From Acidilobaceae archaeon (lineage in GTDB: Archaea; Thermoproteota; Thermoprotei_A; Sulfolobales; Acidilobaceae), in assembly GCA_038824665.1 (NCBI GenBank), contig JAWBBK010000002.1, positions 69,483-133,482 of the forward strand: DNA of 64,000 nucleotides. The letters run 5' to 3'. Under the pieces are notes generated by a model. The model saw only the letters and a program-made list of their open reading frames with translations, did no database searches and was not told the origin of the DNA. The translations under genes and the position numbers were made by a program. Shown one piece after another: positions 1 to 64,000 of this stretch; the stretch's first letter is position 1, and every line of letters starts with the position of its first letter.

Positions 1-138
1 CGGGTTATAGCTATAGATGTGGTCGAAGTAGCTCCTCCATTTGATGTAGGAGGAGTGACAAGCGTCTTGGCCGCAAAAACTCTTCAAGAAGCTGTATTAG
101 CTGTCAACTCAAGCTTAGTCAGGTCTAGAGAGCTTTGA
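1..138 (+). CDS. Agmatinase/ureohydrolase family, C-terminal fragment (5' truncated by window)
   Basis: Frame 1 reads RVIAIDVVEVAPPFDVGGVTSVLAAKTLQE..., the ureohydrolase C-terminal D-x-VE-x-x-P-x-x-D motif; TGA at 136-138. Confidence 0.8.
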   Translation, partial: RVIAIDVVEVAPPFDVGGVTSVLAAKTLQEAVLAVNSSLVRSREL

Positions 139-355
139 CTTTTTTGAGATGTCCGCTTTGAGGTGTAGCTCTGACTTTAGTAAAAATTCTGTAACCACAT
201 TTAGGACACATAAGGCTAGGCAGTCTAGTTATCTCTCGTATTTCGGCTTCGTAACCGCATTGTACACACTTGTAGTAGACGGGAACGTCTTTTATTCCGT
301 ACGGTAGGCTCTCAGCTTTCTCTAAGAAATCTTCATCTCTTCGAGTTATCTCCAT
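125..355 (-). CDS. rpo12: DNA-directed RNA polymerase subunit Rpo12 (RpoP)
   Basis: YKCxxCG...CPKCGYRIFxKxR zinc ribbon; N-terminal extension, true start may lie downstream. Confidence 0.85.
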   Translation of the reverse strand: MEITRRDEDFLEKAESLPYGIKDVPVYYKCVQCGYEAEIREITRLPSLMCPKCGYRIFTKVRATPQSGHLKKVKAL

Positions 356-448
356 AGAGCGCTCCCTAGCTTCGACGTTCAGTAAGGTTTTTATCCTTAC
401 TCACAAGTGGTAGTATAAGCGAAGAGAATCGAGGGGAGAACTCAAAAG

Positions 449-754
449 ATGTCAGGCTTAGATATATGCGGTAACCTCCCTCCCGAGATATGTGAGCAAC
501 TAGCTTTTGAACAACAGGTCATAAAGATAAGGTTAGAGAAGAGGCGGTTTGGAAAGGAAGTAACAGTAATTGAAGGAATAAATGAGAAAGAGTCAAAGTT
601 GAGAGAGCTAGCCTCTATGCTTAAGTCCAAACTAGCTGTTGGAGGCACAGCTAAAGACGGGAGAATAGAGCTTCAAGGAGACCATAGACAAAAAGTGAAG
701 AAGATATTGGTAGAGCTGGGATTCCCTGAGGAGAACATACTCGTAATATATTAA
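449..754 (+). CDS. Translation initiation factor aIF1 (SUI1 family)
   Basis: [16 protein letters not shown]...[26 protein letters not shown]1 signature. Confidence 0.95.
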
Positions 755-772
755 TAGCCATTAGACAATAAA

Positions 773-780
773 TTTAAATA
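773..780 (+). promoter_or_regulatory. TATA box upstream of hairpin RNA / aminotransferase leader
   Basis: TTTAAATA preceded by A-rich BRE-like sequence, about 20-25 nt before the 801-895 hairpin. Confidence 0.5.
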
Positions 781-794
781 AAGCATAAAATGAA

Positions 795-905
795 CGAGAG
801 GCTAGGAGGTACTTGTTTTACTGTCTTGTTCTTCTAGAGGGCTGAGGGTTACTTGCTTCTAAAGCTTAAACAAGTGTAAAGCAGGTCCTCCTAGCGGACA
901 TCGCT
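795..905 (+). ncRNA. Putative structured RNA (long rod-like hairpin), unknown class
   Basis: GCTAGGAGG(801-809)/CCTCCTAGC(887-895), ACTTGTTTTAC/GTAAAGCAGGT with G-U pairs, inner CTTGTT/AACAAG and further pairing. Confidence 0.55.
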
Positions 906-913
906 AAAAATAT

Positions 914-2329
914 TTGTCTTGGTTTTCCGACATAGAACGAGGTAGATTTGTAGTGAACTCACAATCTTCACAGTCTTTAGATAGCTTCATCTTACAACTT
1001 GAGTCTCTTGTTGCCGAGAAGACAAAGCGTAGCATGGAGATGTATAAAAGAGCGCTTAAAGTATTTCCAGGAGGAACTACATATCATATAAGATGGTTTT
1101 CACCTTATCCGCTATTCATCACTAAGGGAAAAGGTTCTAGGGTTTGGGATGTAGACGAGAACGTGTATGACGATTACTGGATGGGACACGGAGCTCTAAT
1201 TTTGGGACACTCTCCAGACTTCGTTAACGAAGCTGTGATCGAAGCTCTCAAAACAGGTTCTCATCTAGGCTTTGAGAACCCCTATTCTTTAGAGTACGCA
1301 GAGTTACTTACTAAAATAGTTCCAGGACTTGAGAAGATCAGGTTTACATGTAGCGGTACTGAAGCCAACATGTACGCTATCAGACTCTCTAGAGCTTACA
1401 CAGGTCGTAGATATGTAGTGAAGATCGAGGGAGGCTGGCATGGAGGTCTAGATACTCTCCACTTGGGAGTAACCCCTCCTTTCGAAGGTCCGGAGTCTCT
1501 AGGGCTACCCGAGGACTTCGTTAAGTATACTCTCTCAGTTCCATTCAATGACCTACATGCAATTGAAGACAGACTCAAGAAGTTCGATGTAGCTGCAGTA
1601 ATAATAGAACCGGTTCCAGGAGCTGGAGGAATTCTAGAGCCAGAGAAAGACTACCTTAAGGGGGTTAGAGAACTCACTGAGAAATACGGATCTCTTTTGA
1701 TATTTGATGAAGTGATAACTGGCTTCAGGCTATCTTTAGGAGGAGCTCAAGAGTACTTTGGAGTTAAAGCCGATATAGTGACTCTCGGCAAGATAATAGG
1801 AGGAGGGATGCCTGGAGCAGGAGCTTTTGGCGGTAGAGAAGACGTGATGGAAAAACTGGATCACTTAAAAGAACCCAATCCCAGAAAGAGGAGCTTTCAT
1901 GGAGGTACGTTTACAGGAAACCCGATCACTTGCATAGCAGGACTAGCTACGATTCAATATTTAGCGTCAAACAGACGTCTTTATGAGAGCTTCAACAGCC
2001 TCTGGGAAGCTGTAGCTAAAAGAATAGATTCTATATGTGAAGAGAAAGACAGAATCTGCTGGGTTACCAACGTAGCCAACATGATTGGAATACACTTCAC
2101 TTCAAAGAAGCCGAAAAACGTGAGGGAAGCATATATGACAAGGCTGAACTCTAAGCTCTACACAGCGCTACATCTCTTGATGAGATACAAAGGGATATTA
2201 TACATGACAGAGAAAATGCCCCATCTCCTTCCGTCAATAGTTCACACTCAACAGCAGGCAGAAAGGCTAGTTCAAGCGTTTGGAGAAGCCTTAGAGGTTC
2301 TAGCAAAGCTTTACAGGTCTCAGCGCTAA
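914..2329 (+). CDS. Class III PLP aminotransferase, glutamate-1-semialdehyde aminomutase (HemL)-like
   Basis: SGTEA, LLIFDEVITGFR, LGKIIGGGMP, GTFTGNP; N-terminal GGTTYHIR differs from HemL GGVNSPVR, so possibly a paralog; start may be GTG ~953. Confidence 0.8.
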   Translation: MSWFSDIERGRFVVNSQSSQSLDSFILQLESLVAEKTKRSMEMYKRALKVFPGGTTYHIRWFSPYPLFITKGKGSRVWDVDENVYDDYWMGHGALILGHSPDFVNEAVIEALKTGSHLGFENPYSLEYAELLTKIVPGLEKIRFTCSGTEANMYAIRLSRAYTGRRYVVKIEGGWHGGLDTLHLGVTPPFEGPESLGLPEDFVKYTLSVPFNDLHAIEDRLKKFDVAAVIIEPVPGAGGILEPEKDYLKGVRELTEKYGSLLIFDEVITGFRLSLGGAQEYFGVKADIVTLGKIIGGGMPGAGAFGGREDVMEKLDHLKEPNPRKRSFHGGTFTGNPITCIAGLATIQYLASNRRLYESFNSLWEAVAKRIDSICEEKDRICWVTNVANMIGIHFTSKKPKNVREAYMTRLNSKLYTALHLLMRYKGILYMTEKMPHLLPSIVHTQQQAERLVQAFGEALEVLAKLYRSQR

Positions 2330-2366
2330 ACGCTTAAAGACTCTTCTACCGTTTGCGAAGAGCTGG

Positions 2367-2445
2367 GCGGCGGTCGTCTAGCCTGGACTAGGACGCCGGC
2401 CTGCCAAGCCGGAGGTCCCGGGTTCAAATCCCGGCCGCCGCACCA
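2367..2445 (+). tRNA. tRNA-Gly (GCC)
   Basis: GCGGCGG acceptor stem, anticodon arm CCGGC-CT-GCC-AA-GCCGG, GGTTCAAATCC T-arm, encoded CCA, no intron. Confidence 0.97.
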
Positions 2446-2593
2446 CTAGACTACTTTAGCTTTACAGCTTGTCACAGTACTCAGAATCTCTCACATCAGT
2501 AAAGACTATAGCTAAGCTCATTAGAAATATAGTTTCTCAAAAGAGAAATTTAAAGAGCTTAGTTGAGATAAAAACAGTAAGCAAGGTGCAAGC

Positions 2594-3529
2594 TTGCACA
2601 TAGACTATGTAGAGGAGATCAAAAAGCTTAAGAGAGAGATGAACGCAATTGTGTTAGCGCATAACTATCAAGATCCTTTAATTCAAGACATAGCTGACTA
2701 TGTGGGAGACAGCCTAGAGCTGTCTATTAAAGCTAGCACCGCTAATGTCAAATACGTGGTCTTCTGTGGCGTTGACTTCATGGCTGAACAAGCTGCAGCT
2801 CTCAACGAGAAGTCCGTAGTGTTACATCCCGAGCCTCAAGCTAAGTGTCCAATGGCAGCTATGATAACTCTTCAAGATGTTTTGGAGGCGAAGAAGAAGT
2901 ATCCCAAAGCTCCTGTAGTTATGTACGTTAATGTGCCTGCTTTGGTCAAAGCCTATTCAGATTACGTCGTTACAAGCGCTAACGCTGTAAAGCTAGTGGC
3001 CTCACTTAAAGAAGATACAGTGATATTTGGTCCTGACAAACACTTGGCTAACTATATTTCGAGGATGACGGGGAAAGAAGTGATACCTATTCCGAGAGAC
3101 GGCTTCTGTCCAGTTCACGTAGTGTTCAATAAAGCGGAGATCAACGAACTCAGAAAGCTGTACCGTGGAGCTACGTTCATAGCGCATCCTGAATGTCCAC
3201 ATGAGATTAGAGAGCTAGCGGAAGTTATAGGTAGCACAAGTCAAATGATCAGACAAGTCAGAGGAGTTGCGAGCAAAGTTGTTCTAGTAGGAACAGAAAT
3301 AGGGATAATCTATAGACTTTCGAAAGAAAACCCAGACAAAGTCTTCATACCAGCTTCTACAAACGCTATATGTTGGGACATGAAGAAAATAACGCTTGAA
3401 AAAGTGTATAACAGCTTAAAGAACAAAGTTTACAGAGTTGAGATCGATAAAGAGATAAGAGATAGATTGAAAAAAGCTATAGAGAACACCTTCAACGTTC
3501 TAGGAGAGGAGCCTCCGTGGAGGAGGTGA
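2594..3529 (+). CDS. nadA: Quinolinate synthase A
   Basis: LAHNYQ, GDSLEL, FCGVDFMAE, CPMA, CPVH, AHPEC, CxxMK motifs. Confidence 0.97.
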   Translation: MHIDYVEEIKKLKREMNAIVLAHNYQDPLIQDIADYVGDSLELSIKASTANVKYVVFCGVDFMAEQAAALNEKSVVLHPEPQAKCPMAAMITLQDVLEAKKKYPKAPVVMYVNVPALVKAYSDYVVTSANAVKLVASLKEDTVIFGPDKHLANYISRMTGKEVIPIPRDGFCPVHVVFNKAEINELRKLYRGATFIAHPECPHEIRELAEVIGSTSQMIRQVRGVASKVVLVGTEIGIIYRLSKENPDKVFIPASTNAICWDMKKITLEKVYNSLKNKVYRVEIDKEIRDRLKKAIENTFNVLGEEPPWRR

Positions 3530-4374
3530 TTTATCGCAAATTCGTTGAAATGTTAGCCGAAGACTCTCCTTTCTGGGACATCACCACAGAGGTCTTGATT
3601 CCTGAGAACGTTGTTGCGAAGGCGGTTGTTGTAGCTAAAGAGGAAGGAGTAGTTGCCTGCGTAACCGATATTGCTGAAATTCTTAGAAGACTTGGGCTTC
3701 AGGTCAATGTTCGTCTTCAAGATGGAGATAGAGTTTCGAAAGGCGATGTTGTGCTAGAGCTTACTGGCAATGCTAGAAAAGTGCTCTTCGTTGAGAGAAC
3801 AGCTCTTAACTTGCTCATGCACTGTAGCGGCGTAGCCACTGCAGTTAGAAGGATGGTTGAAAAGGTCCGTCAAGTCAATCCGAAAGTTAGGATAGCCGCT
3901 ACCAGAAAGACTATACCCTTCCTTAGATATTTTGAGAAAAGAGCTGTGTTAGCGGGTGGAGGCGATACTCATAGGTTTTCACTTAGCGATGCAGTTCTGA
4001 TCAAAGAGAATCATCTAAGAATTGTTGGCGACGTGGGGATTGCTGTAAAGACAGCTCGTGAGAAGACCAGCTTTATTCATAAAGTAGAGGTCGAAGTCTC
4101 AAGTATCGAGGATTTAGTGAAGGCAGTTGAAGCAGGTGCCGATATAGTGATGCTTGACAACATGAGCCCTGATGAGGTCAGGAAAGCGGTCTTAGAACTC
4201 AAAAGAAGAGGTCTTCGAGATAAAGTTCTTCTCGAAGTCTCAGGAGGGATCACTTTAGATAATGTAGAAGAGTACGCTAAAATCGATGTAGACATAATAA
4301 GTTGTGGATGGATAACCATGTCTTCTAAGGCTCTAGACATGAGCTTAGAGATAATAGAGGTGTTATCTAAATGA
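3517..4374 (+). CDS. nadC: Nicotinate-nucleotide pyrophosphorylase (QPRTase)
   Basis: ERTALN, TRKT, HRFSLSDAVLIKENH, EVEV, MLDNM, SGGI motifs. Confidence 0.97.
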   Translation: MEEVIYRKFVEMLAEDSPFWDITTEVLIPENVVAKAVVVAKEEGVVACVTDIAEILRRLGLQVNVRLQDGDRVSKGDVVLELTGNARKVLFVERTALNLLMHCSGVATAVRRMVEKVRQVNPKVRIAATRKTIPFLRYFEKRAVLAGGGDTHRFSLSDAVLIKENHLRIVGDVGIAVKTAREKTSFIHKVEVEVSSIEDLVKAVEAGADIVMLDNMSPDEVRKAVLELKRRGLRDKVLLEVSGGITLDNVEEYAKIDVDIISCGWITMSSKALDMSLEIIEVLSK

Positions 4375-5147
4375 AGAAAATAGCGATCATTGGTTGTGGA
4401 GCGATAGGTTCCACCTTAGCCAAATACGTGTTTCGAGGTTTCATAAAAGCCGAGCTCGTTGCTCTAATGGACATAGAGCCTGAGAGATGTGAGAAAGTGA
4501 GGTTTTCACAAAAAACAAAGATCTGTAAAGAGTTGGAGTGTCTTCTAGAAGAGAGACCCGAAATAGTGGTCGAAGCAGCTTCACAAGAGGCTGTCAAGAC
4601 TCTTGTACCAAAGGTTCTAGAAGCAGGTATAGATGTGATAGTTTTGAGTGTTGGCGCAGTTCTAGATCAAAGTATGCTTAACGAAATAGAAAGCATAACG
4701 CGAAGGACAAAAGCTAAGGTCTATATCCCATCGGGCGCAATAGCGGGTTTAGATGCTATTAAGGCACTCTCTTTAGAAAAAATTGAAAGAGTCATTTTAC
4801 GAACTAATAAGAGCTTCAAGTCTTTAGGGCTTTCAGAGAAGGACAAAGACGAACTCCTTTACGAAGGTCCAGCAACAGAAGCGGTTAAGCTTTATCCCGC
4901 TAACGTGAACGTAGCGGCTACGTTATCGCTTGCAGCTGGGAGAGAAGCTTGGGTTGAGATATGGGCTAGGAAAGACTTGAAGATGAACGTACACGAGATA
5001 GAGGTCGAAAGTAACATCTCTAGACTTTATATAAGAGTGGAAAACACACCTCATTCAGAAAATCCCAAGACAAGCTATCTCGCTGTGCTCTCTGTAACAA
5101 GACTTCTAAAACAGATATGTGAAGGAGGGATCATAATAGGCACTTGA
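4371..5147 (+). CDS. nadX: L-aspartate dehydrogenase
   Basis: IIGCGAIG Rossmann motif, VVEAAS, PSGAIAGLD, YPANVNVAA, NPKTS; operonic with nadA/nadC. Confidence 0.93.
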   Translation: MKKIAIIGCGAIGSTLAKYVFRGFIKAELVALMDIEPERCEKVRFSQKTKICKELECLLEERPEIVVEAASQEAVKTLVPKVLEAGIDVIVLSVGAVLDQSMLNEIESITRRTKAKVYIPSGAIAGLDAIKALSLEKIERVILRTNKSFKSLGLSEKDKDELLYEGPATEAVKLYPANVNVAATLSLAAGREAWVEIWARKDLKMNVHEIEVESNISRLYIRVENTPHSENPKTSYLAVLSVTRLLKQICEGGIIIGT

Positions 5148-5306
5148 TTTTCTATGTTTAATAAGCTATGAGATGTGAAGAGACCTCAATTATAACAGCT
5201 TATACAGACACAAATAAAGCATCATCTACCACTTTCTACACAATTCTGGAGCGAATTATTTAAGAGGTTAGACTTTCTTTCTCGTTCTTTAGAGGTTCGG
5301 GAGAAC

Positions 5307-6422
5307 GTGGTCGAAGGAGCTAGTAGTCTCGCTACCTGGATTCAAACCCTTCTTCAACTACTGTGGATGCTCTTCATTGTTATGCTGATTTTAGGTTTCA
5401 ATCAGCGTCTACAAGTCTACCTTTGGGTTAGAGACATAAGGAGCAAGATGGTGATCCTCGACTCTTTAGCTTCAGAAGCCAGAAACAGAACTCTCGATTT
5501 CCTCTTAAAGAATAACGCAAAAAATCCAGAAACCCTGCTTAATAGAGTTCAAGAGTTCTTCGTTATAGAGCCAGTTACGATAGAACCTACGGATATAATT
5601 AAGAGATTAGAACATCTATTCAACATAAGGGTTAGAAGGTTTAAAGAGGATTTCGAAAAGGCTTTATCGGACGTCGACGAAGTAGTGAGAGGAAAGGCAG
5701 AAGTAGCTGCTGAGATAACGGCGGTTCTCAACTTCATCCATAAGTTGGTAAGACACTATCTTCTTTTAGGAGAGAAGACGAACAACTGGGTCTTGATAAT
5801 GCAACTTCAGCTACAGCTCTCTCAGATCTTACAGATAGCCTCAACATATAGGAGAGCTCTAGAAGATTTCCTTGAGGGTCGTCCGGTAGGAGACGCAGCA
5901 GGACCGATGACAGCAGTGAGACTAGCCGGTCCCAACGCTAAATGGATTGAAATAGAGAGAGATACGACATACACAGAAGTAGACTTTGAAGGGAGGAAGT
6001 TATTTATAATAAAAGCTAAAGGACCAGCTCCAGAGGTCGGAAAGCCAGGCTCTGCTGTAGAGAAGATCGTGAAGTCTTTAGCTGAAAAGGGTCGTACTCC
6101 GAGCCTTATAATTACTGTAGATGCTGCTCTTAAATTAGAAGGGGAGGATTCAGGCACAATAGCTGATGGTGTAGGAGCTGCAATAGGAGATCCAGGTCCA
6201 GAGAAGATCAAGTTCGAAAGAGTAGCAGCAGAATACGGGATCCCCCTGAGAGCGGTTATAATCAAGATGTCTCTTGAGGAAGCGGTAATGGCTGTTGACA
6301 AAAAGATCTATGAGGGCGTCGAGAAGGCTGTTGAGAGAGTCAAAGAGATCATCAGATCTGAGAGCAGTCCTGGAGATGTGGTAATCGTAGCCGGGATCGG
6401 AAACACAGGAGGGGTGGTATAG
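5307..6422 (+). CDS. DUF1512 family membrane-anchored protein
   Basis: N-terminal TM helix; PVGDAAGP, IITVDAALKLEGE, GVGAAIGDPGPEK, VAGIGNT motifs typical of this crenarchaeal family. Confidence 0.8.
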   Translation: MVEGASSLATWIQTLLQLLWMLFIVMLILGFNQRLQVYLWVRDIRSKMVILDSLASEARNRTLDFLLKNNAKNPETLLNRVQEFFVIEPVTIEPTDIIKRLEHLFNIRVRRFKEDFEKALSDVDEVVRGKAEVAAEITAVLNFIHKLVRHYLLLGEKTNNWVLIMQLQLQLSQILQIASTYRRALEDFLEGRPVGDAAGPMTAVRLAGPNAKWIEIERDTTYTEVDFEGRKLFIIKAKGPAPEVGKPGSAVEKIVKSLAEKGRTPSLIITVDAALKLEGEDSGTIADGVGAAIGDPGPEKIKFERVAAEYGIPLRAVIIKMSLEEAVMAVDKKIYEGVEKAVERVKEIIRSESSPGDVVIVAGIGNTGGVV

Positions 6423-6721
6423 TGCAGACCCTTATGCAGACAGACAACTTAGCTCAAACAGCAGCGTTCTTACTATTGTTTACACTGGTACTGGTAATAG
6501 TGATGGCGTACCTAATGAGTAAGCAGAAAGCTCTTACTAAGTCCATGTTGATCCAGAGCAGGAGAAGATTTTACAGTGTGATAGATTGTGGCGGTTCTCA
6601 GCAGGTGAGAGAGTTTCAGCCTGGAGACTACGTCGGTAAGGTCTTAGGTCCCTGTGGAGAAGGAGGACAGGCTTGGATCATCGGAATCTATAGTGAAGAA
6701 GTTAAAGAGTCCATGAAATAA
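6422..6721 (+). CDS. Small single-TM hypothetical protein coupled to DUF1512 gene
   Basis: One hydrophobic helix then C-x..REFxPGDYVGK..C domain; overlaps the upstream stop. Confidence 0.7.
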   Translation: MQTLMQTDNLAQTAAFLLLFTLVLVIVMAYLMSKQKALTKSMLIQSRRRFYSVIDCGGSQQVREFQPGDYVGKVLGPCGEGGQAWIIGIYSEEVKESMK

Positions 6722-6789
6722 GGATGTAGAGGCTGAAGAGCGCTCAGCTAGAAGTGTCTTAAAGCTCTCGCCTCTCAAACCCTCTTTAG

Positions 6790-8523
6790 GTGTCAGCTAT
6801 GGGAAAGTACATAGTGACAGCTGCCTGGCCTTATGTGAACTACGTTCCACATCTAGGCACAGTGATTCATCTAATAAGCGCTGACATCTATGCTAGGTAT
6901 CTAAGGCTAAGAGGACACCAAGTGATATATGTAACGGGTAGCGATGAACACGGAACTCCGATAGAACTAGAAGCAAGGAAGAAAGGCGTAAGTCCTCGAG
7001 AGTTGACAGATGCAGTTCATGCTTATGATTTAGAGCTGTTTAAAAAACTTGAGATAGAGTTCAGCAATTACTCAAGAACAGAGAGTGAGACACATAAGAA
7101 GTTTGTAAAAGAGTTCTTCATGAAGCTCTACGAAAGAGGTTTTATATTCGAACAGGTAGAGATTCTACCCTATTGCGAAAACGATAAGATGTTCCTTCCA
7201 GATAGGTTTGTAGAAGGAACATGTCCTTATTGTGGAAACCCAAGAGCAAGAGGAGATCAATGTGATGAATGCGGAAGATTACTTTACCCAACACTTCTCT
7301 TGAATCCTCGCTGTAGCATCTGTGGTTCGAAGCCTGTCTACAAGTCTTCAAAACACTGGTTCATTGATTTAACCAAAGTAAGAGACCAACTACTCTCGTG
7401 GTTAGAGTCCAACAAAGAACTTCAAGATAACGTGCGCGAGTACAGCCTTAGTTGGGTTTCAGCTGGACTGAAGCCAAGAAGCGTTACCAGAGACCTCTCG
7501 TGGGGTATCGAAGCCCCTTTTCCAGGGTCTCAAGACAAAACTATATACGTCTGGTTCGACGCTCTTTTAGGCTATGTGAGTGCTACCATAGAGTATTTTG
7601 AAAAATATAAACAAAACTCTCGTCCAGACGAATGGAAGGAGTGGTGGATGGATAGAGAGACTAAGAGCGTGTACTTTATAGGTAAAGACAACATACCGTT
7701 CCATTCAATAATTCTTCCAGCTCTTTTCATCGCTAGCGGCGAGCCTTACGTAATGCCCTGGAGGATAAGCGCTACGGAGTACTTGCTCTACGAGGGACAA
7801 CATTTCAGCAAAAGCAGAAGAGTAGGAGTTTGGCTTGATGAGGCTTTAGAGATAGCTCCTGGAGAGTACTGGAGGTGGGTTATAGCGCGACTCAGACCAG
7901 AGGCTAGAGACCAGAACTTCACCTGGACGGAGTTTTACAGAATAGTAAATAGCGAGCTAAACGATGACATAGGCAACTACGTTAGCAGAGTGCTTTCACT
8001 TATAGATAAAATTGGAGGTAGCGTAGAGAAGCCTGAAAAGCTTGAAGATATTGATGAAGAGCTTGTTGAAAACTCTCTGAAAACTTCATGGGAGGCTGTT
8101 AACGCTCTAGACGATCTGAAGTTCAAGACAGCTACAGACAAAATCTTAGAGCTAGCCAGAATGGGCAACAGATTTCTCAACGAGAGAGCTCCTTGGACTT
8201 CGATACAGTCTAGAAAAGAAGAAGCCATATCTGCGATATACGCTTCAGCTTATGTTCTCAAAAATCTAGCTATTCTATTGGCTCCCTTTATGCCTAGAAC
8301 TGCTGAAAGGCTTTGGAGTCTGATGGGACTCGAGGGAGACATCTGGAGCAAGATCATTGACGAAGAGCTTCCGAAAAGACCTCCTGTGTTCAGGTCTAGG
8401 GGAGCGGAACGTCTTTTCACAAAGCTTCCTCCAGATTTTTTGAAGTCTATAAACTTAGTAATTGAAGAGGCTAGAGCGAGAGCGGAGAAGAAGAGACCTA
8501 AGGTCATAGCGGAGGTCAGGTGA
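6790..8523 (+). CDS. metG: Methionyl-tRNA synthetase
   Basis: AWPYVN..PHLG (HIGH), GSDEHG, Zn knuckles, YVWFDA, IGKDN, FSKS (KMSKS). Confidence 0.97.
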   Translation: MSAMGKYIVTAAWPYVNYVPHLGTVIHLISADIYARYLRLRGHQVIYVTGSDEHGTPIELEARKKGVSPRELTDAVHAYDLELFKKLEIEFSNYSRTESETHKKFVKEFFMKLYERGFIFEQVEILPYCENDKMFLPDRFVEGTCPYCGNPRARGDQCDECGRLLYPTLLLNPRCSICGSKPVYKSSKHWFIDLTKVRDQLLSWLESNKELQDNVREYSLSWVSAGLKPRSVTRDLSWGIEAPFPGSQDKTIYVWFDALLGYVSATIEYFEKYKQNSRPDEWKEWWMDRETKSVYFIGKDNIPFHSIILPALFIASGEPYVMPWRISATEYLLYEGQHFSKSRRVGVWLDEALEIAPGEYWRWVIARLRPEARDQNFTWTEFYRIVNSELNDDIGNYVSRVLSLIDKIGGSVEKPEKLEDIDEELVENSLKTSWEAVNALDDLKFKTATDKILELARMGNRFLNERAPWTSIQSRKEEAISAIYASAYVLKNLAILLAPFMPRTAERLWSLMGLEGDIWSKIIDEELPKRPPVFRSRGAERLFTKLPPDFLKSINLVIEEARARAEKKRPKVIAEVR

Positions 8524-8529
8524 AGATTT

Positions 8530-8994
8530 ATGAACATAGATATGCCTAGCGTCGGTACTCCCAACGGCATTTACGTCTTTCAAGAGAGCTCTAAAAAGTG
8601 GACTCTTCTCAGATCAGAAGGAGAACCCTTCTCAATCGGTGAACTCGGCGAGGGGGTCTATTTCGTCTACTTCGATAACACGCTATGTCCAGCATGCAGA
8701 GCTCAGGACCAACACTTGCTGAAAGTCCTACTCAAATATGGAAGCAATTCTGAGATCAAGTTTGTGATAATTCTCTGTGACTGGTTTGCTTCTACATGTA
8801 CTTCTCAAGCAGCAGCAGAAACCTTTAGGAAGTATGAAGTAAAAGCCAGCCCTACGATACTGATAGCTAAGGTAAAGTCAAATGGAATGGTTATAGAAAG
8901 ACTCGAAGGGGTTAGAAAAGACAGCGTTCTAGAATACTATTTGAAGAAAGCACTTGGTGAACATGTAGAAGAAGAGCTTAAAAACCAGAGCTGA
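8530..8994 (+). CDS. Thioredoxin-fold protein
   Basis: YFDNTLCPACR CxxC motif and cis-Pro motif ASPT. Confidence 0.8.
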   Translation: MNIDMPSVGTPNGIYVFQESSKKWTLLRSEGEPFSIGELGEGVYFVYFDNTLCPACRAQDQHLLKVLLKYGSNSEIKFVIILCDWFASTCTSQAAAETFRKYEVKASPTILIAKVKSNGMVIERLEGVRKDSVLEYYLKKALGEHVEEELKNQS

Positions 8995-9031
8995 GCTTAT
9001 TAAAGCTCTAGAGCTAAGAAGCGAAAGGAGA

Positions 9032-9108
9032 GGGCCCGTAGCTCAGCCTGGCAGAGCGGCGGGCTTTTAACCCGTAGGTCCCGGGTTCAAATCCCGGCGG
9101 GCCCGCCA
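9032..9108 (+). tRNA. tRNA-Lys (TTT)
   Basis: GGGCCCG acceptor stem, GCGGG-CT-TTT-AA-CCCGT anticodon arm, GGTTCAAATCC, CCA end, no intron. Confidence 0.97.
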
Positions 9109-9196
9109 CAAGGAGGTCAAGAAGACTATCGGGCTCCTTACGAACTCTAAAACATACTTCTTTAGCTTCTCACAGGTAATACTCAGAGGGGTCTTT

Positions 9197-9961
9197 TTGG
9201 AGAGAGTAAGAGAGCTACTAGACGACTACGGGATCAGTCTAGTCAGAGAAGAGGCAGCTATTTACATCGCTTCAGAAGACGCAGTAGCGATCTCAGACAT
9301 ACACTTTGGCTTTGAGTCAGCTATGACAAGTCTAGGCGTAGTCCTTCCTAAAAGACAACTGAAAAGAGCTCTAGAGGTTTTAGTTAGGCTCAGAACTCTT
9401 ACAGGAGCCTCTAAGCTTATCGTTTGTGGGGATTTGAAACATGTTTTCGAGAAGTTAATTAAACAAGAACGCGAAGAAGTGTCGACATTCATTCAGAGAG
9501 CTTTCGAGCTCGGATTCAAGGAGGTCATAGTGGTTAGAGGGAATCATGACAACTACGTCTCTTCGTTAGTAAAGAAGCTAGGAGCAACATGGATTGAAAA
9601 CTATATAGAATTAGGAAAAGGGATCGTGATCACTCACGGTCATGAGGTTTACGACGTTAAGGGCGAAGCGATAGTGATGGGACATGAACATCCGGTGCTT
9701 GAAATGTCGATAGGAGGTTTCAAAGAGAGACTTCAAGCTTTTTTGATAATTCCTAGAGCTAGCTCGGGTTTTTTCATTGTGCTTCCAGCTATAGGAGAAT
9801 ACCAGTCAGGCAACGTGGTTACGCTCGATAGATCTAGATATCTTTCTCCTTGGATCCAAAAGGAGGCGCTGATAAACGAAGCGATACCCGTAGTAAGCGA
9901 TAAAGACATAGGGACTATAGCTTTACCGAAACTAGAGTTTCTCTTAACCAAAGAACTCTGA
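9197..9961 (+). CDS. Calcineurin-like metallophosphoesterase (ICC-like archaeal family)
   Basis: SDIHFG, GDLKH, GNHD, HGH, GHEHP motifs. Confidence 0.9.
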   Translation: MERVRELLDDYGISLVREEAAIYIASEDAVAISDIHFGFESAMTSLGVVLPKRQLKRALEVLVRLRTLTGASKLIVCGDLKHVFEKLIKQEREEVSTFIQRAFELGFKEVIVVRGNHDNYVSSLVKKLGATWIENYIELGKGIVITHGHEVYDVKGEAIVMGHEHPVLEMSIGGFKERLQAFLIIPRASSGFFIVLPAIGEYQSGNVVTLDRSRYLSPWIQKEALINEAIPVVSDKDIGTIALPKLEFLLTKEL

Positions 9962-9965
9962 TGCT

Positions 9966-10562
9966 CTATAAGAAGCTTTCAGATATCAGACATCCGTTCT
10001 TCTTAAGTGCATCATATATAACGTCTACAGCTTTGGATACCTCTTCTTCACGCTTAGCTCCAGTTATCACCATCTTGCCGCTACTGAATATAAGGAGAAC
10101 CACTGAGGGCTTATCCATTCTGTATATGAGTCCTGGAAACTGCTCAGGTTCATACATGCTACCGGGCAGAGCTAGAGCAGCTTTTTCTAGATCAACAAAA
10201 GTACCTAAGTCAGCTGATGCCACTATGTTCTGTATCTGTATCTGCACCCTCCCGTGAACCGGTATCCCTTTGTTCGTTAACGTCTTTATGATCTTTTTAA
10301 CAGCAAAAACCAATGTGTTTACGCTCTTAGCTCCAGTAACTACCATTTTACCTGATTTAAATATGAGGGCTGTGACTCTTGGCTGATCGAGTCTATATAT
10401 AAGTCCTGGAAACTGATCGGGGTTGTACTCCGATTCAGGAATTCTGGTCTCTATGAGATTTAGGTCTAGCGAGTGTTCGAGAATTACTGTAGCTACTATG
10501 TTTTCTATTTGACTATGAGGCTTAGGTTCTGAAGATGTTCTCTCGCCTGCAGGAAGAGTCAT
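9966..10562 (-). CDS. tbp: TATA-box binding protein
   Basis: Two repeats of NIVA...[12 protein letters not shown]...LIFxSGKMVxTGAK. Confidence 0.98.
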
Positions 10563-10748
10563 GTCACATGCTCCCTCCGATTAGACTTTTAGAGTTTTTA
10601 GCAGGGTTTAAAAAGTATCGGCCTAACTACAGCTCAGGTGTACTGGTTGTTGAATTTAACCTGTAGACAGCTTAAAGCTACATCTATGACTTTACAAAAC
10701 ATATAGGCTTTCTTAAGCTGAAGACATGAGGGAGAACCTTTCTAGAAC

Positions 10749-10804
10749 GGGATGAGGAAGCGGGCAGTCTGGGAGCAGGTGACCGGCTCAGACTCACGCT
10801 GACC
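10749..10804 (+). ncRNA. Box C/D methylation guide sRNA
   Basis: C ATGAGGA(10752-58), 12-nt guide, D' GGGA, C' GTGACCG, 13-nt guide, D CTGA(10799-802), GG/CC terminal pairs; C'/D' changes are compensatory. Confidence 0.75.
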
Positions 10805-10824
10805 TTGCGCTGGTGGAACTCTAA

Positions 10825-11283
10825 ATGAAGCTGAGTAGAGGAGCTTTGGTGATTCTAGATTTAGACAGATTTAAAGAGTTCAGCAAAGCCAAAGGGTTTA
10901 GCGAGTACACGCCTAACGAGATAACGGGTTTGTTATCTCATCTTGTTGATGCGTTTGTGAGAAAGTGGAATGGAGTTGTAGTCTATGGGATCGATTGGGA
11001 GAGAGGCACAGAAGAAGCCATCATCGAGATCCCTGAGGTCGAGGCAGAAGAGCTAGAACAAGACCTTATCGAGATAGCTGAAGAGGTTAGGAGAGCTGGA
11101 GCGTCTATAACTATAGTAGCTCTTACAGGATATATTTTCGGAGTTCCCGCTAGGAGCAGAAGAGAGGCTTATAGTGAAGGACTCAGAAGCTACGCTAAGA
11201 AGGTTCTAGAAAAACTCAAGAAGAGAGGCGGCGAAGTAGTTTTCATAAATGGAAGAATAGCTTGGAGAAGACCTCAAGGCTAG
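10825..11283 (+). CDS. Stand-alone GGDEF/nucleotidyl-cyclase-like small protein
   Basis: LVILDLDRFKEF resembles the GGDEF N-terminal D-x-D-x-FK motif; RGTEEAII occupies the RxGGDEFxI position. Confidence 0.6.
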   Translation: MKLSRGALVILDLDRFKEFSKAKGFSEYTPNEITGLLSHLVDAFVRKWNGVVVYGIDWERGTEEAIIEIPEVEAEELEQDLIEIAEEVRRAGASITIVALTGYIFGVPARSRREAYSEGLRSYAKKVLEKLKKRGGEVVFINGRIAWRRPQG

Positions 11284-12419
11284 GGTATTAGAAGAAGCTC
11301 TTCAACACTTAGAGAATAACCGTATTCTTTGGCTATAGCTAAAGCCTCCTCGATCTCCTTAGCGCTCAGTCTCCTAGCTATTTCTTTATATTCTTCTCTG
11401 GCTTTGGGATCAGCGAGAAGAAGATAGTCTGGATGGTATTGATCCATTAGGTTCAGCACCGCTTTTGGTATGTTTTTTGACATCCACTCTAGAACTCTTC
11501 TAGTACAACATTCAATGTGATTAGGCAGAACTAGATGTCTTACTATCATGTTTCCATCGCTTTCGTTATAAGCGATCGAAAGGTTTTTGATAACTACTTC
11601 TACATAGTTTTTACACTTAGAGAGCCTCAAGGCACAAGCGTTGTTACCGTACTTAAAGTCGGGTAACCATATATCTATTATATCAGCTATAAGCTTCATT
11701 CCCTCTTCGCTTAAATACATGTTGCTGTTCCAGAGCTGAGGCTTATTTACATCAAGATACTTGAAGCTCTCTAATATAAAAGGTATATGAGGTATAGGAT
11801 CCCCTCCTACATGGTTTATATTCCTTGCGCCTGTGAAGGCTAGTTCTTCTTGGATCTCTGCTAACTCTTCGGGAGTAACTACTATGTAGTTTTCATCTAC
11901 TCTCTGACTGATCTCCCAGTTCTGACAGAACACACATTTAAGAGGACATCCCCCATAAAATATGGTTCCGCTAGGAACTAGAGGGGCCTCCTCTCCCATA
12001 TGGTGAAAATAGCTGTAAACTATACACTCTCCTGAAACCTTGCAGACCCCTTGTCTACCTGAAGCTCTATTAGCACGACATTTCCACTCACATAAATTAC
12101 AGCTCTCTAAGGTCTTTCTAGAAATAGCTATCTTTACGTCTAAGTAGGACCGAGGAGGCACGCTCTCAGGTAGCTTTTCTCTGTTCTCTTCGATCTCCTT
12201 TAAAAACTTTTTGTACTCTATTGCAAGTCTGTCGTGAAGCCTCCAAAGGTCGTCTAACGTGAGACCCTCTTGATAGGGGTCTTCAGGACTTTCAAGCCTC
12301 TTAGCTATCCTGTATCTGGCAGGTCTTTCACCCCAAAGAACTCTGAAATACCAGCTCAACCTCTGGACTAAAGGCTTATTTCGTAAAACCCTTATTGCAT
12401 CAGGTCTGATTCTTTCCAC
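11280..12419 (-). CDS. Radical SAM protein, PflX-like
   Basis: CNLCEWKC N-terminal cluster, HxGEE, SGTIF, CPLKCVFCQN, PDFKYG, RHLVLP motifs. Confidence 0.9.
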   Translation of the reverse strand: MERIRPDAIRVLRNKPLVQRLSWYFRVLWGERPARYRIAKRLESPEDPYQEGLTLDDLWRLHDRLAIEYKKFLKEIEENREKLPESVPPRSYLDVKIAISRKTLESCNLCEWKCRANRASGRQGVCKVSGECIVYSYFHHMGEEAPLVPSGTIFYGGCPLKCVFCQNWEISQRVDENYIVVTPEELAEIQEELAFTGARNINHVGGDPIPHIPFILESFKYLDVNKPQLWNSNMYLSEEGMKLIADIIDIWLPDFKYGNNACALRLSKCKNYVEVVIKNLSIAYNESDGNMIVRHLVLPNHIECCTRRVLEWMSKNIPKAVLNLMDQYHPDYLLLADPKAREEYKEIARRLSAKEIEEALAIAKEYGYSLSVEELLLIP

Positions 12420-12504
12420 AATATCATCGGAGAGGTATTTGATTATTGTAATCCCCTATACAAGATATTAAGATACGAGAGACTTATAAAAACGAATAGG
12501 GGAG

Positions 12505-14946
12505 TCACTTCCTTCTAGACTTCTCTAGTTTTTCTTCGATTTTTCTGATCCTCTCTAACATGAGTTTTCTCTCTATACTGGCTACAGACATCCTAGTAGA
12601 CACTACAGCATCAGGGTTGACGCTTATTGAGTCTATGCCTTCTCTAACCAAGAACTCTACTATTTCTGGATAGACGCTTGGAGCCTGTCCACATATGCTA
12701 CTAGTTATTCCGTTTCTCTTAGCAGCTCTTATCACTTTTCTTATAGCTTTCAAAACAGCTGGGTCTCTCTCATCGAAATAGCCCATTTTAGCCAAGAGAC
12801 CGCTATCTCTATCGGCTCCTAATATGAGTTGAGTGAGGTCATTGCTTCCGATGCTAAAACCGTCAACCATCTTGGCGAACTCGTCAGCCAAGAACACGGT
12901 GCTAGGAACTTCAACCATGATCCAGACTTTGAAGTCTCTTGACCTAGCCAAACCTTCGCTCTCCATGATCTTGAGAGCTTTCTCGAGCTCCCAAGTAGTT
13001 CTAACGAAGGGGAACATCACCCAAACGTTCTTTAAACCCCACTCATCTCTTACCTTCTTAATCGCTTTAACTTCAAGTCTAAACGCAGGCTCGTACTGAG
13101 GGCTTATGTATCTAGCTACCCCTCTCCATCCGATCATAGGATTGCGTTCTTCAAGAGTTTCATATTTTTCAGCTCCTTTAAGTCTGGCATACTCGTTAGT
13201 TCTGAAGTCGCTGAACCTAACGACGACTGGTCTCGGATATATAGCGCTAGCCACCTTAGCTATACCTTCCGCTAGTTTATCTACGAAGAGGTCGCCACGT
13301 CCATGTTCTATCAAGTACAGCGGGTGATACTCGATCCAGCTGGCTATTATGAACTCTATCCGCATGAGCCCTATTCCATCGAACGGCAGATGCTTGTATC
13401 TATCTATTTCTGCAGGCTGGCCTAAGTTCATGTAGATCTTCGTAGCTGTAGTCGGATAGGCGGGAATCAAGACTTCAGCTGGAGCTGTTGGTGCCTTCTC
13501 CTCCTCGACCTTGATCACTCCCTCATAGACAACTCCTTTAGATCCGTCTACAGTGATGTCGGTCTCGTCTTTAATGACCTTGGTAGCATTACCTGCTCCA
13601 ACCACTGCTGGAATTCCTAGCTCTCTCGCTACTATAGCGGCATGAGCAGTTATGCCGCCTTCGTCAGTCACTATGGCTGAAGCGAGTTTCATGTAAGGGA
13701 CCCAGTCAGGGTCTGTCATTTTAGTGATCAAGATGTCTCCTTTCTTCATTTTTTTCGCTGCTTCTTCTACGCTCAGCGCGATCTTAGCTTTACCCCAAGC
13801 TATTCCAGGACTAGCTGGTATCCCTCTTACTATTATCTTTGCTGAAGTTACTTCTTTAGCTTCGGCTACGGCTTTTTTCATCTTTTTAGAACTCCAAACG
13901 GTTTCAGGTCTTGCCTGTACTATCATTACGTTATGAGGGAACTCAAGGTCTGCGTCTACAGCCCACTCTATATCTAAAGGTACGCCGAAGTAGGATTCGG
14001 CTTTGAGGGCGAGCTTAGCTAAGTACTTGATCTCTTCTTCATTAAGCGCAGAGGTCTCGGGCTTTATGTCATGTTTTTCAAGAAGTTCCGCGATCTTAGG
14101 TTTATCTGCGTATAGCTTAGCTAACTCTATATCGTTTTCAGGTATCTCCACTTCCACGTTTCTATTAGAACTGGGATCGAAGAAAAGACCTCTAGACTTT
14201 CTGCTTATCTTCTTCTCGATAATATTCAGCGAGGTTTTGTCTACAATATATCTGTCAGGCGTAGCTTTGCCTGAAACTAAGAGTTCACCTAGTCCCCATA
14301 TGGCTTCTATGACTATTTTGTCCTCTGCTCCTGTAACTGGGTGTATTGTGAAAATGACCCCACTGCTTCTGCTATTGACCATTTTCTGAACTACTACAGC
14401 CATATAAGCTCTTTTGTGTTCTACATTCACGCTATCTCTATACATTATGGCTCTAGGAGTCCAGAGACTACTCCAAGCTTTTTTCACCATTTCAACTACC
14501 TTTTCGACGCCACTCACATTAAGATAGGTCTCCTGCTGACCGGCGAAGCTAGCCGTAGGAAGGTCTTCTGCTGTAGCGCTACTTCTTATGGCTACACGTA
14601 CGTTATCGGCTCCTAACTTCTTACAAAGATCCAAGTACGCTCTCTTAATGGCTTCGGCTAGCTCACTAGGCATAGGAGTCTCATCGAACTTAGCTCTAAT
14701 AAGCCTACTGGCTTCTTCATATTCTTTAGGGTCTCTGCTACTAATTACATTCTTCAAAACCTCTTGAATGTAGTCCTCTAGTCCTGTTCTACTCACAAAA
14801 AGCTTGTACGCTTCTGACGTTATAACGAAGCCAGGAGGAACAGGGAGACCAGCTTTAATAAGTTTGCCAAGACCACTTGCCTTACCTCCAATTAGAGCTA
14901 TATCTTCAGGGTTTAGTTCGTCTAACCAGAGGGTCAGAGAACCCAC
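12505..14946 (-). CDS. ppsA: Phosphoenolpyruvate synthase (pyruvate, water dikinase)
   Basis: GGK, [20 protein letters not shown], QARPET, [13 protein letters not shown] phospho-His, SIGSNDL, CGQ. Confidence 0.97.
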
Positions 14947-15113
14947 TCGCTACACCGTTATCTTCCATGTGCTAGTTAACCTTTATACGTTACGAAAAAT
15001 AATTAGTATTGAACAGAAAAGTTCAAAGTCAGAGAAGTTAAAGCCGATCTTTTCCTCGTAGATTAAGTGAAAAGGTTTAAGAAAAAAAGGTGAGAAGGTA
15101 GGCTAGAGGCAAG

Positions 15114-15569
15114 TTGAAAGTGACACAGTTCAACTCGTACATACTGCTTTTAGACTGTCCTAACTTGACGCTAAAGACTAGAGCTAGGACTTTTGAGATC
15201 TCTGAAGGAGTTTACGCTTATGTGGGTTCGTGTGGAGTTAGTTGTTGTAAGAGAGTTTTCAGACACTATACTGAAAAGAAGAAGATGTTCTGGCATATAG
15301 ACTATCTTACCGTTAGATGTAGAAAGCTAGGGTTTTATCTGTTAAAAACTCCTGAAACCGAGGTCTCTAACTATCTAGCGAAAAGTCTCAGAGGCGTTCA
15401 CGGTTTTGGCTCTTCTGACGATAAGAGAGTCTCTAGTCATCTCTTTAGAGTACAAGAAGACTTCAACCTCTTCCTCTCCAAGCTGGAGTCCTATGTGTTT
15501 CTGAAAGCTGAAAAAGATAGAGAAGCTTTAGAGATGTGTTTCAAAGCTACAAGAGATCCAGTCTTATAA
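15114..15569 (+). CDS. DUF123 / Uri (GIY-YIG superfamily) endonuclease-like protein
   Basis: GVYAYVGS, RVFRH, WHIDYL, GFGSSD, SHL motifs. Confidence 0.8.
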   Translation: MKVTQFNSYILLLDCPNLTLKTRARTFEISEGVYAYVGSCGVSCCKRVFRHYTEKKKMFWHIDYLTVRCRKLGFYLLKTPETEVSNYLAKSLRGVHGFGSSDDKRVSSHLFRVQEDFNLFLSKLESYVFLKAEKDREALEMCFKATRDPVL

Positions 15570-15605
15570 TCTCACATTTGTTCTTTCGGGCTTGGGTGTA
15601 AAAAA

Positions 15606-16922
15606 TTGAGCAGAGAGGTCAGACTTCCAAGAGGCTTTAGAGACTTCCCTCCTGAAGTTATGATAGTCAGAAAGAAAGTCATAGAAAAAATAGCTTCTGT
15701 ATTCGAGCGTTATGGGTTCGATCCTATCGATACTTCGATCATTGAGTACTGGGAGACTCTAGCGGGAAAATATGGAGAAGAAGCGGAGTCCAAGCTGATA
15801 TGGAGATTTAAAGACCCCTGGAGCGAACGGGAGTACGCTCTCAGATACGATCTAACTGTGCCTCTAGCTAGGTTCATAGCTATGAGACCCGATATCTCAT
15901 TACCCTTCAAGAGATATCACATAGCACCTGTGTGGAGACATGAAGAGCCTCAAAAGGGTAGATATAGAGAGTTCTATCAGTGCGATGCAGACATAGTCGG
16001 AAGCCCATATCCAGAAGCCGATGCCGAGATATTAGATCTAGTTGTAGACGTGCTCAAAGAGATAGGCTTCAGAGACTTCAAGGTACTCATTAATGACAGA
16101 AGGATATTATCTGGAGTGTTTGAGAACGAGCTGAGACTATCGGACCCGATTCCAGTTTACAGGATCATAGATAAGTTAGACAAGATCGGAGCTGAGGGAG
16201 TTCGAAAAGAGCTAGTCGACAAGAAGTATTCAGAGGAGTTAGTGAATGCGATAATGAAGCTGATCGAAATTCGAGGAAATCCTTTTGAAAGCCTTGAAGT
16301 GCTCTGTTCTAAGTACTCAGCTAATACAAACGTTCAGAAAGGTTGCAAACACCTGCTGGAAGCTCTTGATCTAGTCAATAACGTTGAGTACATAGAGTTC
16401 GATATGAGCTTAGTAAGAGGGCTAGATTACTACACAGGACCGATCTTCGAAGCTGTGCTCTCAACTCCAAAAATAGGAAGTATTGCTGGCGGAGGGAGAT
16501 ATGACAACCTGATAGGACTCTTTACAAACAAAGAGATCCCCGCTACAGGAGTCAGTTTAGGTTTAGAGAGGATCATAGATGCTGGCTTGGAGTTAGGCTT
16601 GATATCGTTATCGAAGCTTACAGTAACGGAGGCTCAAGTTATAGTAATAGACTGGAGCTTTCTAAAATACGCCTGGAAGGTCTTGAAGATCTTAAGAAGC
16701 AATGGGATCAAGGCGAGGATAGATCTGTCTCGCTTAAGTGAAGAAGCTCAAAGAAGGAGAGCCAAGAGGCTAAGAGTTCCTGTGTTGGTCTTTGTTGGTC
16801 AGAGAGAGGTAGAGACGAACACAGCTACAGTGTACCATACAGCTAGCGGTAGACGAGAAGTAGTAAGTCTCGACGAACTTCCGAAGATCGTAAATCTCTT
16901 ATTAGATCAGGAGAGGTCTTAA
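15606..16922 (+). CDS. hisS: Histidyl-tRNA synthetase
   Basis: RGFRDF, LRYDLTVP, GRYREFYQ, LVRGLDYYTG, GGGRYD. Confidence 0.97.
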   Translation: MSREVRLPRGFRDFPPEVMIVRKKVIEKIASVFERYGFDPIDTSIIEYWETLAGKYGEEAESKLIWRFKDPWSEREYALRYDLTVPLARFIAMRPDISLPFKRYHIAPVWRHEEPQKGRYREFYQCDADIVGSPYPEADAEILDLVVDVLKEIGFRDFKVLINDRRILSGVFENELRLSDPIPVYRIIDKLDKIGAEGVRKELVDKKYSEELVNAIMKLIEIRGNPFESLEVLCSKYSANTNVQKGCKHLLEALDLVNNVEYIEFDMSLVRGLDYYTGPIFEAVLSTPKIGSIAGGGRYDNLIGLFTNKEIPATGVSLGLERIIDAGLELGLISLSKLTVTEAQVIVIDWSFLKYAWKVLKILRSNGIKARIDLSRLSEEAQRRRAKRLRVPVLVFVGQREVETNTATVYHTASGRREVVSLDELPKIVNLLLDQERS

Positions 16923-16925
16923 GAC

Positions 16926-17924
16926 CTAGAACTCTTCTTCGCGTAATATAGTCCTACTTCTCGTTGGATAAGCCTCTATCAAGAAGGCTTTACAATCGTT
17001 TTCTCTAGCTAGCTTCTTAAGGAGTTCTTCATTTGGAGGAATACACGTTCTGTTCTTTCTGCACTCCTCACCTACACCAGCGAGCGGTTCTTTACACTCT
17101 AGTTCGCCCCATAGCACAGTTCCATCTTCGGTTGGCTCTTCAAACCATTTGAAATCGTTCTTAGCTGTTCTCCTCATTCTGTTTTTTAGTTGAACAGAGT
17201 CCTTAAAGCTGACAGGACAGAAGTGAACGGCTAGGCTCACGTTGTCCTTAGCCCATTTCATTACTTCGAGCGCAGCCTTCAGCGCTCCCTCTACGGCATA
17301 AGGTCTAGACCTGCTAGGTCTTAGTCCTCTCATGAACAGCTTTTTCAAGTTCTTCTCGCTTACCTCCATTTCGTTGAGATTAACGAACTTAGCTCCGATC
17401 TTCGAGGCCTCTCTCACTACGCTCTTGGCCCACTCTTCTAGTCCAGGGGCGATCGGTATCTCGAAGCCTACACTCATTCCTGTTTCCTTAGCGGCAAACT
17501 CAGCGAGTTCGAAAGCTCTAGGAGCTACTGGGTGAAACCTTATTTCATCTAGACCTACATCCCATAGCTTGAGAATATGACCTCGCGATCCTTGAGAACC
17601 ACTTGTGTAGAGGTGTATGTGGAAGCTCTCTCCAAAGTGTTCTTTGAGTGTTGTGATAATTTTCACAACTCTATCCAATACTATAAAAGGCTCTCCTCCC
17701 GTTATCCCAGCTCCTAAAGCAGACATCCTATTTACCTCTATTACGATATCATTTAAGCTATAGACCCTCTCTTCGTTCACATAGGTCACGTCTAGTCTCC
17801 ATCTCTCTGGGCTTATAGGACAGTAGAAACAGTCTTCTGGACAAAGTCCTGTAACGAAGATCACGGCTTTGGAGCCTAGATCGCAGAGTTCACAACCTTT
17901 CGCGAGACCGTAGGATGTTCTCAA
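16926..17924 (-). CDS. Radical SAM protein (conserved archaeal, PFL-activase-related)
   Basis: GCELC, TGLCPEDCFYCP, ITGGEP, HLYT, LDEIRFH, NLNE motifs. Confidence 0.88.
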   Translation of the reverse strand: MRTSYGLAKGCELCDLGSKAVIFVTGLCPEDCFYCPISPERWRLDVTYVNEERVYSLNDIVIEVNRMSALGAGITGGEPFIVLDRVVKIITTLKEHFGESFHIHLYTSGSQGSRGHILKLWDVGLDEIRFHPVAPRAFELAEFAAKETGMSVGFEIPIAPGLEEWAKSVVREASKIGAKFVNLNEMEVSEKNLKKLFMRGLRPSRSRPYAVEGALKAALEVMKWAKDNVSLAVHFCPVSFKDSVQLKNRMRRTAKNDFKWFEEPTEDGTVLWGELECKEPLAGVGEECRKNRTCIPPNEELLKKLARENDCKAFLIEAYPTRSRTILREEEF

Positions 17925-17991
17925 GGACCTTCCTAGAGTGTTTGAGTTTCAACTTGAACGCTTATAACGTTCCTCAAACGCTATTATATTA

Positions 17992-19251
17992 TTGTACTAC
18001 TTCAACGGTGATCTCTCTCTGGGGTCTAGCTTGCCAAGAGTTGCAACGATAGCGTTAATAGCGCTTTTGCTTATAAGTGGGGTTGTACTTCAAGCTACGT
18101 CTTTTACCTTGCTTTATCAAGCTCTAGACGAAGACGTAGACAGTTATACCAACATCGTTATTTTGGATGGATTTAGCTACTTCATAGGCTCAAAGAGCGG
18201 TTACCTCGTTATAACCCGATTGAACTTGCTAGACTTCTCCAAAGGTTATGAGAGGGTAGCGTATCATAGAGTTCTTACTGGCAACCTCTACATACTCGAT
18301 GTTGTTTATGAAGCTGACAGCCTTCAGGTTCTAGCTGCGTCTACCGAAGAGACGAGGACTGCGCTTTATCACATAACCGTATCTCCAGCTTCGGGCAGAG
18401 TTATCGTTGACTCCGTTGTCTCCATGCCTCTTGATTTCAGAGTCCTTCGCGGGTCTTTGTGGAGAGGTTTGGCAGTAGCTGTAGGTCTTTGGAACAACAG
18501 CCTAACTGTAATTAGAGCAAGTCCTACTGGTGTTGAGTGGACGACGCGACTAGGGCCAGAGCCTCGTCCAGCACCTTTGGTTTGTGTTTCGCTTAGAAGC
18601 GATGGAGCAGCTTTAATTGCGGTCTCTTCGAATCATGGAGCTGATCTATATGTCGTCTCGCCAGCCGGAAACGTCGTTAGACATTTGGCTTATAACGCCA
18701 CAGCTCCCATATTGATTTACGACTGTAAGCAGATCGGGTTGGCTTTTGTGATAGCGGGAGGTTTAGTTCTGGGAGAATTAATACATCCTATTTTAGTTTA
18801 TACTACACTCGATGAGCCTGTGAGAGCAGGACACACCATAATAGGAGACATGACTGGAGTCGTCACAGCAGTTGCTAGCGAAGAAGACAAAGTCTATGCG
18901 GCTCTTGTGACTAAGAATTCGACACTGGTAGCACTCTATAAGTTCTCTTTAGAGGAAGGGTTTAACTTAGAAAGAGCAGTTAACATAAACGAAGTAGCTG
19001 GAAGAGAAGTCCTCGGGCTAGCGTTAGCGGTTTTCAATTCTACCTTAATGATGACTGGAGCTTTAATGAAAGGTTCAGGTGCTTACTTGGCTGTTATAAA
19101 ATATGTGGAGGAGAAGCCAAGACTATCAGAGTCTTTAGCTTCAGTTCTCATATTTTCATCGATTATAGTCTTAGCGGCCATGATGATAGTCCTTGTTGCG
19201 ACTTTCATTAAAAAGAGGTTTAGAAAAAACAAAGTCAAGGAGGTTCAGTAG
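17992..19251 (+). CDS. Hypothetical secreted, C-terminally membrane-anchored protein
   Basis: Signal-peptide-like N-terminus, beta-rich body, C-terminal TM helix followed by KKRFRKNK; start probably TTG ~18031. Confidence 0.7.
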   Translation: MYYFNGDLSLGSSLPRVATIALIALLLISGVVLQATSFTLLYQALDEDVDSYTNIVILDGFSYFIGSKSGYLVITRLNLLDFSKGYERVAYHRVLTGNLYILDVVYEADSLQVLAASTEETRTALYHITVSPASGRVIVDSVVSMPLDFRVLRGSLWRGLAVAVGLWNNSLTVIRASPTGVEWTTRLGPEPRPAPLVCVSLRSDGAALIAVSSNHGADLYVVSPAGNVVRHLAYNATAPILIYDCKQIGLAFVIAGGLVLGELIHPILVYTTLDEPVRAGHTIIGDMTGVVTAVASEEDKVYAALVTKNSTLVALYKFSLEEGFNLERAVNINEVAGREVLGLALAVFNSTLMMTGALMKGSGAYLAVIKYVEEKPRLSESLASVLIFSSIIVLAAMMIVLVATFIKKRFRKNKVKEVQ

Positions 19252-19288
19252 CTCATCTCGAAAGAGACAACGTGAACTTTTTTGAGAA

Positions 19289-19352
19289 GGTCAGATGGAC
19301 TAGGATTCTTCATCGATAAGACTCAGCAGTCCGGGTTCTACTCTCCATCATA
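19289..19352 (-). ncRNA. Box C/D guide sRNA, probably tRNA-targeting
   Basis: Minus strand: C ATGATGG, guide ..GAACCCGGACTG, D' CTGA, C' ATGAAGA, guide ATCCTAGTCCAT, D CTGA; TATA TTTATAAA at 19382-19375. Confidence 0.75.
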
Positions 19353-19488
19353 TTAACTGTCTAAAGGCTGGAAATTTATAAAGAGCGAGCCTTTAGCACA
19401 ATAGGTCTTTTGAGCGAAATACATCTAACGAACAGAACTTTATAGGAAAGAAAGCTAGAGGGCTCTATCAAGCTTTAGGAAACCTTAC

Positions 19489-20601
19489 TTAGAGGACTTC
19501 CCAAAGGAATTTACCGTTTTCATATATCAGCTCTTTATCTCCATAGACTTTGGCTTTCGACATGTCTTTGATCATGTCCCAATGGATAGCCGATTTGTTC
19601 TTAGAGCCTGTGGTTATATAGCCTGAACCAAGAGCTAAGTGGATCGTACCCCCTATCTTTTCGTCAAGTAAGATCTGCTTAGTAAACTTATTTATATCGT
19701 AATTGAGCCCAAAAGCGAACTCTCCTACTCTTCTGGCTCCCTCGTCTACCTCTAAGATCTTCTTTAAGAGGTTCTCGCCTTTAGTAGCGCTTGCTTCAAC
19801 TACTTCTCCTTTCCTAAAGACCAATCTAACTCCTTCAACTTCATAACCTCTCCATATCGAAGGATACGTGAACGCTATACGACCTTCAACGCTTTCTTCT
19901 ATAGGTCCTGTGAACAGCTCTCCTCCGGGCATGTTCTTCTTGCCATCATCGTTGATCCATGTTCTTCCCGCTACAGAAAGCGTGAGGTCTGTATCGCTAT
20001 CGAGTATTCTGAGCTCTGACATCTTCGAGAGCTTTTCTGCAAGTCTCTCCTGCTTAGCTCCTATATCTCTCCAGGCGGAGATCGGGTCTTCTCTATAAAG
20101 CTTGAGAGCTCTATAAACAAAATCTTCATAGTCTAGTATGCTCATTCCCGCTTCTTGAGCTAAGGCTCGAGTAGGATATATAGTCACAGTCCATTTGAGA
20201 CTACCTTCTCCATCTCTTTTCATAAATATCTCGGAGAGTTCTCGGGTAGCGGCGTTCCTTATCTTGATTCTCTCTGGATCAACACCAATAAGGTATTTAG
20301 CATGAGAGTAGGATAGCACGTTTATTAGAGCGTTCATCTTCTCGTAGATCGTTTTGTCTATAGGAGAGAGGTATTCAAGAGTCTCTCTCGGAGCGTACTT
20401 ATAAAATATCTCTTGACTTTCTTCATCAAAAAGCTCTAGCCTAGGGTATCCACCTCTTTCAACTATGATCTTCACAAGAGTTCTGACGAAGGGAAGAGCT
20501 TCTATGCCGAATCTGATCACCACTTCATCTCCTTTCGATATTCCTGTCGAGTAGTCAACAATAAGTCTAGCAAACTTTTCGAGGTCTCTCAAAGCACGCA
20601 C
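19489..20601 (-). CDS. Aminopeptidase, peptidase M29 (AmpS/thermophilic metalloprotease)
   Basis: NMPGGELFTGP, GEFAFG, DEKIGGTIHLALG, NKSAIHWD. Confidence 0.93.
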   Translation of the reverse strand: MRALRDLEKFARLIVDYSTGISKGDEVVIRFGIEALPFVRTLVKIIVERGGYPRLELFDEESQEIFYKYAPRETLEYLSPIDKTIYEKMNALINVLSYSHAKYLIGVDPERIKIRNAATRELSEIFMKRDGEGSLKWTVTIYPTRALAQEAGMSILDYEDFVYRALKLYREDPISAWRDIGAKQERLAEKLSKMSELRILDSDTDLTLSVAGRTWINDDGKKNMPGGELFTGPIEESVEGRIAFTYPSIWRGYEVEGVRLVFRKGEVVEASATKGENLLKKILEVDEGARRVGEFAFGLNYDINKFTKQILLDEKIGGTIHLALGSGYITTGSKNKSAIHWDMIKDMSKAKVYGDKELIYENGKFLWEVL

Positions 20602-20728
20602 CGTTGTGAAGAAGTTTCGAAGCCTTTTAGATTAAGGTCTAAGCGAGCTGAGAAGAACTCTTATTGAGTGCAACATATATAACTGTGAGACTTTTCAACG
20701 AGGTTTAGGACCAAATACGGGGAGAGCT

Positions 20729-21283
20729 ATGGCTAAAAAGGTAGTAGAAGAAAGAAGGGTTGCTGTGCCAGATGGAGTTACTGTAGAGATAGCTACGAGT
20801 AGAGTCAAAATAGCAGGTCCTAAAGGGGTTCTCGAAAGAGACTTCTCACACGCTAGAGGTGTGATCATAGAGTACTCAGAACCCACTAGAGAGATCATCG
20901 TCTATAAACACTTCCCGAACGCAAGAGAAGTAGCGCTTGTTGGAACGATAGCTGCTCATATAAAGAACATGATAACTGGTGTGACCAAAGGTTTTAGATA
21001 CAAGCTAAAGGTGATCTTCGTTCACTTCCCCATAAGCGTTTCTGTTCGTGAGGGTAAGTTGATAATAAGCAACTTCTTGGGCGAGAAGACACCTAGAGTT
21101 ATTGAAATACCTCCGGGAGTCAACGTAAAGGTCTCAGGTCAGGATATAATCTTAGAGGGGATAGACCTAGAGAAGCTGGGTATGGTTGCAGGGATGATTG
21201 AGAGAGCGACTAGAGTTAAAGACAAAGACAAAAGAAAGTTCATGGATGGAATATACCTCTATGCGAGAGAGGTGATAGCTTGA
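20729..21283 (+). CDS. rpl6: 50S ribosomal protein L6 (uL6)
   Basis: GPKGxLxRDF, NMITGVTKGF, HFP, NFLGEK, DGIY. Confidence 0.97.
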   Translation: MAKKVVEERRVAVPDGVTVEIATSRVKIAGPKGVLERDFSHARGVIIEYSEPTREIIVYKHFPNAREVALVGTIAAHIKNMITGVTKGFRYKLKVIFVHFPISVSVREGKLIISNFLGEKTPRVIEIPPGVNVKVSGQDIILEGIDLEKLGMVAGMIERATRVKDKDKRKFMDGIYLYAREVIA

Positions 21284-21699
21284 TGGAGGGAGAGAAGTCT
21301 ATAGTGAAAGAAAGTCAGAACGCTATAAAAGAGCTACGGAAGATTCAGGAAAAGATAAAAAAGAAAAACAAACCGGAGTTCATTCACTATCATCATTATA
21401 GATATTGGAAATTTGAAAGACGAGATTCTTGGAGAAAACCTAAAGGTAGAGATAACAAGGTCAGGCTTGAAATCAAAGGTTACCCACCTAAGGTTAAATC
21501 AGGCTATGGAACTCCTGAAGATATTAGAGGACTTCATCCTAGCGGTCTCGAACCAGTAGTTGTCTCCAATGTAAAAGAGCTAGAGAATTTAGACCCTTCG
21601 CGACACATCGTATACATAGCCTCAACGGTAGGACTTAGAAAGAGAGCTGAGTTACTCGAAGCTATTAAAAGCCGAGGTTTTAGGGTGGCTAATGGATGA
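21280..21699 (+). CDS. rpl32e: 50S ribosomal protein L32e
   Basis: WRKPKGxDNKVR, GYG, RGLHPSG. Confidence 0.97.
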   Translation: MMEGEKSIVKESQNAIKELRKIQEKIKKKNKPEFIHYHHYRYWKFERRDSWRKPKGRDNKVRLEIKGYPPKVKSGYGTPEDIRGLHPSGLEPVVVSNVKELENLDPSRHIVYIASTVGLRKRAELLEAIKSRGFRVANG

Positions 21700-22154
21700 C
21701 AGACTATAGTCTTCAAAAAAGACTAGCTGCTGAGCTACTTGGTGTAGGAGAGAGCCGTATTTGGATAGATCCTAGCCCCGATAAAGCTGAAGAGATAACG
21801 CAGGCTCTGACTCGCGAGGACGTGGCTAAGCTCATAGAGAAGGGACTCATCAAGGTGAGACCGAAGAAAGGAAACTCAAGAAGCAGATGGTTGAAAAGAA
21901 GAGAGCAGAGACAGAAAGGAAGGAGAAGAGGTCATGGAAAAAGAAAAGGAGAAGTTGGTGCGCGCTCAGATCCTGAAGAGCTTTGGGTCAAAAAGATCAG
22001 GAAGATAAGGAGGTATCTCAGATGGTTGAGAGATCATGGAATAATAGATAGAAAGCTCTACAGAAGTCTCTATAGAAGAGCTAAAGGAGGAGCATTCAAG
22101 AGCTTCTCAGATCTAAAAATGCACCTTAAGGCTTTAGGAGTATCAGTAAGGTGA
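21696..22154 (+). CDS. rpl19e: 50S ribosomal protein L19e
   Basis: [39 protein letters not shown]. Confidence 0.97.
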
Positions 22155-22795
22155 TAGAAGTGGCTAGAGGTCCAACTTATAGAGTTCCTCTAAGGAGAAG
22201 AAGAGAAGGCAAGACCGATTATTATAAGAGAGTTAAGTTGATCAAATCTAAGAAGCCAAGACTTGTAGTCAGGAAAACAAACAAATATATATTGGCTCAA
22301 ATAGTGGAAGCAGCGATTCCTGGAGATAAGACAATAGTAGCGGCGCACAGCATAGAACTCTCTAAGCTTTACGGCTGGCTAGGCGATCACAACAATACCT
22401 GTGCAGCCTATCTAACTGGGCTTCTAGTCGGGTATAGAGCTCTGCTTAAAGGAATAACGGAAGCCGTTTTAGACATAGGGTTACACAGACCTTCGAGAGG
22501 TTCAAGAGTTTTCGCAACTCTAAAAGGAGCTCTAGATGCTGGTTTGAAGATACCACATTCTCCAGATGTCTTACCCTCTGAGGACAGGATAGAGTGTAGA
22601 CATATAGCTTCCTGGGCTCAACAGCTTTCTTCTACAAACCCAGAACTCTACAAGAGACAGTTTTCTAAGTACTTAGCGAGAGGATTGAGACCTGAAGACC
22701 TTCCTGTTCACTTAAATGAGATTTTGAGAAAGATAAAAGCCGAGTATGTAGATAAAGTTGCACAAGTAGTTGAAAAGACTGGTGCTACTGCGTAG
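22151..22795 (+). CDS. rpl18: 50S ribosomal protein L18 (uL18)
   Basis: [32 protein letters not shown]. Confidence 0.97.
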
Positions 22796-22807
22796 AGGTG
22801 TTGCGAG

Positions 22808-23440
22808 ATGGGTATGGCGGCAGAAACGCTGAGAGATTGGGTTCCAGGAACTAAGGTAGGTAGGTTAGTTAAAGAGGGTAAGATAACTAGCATAGACCAG
22901 GTTTTCAGATCAGGCTTACCTATCTTAGAACCCGAGATCGTAGACGTTCTGCTTCCCAATTTAGAACACGAGATAATCGATACATCGCTAGTTCAAAAAA
23001 TGACAGATTCAGGAAGGATCTCAAAATATAGAGTCGTAGTCGTTATAGGCAATAGAGACGGTTATGTAGGCATCGGTAAAGGGAAAGCTAGACAGTTCAG
23101 AGTAGCTATAGAGAAAGCGATCAGAAACGCTAAGCTTAACATCACCCCCGTGAGAAGAGGTTGTGGAAGCTGGGAGTGTACTTGTGGAAGACCACATACA
23201 GTTCCTTACATAGTTAGAGGAAAGAGCGGAAGCGTTGAGATAGTTCTCAAGCCTGCTCCTCTAGGAACAGGTCTGGTAGCTGGAGATGTAGCTAAAGTGG
23301 TGTTCAGATTAGCTGGCTTAAGCGATGTCTGGACCCTAACGAGAGGTGAAACGAGAACCACGTATAACTTCGCTAGAGCTGCCTATGAGGCTTTAAAGAA
23401 GACGTATGATTTCGTGGCTCCTATCGATTGGCTTAGGTGA
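22808..23440 (+). CDS. rps5: 30S ribosomal protein S5 (uS5)
   Basis: [16 protein letters not shown], [18 protein letters not shown]. Confidence 0.97.
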
Positions 23441-23446
23441 CACAAC

Positions 23447-23929
23447 GTGAGTTTATATGCAATAGTCAGAATTAGAGGCACTGTTGACGTTCCTCCAAAA
23501 GTAGAGCGAACTTTAGAACTGTTAAGACTAAGGAGAAGGTTTACAGCATCTCTTTATCACAAAAACTTACCAGGACTAGAGGATATGCTCAAAGCGATAG
23601 AGTCTTGGGCTACGTGGGGTGAAATCTCTAAAGAGACGTTGATCGACTTACTGAAGAGGAGAGGTAAAATAGTGGGAGACAAACCTCTTACAGATGAGTT
23701 CGTTAAAGAAGTCATAAAACTGCAAGGCGGTATAGAGGAGCTAGCCAACAAGCTTCTTATAGGCGAAATTTACTACCACAAGCTTGAACCTTTAGGCGTA
23801 AAGCCTTTCTTCAGATTACATCCACCAAAGAGCGGATTTGATGGAAGCATCAAGAAGGCTTACCGACAGGGAGGCGAACTCGGTTATAGAGGTTCAGCGA
23901 TAAACGAGTTGCTTAAGAGAATGATATGA
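23447..23929 (+). CDS. rpl30: 50S ribosomal protein L30 (uL30)
   Basis: AIVRIRG, TLELLRL, TWGE, FRLHPP, GELGYRG. Confidence 0.96.
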   Translation: MSLYAIVRIRGTVDVPPKVERTLELLRLRRRFTASLYHKNLPGLEDMLKAIESWATWGEISKETLIDLLKRRGKIVGDKPLTDEFVKEVIKLQGGIEELANKLLIGEIYYHKLEPLGVKPFFRLHPPKSGFDGSIKKAYRQGGELGYRGSAINELLKRMI

Positions 23930-23941
23930 GGGTGATCATCG

Positions 23942-24397
23942 ATGGTAGTTAGACGCAGAAAGAAAGTGAGGAAACTTCGTGGCAGATCGAGGACTATGGG
24001 TTGGGGTAGCGTAGGTCAACACAGAAAGTCGGGCTCTAGAGGAGGTACGGGAGCTGCAGGCTTAGGTAAACACAAATGGACTTGGACCATAAAGTATGCT
24101 CCAGATTGGTACGGTAAAAGAGGCTTTGTAAGACGCAGAATGTTGGTAGGATTCGAAAAGAGAACCATTAACGTGGGAGAAGTTCAAGACATTCTTGAGT
24201 CAATGATAGCTAGAGGTGAGGTAGCTGTAGAAAACGGGCTTTATGTGATAAACCTCAGCGATATGGGAGTTCACAAGTTGCTTGGAGAAGGCAAGATAAA
24301 GTTCCCAGTCAAGATAATCGTAGCGGAAGCTAGCGAGAGCGCTATAGAAAAGATAAAAAGCGCTGGAGGCGAGGTCGTCCTCTTAGCTCAAAACTAA
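23942..24397 (+). CDS. rpl15: 50S ribosomal protein L15 (uL15)
   Basis: RKLRG..GWG..GQHRKSGSRGG, GKRGF, KLLGEG, EKIKSAGG. Confidence 0.97.
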   Translation: MVVRRRKKVRKLRGRSRTMGWGSVGQHRKSGSRGGTGAAGLGKHKWTWTIKYAPDWYGKRGFVRRRMLVGFEKRTINVGEVQDILESMIARGEVAVENGLYVINLSDMGVHKLLGEGKIKFPVKIIVAEASESAIEKIKSAGGEVVLLAQN

Positions 24398-24529
24398 TGG
24401 GTTTTTATCGATTAGGATAGCTATCTCTCAGACTTGTTCTTGAATAAAGCTACTAAACGCTTATACCGTTTGGAAGAATGTGGTATTTAGGTGTGCTAGG
24501 TAGCTGAAAATCCGTAAGGACGAAGATGT

Positions 24530-25561
24530 ATGCCAGTTGTTGAAGGACTTCTTGATAAGGTCTTAGGCGTTAGAGAACACATAGAGAAAGCTTTAGCTAA
24601 GATGAGGTCGATAAAGGTAGAAGGGCTCGAATGGATTCCTCTTGAGCTACAAGAAGCTAAAGACCTTCTCTTCGTAGCAAGCGATAGTAGCAGACAACAC
24701 GAGAACTTCCGAGGGCTTTTTATATATGCAGTTCAAGGTGTAGCTGTTGCTTATAGCACAGCTGAAGGAGTTCTGAAGAGAGAAGTCGACTCAGACGCTA
24801 GAGTTATAGAGCTAGTAGGCAAGAAGGTTAGAAGGTTTGTAGAAGCTATTTTAGACAATTCCTCGAAGAGGCTAGAAGTCAAACTCGTTGAGAAGATCAT
24901 AGAGAACAACGTGTCTCCAAGCTACGTTCTCTTTGATGGCTCTTATGAGAGCTTCGCTCAAGCCATCCTAGTCCCTTTTAGGCGTAGCTTTAGAGAAGAG
25001 ATCTACGCTATGTGGAAAGAAAGAGTAGAGTCTTTAGCTAGGATCTTAAAGTCGTTTCAGACAGTGTTTATTTCAAAGAGCATAAAGAGAACGTACTTAA
25101 ACAAGGAATGTGGAATCACAGTACGACTTGGAGATAATGAGATCGAGGTTCCAGACATTATTATAATAGGAAAGGTCATTAATGAAGCTAAAGTCAAGAC
25201 CTCGGGTATACTGTGGCCAGCGAAGCCATACATAGAGCTGAGAAACGCTCCTCTTTGGCGAGGAAAAGCAGAACTAGAAGCTCTAGACAACCTCTCAGAG
25301 AAGTATACGATGTTTTACGCTCTTTTAAGTCCTTGGGGCAGAGTTTACAGAATAACGGTTCCTAAAGAGATCTCTCTGCAGGAAGCCGAGGAGATAGTTA
25401 GAGACTTATCTGTAGTTTCGGTTAATGACGGATATCCTCATCCTTTAGCGGTAGTTCATCACCTTAGCAAGCTGACCAGAAAGGACTTCAAAGACATGTT
25501 AGCTCTAGTTGCTTGGGATCTAGAGTCAGGCAGAGAGCCTCTAAACTACACAATCTCTTAG
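24530..25561 (+). CDS. NurA-family nuclease (divergent, stand-alone)
   Basis: ASDSS, LFDGS, ISKS and GYPHPLAVVH motifs align with the NurA DGS/DGS/SK/GYPxxLxxAH pattern. Confidence 0.75.
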   Translation: MPVVEGLLDKVLGVREHIEKALAKMRSIKVEGLEWIPLELQEAKDLLFVASDSSRQHENFRGLFIYAVQGVAVAYSTAEGVLKREVDSDARVIELVGKKVRRFVEAILDNSSKRLEVKLVEKIIENNVSPSYVLFDGSYESFAQAILVPFRRSFREEIYAMWKERVESLARILKSFQTVFISKSIKRTYLNKECGITVRLGDNEIEVPDIIIIGKVINEAKVKTSGILWPAKPYIELRNAPLWRGKAELEALDNLSEKYTMFYALLSPWGRVYRITVPKEISLQEAEEIVRDLSVVSVNDGYPHPLAVVHHLSKLTRKDFKDMLALVAWDLESGREPLNYTIS

Positions 25562-25577
25562 ATGTAGTTAACGTTTT

Positions 25578-26663
25578 CTATAAAGTCTGCTTTGTAGTAG
25601 TCAGGACCTCAGCTATGGCTGAGATCACGTTGCTGAGATCATCAAGAGAGACGTCACCCATAACGCCTATCCTGATTGCTTTGTCTTTGAGTTCCTTCAT
25701 TCCCTGGGCTATTAGATAGCCTCGTTTGAGCACTGCTTCAGCTATGATCTTCGAGTCTATAGGAGTCTTGAATGCAGTTATAGTAAAGCTTCTGATCTCT
25801 GCGATTTCAGGCAGGGCATGTAGACCTATCTTTTCGAGTTCTCTATAGAGGAACTCGGACCTTTCTCTGTGTTCCTCTATATGTTTTTCAAGTCCTTTAG
25901 TTAATATGAGGTCTACTGCAACTTCGAGAGCAGCTAGCACCGGAAGGGCCGGAGTAAAGGGCGTCTCTCTCACTTTTCTGTAGTAATTCACATACAAGCT
26001 CAAGTCAAGCAGAGGAGGAGCTGTGGGTCCCACTTTTTCAGCGACTTTAACTCCTTCTTCAGAGAGGAACACTAGACCGACACCTGGTGGAGCTGCTAGA
26101 GCCTTCTGGCTGCTCGTAGCTATAGCTGTCACTCCCCAAGAGTTTTCTATTGGAATTCCTGAAAATCCTGAAACAGAGTCAACTATCACTTTGACTCCAA
26201 GGTCTCTGGCTTTTCTCGCTAGCGATTCTAGATACGCATAAGCTACTCCTGTGCTGCTTTCGTTATGAACTAGCACCAGAGATTCGTAAGGTTCGTCTTC
26301 GAGTTTTTCTATTACATCGTTTAGCCTTACGACCTTTCCCATAGGAGCTTTCATAATATCGACTGTTGCTCCTCGTCTCCGAACGGACTCGAGCATCCTC
26401 TCTCCGAACTCTCCCCAAACTAGAGCTAGGACTTTCTCTCCTGGTCTGATCAGAGACCAGACGCTAGCGTCTACAGCTGTAGTTCCGCTACCAGCAAGTA
26501 GCGCTACTTCTTCTGCTCCTCGAGATAGCTTCAGTAGTTTGTCGGTGAGTCTCGATAGGAATTCTCTGAACTCTCGATCTCTATGATACTTTGGAGCTTT
26601 AAGCATAGCTTCCAAAACAGGTCTCGGAACCTCTACAGGACCTGGGGTTAGTAGCTTAGGCAC
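25578..26663 (-). CDS. Class V PLP aminotransferase (serine-pyruvate / archaeal phosphoserine aminotransferase-like)
   Basis: LTPGP, GSGT, VHNESSTG, VDSVS, SSQKAL, TPFTP, RIGVMG. Confidence 0.9.
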   Translation of the reverse strand: MPKLLTPGPVEVPRPVLEAMLKAPKYHRDREFREFLSRLTDKLLKLSRGAEEVALLAGSGTTAVDASVWSLIRPGEKVLALVWGEFGERMLESVRRRGATVDIMKAPMGKVVRLNDVIEKLEDEPYESLVLVHNESSTGVAYAYLESLARKARDLGVKVIVDSVSGFSGIPIENSWGVTAIATSSQKALAAPPGVGLVFLSEEGVKVAEKVGPTAPPLLDLSLYVNYYRKVRETPFTPALPVLAALEVAVDLILTKGLEKHIEEHRERSEFLYRELEKIGLHALPEIAEIRSFTITAFKTPIDSKIIAEAVLKRGYLIAQGMKELKDKAIRIGVMGDVSLDDLSNVISAIAEVLTTTKQTL

Positions 26664-27597
26664 GACCTAGCCACCTTTCTTTCACAAACTCTACTATGTT
26701 CTTTCCAAGTGTCACAGCTATTCTCTCTTGTGCCTCAAAGGTCTGGGAGCCTATATGTGAGGTTACCACTACTCTAGGATGAGCAACGAGCTTCTTTTGT
26801 ATATCGCTTTTAGGCGGCTCTTCTTCAAGCACGTCAGTAGCGTATACAGAGAGAATCCCAGAATCTAGAGCCCAGAGCACGCTTTCAGTATCAATAACGG
26901 CACCTCTGCTTGTGTTGATCAGAATTGAACCTCTCTTAAAACACTTCTCTAAAAGGTCTCTGTTTACTAGCTTGTGTGTAGATTCAACCAAAGGCACGTG
27001 GAGAGACACTATATCAGCTTCGCTAAGCGCTTTGCATAGATCTGATGCTACCTCTACGCCTCTCTTGACCGCTTCTGCTTTTATGTCTACAACATCGAAA
27101 GCTACAACTCTAGCTCCGAAAGACTTAACGAGTTCCGCTACTCTTTTCCCTACTCTACCGAATCCCACTACTAGGAATGTCTTGCCCATTAGCTCACGAC
27201 CTAAAGGTCTCTCCCACATTCCGTTCTTAGTTAAGCTTATGACGTAGTCTAGTCTGCGAAGAGCTATCAAAGTTAGCGCTATCGTTAGTTCTGCTACGCT
27301 TTCTATAGGAGCCTCTCCGGCGTTCATTACAGCTATTCCGAATTTCTTAGCGCTTTCAACGTCTATGTTGTCTAAGCCTACGCCTGCTCTTGCAATAACT
27401 TTGAGTTTCTCCGCTCCAACCTCTATTATCTCTGAGTCTACTCGAGTTCTCCCTCTGACTATTAGTATATCATATTCTTTAACGATTTTCTTCAGTTCTT
27501 CTTTGCTGATTCCCGGTCTATAATCTATCTGAAGTCCAGCCTGAGACAGGATCTGTAACAGCTTTTCGTCTACAGGCTCTGTGATCAAGACCTTCAT
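26656..27597 (-). CDS. serA: D-2-hydroxyacid dehydrogenase, phosphoglycerate dehydrogenase (SerA)-like
   Basis: RAGVGLDNID, GFGRVG, SLHVP, INTSRG, DVLEEEP, HIGSQT. Confidence 0.75.
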   Translation of the reverse strand: MKVLITEPVDEKLLQILSQAGLQIDYRPGISKEELKKIVKEYDILIVRGRTRVDSEIIEVGAEKLKVIARAGVGLDNIDVESAKKFGIAVMNAGEAPIESVAELTIALTLIALRRLDYVISLTKNGMWERPLGRELMGKTFLVVGFGRVGKRVAELVKSFGARVVAFDVVDIKAEAVKRGVEVASDLCKALSEADIVSLHVPLVESTHKLVNRDLLEKCFKRGSILINTSRGAVIDTESVLWALDSGILSVYATDVLEEEPPKSDIQKKLVAHPRVVVTSHIGSQTFEAQERIAVTLGKNIVEFVKERWLGRA

Positions 27598-28439
27598 CTT
27601 AGACCCTCCACAACCTCTTGAACTCTGGACATAAGCTTAATCACAGGAGCTCCGAGAGGGACTTTCATGAGTTCAGCTATTGGAGGACATTTAGCTCTTA
27701 GAGCTACCACTACTTTATGCTTTTCTGGAAATCCGAAATCTAAAGCGGCTTCTAAGTTGGCAATACCTTTCGAGATTATTGCATCAACTTTCAAAAGCAG
27801 TTCTGAAACGTCTCTGTTCCTCACTGCGAAAGCTGGGTAGTTGCTTCCTGTGCTTATCACTTTCACGAAGTTGATTAACGGGGTCTCGCCAAGATTTTCA
27901 GCGATCTCAGACATTAACTTTCTGACCTCCTCTACAGTGACGTCGACTTCGTAAGGTTCTTCTCTCGCTATCAGCACAACATCTTTTCCTACAGTAACTA
28001 GCTTCAAGGCTAACACGATATCTACTACTGCCTCTCCGGCGTTGTCCAAAAGCAACGCGACACTTTTGGCGTTATCTAAAAGGCTTAAAGCTTCAGGATC
28101 CAGAAAGCCAAAGCTACGCTCATCGGAATTCATCGGTTCTGAGTTTACAGTGACCCATTTCATCTCGTAGTCTATAGAGTTCGCTAAAGCGGAGAGCTGG
28201 AGCAGACTTCTCCAGTCTAGGTTTTTAAGATCTTTTACTAAGGCTAGATATCTTTCGTTAAGTTCTCTTTTCATCTTAGTCACTTCTTCTTTTACTATAG
28301 GGTACATCAACTTGAAGGATTCTGTGAAGACTTCTGTTCTCGTTGTTCTCTCTTCAAAGACTTTCATTAAAACCTCGTTTAACCCCATTTTTCTAACTCT
28401 AGAATGAGCTAAACATTCTATACACTTGCTTTTGTTCAG
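27594..28439 (-). CDS. DUF89/ARMT1-like damage-control phosphatase
   Basis: ANSIDY, LLDNAGE, STG, ISKGIAN, AKC motifs; open frame extends beyond the called start (28388) to include CIEC; true start unclear. Confidence 0.8.
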   Translation of the reverse strand: MNKSKCIECLAHSRVRKMGLNEVLMKVFEERTTRTEVFTESFKLMYPIVKEEVTKMKRELNERYLALVKDLKNLDWRSLLQLSALANSIDYEMKWVTVNSEPMNSDERSFGFLDPEALSLLDNAKSVALLLDNAGEAVVDIVLALKLVTVGKDVVLIAREEPYEVDVTVEEVRKLMSEIAENLGETPLINFVKVISTGSNYPAFAVRNRDVSELLLKVDAIISKGIANLEAALDFGFPEKHKVVVALRAKCPPIAELMKVPLGAPVIKLMSRVQEVVEGLR

Positions 28440-28606
28440 AAAACGGGCTCGGGCTTGTAATTCAAGTATCCCGAGTCCAACTGATCCACCTTAATCCCCT
28501 CAGCAGACAGGAGAACTATTTTAAACTTTTCGGTGGGTAAAGTTATTTACAGGAGACGATCTGGAACTTTTTGGATTATACTATCTAAGACGAAGAGGGT
28601 TAGTCT

Positions 28607-29161
28607 GTGAGTACGAAGATTATAGTGACAACTAGTAGGAGGCCTAGCCCGCGTTCGAGAAGTCTTGTAAAAGACTTACTTTCAGTGCTTCCACATGCTG
28701 TTAGAATAACTAGAGGACATACATCATTGGAAGAGCTAGCCAGAATGGCCTTAGCTGTTGGAGCGTCTAGGGTTGTGATCCTAGCTGAGAGAAAAGGAAA
28801 TCCAGGGCTCCTGAGAGTTTATGAGCCTATAACCAATCCCCTAGCTCTCAAAGACCTATCTACATTCATAATTCGAGGGGTCAAGCTGGCTCGTGAAGCT
28901 GGCACAAGGTCTTCCATCAAACCAAAACTTCTCTACGTAGTTAGCGATGGGTCTGAGATCTCGGATCATGTTGCTGAAGAGTTTGTCAGATCTTTTTACG
29001 CAAAGATATTTTTAGGCAGAACCCCTTCTGGAGCTGTTTTGGCTCGAATAACCTCTCTTAGCGACAACCTATGTTTCGTTAGATTTTTCTATAAAGAAAA
29101 CCAAATAGGTCCTGAGCTGAAGCTCTCTAAACCTCGACAGGTAGCGAAAAACCTCTCTTGA
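28607..29161 (+). CDS. Brix-domain ribosome biogenesis protein (Imp4-like)
   Basis: IVTTSRRPSPRSRSLVKDL, RG, ERKGNP, IGP. Confidence 0.88.
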   Translation: MSTKIIVTTSRRPSPRSRSLVKDLLSVLPHAVRITRGHTSLEELARMALAVGASRVVILAERKGNPGLLRVYEPITNPLALKDLSTFIIRGVKLAREAGTRSSIKPKLLYVVSDGSEISDHVAEEFVRSFYAKIFLGRTPSGAVLARITSLSDNLCFVRFFYKENQIGPELKLSKPRQVAKNLS

Positions 29162-29232
29162 GATTTTAGAGGGCCTCTAGTCTTTAAAGGCTTTAGGCTC
29201 CTAGGGAGTGTAGGACTTGTGGGTGTAATAAT

Positions 29233-31446
29233 ATGGGCATTAGAGTAAAGATGGTCTCTGAGATCGAAAAAATAATGGGCAACATAGAGCAGGTAAGAAA
29301 CATAGGAATTATAGCTCACGTAGACCATGGAAAGACGACTACAAGCGACTCGCTTTTGGCAGCAGCAGGGCTCTTATCTGAAAGACTAGCTGGAGAAGCG
29401 CTGGCTTTAGACTATCTTTCTGTTGAGAAACAAAGAGGAATCACTGTGAAAGCTGCAAACGTAAGCCTTTATCACGAGTATCAAGGCAAATCCTATGTGA
29501 TCAACCTGATCGACACTCCTGGACACGTAGACTTCACCGGCAAGGTTACTCGAAGCCTAAGAGTGCTCGATGGAGCTATAGTCGTGGTCGACGCTGTAGA
29601 AGGAGTGATGACACAAACAGAAACTGTCATAAGACAGGCTCTCGAAGAAAGAGTTCGCCCACTTCTTTTCATCAATAAAGTTGATAGATTAATTAAAGAA
29701 CTCAAAATGGGTCCTGAACAGATCCAAGAAAGGTTCGCTGAGATAATTAGGGAGTTCAACAATTTAATCGATAACTACGGAGAACCTGAATTCGCTAAGA
29801 AGTGGAAGGTCAATCCTGCAGAAGGTCAGGTAGCGTTCGGTAGCGCTAGAGATAAATGGGCTCTTACCGTTCCGATAGTCAGAAAGAAGAGTATATCCTT
29901 ATCGGCAGTCATAGAGGCTTACTCTAAAGAAGATAAAGAGCTGATAGCTCAACTTTCTAAACAAGTGCCGCTTCATGAAGCTCTTCTAGATATGGTGGTG
30001 AAGTTCGTCCCTAATCCTAGAGATGCTCAAAAGTATAGAATTCCAAAGATATGGAAAGGGGACCTAAACTCGGAGCTAGGAAGAGCTATGATGGAGGCGG
30101 ATCCCAATGGTCCTCTAGTTTTCTATGTCAACGACGTGAGAGTTGAAAAAGCAGGACTTGTGGCTACAGGAAGAGTTTTCTCAGGAACTCTCGAGCCAGG
30201 CAAAGAGGTGTATCTCGTATCTGGAAACAAGTCTGGCAGGATTCTACAGGTCAGCTTATACATGGGTCCATTTAGAGAACTCACGCATAAGGTCTCAGCA
30301 GGAAACATTGGAGCTATAATGGGAATAGAAGACATACGGTCTGGCGAGACCTTAGTTGAGGTCAAATATCATGCTTCATGTACTCCCTTTGAGCCTTTGA
30401 GATATGTGAGCGAGCCTGTCGTAACTATTGCTGTTGAGCCCGCTAAAGTCCAAGACCTTCCAAAAGTAATAGAGGCTCTTAGGAAGCTCACTATAGAAGA
30501 CCCCAACTTGATCCTTAAGATAAACGAAGAAACAGGAGAGTACTTGCTATCGGGGATGGGTCCTCTTCATTTAGAAGTAGCGCTAACGTTGTTGAAAGAG
30601 AAGTTTGGAGTCGAAGTCAAAACAGCCCAACCGATCGTAGTCTATAGAGAAGCTGTCAGAGCCGCTAGTAGCGTGTTCGAGGGCAAGAGCCCCAATAAGC
30701 ACAACAAGCTCTATATCAGCGTAGAGCCTCTTAACGAGGAGACAATAGAGCTAATAGCTAAAGGCGAGGTGAAAGAGAGTATGGATGCAAAAGATAGAGC
30801 TGCGATCCTCAGAGACAAAGCCGGCTGGGACTACGATGAAGCTAAAAGGATATGGGCTATTGATGAAGGTTTCAACGTGTTCGTCGACAAAACCGCTGGA
30901 GTTCAGTACTTGAGAGAAGTTAAAGACACGATCATAGCTGGGTTCAGGCTGGCTGTGAGAGAAGGTCCTCTAGCAGCTGAGCCTCTCAGAGGTCTTAAGG
31001 TCATATTACATGATGCTGTGATACACGAAGACCCGGCTCACAGAGGTCCGGGACAGCTCTATCCAGCTACGAGAAACGCTATATGGGCTGGGATCTTAAC
31101 GGCTAAGCCTACGTTACTTGAACCTATTCAGAAACTAGACATAAGGCTACCCATGGACTTCATTAGCAATGTAGCTGCGGTATTGGCGCGCAAGAGGGGC
31201 AAGATTCTCAACGTCGTGACCAGTGGCAACATCGCTAGAGTTACAGCCGAGATCCCTGTAGCCGAGAGCTTCGACCTCGCTACTGAGCTGAGAGGAGCTA
31301 CTGCCGGTAAGGCGTTCTGGGGCGTGGAGTTCAGCAGATGGGCTCCTGTTCCAGACTCTATGCTTGATCAGCTAGTTGCCGCTATAAGGAAGAGAAAAGG
31401 TCTACCGCCAAGTCCGCCCTCGCTTAACGACTTATTGGGTCCATAA
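29233..31446 (+). CDS. fusA: Translation elongation factor aEF-2
   Basis: [22 protein letters not shown], diphthamide loop HEDPAHRG. Confidence 0.98.
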
Positions 31447-31452
31447 CCAAAC

Positions 31453-32436
31453 TCATGGCATTACAATAGCCTCTATCCCTACTACTTTACTTAAATACTT
31501 AGCCGTGATTCGCGCCTCCTTGCTTCTATAACCGTCGACCACAACTAGCTGTGGTTTAGCCTCACTCACATACTCCAGTATTTCGCTAAAAGAAGCGTGG
31601 TCGCTAAGCCCTACTCTTACGTATTTCTCTCCGACCTTTACCACAGGAGCTCTGAGTTCCCAACCAGTTACCGCTACTTGAGCACAACATTTCAGTTCGT
31701 TTGAAACTGTAGAGTTTATGTGTTTGAACAAAACAACAGGGTCTCCACAACAAACGTTTTCTTCAAGCATCTTTAAGGGATCTACACTCGTATTGTAGAA
31801 GCGCTCAGCAATTCTAGCTATTTTATACGTGGTTTCATCAGCTAAGAAGAGGTCTTTCATTCCTCTCAACCTGAGTTCGACCATTACTTCTTGAAGCTTT
31901 CCGTTATACCCTCTTACTACAACACACCCTTCTTTAAGCATTTTAGAAATTACGTCAATGAGAGCTCCTATAGCGTCCCACTCCTTCCATTTCCTCTCTA
32001 GGTGAGGAGATCCGTAGGTTGCATCTATCACTAAGACGTCTAGACCCTTCATAGGAGGAGTGTTAGGCATCTTGAAGTCTCCTGTATATCCGACTCTGTA
32101 GTTTCTCCCCTCAACCAAGACCTGAGCGCTTCCCACTATGTGGCGAGAAGGAAGAAGCGTAACGCTCTCTTCTCTGAACTCAAAAGACTCTCCGTAGTTG
32201 AGTTGTACAGCTCTACTTTTAGGTACACTATATCCGAGCACTTCTAACAACTCGAAAGTATAGGGAGTCGCTACTATGAAGGGAGTCTCTTTCAGACTTA
32301 TTTCGAAGCCGCCTAGATGGTCTTTGTGAGCATGCGTTACCACTCTTACGGGTCTTGAGCTGTGTCCGTCAACACTGAAAGCCTCTCCTAAATGTATTGC
32401 ACCGCTTTTCGTGACAGAGACTTTGAGCTTCAGCAA
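31453..32436 (-). CDS. Metallo-beta-lactamase fold exonuclease (RNA processing family)
   Basis: VTHAHKDH, HIVGS, YTGDF, DATYG, LSDHA. Confidence 0.88.
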   Translation of the reverse strand: MLKLKVSVTKSGAIHLGEAFSVDGHSSRPVRVVTHAHKDHLGGFEISLKETPFIVATPYTFELLEVLGYSVPKSRAVQLNYGESFEFREESVTLLPSRHIVGSAQVLVEGRNYRVGYTGDFKMPNTPPMKGLDVLVIDATYGSPHLERKWKEWDAIGALIDVISKMLKEGCVVVRGYNGKLQEVMVELRLRGMKDLFLADETTYKIARIAERFYNTSVDPLKMLEENVCCGDPVVLFKHINSTVSNELKCCAQVAVTGWELRAPVVKVGEKYVRVGLSDHASFSEILEYVSEAKPQLVVVDGYRSKEARITAKYLSKVVGIEAIVMP

Positions 32437-32603
32437 GCTTTCTCCCTTCGGGTCTCTTCTTATCTACCGTTAAAATCAAGATCTATATGGTCTGTGCGAG
32501 AGTGAAACGATCCTGTTCTTCTTTAACTAAGTTAAATGTTTGTAGAGAAGATCGAAGCTCTATTCTTGATATCGATAAAGAAATGACGAGCTGACAGATG
32601 TAA

Positions 32604-33140
32604 TTACGAACTCTTCCTCCTAGCTCTCTCAATAGCTTTTCTGATCTTTTCTTTGGCTTCTTCAGCGTTCTTCCACGACTTAACCTTAACCCATTTCCCA
32701 GGCTCTAACTCTTTATAGTGTTCGAAAAAGTGTTTTATCTTTTCTTTAAGAGCGTCTGGGATGTCGGTTACATCGTTCCACTTAGCGTAGTATGGATCGA
32801 GTTTAGCCTTGGGCACCGCTATCACTTTAGCGTCTGGGCCCTCCTCGTCTTCCATCTCTAAGACTCCTATAGGTTTAGCCTCTATAACGGCTCCTGGCGC
32901 TACAGGCTCTCTGCTGATTACAAGCACGTCTACAGGGTCTCCGTCTTCCTCTAAAGTTCCAGGAATGAAGCCGTAGTTGAAAGGATAGACCATGCTGGTG
33001 TAGAGAAATCTATCTACTTTGATCACACAAAGATCTTTATCCAGTTCGTACTTAACACTGCTGTTCATCGGAATCTCGATAACGACGTTGACGATGTCTG
33101 GAGCGCTCTTACCTGAGTCTAGCCTCTCCAGACAGGCCAA
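32604..33140 (-). CDS. ppa: Inorganic pyrophosphatase (family I)
   Basis: [30 protein letters not shown]. Confidence 0.97.
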
Positions 33141-33232
33141 AGAAGAACACCGAATGCTTCGTTCCTCCCTAAGACTTATAAAGGTTGAACGTAAAGAAAA
33201 TTAAAACACAGGACGACCTATAGGGGAGGAGG

Positions 33233-33622
33233 ATGACTATGTCTAAGCCTCTATACGTAAGGTTCAACATGCCATCAGACCTAGCGGAAAAAGTTTATGA
33301 AGCAGTAGCTAAGGCTAGAAAGACTGGCAAGATAAAGAAAGGAGTCAACGAAACCACAAAAGCTGTTGAGAGAGGTCTAGCGAAGCTAGTTGTCATAGCT
33401 GAAGACGTAGACCCACCGGAGATAGTGATGCACTTACCTTATCTATGTGACGAAAAGAAGATACCGTACGCATATGTGCCCAGCAAGAAGAGATTAGGAG
33501 AAGCGGCTGGCATAGAGGTTCAAGCTTCAAGTGTTGCCATATTAGAGCCCGGAGAAGGCGAAGCTCTGCTTAAAGAAATAATCGAAAAAGTTGAAGAGCT
33601 AAAAGCTAAAGCAGGACTTTAA
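33233..33622 (+). CDS. rpl7ae: Ribosomal protein L7Ae (also C/D, H/ACA and RNase P subunit)
   Basis: [31 protein letters not shown]. Confidence 0.98.
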
Positions 33623-33767
33623 GTCAACACCAAGTCGAAATCCTATAGTTCTTTTCATCCTCTATCTCATCGGTTTTTGGTTCAATTACGTCTCTGAATC
33701 GCTTCTCTACTTTTAAGGATAGGAGATGAGTCTCTAGAATAGATTTAAGCTTTACCTATGTTTTGGG

Positions 33768-34250
33768 TTGAAAGTAAGGGGATTACTCACGGTGAGTGGA
33801 GAGCTTCGATCGTTTACACATATAGTAAGAATAGCTGGCACAGACATAAACGGAAATATGAAATTACCTTGGGCGTTAGCTGAGATCAAGGGGATAGGCT
33901 ACAGTACAGCTATGGCTGTAATAAAGATGTTGAATCTCAACCCCCATATGCTTGTAGGCTTTTTAACTGAAGACGAGGTCAAAAGGATTGAGAGCGTTTT
34001 ATACGATATAACTAGTCTAGGGCTCCCTAGCTGGATGTATAACCGAAGAAGAGATTATGAGACAAACAAAGACCGACACCTTATAGGTTCAGACCTTTTG
34101 CTCTACGCTAGAAAAGACATAGAGAGAGAAATCCGTATAGGCAGTTGGAGAGGAATAAGACATAAACTAGGATACAAAGTCAGAGGACAGCGTACAAGAA
34201 CAACCGGTAGAACAGGTCTCACTGTTGGTGTAACCAAAAAGAAGAAGTGA
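33768..34250 (+). CDS. rps13: 30S ribosomal protein S13 (uS13)
   Basis: IVRIAGTD, IKGIG, NRRRD, RGIRH..VRGQRTRTTGR. Confidence 0.97.
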   Translation: MKVRGLLTVSGELRSFTHIVRIAGTDINGNMKLPWALAEIKGIGYSTAMAVIKMLNLNPHMLVGFLTEDEVKRIESVLYDITSLGLPSWMYNRRRDYETNKDRHLIGSDLLLYARKDIEREIRIGSWRGIRHKLGYKVRGQRTRTTGRTGLTVGVTKKKK

Positions 34251-34260
34251 GGGATAGGCT

Positions 34261-34776
34261 ATGGGAGATCCGAAGAAGTCTAGAAAGAAGTGGATGGGAC
34301 CTAAGCATCCGTGGATCAAAGAGAGGCTTCTCAAAGAGATGGAACTGATGGGTAGATATGGGCTAAGAAACAAGAGAGAGCTTTGGATTGCAGAGACTCT
34401 AGCCAGAAGGTATAGACATAGAGCTCGTGCGCTCCTAGCTCTACCCGAAGAGCTAAGAGAGATAGAGTTCAAAAGACTCGTAGCTAAGCTAGCTAAGCTA
34501 GGAGTCTTAAGCGAGAACGCTACGTTAGACGACGTTCTAAGTCTTACCGGTGAACACTTCCTTCAGAGAAGGCTTCAGACGATAGTTTACTCTAAGAGGA
34601 TGGCTAAAACCATTCACGAAGCTCGTCAGCTGATAGTTCACGGTCACATAGCTATAAGAGGCAGGAGAGTGACTTCTCCAGGATACCTGGTCTCTGTAGA
34701 GGAAGAACCTTTGGTAGATTACGCTCCTGACAGTCCTTATCGAAACAGACTTGAGATCAGGGCTGAGGCGGAGTAG
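34261..34776 (+). CDS. rps4: 30S ribosomal protein S4 (uS4)
   Basis: [31 protein letters not shown]. Confidence 0.97.
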
Positions 34777-34786
34777 GTGACAGTCT

Positions 34787-35188
34787 GTGTCTTTAGGTTC
34801 TAGAGAAATAAAGTGGGGGATAGCGCATATATATAGTAGTTTTAACAATACACACATTCATTTGACAGACCTCACAGGAGCAGAGACTATAGCTCGAGCT
34901 AGCGGGGGCATGGTAGTTAAAGCCGATAGAGAGAAGCCTTCGCCTTATGCAGCTATGCTTGCAGCTAATAGAGTGGCTCAACAGGCTTTCGAGAAAGGAG
35001 TTGTAGCTCTTCACATAAAGGTCAGAGCTCCTGGAGGCTATGGTCCTAAGACTCCAGGACCTGGAGCTCAAGCAGCTATAAGGACCTTAGCACGTGCAGG
35101 CTTTATAGTAGGTAGAATAGAAGACGTGACGCCTATACCTCACGACTCAATTAGAAAGCCTGGAGGTAGAAGAGGTAGGAGGGTCTGA
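34787..35188 (+). CDS. rps11: 30S ribosomal protein S11 (uS11)
   Basis: [42 protein letters not shown]. Confidence 0.98.
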
Positions 35189-35194
35189 TATCTC

Positions 35195-36046
35195 TTGTCT
35201 GTTCCATCTGTCTCTATATTCTATCTAGATGAACGTAGCATAAAAGTCATAGCCAAAGGCTTTGGAGTTGCTTATCTAAACGCTTTGAGAAGGCTTGCGC
35301 TTTCCGACGTACCTACCATGGCTGTAGACGTTGTGTACTTCTACGAGAATTCTACAGATGTCTATGATGAAATGATAGCTCATAGGCTAGGCTTAACGGT
35401 GCTTAAATCTGAAGAGGCTCTAAATAAGTATAAATCTCCCGAAGAGTGTAGAAACATAGAACCTCCTCATGAAAAATGTTTCGTCGAGATATACTTAGAC
35501 TACAACGTTAAAAAAGAAGCAGAGATAGGGTCGTACATTAGGGCTTCCGATTTGAAAATCTCAGATCCTGATGTGACTCCTGTCTATCCTGATACTCCCA
35601 TAACTTATGTTGCTCCTGGACAAAGACTTCACCTAGTAGCCTACGCTAGATTAGGTAGAGGAAGAGAGCACGCTAAGTGGAGTCCTGCGAGTATCTCTGT
35701 GCTTAGATTCACTCCTGTTGTAGTATTTGATCTTGAAAAAGCTAGCGAAAGATGTCTCGAGTGTCTAAGAAGTTGTGATGAAAAGTTTTTCGAAGAGTTC
35801 ATCAAAATGAAAAAAGGGTCTTTAGAGTTACATCACATATCTAACACGAGCGGACTTAGGTATTGTGCAGAGAGCGAGTGTTCAGGAGCTTTTAAAATTA
35901 AATACGATAGAGAGGTTCTAGAGTTGATCGTGGAAAGCACCGGAGCTCTGAGCCCTCATAGGATAGTTTATGAAGCTACTAGAGCGTTGGAAAGCAGAGC
36001 ATTAGCTTTAATAGAGGAACTCAAGAAGATAGGGGTGAGAGCTTGA
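35195..36046 (+). CDS. rpo3: RNA polymerase subunit Rpo3 (RpoD)
   Basis: NALRR, VPTMAVD, DEMIAHRLG, GRGREHAKWSP, ESTGAL; Cys-rich insert. Confidence 0.95.
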   Translation: MSVPSVSIFYLDERSIKVIAKGFGVAYLNALRRLALSDVPTMAVDVVYFYENSTDVYDEMIAHRLGLTVLKSEEALNKYKSPEECRNIEPPHEKCFVEIYLDYNVKKEAEIGSYIRASDLKISDPDVTPVYPDTPITYVAPGQRLHLVAYARLGRGREHAKWSPASISVLRFTPVVVFDLEKASERCLECLRSCDEKFFEEFIKMKKGSLELHHISNTSGLRYCAESECSGAFKIKYDREVLELIVESTGALSPHRIVYEATRALESRALALIEELKKIGVRA

Positions 36047-36408
36047 AGCCCACAGGTCCCACAAACATAATCATCAGGAGACTGATCAGAACTTTGAAGA
36101 AAATAGCGAGAAAACATAAAGCTAAAGCTTGGTTAAGAGTAGCTGAAGAACTAGAGAAGCCCAAGAGAAGAAGAGTTGCAGTCAATTTGAGCAAGATTAA
36201 CAGATACGCCAACGATGGTGATTTCATCATAGTTCCAGGCAAAGTGCTAGGAATAGGCTCTATAGAAGGGAAGAAGCTGACGATAGCAGCTTTGAGTGCT
36301 TCGCTTAAGGCTTTATCTAAACTCAAGAGTGCAGGTTGTCAGTTCTTCACTTTAGAAGAGGCTATTAGAGTTAATCCTGAAGCTAGAAACGTTAAGCTGA
36401 TAGTGTAA
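36043..36408 (+). CDS. rpl18e: 50S ribosomal protein L18e
   Basis: TGPTN, W, VNLSKINR, VPGKVLG. Confidence 0.95.
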   Translation: MKPTGPTNIIIRRLIRTLKKIARKHKAKAWLRVAEELEKPKRRRVAVNLSKINRYANDGDFIIVPGKVLGIGSIEGKKLTIAALSASLKALSKLKSAGCQFFTLEEAIRVNPEARNVKLIV

Positions 36409-36421
36409 GGGGAGGATCACG

Positions 36422-36877
36422 ATGAAAGAGGTCAAAGGAGAGATATACATTGACGGCACTAACATGATTTTAGGCAGACTTGCGAGCTTAGTTGCTAAGA
36501 GACTTCTAGAAGGAAACAAGGTCTATGTCGTAAACGTAGATAAGATAGTGGTCAGCGGAAAGAAGACTATGGTTATAGACTCCTACAAAAGAACAGTGCT
36601 TGGAGTTAGATCTCATTACTCACACAAATGGAGACCCAAGAGACCGAGAAGCCCCACGACTTTGTTTAAAAAGACGGTATGGGGTATGTTACCTAAAAAC
36701 ATGAGAGGAATAAGAGCCCTCAAGAGGCTCAAAGCTTACATAGGCGTTCCTGAAGAGCTGAAGAACAAGAACTTCATGCGCTTCTCGGAGGCGGATTCAT
36801 CAAGACTATCTATGCCTCCGAAGGTCACTTTAGCTCTCATCGCTAAAGCTCTTGGATGGAGGGGTGGACTTGAGTGA
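36422..36877 (+). CDS. rpl13: 50S ribosomal protein L13 (uL13)
   Basis: ILGRLASLVAK, PRSP, GMLP, LKAYIGVP. Confidence 0.95.
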   Translation: MKEVKGEIYIDGTNMILGRLASLVAKRLLEGNKVYVVNVDKIVVSGKKTMVIDSYKRTVLGVRSHYSHKWRPKRPRSPTTLFKKTVWGMLPKNMRGIRALKRLKAYIGVPEELKNKNFMRFSEADSSRLSMPPKVTLALIAKALGWRGGLE

Positions 36878-37341
36878 GTCAAGTCTTTGAAGTTTTAAAC
36901 AATAAGATAGTAGTAGCTAGCGGAAAGAGGAAAACAGCCACGGCTACAGCAGTGATAAAACGTGGAACTGGCAGAGTCTTTATCAACGGAGTTCCTCTAG
37001 AGGTAATACCTATAGAGATGGCTCGTATGAAGATCGCAGAGCCTATTCTTTTAGTGGGTGGGCTTAGAGATCTAGTCGACATCTACGTTAACGTAAAGGG
37101 AGGAGGTTTTATGGGACAAGCTGAAGCAGCTAGAATGGCTATAGCCAGAGGTCTTATAGAATTCTTCAAATGCGAAAGCGATAGTGACGTATGTAAAGAC
37201 CTAAATGAGGTCAACAAAAAGCTCAAGAGGCTTTATGAAGAATACGATAGACATATGTTGAGCGGTGACCCTAGAAGAACGGAGACAGAGAAACCTATGA
37301 GATATAGTGCTAGGAGGAGAAAGCAAAGGTCTTATAGGTGA
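36874..37341 (+). CDS. rps9: 30S ribosomal protein S9 (uS9)
   Basis: [30 protein letters not shown]. Confidence 0.97.
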   Translation: MSQVFEVLNNKIVVASGKRKTATATAVIKRGTGRVFINGVPLEVIPIEMARMKIAEPILLVGGLRDLVDIYVNVKGGGFMGQAEAARMAIARGLIEFFKCESDSDVCKDLNEVNKKLKRLYEEYDRHMLSGDPRRTETEKPMRYSARRRKQRSYR

Positions 37342-37604
37342 TGCTCATGCTTCCTCCAGTTAGATGTTTCACATGCGGAGCTCCCATAGGACACCTTTGG
37401 GAAGAGTTCTCTAAGAGAGTTTCAGAAGGCAAAGACCCTAAGAAAGCGCTAGAAGAATTGGGAGTGAAGAGATATTGTTGTAGAAGGACGCTCTTCACCT
37501 CAGTAGTGTACATAGAAGACATAGCTAAATATAATGTATATTCAAGATTAAGAGATCGAGTAATAAAAGAGCACTTTACGGCTCCTGTGAGAGGCGAGAT
37601 GTAA
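37338..37604 (+). CDS. rpo10: RNA polymerase subunit Rpo10 (RpoN)
   Basis: PVRCFTCG...[10 protein letters not shown]. Confidence 0.97.
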
Positions 37605-38215
37605 TGACGGAACTCTTAGTGCCTGCGGAACAATATAAGAAAGCAGGAGTTATAATAGGAACTCAGATCTGCACTAAGTTTATGAGAAGATTTACCTATA
37701 AAGTCCTACCTGAAGGTTTTTACTTACTCGACATAGCTAAGGTTGACGAAAGGCTAAGGATCGCAGCTCGCTTTTTAGCTCGCTTTGAGCCTTCCAAGAT
37801 AGTCGTTGTTTCAACTAGGATCTATGCCCAGAAGCCGGCTGAAATGATGTGTAAGTACGTAGGTTGTAAGGCTATAACGGGAAGAATAGTGCCAGGAACG
37901 TTCACTAATCCAAAGCTAAGCTATTATGTAGAGCCAGAGGTCGTTCTGGTAAGTGACCCGAGAACTGACAAACAGGCGCTTATAGAAGCCTCGAAAGCGA
38001 GAATTCCAGTGGTGGCGTTTCTCGATACTGACAACAAGATCGAAATGGTCGACCTAGTGATCCCAGCTAACAACAGAGGAAGGAAGAGCTTAGCTCTCCT
38101 TTATTGGATACTGACTAGAGAGATATTAAGGAACAGAGGAGTGCTAGGAGTCCATCAGAACTTAGATGTCAGCTATGAGGACTTCATGGCAGCAAAGATA
38201 GAGGCTACAGCTTAA
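37604..38215 (+). CDS. rps2: 30S ribosomal protein S2 (uS2)
   Basis: [34 protein letters not shown]. Confidence 0.97.
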
Positions 38216-38704
38216 ATCGATCTTCTCTCTCTTCTAAAAACTCTCCAATTATCTAATAAGATGTTGACTATCGCTACGCTGAGAAACGTTGGAAGTCTTA
38301 ATCCGATCTCGAGTTTCTTATCACAAGAACTCAAAGGTTCTCCGTAGATTACGGTAATTGGCTCTCCTAGTTCTATTAAAGCTGTCAGAGGAACTCCTCC
38401 GCTTTCGCTTAAACAGACCACAGGTCCTAGCTCTTTAGGAACACTTTCAGAGACTTGAACTCCTAGAGGCTTTCCTTTTAGAGCAGCATTAATCCATCCT
38501 TCAAGACTTTCCTCATCTGGTCTCAAATGTCTTACAGAACTCCCTTTCACTATAATCCATCTTTTCTCATCGAAACGAGCTGCCGCTAGAACGTCAGCTC
38601 TAAGCCCATGGGAGACAAGAAGAGAAGACGCGAAAAAATCTGGCTATCTCTAGGACGTTTTTAGGGCTTGTGTATATATGGAGTCTGGTCGGAGACTGGG
38701 TCAA
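38212..38704 (-). pseudogene. TrmY-like SPOUT methyltransferase interrupted by a 1-nt frameshift
   Basis: Reconstructed MTQ...NVLEIARFF/ASSLLVSHGLRADV...HLRPDEE...VNILLD resembles TrmY; TTG start overlaps the srp54 stop; extra T in the T6 run at 38633-38638. Confidence 0.65.
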
Positions 38705-40029
38705 GAGATGTTCCCTAGTCCAAGTCTTCTCAAAAGGCTCTTGTCCTTCTTTAGTCTTAACATTAGCTTCTTTATTGTTTTATAGTATGAAAGTAACTCT
38801 TTCACATCTTCAACGCTGGTCCCGCTACCTATAGCTATTCTTCTAATCCTACTTTTATCTATAATCTCTGGGTTCTCTAGCTCTTCATATGTCATACTAT
38901 CCATTATGGCTATCCACTTTTTGATCTTCTCGTCTCCAAGCTTAAGCGTGTCTTTCGAGACGTTCAAAAAAAGCCCTGCTCCAGGCAGATATTGAAGGAT
39001 TTTAGAGAGAGAGCCTATGTTCTTCGTTGCTCTTAGCTGTCTGTAGATAGCTCTGAGAGTTATTTTTCCTTTAGTCACGTCTTCTGCTGTCTCTTCGAGA
39101 AGTCTGAACTCCTCAACAGCTTTGAGTCTCTCTAAAAGTCCTTCTAAGTCTCCGAGCCCTAGAATTCGAGCAACGAACTTCTTCGGTCTGAAAACCTCGA
39201 GTTCTTCAATTTTCTCTCCTGTACCGATGAACTTTATCTGAGCTCCTGTAGCTGCTACAGCAGAGAGAGCTCCACCTCCTCTTGCTGTTCCGTCTAGCTT
39301 AGTGATCGCTATAGACCCTATGGGCGTGAAGGAATGAAACCTTCTGGCTAGGTCAAAAGCCTTTTGACCCATAGCGGCATCTATTATCAGCATAATCTCA
39401 TCAGGCTTCACCTCTTCAGCTATTCGCTTCATTTCTTCCAGAAGCTTCTCTTCATCTCCATAGCCATGTCTTCCTGCAGTATCTACGATTATCACTTGAG
39501 CTCCTCTGGAGATGAGTTCTTTGACTCCTCTCTTAGCTATTTCAGCCGGATCGCCAGAGCGCTCTCCGTAAAAGAAAGCGCCTGCTCTTTCAGCTAGAGT
39601 CTTTAATTGCTCTAGAGCTCCTGGTCTGTAGGTATCGGTTGACACCACTCCAACTTTATATCCTCTTCTCGAATAGAAGAATGCAAGCTTTCCAACGGTC
39701 GTGGTCTTACCTGAACCCTGAACGCCGACGAGCATTACGATCCACGGTAGCTTTGGAGGCTCTACTTCAGGCTCGGAGTCCCCTCCGAAAAGCCTAGATA
39801 GTTCTTCATAAACTATTTTGATGAACCATTCTCTTCGACTGACTATCGAGGGAGGAGGCTCTTTAAGTGCTCGTTCTCGGATTCTCTGGCTTAGCTCGAG
39901 AACGAGTTTGACGTTGACGTCTGACTTCAGAAGCTCTCTTTGAAGGTCTTTCACGAACTCTTCAACAGCTTTCTCATAGGTGGCGCTACTGAGAAACCGC
40001 GATAAGGCTGTCTTGATCCCTTCTAGCAA
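38701..40029 (-). CDS. srp54: Signal recognition particle protein SRP54
   Basis: [32 protein letters not shown]-domain SMT..RIAIGSG. Confidence 0.98.
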
Positions 40030-40212
40030 TTTAACTCCCAGATCTCGAAATTCATCTAAACTATAATTTCTAGCGGCGATGTAGCTTTCGAGCGTGAGCT
40101 TTTTAAAACGAAGCGTCTTAGGTCTACTGGAACTCTACCTGAAGTTAGCTCTACGAAAAATATTTAATCTGTGGATTTATAGAAGTCTTCGACTAGAATA
40201 GGTGGATCATCT

Positions 40213-42381
40213 ATGCAGTTGTCTGAAAAAAATTCTAAGACAGCTCAGATCTCGCAAGGAGGATCTTCAGCAACTAACAGAGCCTCAACAAGGTCTAGGT
40301 CGGAAACGAGCATCTCCCAAGTCCTATCGGTTAGCACTGTCTCTTGGGTTGGAGCTCTCACGGAATGGTTGGACTTTTACGCCTATGCAGTACTAGCGGG
40401 ACCTATCATAGGACCTAAGTTCTTCCCTAAGGTAGACCCTATAGCTCAGTTGCTAGGAGCCTATGGAGCTCTTGCGATCGGGTTTCTCAGCAGACCTCTT
40501 GGAGCTCTCCTCTTCGGAAAGATAGGAGACCAATACGGAAGGAGAGCGGCTTTCGTCTTAGCTCTCATGACTTTGTTCTTATCAACAGTAGCTATGGGGC
40601 TATTACCTACATATGAAACTATAGGAGTTTTAGCGCCTATTCTCTTAATCGCTCTCAGATTCTTACAAGGACTCGGACTCGGCGGTGGCTTCGGGTCAGC
40701 TCTTGTATATTTAGGCGAATTCGTGCCTGAACACAGGAGAGGCTTCTTTACAGGCTTTCTCTTTACGACAGCTCCTGCAGGCATGGGTTTAGCGATGGGC
40801 TTATACACCTTTGCTAAGTGGCTAGCTGGAGATGCTTTTGCGGAGTGGGGTTGGAGACTGGTCTTCTTCTTAGCTGCTTTCACAGACGTCATAATAGCTG
40901 CGATAGTACTTACAGTCTATAAAGAGACTCCTATCTTTGCAGCTCTAAAAGCAGTCAGAAGAGTGACATCTGCTCCTATAAGAGAGGTATTCTCACGACA
41001 ATACTTACCTTTAATAGTGCTAGCGTGGATTGGCGTTGTGGGAGCTCATGGTCCTATCTGGTACACCAACATGCTATTCGCTAGAGACTATGTACTCATA
41101 TTGTCTAGAGAGCTAGAAGTTAAGCTTGCGTTCGATGTATCTCTATATCTGATGGTAGCTACAATTCTGTGTCTCTGGATGTATCCACTCTTCGGGTATA
41201 TATCGGACAAGGTCGGGAGAAAGCCGATTTTGCTTCTCGGAATATACGTTAATGCTCTCTGGTTCATTATCGCTCTCAAGCTTCTTGAGAGAAGCGTTAT
41301 TGAAAGCAACTCCACTCTAGCGTTTTTGACTATGTACTCTTTAGCGCTGATGAACGGTATAGGCTATAGCGGGGCTATGTCTGCTTGGCTTTTAGAGATA
41401 TTTCCGGCTAGAATTAGGATAAGCAGTGTTGCACTGTCTTACAATCTAGGCTATGGGGTAACTGGAGGACTCACTCCTCTCATCATAACTTCAATTTACC
41501 GTTACATCGGCGACCTTTATATCGCAACTCTGATATACGCTAGCTTGGTTCCATCTCTTATGGCTCTGCTGTTCCTCTTCAAAGGTCCAGAGACCCTAGG
41601 AGTTAGGATCTGGGCTGAACTTTCCAGCGAGAAGTTCGCTAAGAAGCCTCTCATAGTACCTTCCGATATGCCGATAAGAGCTGTCGCTAAGCTCATGGCT
41701 GACAGCAAGAGCAGAGTGGCAGTACTGGTCTCTAGCAAGATGGCAGGAATAGTTTATACAAGGTCTATAGTTAGAGCGTTAGCGAAAGGAGTAAAGCCTG
41801 AAGAGCCTATTTTGAACGCATCTACCAGAGTCGAATGTCTTGACAGAGACGCCAGAGTCGTCGATGCGTTTGTGATCATGCAAGATTACGGAGTCCCAGC
41901 GGTTCCGGTTTGTGATAAGGATGGAAGCGTTGTAGGCGTTATTGAAGAAAGGGAGTTGTTAAACGAAGCTCTGATGCTAAAAAGCGCGTTGAACAAGAAG
42001 ATATCGCTCAATATTAAGGCTATAGATGCAGCTCCTAGAGAACCGATATATCTGAATTCAGGTGCAAAGCTGAAAGACTTGGTCAACATCATAGCTAGAG
42101 AGAACGTAGGTTTAGTGCCTATAGTAGACGAGGAGAAGAGAGTACTCGGTGTTATTTCTGAAAGCGACGTAGTTAGACTCCTCGCTACTAATTTGGACCT
42201 CGAGACTCCTGTCGATTCCGTAATGAGGAGAGATGTGATAGGGGTCTCAAGAACAGCGACTGTAAGAGACGCAGCAGAGCAGATGCTTAAACACAATATA
42301 AGACATGTAGTAATACTAGGAGAAGACAAGAAGCTACTTGGCGTGCTTTCTGTCAAAGACGTTCTGAGAGCGGTAGCTTAA
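40213..42381 (+). CDS. MFS transporter (metabolite:H+ symporter type) fused to C-terminal CBS domains
   Basis: EWLDFYAY, RPLGALLFGKIGDQYGRR, LRFLQG, ETP, SDKVGRK, EIFP; then about 250 aa with four CBS-like repeats (VPVCD..GVIEERE, VPIVD..GVISESD, GVLSVKD). Confidence 0.9.
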   Translation: MQLSEKNSKTAQISQGGSSATNRASTRSRSETSISQVLSVSTVSWVGALTEWLDFYAYAVLAGPIIGPKFFPKVDPIAQLLGAYGALAIGFLSRPLGALLFGKIGDQYGRRAAFVLALMTLFLSTVAMGLLPTYETIGVLAPILLIALRFLQGLGLGGGFGSALVYLGEFVPEHRRGFFTGFLFTTAPAGMGLAMGLYTFAKWLAGDAFAEWGWRLVFFLAAFTDVIIAAIVLTVYKETPIFAALKAVRRVTSAPIREVFSRQYLPLIVLAWIGVVGAHGPIWYTNMLFARDYVLILSRELEVKLAFDVSLYLMVATILCLWMYPLFGYISDKVGRKPILLLGIYVNALWFIIALKLLERSVIESNSTLAFLTMYSLALMNGIGYSGAMSAWLLEIFPARIRISSVALSYNLGYGVTGGLTPLIITSIYRYIGDLYIATLIYASLVPSLMALLFLFKGPETLGVRIWAELSSEKFAKKPLIVPSDMPIRAVAKLMADSKSRVAVLVSSKMAGIVYTRSIVRALAKGVKPEEPILNASTRVECLDRDARVVDAFVIMQDYGVPAVPVCDKDGSVVGVIEERELLNEALMLKSALNKKISLNIKAIDAAPREPIYLNSGAKLKDLVNIIARENVGLVPIVDEEKRVLGVISESDVVRLLATNLDLETPVDSVMRRDVIGVSRTATVRDAAEQMLKHNIRHVVILGEDKKLLGVLSVKDVLRAVA

Positions 42382-42429
42382 GATATCACTTATCTGAATC
42401 TTTATTGCATAGCTATTTTTATGCTCAGT

Positions 42430-43332
42430 CTATGTTTTATGAGCTGCTCCTACGAGGTCCTCTATTCTTTTAAATCCTAGTTCTGACGTCCATTTCCTTA
42501 ACCCTTCTAAGATCTCGAAAACCGTTGTAGGCCTCAAGACTAGAGCTGTTCCTACTTGAACGGCTCGAGCTCCGACAATTATGAACTCTGCTGCATCGAT
42601 CCAGTTCGAGACTCCTCCTGAGCCTATTATGTCAACTCCGTACTCTTTATAGACGTCGTAGACCACTCTTACAGCTATAGGGTGAATAGGAGGACCTGAG
42701 AGCCCCCCATAAATGTTAGATAAGACAGGTTTGAGCGCGTAGACGTCTACGACCATAGCTTTTATAGTGTTGATCAAGACTAGACCGCGAGCTCCAGCGT
42801 CAATGGCTTTACCTGCAGCTTCAACTACTCTATCGGTGAGTCCGAGTTTAGCCAAGACAGGGATCTTCAGCGTCGATACCACGTCTTTTACAACCTCGTA
42901 TACGGTGTTGGGATCCGCTCCGATCTCTATACCGTAACCTTTAGTGTGAGGACAGCTAAGGTTGAGTTCTACGGCAGCAGCTCCCCGTTTCTCAGCTTCC
43001 TCGGCTACTGTCACGAAGTCCTCTATCTTCTTTCCTCCTGCGCTTACAATTAAAGGGACCTCTAGACTTCTGGCTTTCTCTGCTAGACTTCTCAAAGCCT
43101 GTGTTCCAGGATTAGCTAAGCCGATAGCGTTAAGCAGACCCCCGTTTCTGAGTTCTACGACTATTGGAGGAGGGTTTCCTTCTCGAGGCTCAGGAGTTAT
43201 GGTTTTAGTGACTACAGCAGATACTCCGTAGCTAACTAAGAGTTCTATATGCTCTGGCTCTGAGCCTAAGATGCCGCTAGCGTTCATCACAGGATGTTTA
43301 AGAGCGAGTCCAGCTACTTTGACTTCAAGCAT
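42430..43332 (-). CDS. pyrD: Dihydroorotate dehydrogenase 1B catalytic subunit
   Basis: NASG, KT, NAIGLAN, ELNLSCPH, INT, GGLSG, SGG, QVGT. Confidence 0.95.
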   Translation of the reverse strand: MLEVKVAGLALKHPVMNASGILGSEPEHIELLVSYGVSAVVTKTITPEPREGNPPPIVVELRNGGLLNAIGLANPGTQALRSLAEKARSLEVPLIVSAGGKKIEDFVTVAEEAEKRGAAAVELNLSCPHTKGYGIEIGADPNTVYEVVKDVVSTLKIPVLAKLGLTDRVVEAAGKAIDAGARGLVLINTIKAMVVDVYALKPVLSNIYGGLSGPPIHPIAVRVVYDVYKEYGVDIIGSGGVSNWIDAAEFIIVGARAVQVGTALVLRPTTVFEILEGLRKWTSELGFKRIEDLVGAAHKT

Positions 43333-44080
43333 GAGCTCTCACCAAGAAATCTCTGACCTCACTACAAGGAGCTATGGCTCCATGAACGCAAAGCAAAAGA
43401 GGACGTGGTCTTAGAGTACACGATCCACAGACCCCTATACCGCATTTAGTCATTGCCTCAAGAGATACTAAGACGTTAGGACTTAAAGTTTCACAGACCT
43501 TGGCTAGCATAGAGTTCGGACCTACAGCTATCACTTTCTCCCAGCTTCTTTCTTTGTATAACTTTATGGCTAGGTCTACAGCAGTACCACAAAAGCCTTC
43601 GCTACAGTCTTCAGTAGCTATTTTGACATCTTTTACTGAAGAAAAGGGTGCAAGACTTGAAATATCGAAAAGCTCAGAACCCTTTCTAACTCCCCAAACC
43701 AGGCTTACGCTTGCTCCCACTTTCTCAGCAACTCTAGCTAGATATGGGAAAGGCGCTATGCCTATGCCTCCAGCTATGAAGAGAACTCTTTCACCTGGTT
43801 TCAGAGAAAGCCCTTTTCCATAAAATCCTCTTACTCCAATAAACTTAGGGCCTTTACTCAAAGCCTTAGTTCCTTCTCCTCTTACTCTGAAGATTATAGA
43901 CAACCTCTTTAATTCGTAGTCCGCTACAGACATAGGCATCTCATCAGTTTGTGGGACCCACAACATGATGAACTGCATAGGCTCTGGCTCGCGCTCTACG
44001 TCTCCTAAAAGCTCAGCTTTAAGCATATAGTAGCCTGACGAGAGCTCTCTCAGCTCAATCACTTTAGCGCTCCAGTACAC
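43325..44080 (-). CDS. pyrK: Dihydroorotate dehydrogenase electron transfer subunit
   Basis: QFIMLW, PMS, GEGT, AGGIGIAP, GP, MTKCGIGVCGSC [2Fe-2S]; overlaps pyrD. Confidence 0.93.
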   Translation of the reverse strand: MYWSAKVIELRELSSGYYMLKAELLGDVEREPEPMQFIMLWVPQTDEMPMSVADYELKRLSIIFRVRGEGTKALSKGPKFIGVRGFYGKGLSLKPGERVLFIAGGIGIAPFPYLARVAEKVGASVSLVWGVRKGSELFDISSLAPFSSVKDVKIATEDCSEGFCGTAVDLAIKLYKERSWEKVIAVGPNSMLAKVCETLSPNVLVSLEAMTKCGIGVCGSCTLRPRPLLLCVHGAIAPCSEVRDFLVRAHA

Positions 44081-44168
44081 TGACCGTCCCCGCTTAGTCT
44101 CTTGTTGTAAGACTTCCAGTATAAGAATCTCTAAGCTTAATCGGTGAAGTATTCTAGGCTTCGTTTTT

Positions 44169-44702
44169 TTGTTGTCTTATCTGGGAGTCAAGATGGTTTC
44201 TCAAGAAGAAGTCTTGAAATGGCTAGCTTCTGACGGCTTTTCGGTGAGAATCGAGAACGTTCCCTCGCTTGCGCTAGTAGACTGGGTGCTCTTAGTAGAG
44301 GTGCCTAGCGTACCGAGAATCAATGTAGCTGTTCAGAAGCCTAAGACAAGAGATGACATGATGGTTGTTGGGATCGGAGTTGCCTTAGGACCTGACCATA
44401 AAGAGGCGTTCGATAAACTCCCTAGAACTGAAAGAGTGGCCATAGCGTCTCAAATTTTACATGATTTGCTCATGTTCTGTAGAGACTGTAGCGTGATTTT
44501 GCAACCTTCGTTAGACGAACTACAGTTCATAAACGTATCTAAAATTCTTTATACAAAAAACGTTTCGAGAGAACTCGTCTCAACAGCTGTAAGAGAGATG
44601 GCAAACGCCTTTGCTCTCATAGTCTCTATCCTCAACAGAGAACTCTCAGTTAGAGGGATAGAGTTGAAATCAAAGAAGAGAGAAGATACCATGGTGATGT
44701 AA
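44169..44702 (+). CDS. Conserved archaeal hypothetical protein (DUF2299-like)
   Basis: V.kWLa.dGf.V N-terminus and size match this family from memory; start probably ATG 44192. Confidence 0.55.
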   Translation: MLSYLGVKMVSQEEVLKWLASDGFSVRIENVPSLALVDWVLLVEVPSVPRINVAVQKPKTRDDMMVVGIGVALGPDHKEAFDKLPRTERVAIASQILHDLLMFCRDCSVILQPSLDELQFINVSKILYTKNVSRELVSTAVREMANAFALIVSILNRELSVRGIELKSKKREDTMVM

Positions 44703-44703
44703 C

Positions 44704-45249
44704 TTGGAACTCAAGGTGAAAACTCCTCTAGTGCTAGCTGAGGGAACATGTTTTATCGTCTCTGCGTATCTTGATGTAGAGAGGATCTTTCCTATACCTT
44801 CTCAAGCCCTGAAGGCAGCTATACTTGCTTTTGCATTAGGAGACTTCAGTCACATAAAGAGTTTATCTCGGCTAGACGTCGCTCTAACTTACGCTATGGT
44901 CTACGGCGGTCTAGTCCTCTCTTACGTCTGTGAACCTATTGCACCGATATCTAGACTTTACGTAGACTCGGCTATAAGACTTGAAGAGTTCAGAGAATCT
45001 TCGTATGCCAAGAGGACAAGCGATAATGTGATCTTGAAAGCTTGGGCTCATTTAGTTGGAGGAGAGGAAGCGGTGGGATTGAAAATGCTCGAAGGGCTCA
45101 GCGTCTATCCTAAACGCCTAGCTTGGAGATATCCTGGTTCCGTGAGGTTCTCTCCTTCCCCTATCAATATCACTGCTACGAGCAAAGACCTCGAGCTCTT
45201 GAGGCTTGACCCTAGCTATCTCGATGAGATTGTTAGGCCATGGAGCTAG
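44704..45249 (+). CDS. Hypothetical protein with weak GHMP-kinase-like features
   Basis: KVKTPLVLA N-terminus and SRLDVALTYAMVYGGLV segment; coupled to the upstream gene. Confidence 0.5.
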   Translation: MELKVKTPLVLAEGTCFIVSAYLDVERIFPIPSQALKAAILAFALGDFSHIKSLSRLDVALTYAMVYGGLVLSYVCEPIAPISRLYVDSAIRLEEFRESSYAKRTSDNVILKAWAHLVGGEEAVGLKMLEGLSVYPKRLAWRYPGSVRFSPSPINITATSKDLELLRLDPSYLDEIVRPWS

Positions 45250-45687
45250 AGTGTACTTTTTTAACCACTCATCATCTAAAGGTGTGTTCTTCAAGACCTC
45301 CACTATTTTGTTGATCAGAGACACAGGAACCCTGTTTTCTCTTACGGCTTCACAATCTAGATCAAGATAGATGACTCTCTCATTTGTCTTAAAATCATAA
45401 TACATAATCACAGGCCACACTCTACAATCCATAGGTCTATCCTTATAGATTCTACAAAAACCGTTCTTGTCTAAGAACGGACAGGTTCCACTTGGGCTAC
45501 CTAGAGTCTTCACAATGCCTAAGGGGGTTTGAACTTCATCAGAAAAGCTTTCAAAGAGCTCCTCTTCTTCTGGAAGCAGGACAGAGTAAAACCTTCGACA
45601 GCAGTTGTTATTACAATTTCTACAAACTTCTGAGAAGTTCACGAAATCGAAACGGTCTGCGAGTCTTCTAGATTTCACTTTCTTCAC
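45118..45687 (-). CDS. YkgJ / CxxCxxCC Fe-S cluster family protein
   Basis: CRNCNNNCC...CPFL...CRIYxxRPxxCRxWP. Confidence 0.88.
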   Translation of the reverse strand: MKKVKSRRLADRFDFVNFSEVCRNCNNNCCRRFYSVLLPEEEELFESFSDEVQTPLGIVKTLGSPSGTCPFLDKNGFCRIYKDRPMDCRVWPVIMYYDFKTNERVIYLDLDCEAVRENRVPVSLINKIVEVLKNTPLDDEWLKKYTLAPWPNNLIEIARVKPQELEVFARSSDIDRGRREPHGTRISPS

Positions 45688-45921
45688 GCTCTCTAACGAG
45701 TTACTAAGCCGACTGAGCTATTGGAATAAAGTATACGCCACAGAGTTTACGTTATTGAAGAACCGATATGATTTCGTAATCGCTCAATGACTTACTTTCT
45801 TGGATGGTTTCAGAGGTTCTCGCTAACAGGGGCTAGAGTATTAAGTTTCGGAGAGAGAAGGAAAGCCGAAGAGACAGAAAGAGAGTCAGTCTTTTTTAAA
45901 GGCTCATAGAGGCCGATAGGA

Positions 45922-47094
45922 TTGGTTGAGACCAAAGAGCTAATAGTGATAACCCATGAGGACTTCGAACTCCATATGCCTCCAGACCAGAACCCCGAGC
46001 GTCCAGAAAGAATTCGTAGAGCTTTAGAAGCAGTCAGAGAGCTTTCAAACTTCTTGCCTAGAGGTAGGAAAATAAAGTTCGTGAGGAGCCCAAAGTCTTC
46101 GATCTCTTTTTTCAGTGTGGTTCACTCGAAGAGATATCTGAAAGATCTCGATCGCGTATTGAGTTCGAAGGAGACGATTTACATAGACCCCGACACCTAT
46201 GTCTCTCCCAATACCAAAACGGCTCTCGAGAGGCTCGCAGGAGCATCAAATAAAGCAATAGTCTATGCGCTTTCCGGTAGAAACTCTTTAATAATCGCTA
46301 GACCTCCTAGTCACCATGCTGGAATTGATGGAAAAGCTAAAGGTGCTTTTTCTCAAGGCTTTTGCTTAGTGAACGCCACTGCAGCTATAGCTAACGTATT
46401 AGCTAGTCATGGGAGAGTCGTGGTGCTAGATTTTGATGCACATCACGGTAATGGGACTGCTGAAATATTTTATGAGAGAGGAGACGTGCTCCATATAGAC
46501 CTACATCTCGATCCTCGGACAACCTTTCCATATTCCGGCTTTCCGAACGAGATAGGGATAGGAGAAGGAGAGGGCACGAAGATAAACATAGTGCTTCCTA
46601 CACTCGTTGGAGACGACGTGGCTCTCGATTCGCTTAAGCTCGTAGAGCTGGGCTTAAAATCTTGGGTTCCAGACTATACAGTGATCTCTGCTGGATTTGA
46701 CTGTTATAGAGGAGACTATGAAGAAGTACTCTCAAACGTTGGGACTAGGTTCTTTTATCTGCTCGGTAGGCTGGTAGCTAAACATACAAACAAAGCTACA
46801 GTAGCGGTGCTCGAAGGAGGCTATGGAGTGGGACTAGAGAGAGGACTACAGGCATTTATAGCTGGGTTGTTGAGTTCAAAAGAATACCCTTGGGACCCTC
46901 TTGTAAGAAGCTCGAGAAGAGCCATACGCGAATACCTTTTGTCGAAGCTAGAACTCTTACTTAACATATATGACAAAGGAAAGCTTGACATCTCTTATAG
47001 AGATAAAAGAGTCTTGACAGCTATAAGAAAGGCTATCTTAGAAGGAGCGGATAAGACTCGAGTCTTGAAGTTAGCCAAGAAGCTCACTTTATAA
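45922..47094 (+). CDS. Histone deacetylase family protein (class II/AcuC-like)
   Basis: PERPER, RPPSHHA, GFC, DFDAHHGNGT, SAGFD, LEGGY. Confidence 0.93.
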   Translation: MVETKELIVITHEDFELHMPPDQNPERPERIRRALEAVRELSNFLPRGRKIKFVRSPKSSISFFSVVHSKRYLKDLDRVLSSKETIYIDPDTYVSPNTKTALERLAGASNKAIVYALSGRNSLIIARPPSHHAGIDGKAKGAFSQGFCLVNATAAIANVLASHGRVVVLDFDAHHGNGTAEIFYERGDVLHIDLHLDPRTTFPYSGFPNEIGIGEGEGTKINIVLPTLVGDDVALDSLKLVELGLKSWVPDYTVISAGFDCYRGDYEEVLSNVGTRFFYLLGRLVAKHTNKATVAVLEGGYGVGLERGLQAFIAGLLSSKEYPWDPLVRSSRRAIREYLLSKLELLLNIYDKGKLDISYRDKRVLTAIRKAILEGADKTRVLKLAKKLTL

Positions 47095-47118
47095 AATCGT
47101 TCATCTATAACAGATGAT

Positions 47119-47173
47119 GGGATGACCGAACGACGGTCGACCGATACGTGAGGAGCGTTCACCTAAGGGACCC
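47119..47173 (+). ncRNA. Box C/D methylation guide sRNA
   Basis: GGG-C ATGACCG-12nt-D' CCGA-TAC-C' GTGAGGA-12nt-D GGGA-CCC; TATA TTTATAAA at 47088-47095. Confidence 0.85.
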
Positions 47174-47245
47174 TCTTAAATTATAGTCTTCTGTCGATAG
47201 CTATCTAGGACACCCATTAATAGGGGTTCGCTTATAGCTTAGAAG

Positions 47246-47380
47246 ATGGTGGAAGAGATGAGCTTAGTTTGGCTAACTTACGCTACAATAGAGAAGCTAG
47301 AGGAGAGAAAGGAGGAAGACTTCGAAGACGAAGGACAGTTAGAGTTTTACCTGACTTCTCACTACGCTTTAGGTTGCTGA
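47246..47380 (+). CDS. Small acidic ORF, 44 aa (40 aa from ATG 47258)
   Basis: MVEEMSLVWLTYATIEKLEERKEEDFEDEGQLEFYLTSHYALGC; GGTGGA SD before the second ATG; TATA-like ATTAATA ~47216. Confidence 0.45.
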   Translation: MVEEMSLVWLTYATIEKLEERKEEDFEDEGQLEFYLTSHYALGC

Positions 47381-47470
47381 CACCTGTCTGTTTGTCAGTT
47401 ACACAAAAGCTTCAGGTCTTCTAAAACGATGTAGTGACGTTTGAGTCTAAGTCTAAGTAGAGGATTTCCC

Positions 47471-49180
47471 TTATTTATGAGTCAAGATAGCTACGTAGTT
47501 GTTCTCGTTTATTGAGTCTATGATAACGAACGCAAACCTCACGAGTTGTAGTCTATCTCCTACTTTATACTCTCTAAGAGCTGGCTCTGCATAGCCTCTA
47601 TGGGCTATGAGGTCTAGCTCAGATGGTTCTAGAACCGTTAGATTGACTTTATCTTTATACGGTACCCACTGAATTATTTGAAGTTTTCTAGACTTTGCAT
47701 AGCTTAGGTCTTTAGAGATGTAGACAGCTCTCTCCCCTTCTACTTTTATGTTAACTCCTCCCATCAATCTGAACTCTTGAAGGTCCTTATCTTTTCCATC
47801 TATTAATATCTTTTCGCCATTGCATATACTCAAAGTTTTCTTTCGAGTAGCGTCTTCAGGATGATAGGGGATCTCTGCAGTGAAACAAGGACCTTCGTAA
47901 ACCAGTTCGTATGGATCGCTTACAAACATTATTCTATCGACTTTTTTATCTACAAGCTTTCTGTTTATAGCGGCCAAGTTGTCCCAGCTTATCTTAGCAT
48001 CTACTTCTCTTACTCCAACGGTTAGGATTAACTCTCTTATAGCCTCAGGGGTTATCCCACGTCTTCTAAGAGAGGCTATAGTGCCGAACCTCGGGTCGTC
48101 ATAGCCTAGGAACTTGTTTTTCTCTTTGAGCAGTAACTCCCTTATCTTGCTCTTACTTAATATGAAGCCCTCTAGCTTAAGCCTTCCTACATGAATAAAG
48201 TAAGGAGGGTTCCAATTCATAGCGTTGTAAACGAAGAGTTGTTTCTCTGTGTTTACTTCATGCTCTTTACCTCTTATCACATGAGTTATTCCCATTAAGC
48301 TATCGTCTACAGCTACAGCGAAGTTGTAAGTAGGCCATACTCTAAACTTTGCACCGGTAAGAGGGTGAGGATATTTCTCTGTGTCTATAATCCTCAACGC
48401 GATCCAATCTTTGACGCTCGGATTAGGATGAAGGGGGTCGGTTTTGATTCTAACTACAGCCTCTCCCTCATCATACGCTCCTTCGAGCATTTTGTCGAAC
48501 TGTTCTAGCTGCCACTCGACCTCTCTATCTCTATCGAGACAGTAGAGTCCAACTTTCAGTAGCTCTTTGCTTTTCTCTTTACAAGTGTCTACGTAAGCAT
48601 GACCTCTTCTCAACAACTCTTTAGCTACTTCATAATATACGGTCAACCTGAGGCTTTGAACGTACTCTTCATGCCATACAACTCCAAGCCATTTGAGGTC
48701 TTCTTTTATAGTGTCATACGCTTCTTTCATAGGAGTCTTAGTTCTGGGATCTGTATCCTCAAATCTGAGGATCAGCTTGCCTTTATACATCTTGGCATAT
48801 TCATCGCTTAATATAGCGGGTCTAGCGTTTCCCAAGTGTATGTGGAAGTCGGGATTTGGAGCAAATCTGAGCCTCACTTTGGATTCTACAGCACCTGGCA
48901 GAGGGGGGAGATGCTTCTTTTCTTGAGCTTTCTCCTTCGCTTCTAGAAGCTCTGGATACTCTTCTTTAAGGATTCGCTCTATTTCAGAAACGCTAAGACT
49001 TGAGACCTCTTTCATAACGTTTTTAGCTAGCTCTATCAAGACTTTCGCTTGTGGCTTCAGATGTGGGTGGTCTGAGAAGATCATCGACATAACGCTTTCA
49101 ATTCTTGCTTTGCCTTCGTGTTTGTACATATCTTTAAGTACATATCCTTTAACGAGCTTCTCTAAAGACATGAACTCCAC
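47471..49180 (-). CDS. gltX: Glutamyl-tRNA synthetase
   Basis: RFAPNPD..HLGNAR, RFEDTDP, WPTYNF, THVIRGKEH, LSKS. Confidence 0.97.
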   Translation of the reverse strand: MEFMSLEKLVKGYVLKDMYKHEGKARIESVMSMIFSDHPHLKPQAKVLIELAKNVMKEVSSLSVSEIERILKEEYPELLEAKEKAQEKKHLPPLPGAVESKVRLRFAPNPDFHIHLGNARPAILSDEYAKMYKGKLILRFEDTDPRTKTPMKEAYDTIKEDLKWLGVVWHEEYVQSLRLTVYYEVAKELLRRGHAYVDTCKEKSKELLKVGLYCLDRDREVEWQLEQFDKMLEGAYDEGEAVVRIKTDPLHPNPSVKDWIALRIIDTEKYPHPLTGAKFRVWPTYNFAVAVDDSLMGITHVIRGKEHEVNTEKQLFVYNAMNWNPPYFIHVGRLKLEGFILSKSKIRELLLKEKNKFLGYDDPRFGTIASLRRRGITPEAIRELILTVGVREVDAKISWDNLAAINRKLVDKKVDRIMFVSDPYELVYEGPCFTAEIPYHPEDATRKKTLSICNGEKILIDGKDKDLQEFRLMGGVNIKVEGERAVYISKDLSYAKSRKLQIIQWVPYKDKVNLTVLEPSELDLIAHRGYAEPALREYKVGDRLQLVRFAFVIIDSINENNYVAILTHK

Positions 49181-49206
49181 AAGGTTGCACCCATTTCGGT
49201 TTTTGA

Positions 49207-50232
49207 TTACTTCTCTCTTAGGATAGCGTAGTCCGCTAGCTCCTCTAAGCTTTTTCGAGCCTCTTCGTCAGCGATGTTAGTAAGACCCGCTAAGATCTCT
49301 TTGGCTCTCTCAACGTAGACCTTAGCTAACCTTTCTGCTTCAACGTCAGCTCCTGCCTTTTTTATGAGCTCTGCTGCTGTCTTCAACTCGCTTTCTGAAG
49401 CCTCATATCCTTTTGACAAAACGTCTAGAAGAAGCTTTCTCTCGCTGGGCTCTAGCACGGATAGAGCGTGAAGAACTAAGAACGTCTTCTTGGCTCTTTT
49501 AAGGTCGCTGTATACAGGCTTTCCTGTTTTTGAGGGGTCGCCGAACACTCCTAAGTAGTCATCTCTTATTTGAAAAGCTACTCCTACGAGAGCTCCGTAT
49601 TGTCCCATGAGTTCTACTACATCTCTCGAAACCCTAGCGGCTAGAGCTCCGAACTTTCCTGAAGCTTCCATCATTGCTCCTGTTTTGTGATAGACCATCA
49701 TTAAGTAGTCAGTTACGCTAACGTTCCAAGTTTTCTCGAAAAGCATATCATAGGCTTGACCTCTCGAGACCTTGATTCCTGTTTCTGTCAAGATCTCCAT
49801 GGCTTCATGAGCTTCGGCTTTAGTAAGCCCGTGCTTGTAACCGTTCACTATGAACCTATAAGCGTAAGCGTGAAGCAGATCGCCGGCTAGGATGGCCCAT
49901 TCAATGCCCCAAAGCTTGTGAACTGTAGGCACTCCTCTTCTATATTCGTCTCTGTCGATCACATCGTCATGAATTAAAGTAAACGTGTGAGCTACCTCTA
50001 CAGCAGCAGCTAGAGGCATCGCTCTGCTCTCTGCTTCTACTCCTCCCAACATTCTGGCAGTGAGCAAAGTGATCGCAGGTCTCAGCCTCTTTCCTCCAGC
50101 TCTGATCAGATGTAGTGAGGCTCGGTAGAGCTCTTCAGGTAGCCCAGAGATGTTGTCTAAAAGAAAGTGATCTAAGATCTTACTGTACTTTTGTAACGCT
50201 ACTTCTATCTGCTTCACGCTCTTCGCCCTCAA
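49207..50232 (-). CDS. gds: Geranylgeranyl diphosphate synthase
   Basis: GGKRLRP, LIHDDVIDxDxxRRG, GQAYD, KT, FQIRDD. Confidence 0.93.
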   Translation of the reverse strand: MRAKSVKQIEVALQKYSKILDHFLLDNISGLPEELYRASLHLIRAGGKRLRPAITLLTARMLGGVEAESRAMPLAAAVEVAHTFTLIHDDVIDRDEYRRGVPTVHKLWGIEWAILAGDLLHAYAYRFIVNGYKHGLTKAEAHEAMEILTETGIKVSRGQAYDMLFEKTWNVSVTDYLMMVYHKTGAMMEASGKFGALAARVSRDVVELMGQYGALVGVAFQIRDDYLGVFGDPSKTGKPVYSDLKRAKKTFLVLHALSVLEPSERKLLLDVLSKGYEASESELKTAAELIKKAGADVEAERLAKVYVERAKEILAGLTNIADEEARKSLEELADYAILREK

Positions 50233-51338
50233 ACCTTAAGAAGTGGTAAGAGTCTCCCTCTTCTTAAATACTCCTCTACATTAATGTTCCTGAACTCCAG
50301 CTCTTCTCTGAGCCTTCCGGAAAGCGTTAGAGGAGCTCTCCATAAATCCTTAACGTTTCTGCTCCCTGTAAGAAAAACAAGAATCCTCAGCTCTTCTAAG
50401 AATTCTCTCATCTTCTCTCTAAGCCCCTCATAACCTCCTTCAAAAAGAGCTTTTAGAAGCGGTCTAGCTATAGCTACAGCGTTTGCTCCTAAAGCTATAG
50501 ACTTAGCTATATCGAGAGAGCTCCTGATGCCACCGCTTCCGATCACGTAAGCTTTAGGAGCAGCTACTCTAGTCTCAACTATAGCTACAGCTGTAGGATT
50601 GCCCCACTCGTCAGCTATTTCCATATCACCTTTGCCTCTTCTGTAGTGTTCTACTTTGATCCAGCTAGTGCCGCCTCGTCCTTGTACATCGAAGCATTTA
50701 AAGCCGAGTCTGTAGAGTTCTCCAACAGTCTCTTTCCTTAGTCCGCTCCCAGTTTCTTTAATTATTAAAGGAACTTCTATACGGTCAGCTATCTCAACAA
50801 GCTTCTCGAGAAGTCTTCTGTAGGCAGGCTCTCCTTCAGGTTGAAACGCTTCTTGAGCGGGATTTAGATGAATAGCTAGAGCGTCAGCTTTGATCATATC
50901 TATTGCTCTTCTAAGCTCTTTAAGCCCATAGCCTTTGACTAGTTGAGCTCCTCCGATGTTGGCTATTATGAAAGCATTAGGAGCAGCTTCTCTGGCTATC
51001 CTAAACGTGCTTTCTAGAGAAGGGTCTTCTATAGCGGCTCTCTGACTACCTACGCCTACAGCTATACCGAACTCTTCAGCTACTCTCGCTAACGCTTCGT
51101 TTATCCACGCTACATCAGGATGTCCTCCAGTCATTCCAGCTATTATTATAGGAGCTTTGATCTTCTTGTCAGCATTACATACGTCTACAGTCAAGTCTAC
51201 GTCTTCAAGGTCTAGCTCGGGTAGCGGATTGTGGATCAATCTCACATACTCTAACAAAGAAGACCCTTTAGACTCTACGTCTTTATCGACAGACAGTTTC
51301 ACGTGTTCTAGCTTCCTAGAGGAAGTGTTTCCCATCAT
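50229..51338 (-). CDS. fni: Type 2 isopentenyl-diphosphate isomerase
   Basis: RKLEH, MTGG, GSQR, HLNPAQE, KETG, GGTSW, SGGIR. Confidence 0.97.
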   Translation of the reverse strand: MMGNTSSRKLEHVKLSVDKDVESKGSSLLEYVRLIHNPLPELDLEDVDLTVDVCNADKKIKAPIIIAGMTGGHPDVAWINEALARVAEEFGIAVGVGSQRAAIEDPSLESTFRIAREAAPNAFIIANIGGAQLVKGYGLKELRRAIDMIKADALAIHLNPAQEAFQPEGEPAYRRLLEKLVEIADRIEVPLIIKETGSGLRKETVGELYRLGFKCFDVQGRGGTSWIKVEHYRRGKGDMEIADEWGNPTAVAIVETRVAAPKAYVIGSGGIRSSLDIAKSIALGANAVAIARPLLKALFEGGYEGLREKMREFLEELRILVFLTGSRNVKDLWRAPLTLSGRLREELEFRNINVEEYLRRGRLLPLLKV

Positions 51339-52108
51339 TTTCCTCTAACCCTAGTTCCTACGTTGAGTCCTTCAAGAGCTGCGCTTAGGTATTTTAGACC
51401 TACTATTCTGATATTCTCAACTGCTCTAGAGGCTTTCAGAGCCTTTTCCACTTTTTTGATCATTCCTCCAGTTACGTCTGGAGCTTGAAGTGGAAGAGTC
51501 TCTACTTGATCTAAACTCTCTACTAACTCCAAGACTTTGCCCTCGCGCGATAAAACTCCTGAGGTAGAGGTCACGAATATCAAGCAGTCAGCTTTTACAG
51601 CTAAAGCCGCTTCTACAGCTATATCGTCACCGCTGATTACTCGAAATCCATCTTCAGCTGAAGGTATAACGTCGCCGAAAAGTACAGGTACTAGTCCTAA
51701 AGAGAGGTCTCTGATCACGAGGTCCATATTGCACGAGCTGGAGTTCCCATCTCTACACAAACTATGAGGAGGATGTAATACAGCAGGAACGTTTTCGTTT
51801 ACTAACTTAGAAAGCACAGATGTCGCTAGTTTTAACATTGATAGTTGCACGACGCTAGAGTCTGTAGCTTCTAATCTGTTCTTAGAGTTCAAGATCTTAG
51901 AGACGGCATTATGTCCAAAGCTTCCACCTCCTAAGACTAGAACGAGCTTTCTCCCTTTCTCCACATATTTCTTCAAAGCTTCAACACAAACTGTAAGGTT
52001 CTCAAAGTCTATAGTTTCCGGCACGTTTTTCTTAGTGATAACGCTACCTCCTAACTTGACTACAGCTACTTTACACATCATTTTACACCTCAACACATAG
52101 CAACTCAA
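51335..52108 (-). CDS. ipk: Isopentenyl phosphate kinase
   Basis: KLGGSVIT, GGGSFGH, GDV, SGD, DVTGGM; isoprenoid cluster context. Confidence 0.92.
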   Translation of the reverse strand: MSCYVLRCKMMCKVAVVKLGGSVITKKNVPETIDFENLTVCVEALKKYVEKGRKLVLVLGGGSFGHNAVSKILNSKNRLEATDSSVVQLSMLKLATSVLSKLVNENVPAVLHPPHSLCRDGNSSSCNMDLVIRDLSLGLVPVLFGDVIPSAEDGFRVISGDDIAVEAALAVKADCLIFVTSTSGVLSREGKVLELVESLDQVETLPLQAPDVTGGMIKKVEKALKASRAVENIRIVGLKYLSAALEGLNVGTRVRGK

Positions 52109-52874
52109 ACAGTCCAGGGAGAGCAGGACTCCAGAAGCAATTTTTCTGAGGTTTGTCTAAATCCCATACTGCTATAGCTATAGCATCAAGTATAGGTTTA
52201 TGTTTAAACAAGGTCTCAAAGAGCTCTAATCCATCTTTTATATCTGTAGCGATCTGAAGCACGACGATTCCCGCTAGGTGGACTAAGGAGCTGTAGATAT
52301 CCAAACTCAGGCTTTCTTTCGAGATCCTAGCGGATTGTCTATATGCTCTTTCGTTGATCTCAACTTTAGACGTAAGTCTTGTTGCTTTAAACTCGTAGAC
52401 CTCGTCGAGGTCTCTATAGGCTATCACGTTACCAGAAGTAGCGGAATACCTCAGAGCGCTGATCGCAGTTCTTAGGCTCTCATCGACATCTAGAGGATCA
52501 GCTAGACTGAGAATCTCAACGATTTCTCTAGATGACGGAGTCTCGCCATGTGCTTCGGCTAAGGCGTAATAGAGGACGGATGAGAGAGAAGCGTAGAGCC
52601 CTCCCAAAGGGACTCTATCTGTAGAACTCAAGACCTCTGCTTGAGAACACAGGTTGAACCCTAAGTTCTCTAGAAGGTTGGTCCACAGAGATCCTATGTG
52701 TTCTTCTAGAGCTGGAACCCCCTTTACTTTAACTAAAGGTTCTCGACATTCATTGATTTCAATATTAACTATAGCATCGCTAACGGGAGCGGCTATATAG
52801 GGGTTCTTGCTTTCAGGAACGGGAATTCCAGCTAGTATCGCTGGAACCTTGGTTAAGTACTTAGCTCTATACAT
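52083..52874 (-). CDS. Highly diverged GHMP / mevalonate-kinase-like protein
   Basis: Sits at the mvk position; KVPAILAG..PYIAAPV echoes the MVK N-terminus but the GEH and PxGxGLGSS motifs are lost. Confidence 0.55.
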   Translation of the reverse strand: MYRAKYLTKVPAILAGIPVPESKNPYIAAPVSDAIVNIEINECREPLVKVKGVPALEEHIGSLWTNLLENLGFNLCSQAEVLSSTDRVPLGGLYASLSSVLYYALAEAHGETPSSREIVEILSLADPLDVDESLRTAISALRYSATSGNVIAYRDLDEVYEFKATRLTSKVEINERAYRQSARISKESLSLDIYSSLVHLAGIVVLQIATDIKDGLELFETLFKHKPILDAIAIAVWDLDKPQKNCFWSPALPGLFELLCVEV

Positions 52875-52886
52875 AAGTTTGTGACC

Positions 52887-53753
52887 TCAAGACAGAGGGA
52901 CTACGGCACTAGCGTAGCCGACTACGAAATCCCTTTCTCCTGTGACGTCTCCCGACGTAGCGTGAGCTAGAAGCTTAGGCTTCACTCCCAACCTCTTAGC
53001 TATATACGCTAACGTTGACAACGATATAGGACCACATGCTGATATATTATATTTCTCTATCACGTTAAAAACTCCTTCCGGATCAGGCTTGAGGAACTCT
53101 TCTAAGACTATCTTATCCTTCTCTACAGAGATCTCGTGTGGTTCGTAGTGATTTAAGTCAGAGGTGGCTATCAGTACGACGTCTACGTTCAGCTCTTCTC
53201 TGATTTTCATTATGGCATCACCTAATCTGTGGGCTATCTCAAAGGTTTGAACCAGAACGGTTACAGGAACTATCTTGAACTCCTCTTTACAAACATACTG
53301 AAGAAAGGGAAGCTGAACTTCGAGAGAGTGTTCTTCTATGTGAGCTCTGTAATCGAATGCAGCTACACCGCTTAAAGAGACTAGTTCTCGAGCGATCTCA
53401 GAATCAACTTCAACATCACCTAGTGGAGTTCTCCAAACGCCTTCTCCGAAAACAGCTACAGGAAGCCCCATTCCAGTATGGTTCGGTCCTAAAAGGATCA
53501 CAGTTTTGGGACAACCTTCAGCGGCTAGCTTTAGGTAAGCATGAGAGGCTATAGGACCACTATACATATAGCCGGCATGTGGTACCAAGAACCCTATAGC
53601 GTTCCTACCTTTTGTCTCGTCTCTAGAGGGAAGCTGACCAGGTCCTAACTTGTGCAAAAACGAGTCGCTCAAAGCTTTCAGTAAGCTCTCTCTTCTGCTC
53701 GGATAAAACGTACCGGAGTAAGCCGGTAGCCTTACACGCAAAAGCTTGTTCAC
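52887..53753 (-). CDS. MEMO1 family protein (AmmeMemoRadiSam protein B)
   Basis: RLPAYSGTFYP, PHAGYMYSG, GPNH, TPLG, EHSLEVQLPFL, SDLNHY, CG, VGY. Confidence 0.95.
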   Translation of the reverse strand: MNKLLRVRLPAYSGTFYPSRRESLLKALSDSFLHKLGPGQLPSRDETKGRNAIGFLVPHAGYMYSGPIASHAYLKLAAEGCPKTVILLGPNHTGMGLPVAVFGEGVWRTPLGDVEVDSEIARELVSLSGVAAFDYRAHIEEHSLEVQLPFLQYVCKEEFKIVPVTVLVQTFEIAHRLGDAIMKIREELNVDVVLIATSDLNHYEPHEISVEKDKIVLEEFLKPDPEGVFNVIEKYNISACGPISLSTLAYIAKRLGVKPKLLAHATSGDVTGERDFVVGYASAVVPLS

Positions 53754-53803
53754 CCTTTTCTCTATCCGCCATCAAGGGTTAAATTAGCGTCTCAAAAAAC
53801 TCT

Positions 53804-54802
53804 CTAAAGAACAAGGCCTTCTCGTTCTTTCCACATTCTTTCAAGCTCTTTCCTATAAACGTCTATAGCTGGAGTATCGGTAGGGTCTAATCCTAACATC
53901 TGTGCAGCCAAGACTGAAGAGTAACCAGCCAGTAAGGTCTTTTCGAGAACTCCTCCAAGACTTCTATCTACTTCTACTCGTAACACTCTTCCGACCTTTT
54001 CGAAAATTGATGAGGCTATCCTCAAAGCTTCTCTACTGAACTCTTTCCAACCCTCTAAGACTATGAAAGATACTGAAGCTTTAAAGAAAAACCACGAGTT
54101 GATATCGTTATGAGCCGATTCAGGATAGACCTCAAGTTTTGCTACCCTTTTAGAGTTTTCAGCGATCTCAGACTTCCATCTTTCAGCAATTGCTGAGACG
54201 TCTCTAGTAGAAGCCACTACCGTTATCTGACTCTCCGCAATAGCTCTAGCGTACTCTAGAGCGCTTTCTATGTTGAGTTCTTTGAGTCTTCTAGAGGTCA
54301 AGTTTACGTCTTGCTCACTGATAGGCAGAAGGTCGAGAGATGTAAGCGCTCCTAACGCTCCTCCGAGCATTGCAGGTAGAGCAGCTCTAGGTTTTAGTCC
54401 TGTTCTCACAGGTATCCAAGGAAACCTTCGCTTAAGCGCTATCTCCTTCAAAACCCCTCCGCTTGAAAGAACAACTGTCGGAAATCCTTCTCTTAACGCT
54501 TCAAACAGACAGGAGATGGTCTCAACAGTGTTACCTGAATAGCTAATGGCAAAGACTAGAGGAGGTTCGACTATTCGTCTTTTCAGATTAATAGAGAAGT
54601 CCTTGACTACTTCTATCGAAACCTCAGAGCCGTAGAGTTCAGCTATCAGTCGGACCAGATCTCCGACAGCTCCGCTTCCTCCAACTCCACATATGAGAAC
54701 CATCTTAGTGACTTTTTTCATATCGATCTGTACCTCTAAACCTCTTGTAAAGCCTTCTCGTAGGAGCTCTGGCCAAGAGCGATATTGTTCGAGTAGGCTC
54801 AA
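53804..54802 (-). CDS. Bifunctional phosphoglucose/phosphomannose isomerase (SIS fold)
   Basis: CGVGGSG, SYSGNTxET, SSGG, PRAA, ENSK, PESAHN. Confidence 0.9.
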   Translation of the reverse strand: MSLLEQYRSWPELLREGFTRGLEVQIDMKKVTKMVLICGVGGSGAVGDLVRLIAELYGSEVSIEVVKDFSINLKRRIVEPPLVFAISYSGNTVETISCLFEALREGFPTVVLSSGGVLKEIALKRRFPWIPVRTGLKPRAALPAMLGGALGALTSLDLLPISEQDVNLTSRRLKELNIESALEYARAIAESQITVVASTRDVSAIAERWKSEIAENSKRVAKLEVYPESAHNDINSWFFFKASVSFIVLEGWKEFSREALRIASSIFEKVGRVLRVEVDRSLGGVLEKTLLAGYSSVLAAQMLGLDPTDTPAIDVYRKELERMWKEREGLVL

Positions 54803-54806
54803 GCTA

Positions 54807-56336
54807 TCACCTTCTTATGAAATTCAACAACTCACTGAATAGCGTTTCTCTGTATCTTTGTCTCAAGAGCCATCTTTCGTTATACAGAGTCTTATGGACC
54901 TCTTCATCATCTGAGAACACATAGACTTGAACGATAGGTGTTGATGCAGCTCTAGAGACAGCTCTTAAATAATGAGTCAACTCAAGGCTTTTGAGAGCCT
55001 CAGAGTTCACGATCTTCCTCACAGAGCTGTAAGCTTTTACATGATTTTCGTTGAGCCCGACCTCTCGAACTACTCTGTATACGCTATCTTCAGCTATTTT
55101 TTCTAAGTCAAGGTTGGCTAAATATTCGCTTATGTCAAGCGATGATAACGCTCCACCTATCAGAAACTCTTCTGTTCTTTTGATTAGAGACACTGGAAGA
55201 AGACGTCGTTCGTGAAGAAGAGACCTCGCCCATCTTCTCAACACTTTGCTTCCGCGAGTAGCCGCTAGTTTGATTAAGTACATGACCTCGTTATCGTCCA
55301 TATAGACAAAACCTTCAGCTATTAGCTCAGCTAGTTTAGAAGGAGTCATTAAAGTAGTTGGGTCTCCTATCTTTTCATAGATTTGTGGACTGAGGTTTTC
55401 CCACTCTTCAAATATGAGCTCAAGCGTTCTCGAGACGGCTAGCTGTATAGCTAAAAGCTTGTGGTGAAAGTAGACACTTCTATACATCTTAAACCTAGCG
55501 TCAAACATGTCTTCTATAGATTGAACAGCCTTAGGAGTTATGATTACATCAGGCTCTCCGTTCTTTACGGTAACGTCTAGTCCCTCTATGAGTCTATCTA
55601 GATCTATATATCCATAAACTACTCCAGTATACAGCGCATCTCTAACTAGGTAGTCAACTCTATCAACGTCGTAGATCTCGTTTGAAAGTAGCTTAGAGAT
55701 CAATTGAAGAGCTTCTTTCTTCAATCCTAGGCTTTCCCATATTTGTTCTGGTCTGGAAAGTCCGAAAGGCTTGATAGCGTTAAGAGCTGCAATGAGTTTG
55801 ATCGAGGTTTCTTCGCTTTCTTCTTTAACTACTTCAGCTAACTTCTTAACGAAATATGTAGTGTAAGCTTCATGTATTTTCGTGTTGAGACTTAAGCTTT
55901 CAGCTTCTCGAGCTATAGCTTCAACAACTTTACAGGCTTTCGGAAGTCTTTCACCACTCCAACAGTCTTTCATTATGTGGACAAGAGCCTCTTCGCTGGC
56001 GTGACTGAAGGCCAGATGACCTGAATCATGAAGAAGAGCAGCTAGTCTCGAGACCTCTAAAAACTTCTGGAGAACTCGAGGGGTGCAGTTTAGCGTTAGA
56101 GCTTCACACAACACGCTGTCCTCTTCAGCTTTTGAGATTATCCTAGATACGATCCTGTGCATCAGATATGTGGCTCCTAAAGAGTGCTCTAGTCTTGAGT
56201 GTGTAGCTGTAGGAAAGACTAGATATGCTAGACCCAGTTGTTTAATTTCGTGTAGTCTTCTCAAAAAAGGGGTTTGGAGAAGCACATATTCTTCGCTGGT
56301 TATCTTTATCGCTCCATGAACGCTGTCTTCGATCAC
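54807..56336 (-). CDS. HD-domain phosphohydrolase (SAMHD1/dNTPase-like)
   Basis: DSVHG, RLHEIKQLG, HSRLEHSLG, LLHDSGH, DVDRVDYLVRD, MYRSVYFH. Confidence 0.92.
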   Translation of the reverse strand: MIEDSVHGAIKITSEEYVLLQTPFLRRLHEIKQLGLAYLVFPTATHSRLEHSLGATYLMHRIVSRIISKAEEDSVLCEALTLNCTPRVLQKFLEVSRLAALLHDSGHLAFSHASEEALVHIMKDCWSGERLPKACKVVEAIAREAESLSLNTKIHEAYTTYFVKKLAEVVKEESEETSIKLIAALNAIKPFGLSRPEQIWESLGLKKEALQLISKLLSNEIYDVDRVDYLVRDALYTGVVYGYIDLDRLIEGLDVTVKNGEPDVIITPKAVQSIEDMFDARFKMYRSVYFHHKLLAIQLAVSRTLELIFEEWENLSPQIYEKIGDPTTLMTPSKLAELIAEGFVYMDDNEVMYLIKLAATRGSKVLRRWARSLLHERRLLPVSLIKRTEEFLIGGALSSLDISEYLANLDLEKIAEDSVYRVVREVGLNENHVKAYSSVRKIVNSEALKSLELTHYLRAVSRAASTPIVQVYVFSDDEEVHKTLYNERWLLRQRYRETLFSELLNFIRR

Positions 56337-56522
56337 TGCTCTAAAGCTAAGTTGACGGTCGGAACTCTCTATTTCCTTCCCCTATGACTGTTAGACCTCT
56401 AGACGGTAATTAGAGTTTCTTCTTCTGTTGTCACAGAATAGCGCAAGCACAGACTTCACAGAAGCCAACGTAGTCTTTTACTCTGTTTAAATTTTTGGGG
56501 CTTACTAGGACTGGGGAGGCTT

Positions 56523-57251
56523 ATGGACAAGCTGAGACTCGTTTTAGTAGGCGTAGAGGGGTCTGTTAACCTAGGCTTTATAGCGAGACTCGCTAAGAAT
56601 TTCGCAGTAGAAGAACTCTATCTGGTTAACCCTCAAGCCAGTATCGAGGAGGCTGAGAGATATGCCGCTAAGGCAGTCGATAGATTACGTTCAGTTAAAG
56701 TAGTTGAGAGTCTGTCCGAGGCTCTCAAGGACGTTTCGCTCTCTATATGTACATCAGCAATATCTTCTTCTGAGGACACTCTGAGAACTTCTATCACGGT
56801 ATGGGAGGCAGCAGAACTCGCAGCAGCCTCTGAAGGTACTGTGGCTTTAATTATGGGTAGAGAGAGCACAGGGCTCTGGAGAGAAGAAATAGAATTGTGT
56901 TCTACTCTAGCAACGATACCGGCTAGTCCCGAATATCCTGAACTCAATCTCAGTAACGCTACTGCCATATTCTTATACGAGTTTTTTAAAAGACGAGGAA
57001 GACCTCATACTGAAGTCAGATCCGTCACCCCTAAGACAGCTAGGCTGATAAAAGAGTACGTAAGGTTGCTAGCGAAAACCCTCATAGCTGACGAGAGGAA
57101 GGCTGAATCTATAGCTCGAGGTGTTGCAAAGATAGTTCTTAAGCCAAGCGTCTACGAGTCAGAGGCTAGGTCTCTTCTCACGTTACTTTCAAGGGCCTGC
57201 AGAAAGATCGCTAAAGAGTGTAGAGTAGAGGTTGACAACGAGATTGATTAA
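56523..57251 (+). CDS. trmJ: tRNA 2'-O-methyltransferase, TrmJ family (SPOUT)
   Basis: NLGFIARLAKNF, LYLVNP, GRESTGL, IPASPEYPELNLS. Confidence 0.85.
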   Translation: MDKLRLVLVGVEGSVNLGFIARLAKNFAVEELYLVNPQASIEEAERYAAKAVDRLRSVKVVESLSEALKDVSLSICTSAISSSEDTLRTSITVWEAAELAAASEGTVALIMGRESTGLWREEIELCSTLATIPASPEYPELNLSNATAIFLYEFFKRRGRPHTEVRSVTPKTARLIKEYVRLLAKTLIADERKAESIARGVAKIVLKPSVYESEARSLLTLLSRACRKIAKECRVEVDNEID

Positions 57252-58317
57252 GAGAGCGTCTGTATTGGTGACCTGTGACCCGGGTCTCGAGCGCATAGCC
57301 ATGTTGGAAATAGTTGAGGAAATACCTGAGGCGTCAGAGCTAAGAAGTCCTCTTCGTGGAAGAGTTACAGCCGAAATACCCGTAGAGAAAATTGAAAAAC
57401 TGTTCAAGCTTAAATCCATTCATTCAGTTGCGTTACTCCTTTCACAAAAAAAGGTCGCTAAGAGTCTTTCGGGACTAGATGAAATCAGAGAGGCTGTCTG
57501 CGAGTCGAAACCTTGGGAGTTTCTCCTTCCCAACTATACCTTCGCTGTAGAAGCTCGAAGGATTGGAGAAGGACATAGCTATACATCTATAGATGTAGCT
57601 AGAGCTGTAGGAGCAGCGTTCCAGAAGTGCGTAGCTGAAGTCAAGAGTTTTGTTCCAGAAGTGCGTCTGAACAGTCCTCATGTAGTTCTTTACGCTGAGA
57701 TAAACGATGACGTTTTTAGCTTTGGTATAGAACTCACGCCAGAGAGGTCTCTACATGCGAGAAGGTATAGAGTCTACGATCATCCAGCATCATTAAAGCC
57801 GACTATAGCATACGGTATGTTGAGACTATCGAAAGCTAGAGACGGAGAGCACATCGTGGATCCCATGTGTGGAGGTGGCACAATAGCTATAGAAGCGGCG
57901 TTGCTTTTTGAGTCCTCTCCTGTGACCTGTATCGATATAAACAGAGAGTATTTGAGAGGTGCAATGATGAACGCTTTAATGGCTAGAGTGTACAAAAGGA
58001 TAAACTTCATTAGAGGAGACGTAACGCAACTTTCGTCTATCTTAGGCTCAGAAGTCGTAGACAGGCTAGTGACGAACCCTCCTTACGGTTTGAGGATGGG
58101 TGACGTTCGGAGGTCTAAGGAGCTTTTAGAAAAATTCATACCAGAGGCATGGAAGACCTTAAGGTCGGGAGGCACTCTTACGCTAGTAACGCCTTACGGA
58201 CAGTACGTTAAAAAGATTGCTTTTGAGACCGGTTTTACTCTTTTAGAAGAACTGGAAGTCTATCACGGAGATTTAAGGATTTTCTTAGAGGTCTTTGAGA
58301 AAGGTCTTGAGGTTTAG
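57232..58317 (+). CDS. THUMP-domain tRNA m2G methyltransferase (Trm14/TrmN-like)
   Basis: THUMP N-terminus, SLHARRYR, HPASL, DPMCGGGTI, NPPYG. Confidence 0.88.
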   Translation: MTTRLIKRASVLVTCDPGLERIAMLEIVEEIPEASELRSPLRGRVTAEIPVEKIEKLFKLKSIHSVALLLSQKKVAKSLSGLDEIREAVCESKPWEFLLPNYTFAVEARRIGEGHSYTSIDVARAVGAAFQKCVAEVKSFVPEVRLNSPHVVLYAEINDDVFSFGIELTPERSLHARRYRVYDHPASLKPTIAYGMLRLSKARDGEHIVDPMCGGGTIAIEAALLFESSPVTCIDINREYLRGAMMNALMARVYKRINFIRGDVTQLSSILGSEVVDRLVTNPPYGLRMGDVRRSKELLEKFIPEAWKTLRSGGTLTLVTPYGQYVKKIAFETGFTLLEELEVYHGDLRIFLEVFEKGLEV

Positions 58318-58398
58318 TCGATAACGACTCTCAAAACAGAGACTCAGTCAATATAAGGCTTAAAACTCGCCCTCCACAAAGGGCGTGAGGGTTTAGGT

Positions 58399-58848
58399 AT
58401 GTCTGTGGAGTTGATCAAGCCCGAGTGGAAGAAGTTCGTCTATCGAGGTAAGACTCTCGACGAAATACTAACTATGCCGTTTGAGGACTTCATTAAGCTT
58501 CTTCCTTCTCGTCAGAGAAGAAGTCTACTTAGGCTAGCTCGTGGGCTTGATCCAAGAAGGAAGAGATTTTTAGAGAAAATAAAAGACATAAGGAAAGCTA
58601 TCTTAGAAGGCAGAGTCAACAAAGACGTCGTTATAAAGACTCATATAAGAGATATGCCTATAGTCCCAGAGATGGTGGGACTTACTTTCGGCGTTTACAA
58701 CGGTAAAGAATATGTCCAGGTGAAAGTAACGCCAGAGATGATCGGACATTACCTAGGAGAGTTCGCTCTGACGACTAAGATAGTAAAGCATGGAGAGCCT
58801 GGACTAAAAGCTACGAGAAGCAGTCTCCACGTCGAGGCTAAAGGGTAA
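58399..58848 (+). CDS. rps19: 30S ribosomal protein S19 (uS19)
   Basis: [29 protein letters not shown]. Confidence 0.97.
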
Positions 58849-58859
58849 GGTGAACTTTT

Positions 58860-59330
58860 ATGCCGCGCTGGAGCTATTCTGTTCAGCTAGCCGATGAAAG
58901 CAAAATAGCTAAGGCCATGATATGGGACGTACCTGTCCATCCTAAAGTGATGAGAGAAGTGTGTAGAGTTCTCAAAGGTATGAAGCTTAGTGAGGCTAAA
59001 AAGTATCTAGAGAAAGTAATAGAACTCAAAGAGCCCATACCTTTTAGAAGGAGTTATGGAAAGCAAGCTCATAGAAGAGGGTTAGCCGATAAGTGGGGAT
59101 GGCCTATAGGCAGATATCCCGTTAAGGCAGCTAAGTATTTGCTTAAGCTTCTTAATAACGTAGAGAACAACGCTGAGGTCAAGGGATTGGATCTCGAGAA
59201 ATTGAGGATAATCCACATAGCGTCGCACAAAGGAATGACCTTAAAGAGGTGGATGCCTAGAGCTTTTGGAAGAGCTACGCCTAAGTTTAGGATGCGCAGT
59301 CATGTTGAGATAGTGGTAGCTGAAGAATAA
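58860..59330 (+). CDS. rpl22: 50S ribosomal protein L22 (uL22)
   Basis: GRYPVKAA, NAEVKGLD, PRAFGRA, HVEI. Confidence 0.97.
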   Translation: MPRWSYSVQLADESKIAKAMIWDVPVHPKVMREVCRVLKGMKLSEAKKYLEKVIELKEPIPFRRSYGKQAHRRGLADKWGWPIGRYPVKAAKYLLKLLNNVENNAEVKGLDLEKLRIIHIASHKGMTLKRWMPRAFGRATPKFRMRSHVEIVVAEE

Positions 59331-59342
59331 AGGTGAAATGAT

Positions 59343-60107
59343 ATGGGCGGCTTCTCTCCTAAGCTGAAGAAATTCTTCTTGGAGCAGTCTCTGATGAAAG
59401 TCAAGTTAGAAGAGTATTTGGCTCAAGCTTTCTATGAGGCCGGCTATGCGGGAGTCAACATAACGAAGACGGCTTTAGGAACACGAGTTCACATATATGC
59501 AGAAAGACCTGCGTTAATAATCGGTAAGAAAGGACAAACTATTAGAGAGCTTCAAAAAGCTCTTTCAACAGTGCTAGGCTTAGAGAACCCTCAAGTCACA
59601 GTAAGCGCTCCCGAAAACCCTGAACTCAACGCTAGAGTGCAAGCTTTTAGATTCGTCAGGCTTCTGGAAAGAGGTTTTCACTTCAGGAGGATAGCTTTCG
59701 TCATGACGAGAAGGATCATGTCTAGTGGAGCTCTAGGAGTAGAGATAACGGTAAGCGGTAAGCTAACGACAGAAAGAGCTAGATTCGAGAAGTTCAAAGA
59801 AGGAAAGGTTTACAAAGCTGGTCATATAGTGGACGTGTTAGTCGACAGAGCAGTAGCTTACGCTAGACTTCCTAAAGGTATACTTGGCGTTGAGGTGATA
59901 ATAACTAAACCGGGTTCACCTCCTGATTACGTGAGAGTGAAGGAGCAACAGGAAGTGCAAGAAGAGCTCGAGAAAATCAGAAGCTACATGGTTGAGAAAG
60001 GGATCACACCGATGACCGTAGAAGCTCCAGTCTACGCTTCTAGAACAGAGATAGAGGAAGAGGCTGAAGCAGAAGCAAGTATAGAGAGCATAGAGGAGGG
60101 TAGGTGA
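59343..60107 (+). CDS. rps3: 30S ribosomal protein S3 (uS3)
   Basis: KH domain RPALIIGKKG, GVEITVSGKL, GILGVEV. Confidence 0.97.
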   Translation: MGGFSPKLKKFFLEQSLMKVKLEEYLAQAFYEAGYAGVNITKTALGTRVHIYAERPALIIGKKGQTIRELQKALSTVLGLENPQVTVSAPENPELNARVQAFRFVRLLERGFHFRRIAFVMTRRIMSSGALGVEITVSGKLTTERARFEKFKEGKVYKAGHIVDVLVDRAVAYARLPKGILGVEVIITKPGSPPDYVRVKEQQEVQEELEKIRSYMVEKGITPMTVEAPVYASRTEIEEEAEAEASIESIEEGR

Positions 60108-60328
60108 TGCCCAAGTACAAGGTCAAGCCTAAAGATCTGAGAAGCATGTCTCCTGAGAAAAGGAAAGAACTCTTAGAGCAGTTCAGGAAGGAGCTAATCA
60201 CGATCAGATACAAGGCTAAAGTAGGAGCGCTTAAGGAGACGGCGAAGATCAGAGAGCTAAGAAGAAATATAGCGAGAATTCTCACGATACTTAAAGAAGA
60301 AGAAATAAAAGCTCGTTCGACAAGGTGA
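60104..60328 (+). CDS. rpl29: 50S ribosomal protein L29 (uL29)
   Basis: LRSMS...KIRELRRNIARILT. Confidence 0.95.
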   Translation: MMPKYKVKPKDLRSMSPEKRKELLEQFRKELITIRYKAKVGALKETAKIRELRRNIARILTILKEEEIKARSTR

Positions 60329-60633
60329 GCTATATGAAAATAGCTCCAGAGAACATCTTATGCCATGAGCTGATAGGCCTGCAGGCCAAGGTCTTAAGAC
60401 ATCCTGACCCTAGCTTAGAAGGGCTTGAAGGTAGCATCTATTGGGAGACGAGGAGAACGATAGTTTTGAGCTTAGGAGCGAAGCGCATAACTGTTCTTAA
60501 GCCTGGACTGTTTCTTGAAATCAAGTTGCCTAGCGGTGAGAAAGTGATGGTCAAAGGGGACGATATACTTGAGAGTCCATACGATAGAGCTAAAAGAATA
60601 GTGAGAGGTGAGAGATGCAGTGCCAGCATTTAA
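60325..60633 (+). CDS. rnp1: RNase P protein component 1 (Rpp29/Pop4)
   Basis: HELIGL, GLEGxIxxET; canonical position between L29 and S17. Confidence 0.9.
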   Translation: MSYMKIAPENILCHELIGLQAKVLRHPDPSLEGLEGSIYWETRRTIVLSLGAKRITVLKPGLFLEIKLPSGEKVMVKGDDILESPYDRAKRIVRGERCSASI

Positions 60634-60982
60634 AGTAGTAAAGAATCTCAAGATCCCAGGAGTCGCTCCACCTGAAAGTGTTTGTCAAGATGAGAACTGC
60701 CCTTGGCATGGAACTCTTAGAATCAGAGGGACGATACTTAGAGGAACAATAGAAAAAGTCAAAGCAGAGAAAATGGCAGTAGTGGTTCACAAATATCTTT
60801 ACTACAACCCCAAGTACAAAAGATATGAAAAAAGGCGGAAGAAGATACATGCTCACAAGCCCGACTGCATAAAAGTGAATCCTGGTGACATGGTGATTAT
60901 TGGAGAGTGCAGACCGATAGCTAAGACTGTAAGGTTCTCTATAGTAGGAGTAGTCAAGAAGACGGGTGAGAACAGTGGCTAA
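60608..60982 (+). CDS. rps17: 30S ribosomal protein S17 (uS17)
   Basis: CxDxxCPWHG, [15 protein letters not shown]. Confidence 0.97.
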
Positions 60983-61397
60983 AGCGAAAAAGTACGTTAT
61001 GACTTCCTCTATGACTAGAGTGAACACAGGACTGCTAGTCGGCAGTAGGCTTGTGGTAGCTGACAACACCGGAGCAAAGGAGATAGCTATAATCAACGTA
61101 CCTTTGATAAAGACAAGACTAAGAAGACTTCCTGATGCTGGAGTTGGAGACCTCATTGTGGCTTCAGTGAAGAAAGGCACTCCACAACTCAGAAAACAAG
61201 TAGTCTACGCAGTGATAGTTAGACAGAGGAGACCTTACAGGAGACCTGAAGGCTATTGGGTCTCTTTCGAGGATAATGCAGCTGTTCTAGTGAACCCCGA
61301 CGGAAGCCCACGAGGCACTGAAATAAGAGGTCCTATAGCTAGAGAAGTAGCTGAAAGATGGCCAAGAATAGCTAAGCTTGCTACTTTGATAGTATGA
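60966..61397 (+). CDS. rpl14: 50S ribosomal protein L14 (uL14)
   Basis: [28 protein letters not shown]. Confidence 0.97.
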
Positions 61398-61398
61398 G

Positions 61399-61851
61399 GT
61401 GATAGATGTGGCGTTAACGCTTAGCTCTCAGCCTAGGAAGCAGAGAAAAGCCATAATCGAAGCTCCACTTCACATAAGACACAAACTTCTCTCAGCTCCT
61501 CTGAGTAAGGAGCTGAGAGAAAAGTACGGCATAAGGAACATTCCTGTACGAGTAAACGATAAGGTGATGATAATGAGAGGTAAGTTTAGAGGACATATCG
61601 GTAAGGTCGTAGATGTGGACCTAAAAAGGGTTAGAATCTACGTAGAAGGAGCTGTAATCAAGAGATCTGACGGAACTCCAAGGTTTGTTCCGATACATCC
61701 TAGTAAAGTCATGATAGTAGAACTCGATTTAAGCGACAAGAGAAGACTAGAAGTTATAGAACGAAGAGCTAAGAACAAAAAAAGACCAGAGGAGTCTGCA
61801 CCAGCTCAAGATAAATCAGCTGAACAGCTAAAAGAAGGAGGTGGACAGTAG
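61399..61851 (+). CDS. rpl24: 50S ribosomal protein L24 (uL24)
   Basis: [20 protein letters not shown] motif, IHPSKV. Confidence 0.97.
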
Positions 61852-62615
61852 TGGCTAAGCTTGGAGGAAGTAGACACCTTAAAGCATTAGCAGCGCCTCA
61901 CTGGTGGCCAGTCAGGAGAAAGGAGTTCAAATGGACGGTCAAGCCATCTCCTGGACCTCATCCTATAGAGAGAAGCCTCCCTCTGCTTATCGTAGTGAGA
62001 GATCTGCTAGGCTATGCTAAAACTTCAAGAGAAGCTAGAATGCTCATAGCTGAAGGACACTTTAAAGTAGATGGAGTGATTAGAAAAGACTATAAGTTTC
62101 CAATAGGTCCCATGGACGTAATAGAGATACCTAAGACTTCTGAAGCTTATAGAGTTCTCCCTGCTCCTACCAAGTTTTTGACATTACATCCTATAAGCAA
62201 AGACGAGGCCAAATTGAAGATCGTTAGGATAGAAGGGAAGACAGTCGTTAAAGGAGGTCATATTCAGCTTCACCTTCATGACGGCAGGAATATATTAGTG
62301 AGAGTGAGCGACCCCAAGAACCCTGTAGAAGACATCTATGAAACTAGAGCAAGCCTCTTTATAACTGTTCCAGAACAAGAGGTGAAAGCTTACGTTCCCT
62401 TAAGAGAAGGAGTCGTAGCGATAGTTATAGGAGGCAGACTTGTTGGAAGAGTAGGAGTGATTAAGAACATTCAGTGGAGTTCGTGGAAGAGATCTAGAAG
62501 TATAGTGACTCTAGAGGACGTCAAGAACAACGTCTTCCAGACTACCTTAGAGTACATAATGGTAATAGGCTCCGATAAACCTCTAATAAGCTTACCTGAG
62601 GGCGTTTGGAAGTGA
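61851..62615 (+). CDS. rps4e: 30S ribosomal protein S4e
   Basis: HLKxLAAP, PSPGPH, VDG, GPMDVI, HDGRN. Confidence 0.97.
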
Positions 62616-63199
62616 GCACTAAGACGGAGCTTTACAAAGGGTTACCGTTAACTGAGGAAGAGATTAAACGGATCCTAGAAGACTGGGAGAAAAAGCCGAT
62701 GAGGAAGCCCAGGATAGCTAAGGTCACGCTAAACATAGGCGTAGGGCAGAGCGGTGAGAGACTTCTAAAAGCAGCCAAAGTTTTAGAGTTGTTGACCGGA
62801 GTCAAACCTGCGTTCAGAAGAGCTAAGAAGACGATCAAGACCTTTGGGATAAAAAGAGGAGAAAACATAGGCGTGATAGTTACCTTACGCAAAGAGAAAG
62901 CCATAGAGTTTCTTAAAAAAGCTTTAGAAGCAGTAGGCTACAGACTTAAGGCTTCCAGCATTGATGATCACGGTAATATATCTTTCGGTATAAAAGAACA
63001 CATCCAGATTCCAGGAATCAAGTACGACCCGGAGATAGGGATTTGGGGTCTCGACGTCTGCGTGACTATAGAGAGACCTGGTATGAGAGTCTCTAGGAGA
63101 AGAAGAGCTAGGTCAAGAGTGCCTCAGAGACACAAAGTTGTTACTAAAGAAGAGACTATGGTACTTTTAAATCAACTTTTTGGAGTTACCTTCATATAG
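62606..63199 (+). CDS. rpl5: 50S ribosomal protein L5 (uL5)
   Basis: [34 protein letters not shown]. Confidence 0.97.
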
Positions 63200-63210
63200 G
63201 GTGGGAGGAG

Positions 63211-63375
63211 ATGGGCAAGTTTAAACCTCCAGCTCCGAAGACTATGGGAAGAGGAGCACAGAAATGTCAAAGATGTGGTTCAAGAGATGCAGTGATACAG
63301 AAGTACAACCTCTTCATTTGTAGACAATGTTTCAGAGAGATAGCTTATTCTTTAGGCTTCTATAAGTTTGACTGA
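63211..63375 (+). CDS. rps14: 30S ribosomal protein S14 (uS14, Zn-binding); missing from ORF track
   Basis: MGKFKPP...CQRCG...KYNLFICRQCFRE..LGFYKFD, 54 aa, GGAGG SD, between L5 and S8. Confidence 0.97.
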   Translation: MGKFKPPAPKTMGRGAQKCQRCGSRDAVIQKYNLFICRQCFREIAYSLGFYKFD

Positions 63376-63378
63376 AAG

Positions 63379-63789
63379 GTGATAGCTGTGGTCATGCTAG
63401 ATACTCTGGCTAACGCTATGGCTACCATAAAGAACGCCGAAATACGGGGTAGAAAAGAAGCTATAATAATGCCTGCTTCCAAACTCATAGCCAATACGCT
63501 AAGGGTGATGCAGAAAGAGGGCTATATAGGCGAGTTTGAGTACATAGACGACGGTAGATTCGGGAAGTTCAAAGTGCACTTGTTGGGTAGGATAAACAAC
63601 TGCGGCGTTGTGAAGCCTCGATTTTCAGTTACATATCGAGAGCTTCTCAAAATGCCAGACCATCTCAAAAGGTATTTAGCTAGCAGAGACATAGGGGTTC
63701 TCATCATATCGACAGATCACGAGGTTATGTCGCATAAAGAAGCGATAGCTAGAAAGATCGGAGGCGTTCTCTTAGCCTACGTGTATTGA
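63379..63789 (+). CDS. rps8: 30S ribosomal protein S8 (uS8)
   Basis: [35 protein letters not shown]. Confidence 0.97.
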
Positions 63790-63883
63790 GCTATAGTTAT
63801 TATCTATATATTTCTAAAGTAAATAACCATCCTCAGTAACACTGTCTTTTACCTCTCTTTAACTCAGGTCGGTATAGTATTGA

Positions 63884-63950
63884 GTGACGAGCGACCCCCA
63901 GAGCCCGCGGGGGCCCTAGCCTCTCGCCCGGGCTCTGGGATAAGCGCTAA
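63884..63950 (+). ncRNA. Putative GC-rich structured RNA, unknown class
   Basis: Perfect 11-bp stem CCCAGAGCCCG/CGGGCTCTGGG, apical G-U-containing stem, basal AGCG/CGCT; TATA-like TTTAACT at 63858-63864. Confidence 0.55.
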
Positions 63951-64000
63951 AAAGTAAGGATTGAGAACAGAAAGACAAGATAATCAATACAGAGTAGTAA

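Follow-up and report, generated by a model that had tools for sequence, protein, structure and literature searches.

A stand-alone GGDEF-superfamily palm protein in Acidilobaceae and other archaea, a candidate nucleotidyl cyclase or oligomerase

The sections cited here of a 2023 review (PMC10249747) describe diguanylate cyclases as almost exclusively bacterial, report no detection of c-di-GMP in archaea and present crenarchaeota as devoid of diadenylate cyclases. A second point of reference is mCpol, the minimal CRISPR polymerase of the Panoptes system. In the cited part of its description (PMC12657218), the mCpol OptS is a stand-alone protein of 14 kDa which synthesizes 2',3'-c-di-AMP constitutively; its catalytic residues Asp6 and Asp57 lie 51 positions apart, and the residues that set base specificity, Ser30 and Asn34, are located in the helix between them.

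The locus described here belongs to an Acidilobaceae genome and was analyzed within a window of 64,000 nucleotides (the whole stretch of DNA considered). It encodes a small protein, hereafter the palm protein, which can be superposed on OptS as a stand-alone minimal palm. No Pfam family corresponds to it and, as far as we searched, the family is unreported in print.

Sequence, fold and family of the palm protein

The features of the locus are listed in Table 1. The ATG of the ORF is immediately preceded by an in-frame TAA. The original prediction described a 152-aa protein with a DLDRF motif, followed by RGTEEAII, and without sensor domain. The ORF and both motifs were recovered in the window sequence: LVILDLDRFKEF corresponds to residues 8-19 and RGTEEAII to residues 60-67, the R60-E64 segment lying 48 residues past D12. 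A scan of the whole protein with Pfam and NCBIfam detected no domain, and because this holds along its entire length a sensor domain is lacking, as had been proposed. The closest named relatives are MAGs of Acidilobaceae and Desulfurococcales, which fits an archaeal (Thermoproteota) origin. Homologs are also known from cultured strains, among them Tagg_0217 of Thermosphaera aggregans and a protein of Staphylothermus hellenicus. The search of sequencing runs returned DNA runs from hot-spring metagenomes only, and no RNA.

Table 1. Features of the palm-protein locus, with positions in the window
Feature	Position	Strand	Description
Metallophosphoesterase gene, SbcD-related / PdeM-like family	9197..9961	+	PF00149; TIGR00024 at 120.5 bits (cut-off 115.2); context only
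TATA-binding protein (TBP) gene	9966..10562	-	Most frequently conserved neighbour; context only
C/D box sRNA	10749..10805	+	C box ATGAGGA at 10752-10758; D box CTGA at 10799-10802
Stand-alone GGDEF-superfamily palm protein ORF	10825..11283	+	152 aa; ATG start; stop codon included
D12-L13-D14, strand beta1	10858..10866	+	D12 at 10858-10860, D14 at 10864-10866; counterpart of D-x-D in GGDEF 'DIDxFK', aligned to DIDKF of DgcR and DosC; invariant (62/62); putative metal ligand
P30-N31-E32-I33-T34	10912..10926	+	Family-specific motif; N31 invariant, P30 and T34 at least 90% conserved
R60-G61-T62-E63-E64	11002..11016	+	Counterpart of the GG(D/E)EF signature; G61, T62, E63 and E64 invariant; E63 putative second metal ligand
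C-terminal helix A124...K132-K133-R134-G135-G136	11194..11232	+	Counterpart of GGDEF 'A..AL..AK..GRN'; K132 invariant, putative triphosphate ligand

The palm protein has a cyclase-type palm fold, which bears out the original prediction against a non-palm fold. By profile comparison, its nearest sequence relatives are GGDEF domains. A profile of 62 family sequences retrieved 23 PDB matches at E<=1, consisting of 16 GGDEF proteins (the best being 3ign, 1.4e-5) and 7 designed proteins, with no class III cyclase among them. Using a profile of 15 distant members, all 16 PDB matches at E<=0.1 were GGDEF proteins, aligned in full-length register. The same profile found a true PF00990 protein (E 7e-7) in 5.8 billion sequences, and hhalign of the family with this protein gave 88.4% (E 2.8e-6, 132 columns). 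The PDB, PF00990 and hhalign results agree in this respect with the initial description of the protein as GGDEF-like. With the PF00990 model itself, no match was obtained for the window protein (E<=10) or for any of 27 close members (E<=1); 7 of 17 distant members matched it sub-threshold, the best at 23.7 bits for a cut-off of 23.8. No Pfam model reached its cut-off for the window protein or for the scanned family members. Thg1 was not among the 50 matches listed in either palm-fold search, which does not exclude a fold relation. A homodimer prediction (two copies, family alignment) scored 0.00 for a mark of 0.42, a result which is evidence neither way.

Assignment to a fragment of GTP cyclohydrolase III (GCH III), named in the original prediction as a competing identity, was rejected. 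The hhalign comparison with the GCH III of the same genome gave only 2.8%, and PF05165 matched neither the window protein nor any of 27 members (E<=1) or 17 members (E<=0.1). The full GCH III, of 252 aa, is encoded elsewhere in the genome, on another contig and beside a riboflavin-synthase-like gene.

The family is single-domain and small: a set of 1.84 billion proteins yields 40 representative clusters of it. It is present in Desulfurococcales-type Thermoproteota, in a few other Thermoproteota and in Asgard archaea, as a single-copy, vertically conserved archaeal gene. In an alignment of 62 homologs from Thermoproteota and Asgard archaea, 24-78% identical to the window protein, nine residues are invariant (62/62): D12, D14, N31, G55, G61, T62, E63, E64 and K132. 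Because of this invariance the motifs, judged from the alignment, are not due to chance. The metal-binding acids, said at the outset to be retained, are indeed kept in every sequence (D12, D14, E63 and E64). Aligned with GGDEF proteins, the family segment 'rGTEEalllf' faces 'fGGEEFVILF', and D12/D14, E63 and K132 fall respectively on the metal-binding Asp residues, the acidic third residue of the signature and the phosphate-binding Lys, the metal and phosphate ligands of GGDEF enzymes; K132 is the putative counterpart of this Lys throughout the palm family. The P30-T34 motif sits in the helix which bears base-contacting residues in GGDEF and mCpol proteins, and may play a comparable role here.

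Genomic context and the upstream C/D box sRNA

Neighbouring genes were examined in 60 Desulfurococcales loci, 11 loci from other Thermoproteota families and 75 metagenome loci (74 of them with the palm ORF). They are mostly housekeeping genes which differ by lineage, so that the context gives no firm partner. Of 59-60 Desulfurococcales loci, 40-41 carry the TBP gene next to the palm gene, and three orientations occur among them. The metallophosphoesterase, initially suggested as a possible degrading partner, is indeed encoded by the second gene from the palm gene, beyond the TBP gene, but the link between the two proteins is weak: its gene occurs in the flank at 29-30 of 59-60 Desulfurococcales loci, at 8 metagenome loci out of 75 and at none of the 11 loci from other Thermoproteota families. 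Its family is no known cyclic-nucleotide phosphodiesterase family. In two sub-lineages, which share only 36-47% identity in their palm proteins, the gene immediately 3' of the palm gene and in the same orientation encodes a PHP phosphoesterase; a PHP protein is also encoded, unlinked, in the Acidilobaceae genome. A soluble PPase or H+-PPase is found near the palm gene in two other lineages. The PHP, metallophosphoesterase and PPase neighbours are consistent with nucleotide turnover.

In another lineage, the palm gene is followed on its own strand by a wHTH-DUF4443 gene at each of the 12 loci; at the one locus where the gap was checked, this gene lies 13 nt downstream of the palm gene. A 4xCBS protein is also among the neighbours. 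DUF4443 was not found in the Acidilobaceae genome (83% complete), nor was any EAL, PilZ, receptor or effector. RNA and translation genes are frequent neighbours across lineages, namely a divergent RsmB/F methyltransferase, class I LysRS, arcTGT, an Lsm protein and a TRAM protein; the MetRS gene is also within the window.

A defence system was considered and rejected: no PADLOC family and no effector neighbour were identified. PADLOC returned only two weak CARF matches (E 0.005 and 0.026), both on palm proteins themselves. The role of the palm protein looks like housekeeping rather than defence.

A C/D box sRNA is located immediately 5' of the palm gene on the same strand, and probably shares its transcript. 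This sRNA is a gene in its own right and widely conserved (model match at G000:C2:80231-80287): 90 of 101 genomes of the order have it, and in five genomes tens to hundreds of kb separate it from the palm gene. Rfam contains no family matching this element at E<=1. With about 60 nt, it conforms to an archaeal C/D box rRNA guide with its target at N+5. In an alignment of 31 sequences the C, D', C' and D boxes occur in order, with the invariant pattern UGA..GA / ..GA / UGA / C.GA. First target searches, in the partial rRNAs of the genome itself, the 16S of three relatives and 37 tRNAs, found none; the 23S of this genome has a 44-nt insertion within the target and its 16S is truncated. The D' guide is complementary to the A-loop of 23S rRNA, GGCUGCCCG; in this pairing the guide A located 5 nt upstream of D' faces the U, and a second genome shows a compensatory change. 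We predict that the sRNA guides methylation of the 23S A-loop.

Proposed activity and alternative explanations

The explanation we favour, to which we give about an even chance, is that the palm protein is an active enzyme, minimal, stand-alone and unregulated, which acts as a nucleotidyl cyclase or oligomerase and belongs to the GGDEF / Cas10 / mCpol palm superfamily. Two divalent metal ions would be bound by D12, together with D14, from strand beta1 and by E63, together with E64, from the beta2-beta3 hairpin, and the triphosphate of an NTP by K132 and nearby basic residues. A second protein copy would carry another nucleotide, whose 2'- or 3'-hydroxyl would attack the alpha-phosphate with departure of pyrophosphate; the resulting di- or oligonucleotide would be linear or cyclic. 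This product is probably not canonical c-di-GMP, since the guanine-reading residues are replaced by P-N-x-x-T and the signature is G-T-E-E. The enzyme, which lacks a sensor domain, an I-site and a defence context, is therefore likely constitutive or controlled through its expression. Its role, in hyperthermophilic Thermoproteota and Asgard archaea alike, would be in housekeeping or signalling. Since the cyclase-type fold and catalytic residues are combined with an altered motif and base pocket, the family may make a nucleotide product new to archaea. It offers a concrete, easily expressed 150-aa candidate, whose residues look catalytically intact, for an unknown archaeal nucleotide product. 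Either of two changes, the Thr of GG-to-GT or the Gly of GRN-to-GGN, could impair catalysis of the GGDEF type.

A wider proposal, possible but doubtful, is that this family would represent the first housekeeping (cyclic) di- or oligonucleotide synthase of the GGDEF superfamily in archaea, its product being a messenger other than c-di-GMP, read via the neighbouring TBP or wHTH-DUF4443 proteins and broken down by the PHP or metallophosphoesterases encoded alongside.

The protein might also consume NTPs in another chemistry, as a GCH III-like hydrolase, a GdpP-type degenerate-GGDEF ATPase or a nucleotidyl transferase whose acceptor is a non-nucleotide of a metabolic pathway; we regard this as unlikely. 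The altered GTEE signature is compatible with such an enzyme, and a housekeeping context in which no receptor was found would suit it. The distant members point partly in this direction, as 8 of 17 match PF24898 (GGDEF_GdpP) sub-threshold (best E 2.4e-4), but every one of these matches stays under the 30-bit cut-off. Atlas look-alikes likewise include GdpP-type and short GCH_III-type clusters (0.90-0.91), whereas the sequence comparisons reported above give no relation to GCH III, a full copy of which the genome already has, and the GGDN motif of GCH III is missing from the palm protein.

We consider it quite improbable that this minimal palm is an RNA-directed nucleotidyltransferase which extends or repairs RNA ends, in RNA processing and not in signalling. 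The RNA and translation genes around it, the C/D box sRNA and MetRS included, would fit such a function, but the sRNA is a separate gene, as its distant positions indicate, and the sequence profiles favour GGDEF, not Thg1 or polymerases. One protein carries, fused to the palm domain, a small archaeal Toprim domain (PRK04017 / RNase M5-like type), which would also fit; this fusion (P0112) is however a singleton on one 6.4-kb contig and the only one among 17 search matches, the others being Toprim-only proteins. No small PRK04017 Toprim protein was found in the Acidilobaceae genome.

Degenerate GGDEF domains are commonly receptors, and the two signature changes, the TBP adjacency and the downstream wHTH-DUF4443 gene could point to an inactive nucleotide-binding or regulatory protein (a degenerate GGDEF receptor, or a protein-protein adaptor that might work with transcription factors), but this is very improbable, since both acidic pairs and the Lys, usually lost in degenerate receptor domains, are strictly invariant from Thermoproteota to Asgard archaea as expected for a catalyst, and since the RxxD I-site of GGDEF receptor domains is missing.

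Comparison with described palm enzymes

The nucleotidyl cyclase or oligomerase proposed here shares only 8-16% identity with class III adenylyl and guanylyl cyclases (PF00211; Ma1120, Rv1900c), and its C-terminal AK..G.N helix is GGDEF-like, not class III cyclase-like. GCH III (PF05165; MJ0145, 2qv6) consists of two domains and about 250 aa, whereas the palm protein is a single domain. Compared with Cas10/Cmr2, it stands outside the multidomain Cas10 architecture, has no CRISPR context and carries GTEE in place of GGDD.

Like mCpol (PF18182; 9mnr), the palm protein is a stand-alone palm of about 120-150 aa without regulatory domain, and OptS sets the precedent for such a protein making a cyclic dinucleotide constitutively. 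D12 and E63 are separated by the same 51 positions as the acids of OptS, with the invariant N31 and the near-invariant T34 between them. The Atlas feature similarity to mCpol is 0.92, which is a lead only. Identity is however only 9%, and PF18182 matched neither the window protein nor the 27 close or 17 distant members. mCpol is a bacterial defence-island gene with a neighbouring 2TM-beta-barrel or CARF effector, whereas the archaeal, vertically conserved palm gene is without such a neighbour in the 60 + 11 + 75 loci.

With the GGDEF domains (PF00990; DosC 4zve, DgcR 6zxb, 3ign) homology extends, at profile level, across the whole domain. Common to both are D-x-D-x-F on beta1, the acidic pair on the hairpin, the C-terminal A..AL..AK..G.N helix and, in a distant subfamily of the palm family, S-I-G in beta4. 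The palm protein is short of about 30 N-terminal residues of the Pfam GGDEF model, it has no RxxD I-site and no sensor or dimerisation domain, and it is archaeal and single copy, unlike GGDEF diguanylate cyclases. The signature is an invariant G-T-E-E followed by Ala, against G-G-(D/E)-E-F in GGDEF, with the invariant Thr at the second Gly, and a Gly occupies the position of the Arg of 'GRN'. In the base-contacting helix, 'NDTYGHE--IGD' of GGDEF aligns with 'vkkkGwteYsPN' of the palm family, which has a 2-residue insertion (Y-x-P-N). The columns of the guanine-binding Asn and Asp of GGDEF are respectively variable and occupied by the invariant N31. The guanine-binding positions of diguanylate cyclases are thus altered in this alignment, in line with the original prediction that the specificity residues are changed. 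The palm family may represent a minimal form of the palm, one on which GGDEF and Cas10 enzymes were built.

The palm family and its distribution

The open reading frame that the original prediction had singled out as a stand-alone GGDEF-like gene, here called the palm gene, is real: an in-frame TAA lies immediately 5' of its ATG, and the product carries the expected motifs, LVILDLDRFKEF at residues 8-19 and RGTEEAII at residues 60-67 (residue numbers are those of the window protein throughout). Pfam and NCBIfam searches detected no domain in it, in line with the supposed lack of a sensor domain; NCBIfam's top match, to the diguanylate cyclase SiaD, has an E-value of 0.2. The neighbouring metallophosphoesterase is also where it had been placed.

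Features around the palm gene in the window
Feature	Position	Strand	Remarks
tRNA gene	9032-9105	+	Rfam RF00005, 71.9 bits; between a thioredoxin-like ORF and the metallophosphoesterase gene
Metallophosphoesterase gene	9197-9961	+	
TBP gene	9966-10562	-	between the metallophosphoesterase gene and the palm ORF
C/D box sRNA	10749-10805	+	C box ATGAGGA, D box CTGA; immediately 5' of the palm ORF
Palm ORF	10825..11283	+	ATG start, 152 aa
Radical SAM gene	11280-12419	-	379 aa; convergent with the palm gene, 4-nt overlap of the palm stop codon

A word-indexed search returned 81 homologs of 113-196 aa, mostly labelled hypothetical and, in a few sources, "GGDEF domain-containing"; those with a named origin are all Desulfurococcales, Acidilobaceae or "Thermoprotei" MAGs or isolates. 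When 1.84 billion representative proteins were scanned exhaustively with HMMER, only 40 clusters passed E<=1e-3 and 25 passed E<=1e-10. The profile of the 15 most distant members matched 71 proteins; those with a named source all come from Asgard archaea (Odinarchaeota, Helarchaeota, Hodarchaeales, Promethearchaeia, "Asgard group"), and Promethearchaeota is the commonest phylum of an Atlas look-alike cluster. Within the window's phylum the gene was found in 35 of 401 sampled genomes, with one match each; carriers include 22 other genomes of the window's order and 12 genomes across five other families. It was found in none of the 15 genomes of f4, a family of the same order, and in none of the 56 of a further family, f10. 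The palm family is real, small and conserved, and occurs only in Thermoproteota and Asgard archaea.

In an alignment of 62 sequences D12, D14, N31, G55, G61, T62, E63, E64 and K132 are invariant, which bears out the predicted retention of the metal-binding acids (D12, D14, E63, E64); conservation is 90% or higher at L13, G24, Y28, P30, T34, L37, L56, R60, A124, L128 and G136. All members have a single domain except the database protein P0112 (292 aa), in which an N-terminal small archaeal Toprim domain (PRK04017 / RNase M5-like) is fused to the palm domain. This fusion is a singleton on one 6.4-kb contig; otherwise its Toprim part matched Toprim-only proteins, some fused to or named dTMP kinase.

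Predicted fold and relationship to GGDEF domains

The AlphaFold2 model computed from the 62-sequence alignment (pLDDT 95.6, pTM 0.90) has a beta-alpha-alpha-beta-beta-alpha-beta core. Foldseek gave 101 PDB matches at E<=0.001, headed by class III adenylyl cyclases (4wp3_D, E 1.1e-5), GGDEF domains and Csm1. The predicted fold is therefore a cyclase-type palm, as had been anticipated. Family assignment from fold alone is not possible.

Structure comparisons of the palm model, values in the order reported
Structure	First value	Second value	Third value
Cmr2 palm, 9l7d_B	12.4	3.1	131
Rv1900c cyclase	12.3	2.8	131
GGDEF, 3ign	12.0	2.8	122
GGDEF, 5euh	11.8		
DosC, 25% identity	11.7		
mCpol OptS, 9mnr_A	11.7	2.9	114 of 119
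GCH III N-domain, 2qv6_A	10.6		
Y-family polymerase palm	10.2		

Judged by sequence, the nearest assignment is GGDEF. The 62-sequence profile matched 23 PDB sequences at E<=1: 16 are GGDEF (best 3ign, 1.4e-5) and seven are proteins designed de novo. With the distant-member profile all 16 PDB sequences at E<=0.1 are GGDEF, aligned over their full length. These alignments pair 'llDLDnFkeivkkkG' with 'mIDIDKFKNINDTYGH' at beta1, 'rGTEEalllf' with 'fGGEEFVILF' at the signature, 'tlSiGva' with 'TFSGGVA', and 'klAkkalrkAKkkggntiv' with 'KIADKNLYEAKSSGRNQII' at the C-terminal end. In a database of 5.8 billion sequences a true PF00990 protein was matched at E 7e-7, and hhalign aligned the family profile to that protein over 132 columns (88.4%, E 2.8e-6). 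No family member exceeds a curated Pfam cut-off; below the cut-offs, 7 of 17 distant members match PF00990 (best 23.7 bits vs 23.8), 8 match PF24898 (GGDEF_GdpP) and 2 match PF22335 (Cas10 palm2). A fragment of GTP cyclohydrolase III (GCH III), an identity that the original prediction had left to be checked, was rejected: hhalign to the genome's own GCH III gave 2.8%, and that enzyme (252 aa) is encoded in full on another contig, adjoining a riboflavin-synthase-like gene.

The reading that we prefer, with a confidence near the midpoint, is that the palm protein is an active, unregulated and probably dimeric nucleotidyl cyclase or oligomerase. It would use two metals, bound at D12/D14 and E63/E64, together with K132, and would release PPi; its product would be a di- or oligonucleotide, but not canonical c-di-GMP. 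Homology, conservation, distribution and gene context were established, as was the predicted fold; as to activity, oligomeric state, product and role, this reading is an inference. Another NTP-consuming chemistry, resembling that of GCH III or GdpP, comes next and seems unlikely.

Gene context and the upstream sRNA

Among 60 Desulfurococcales genome loci, a TBP gene lies within ~0.6-0.9 kb of the palm gene in 40-41 and a metallophosphoesterase inside the flank in 29-30. Three arrangements occur: TBP> sRNA> palm>; <TBP sRNA> palm>, which is that of the window; and palm> <sRNA <TBP. Neither the TBP gene nor the metallophosphoesterase gene occurs in 11 loci of other Thermoproteota. Only the 3-4 closest relatives of the window share its radical SAM, PEP synthase and MetRS neighbours (four loci for the radical SAM protein, which weakly resembles AmmeMemoRadiSam and glycyl-radical activases).

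The 75 metagenome loci (74 with a palm ORF, 42 of at least 6 kb) show lineage-specific blocks. They are arranged as follows: in 12 loci, GDH, UPF0047, radical SAM > palm > wHTH-DUF4443 > 272-aa protein, then <soluble PPase; in about 12, <RsmB/F, palm>, then <H+-PPase, <class I LysRS; in about 12 others, GPN, DUF2070, TBP > palm >, then <M48 peptidase; in nine, palm > PHP phosphoesterase. One further family has a 4xCBS protein 3' of the palm gene and a divergent reverse gyrase. The wHTH-DUF4443 protein (212 aa) follows the palm gene in loci L146-L150, L154, L160, L162-L164, L167, L169 and L203, 13 nt downstream in L150, the one gap measured; no DUF4443 was detected in the window's genome (83% complete, 10 contigs). 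A small PHP phosphoesterase (PHP + PHP_C) is encoded directly 3' of the palm gene, in the same orientation, in L092, L135, L142, L143, L166, L184, L187, L189, L194 and L205. Besides the nine metagenome loci, the pair is present in genome G172, where the genes overlap by 4 nt; it is found in two sub-lineages with palm proteins that share only 36-47% identity. No other neighbour points so strongly to a functional partner. The PHP protein, a CehA/McbA-like metallohydrolase, weakly resembles 3',5'-bisphosphate nucleotidase and RNase RNM and is a candidate for the degrading enzyme. Its homolog in the window's genome (36% identity) is on another contig, unlinked to the palm gene.

No PADLOC defence family was matched. 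Many neighbours are RNA-related, which suggests an RNA-end nucleotidyltransferase, a possibility that we rate as distinctly improbable. The recurring phosphoesterases and pyrophosphatases fit a nucleotide-turnover enzyme; this context is suggestive only, because the partners are non-orthologous and mostly housekeeping.

Counted over the window plus 60 loci, and with one spurious regex match left out, 43 of 61 sequences have the C/D box sRNA upstream of the palm gene. Its C, D', C' and D boxes are evident in an alignment of 31 sequences, and it matches no Rfam family at E<=1. A sequence-only covariance model found it once per genome in 90 of 101 genomes of the order, and in none of 10 genomes of f4; in five genomes it is tens to hundreds of kb away from the palm gene. 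The sRNA is an independent gene; its place beside the palm gene is therefore synteny and no proof of shared function. The predicted target of the sRNA is the 23S rRNA A-loop: complementarity of the D' guide to helix 92 (GGCUGCCCG) puts position N+5 opposite the U equivalent to E. coli U2552, and a C-to-U difference in the target of a second genome is compensated by G-to-A in the guide. The 23S gene of the window's genome (contig C6, locus L110, reverse strand, ~2341-2390 of the reverse complement) has a 44-nt insertion relative to two relatives (GGGCU, 44 nt, GCCCGCC), probably a mini-intron, which splits the pairing site, so that the guide target would be present only after its removal.

Apparent N-terminal extensions of database homologs (e.g. 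MKWNEELNAQSD, DEEPSLTL, MMKWAAMDPSRDEEPSLTL; loci L011-L059, proteins such as P0023, P0062 and P0065) are the sRNA read in different frames. At 21 of the 43 loci the sole in-frame starts 5' of the beta1 strand are inside the sRNA, with none between D box and beta1. As the D box is 22 nt from the palm ATG in the window, sRNA and palm mRNA are probably on one transcript.

Comparison with GGDEF domains and mCpol OptS

The fold, the superfamily and the GGDEF labels given by some pipelines were already known; new is a family outside every Pfam model, with a distinct invariant G-T-E-E and P-N-x-x-T signature. Literature searches found no paper on it. The review PMC10249747 describes diguanylate cyclases as almost confined to bacteria, diadenylate cyclases as missing from crenarchaeota, and c-di-GMP as not having been detected in archaea. 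The window's genome, 83% complete, has no PF00990, EAL or PilZ match.

GGDEF domains bind guanine through an Asn and an Asp and phosphate through a Lys of the C-terminal helix, and their I-site is RxxD. Like them, the palm protein keeps D-x-D-x-F in beta1 (D12, D14, F16), a Gly (G24) 12 residues past the first Asp, both acidic residues of the signature (E63, E64) and the C-terminal helix with K132, presumably the phosphate-binding Lys. Unlike them, the family has an invariant Thr for the second Gly of GG(D/E)EF, Ala for its Phe and Gly for the Arg of 'GRN'; the RxxD I-site upstream of the signature is missing from the palm protein, and the first ~30 positions of the Pfam model have no counterpart in the family. 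Specificity residues are changed, as had been argued: the guanine-binding Asn column is variable, and that of the guanine-binding Asp holds the invariant N31, within a family-specific Y-x-P-N-x-x-T motif with a two-residue insertion relative to GGDEF.

An inactive nucleotide-binding regulator is very improbable in our view. For the active cyclase or oligomerase that we prefer, mCpol OptS is a precedent of an active stand-alone palm, a likeness of kind and not of family. As described in parts of PMC12657218, OptS (~14 kDa) crystallises as a dimer of dimers and synthesises 2',3'-c-di-AMP constitutively, with Asp6 and Asp57 as catalytic residues and Ser30 and Asn34 reading the base; N31S in a homolog shifts the product ratio. 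The palm protein differs from OptS in being only 9% identical, with no PF18182 match and no effector gene; like OptS, it has a spacing of 51 residues between its two acids (D12 and E63), and the helix between these carries N31 and T34.
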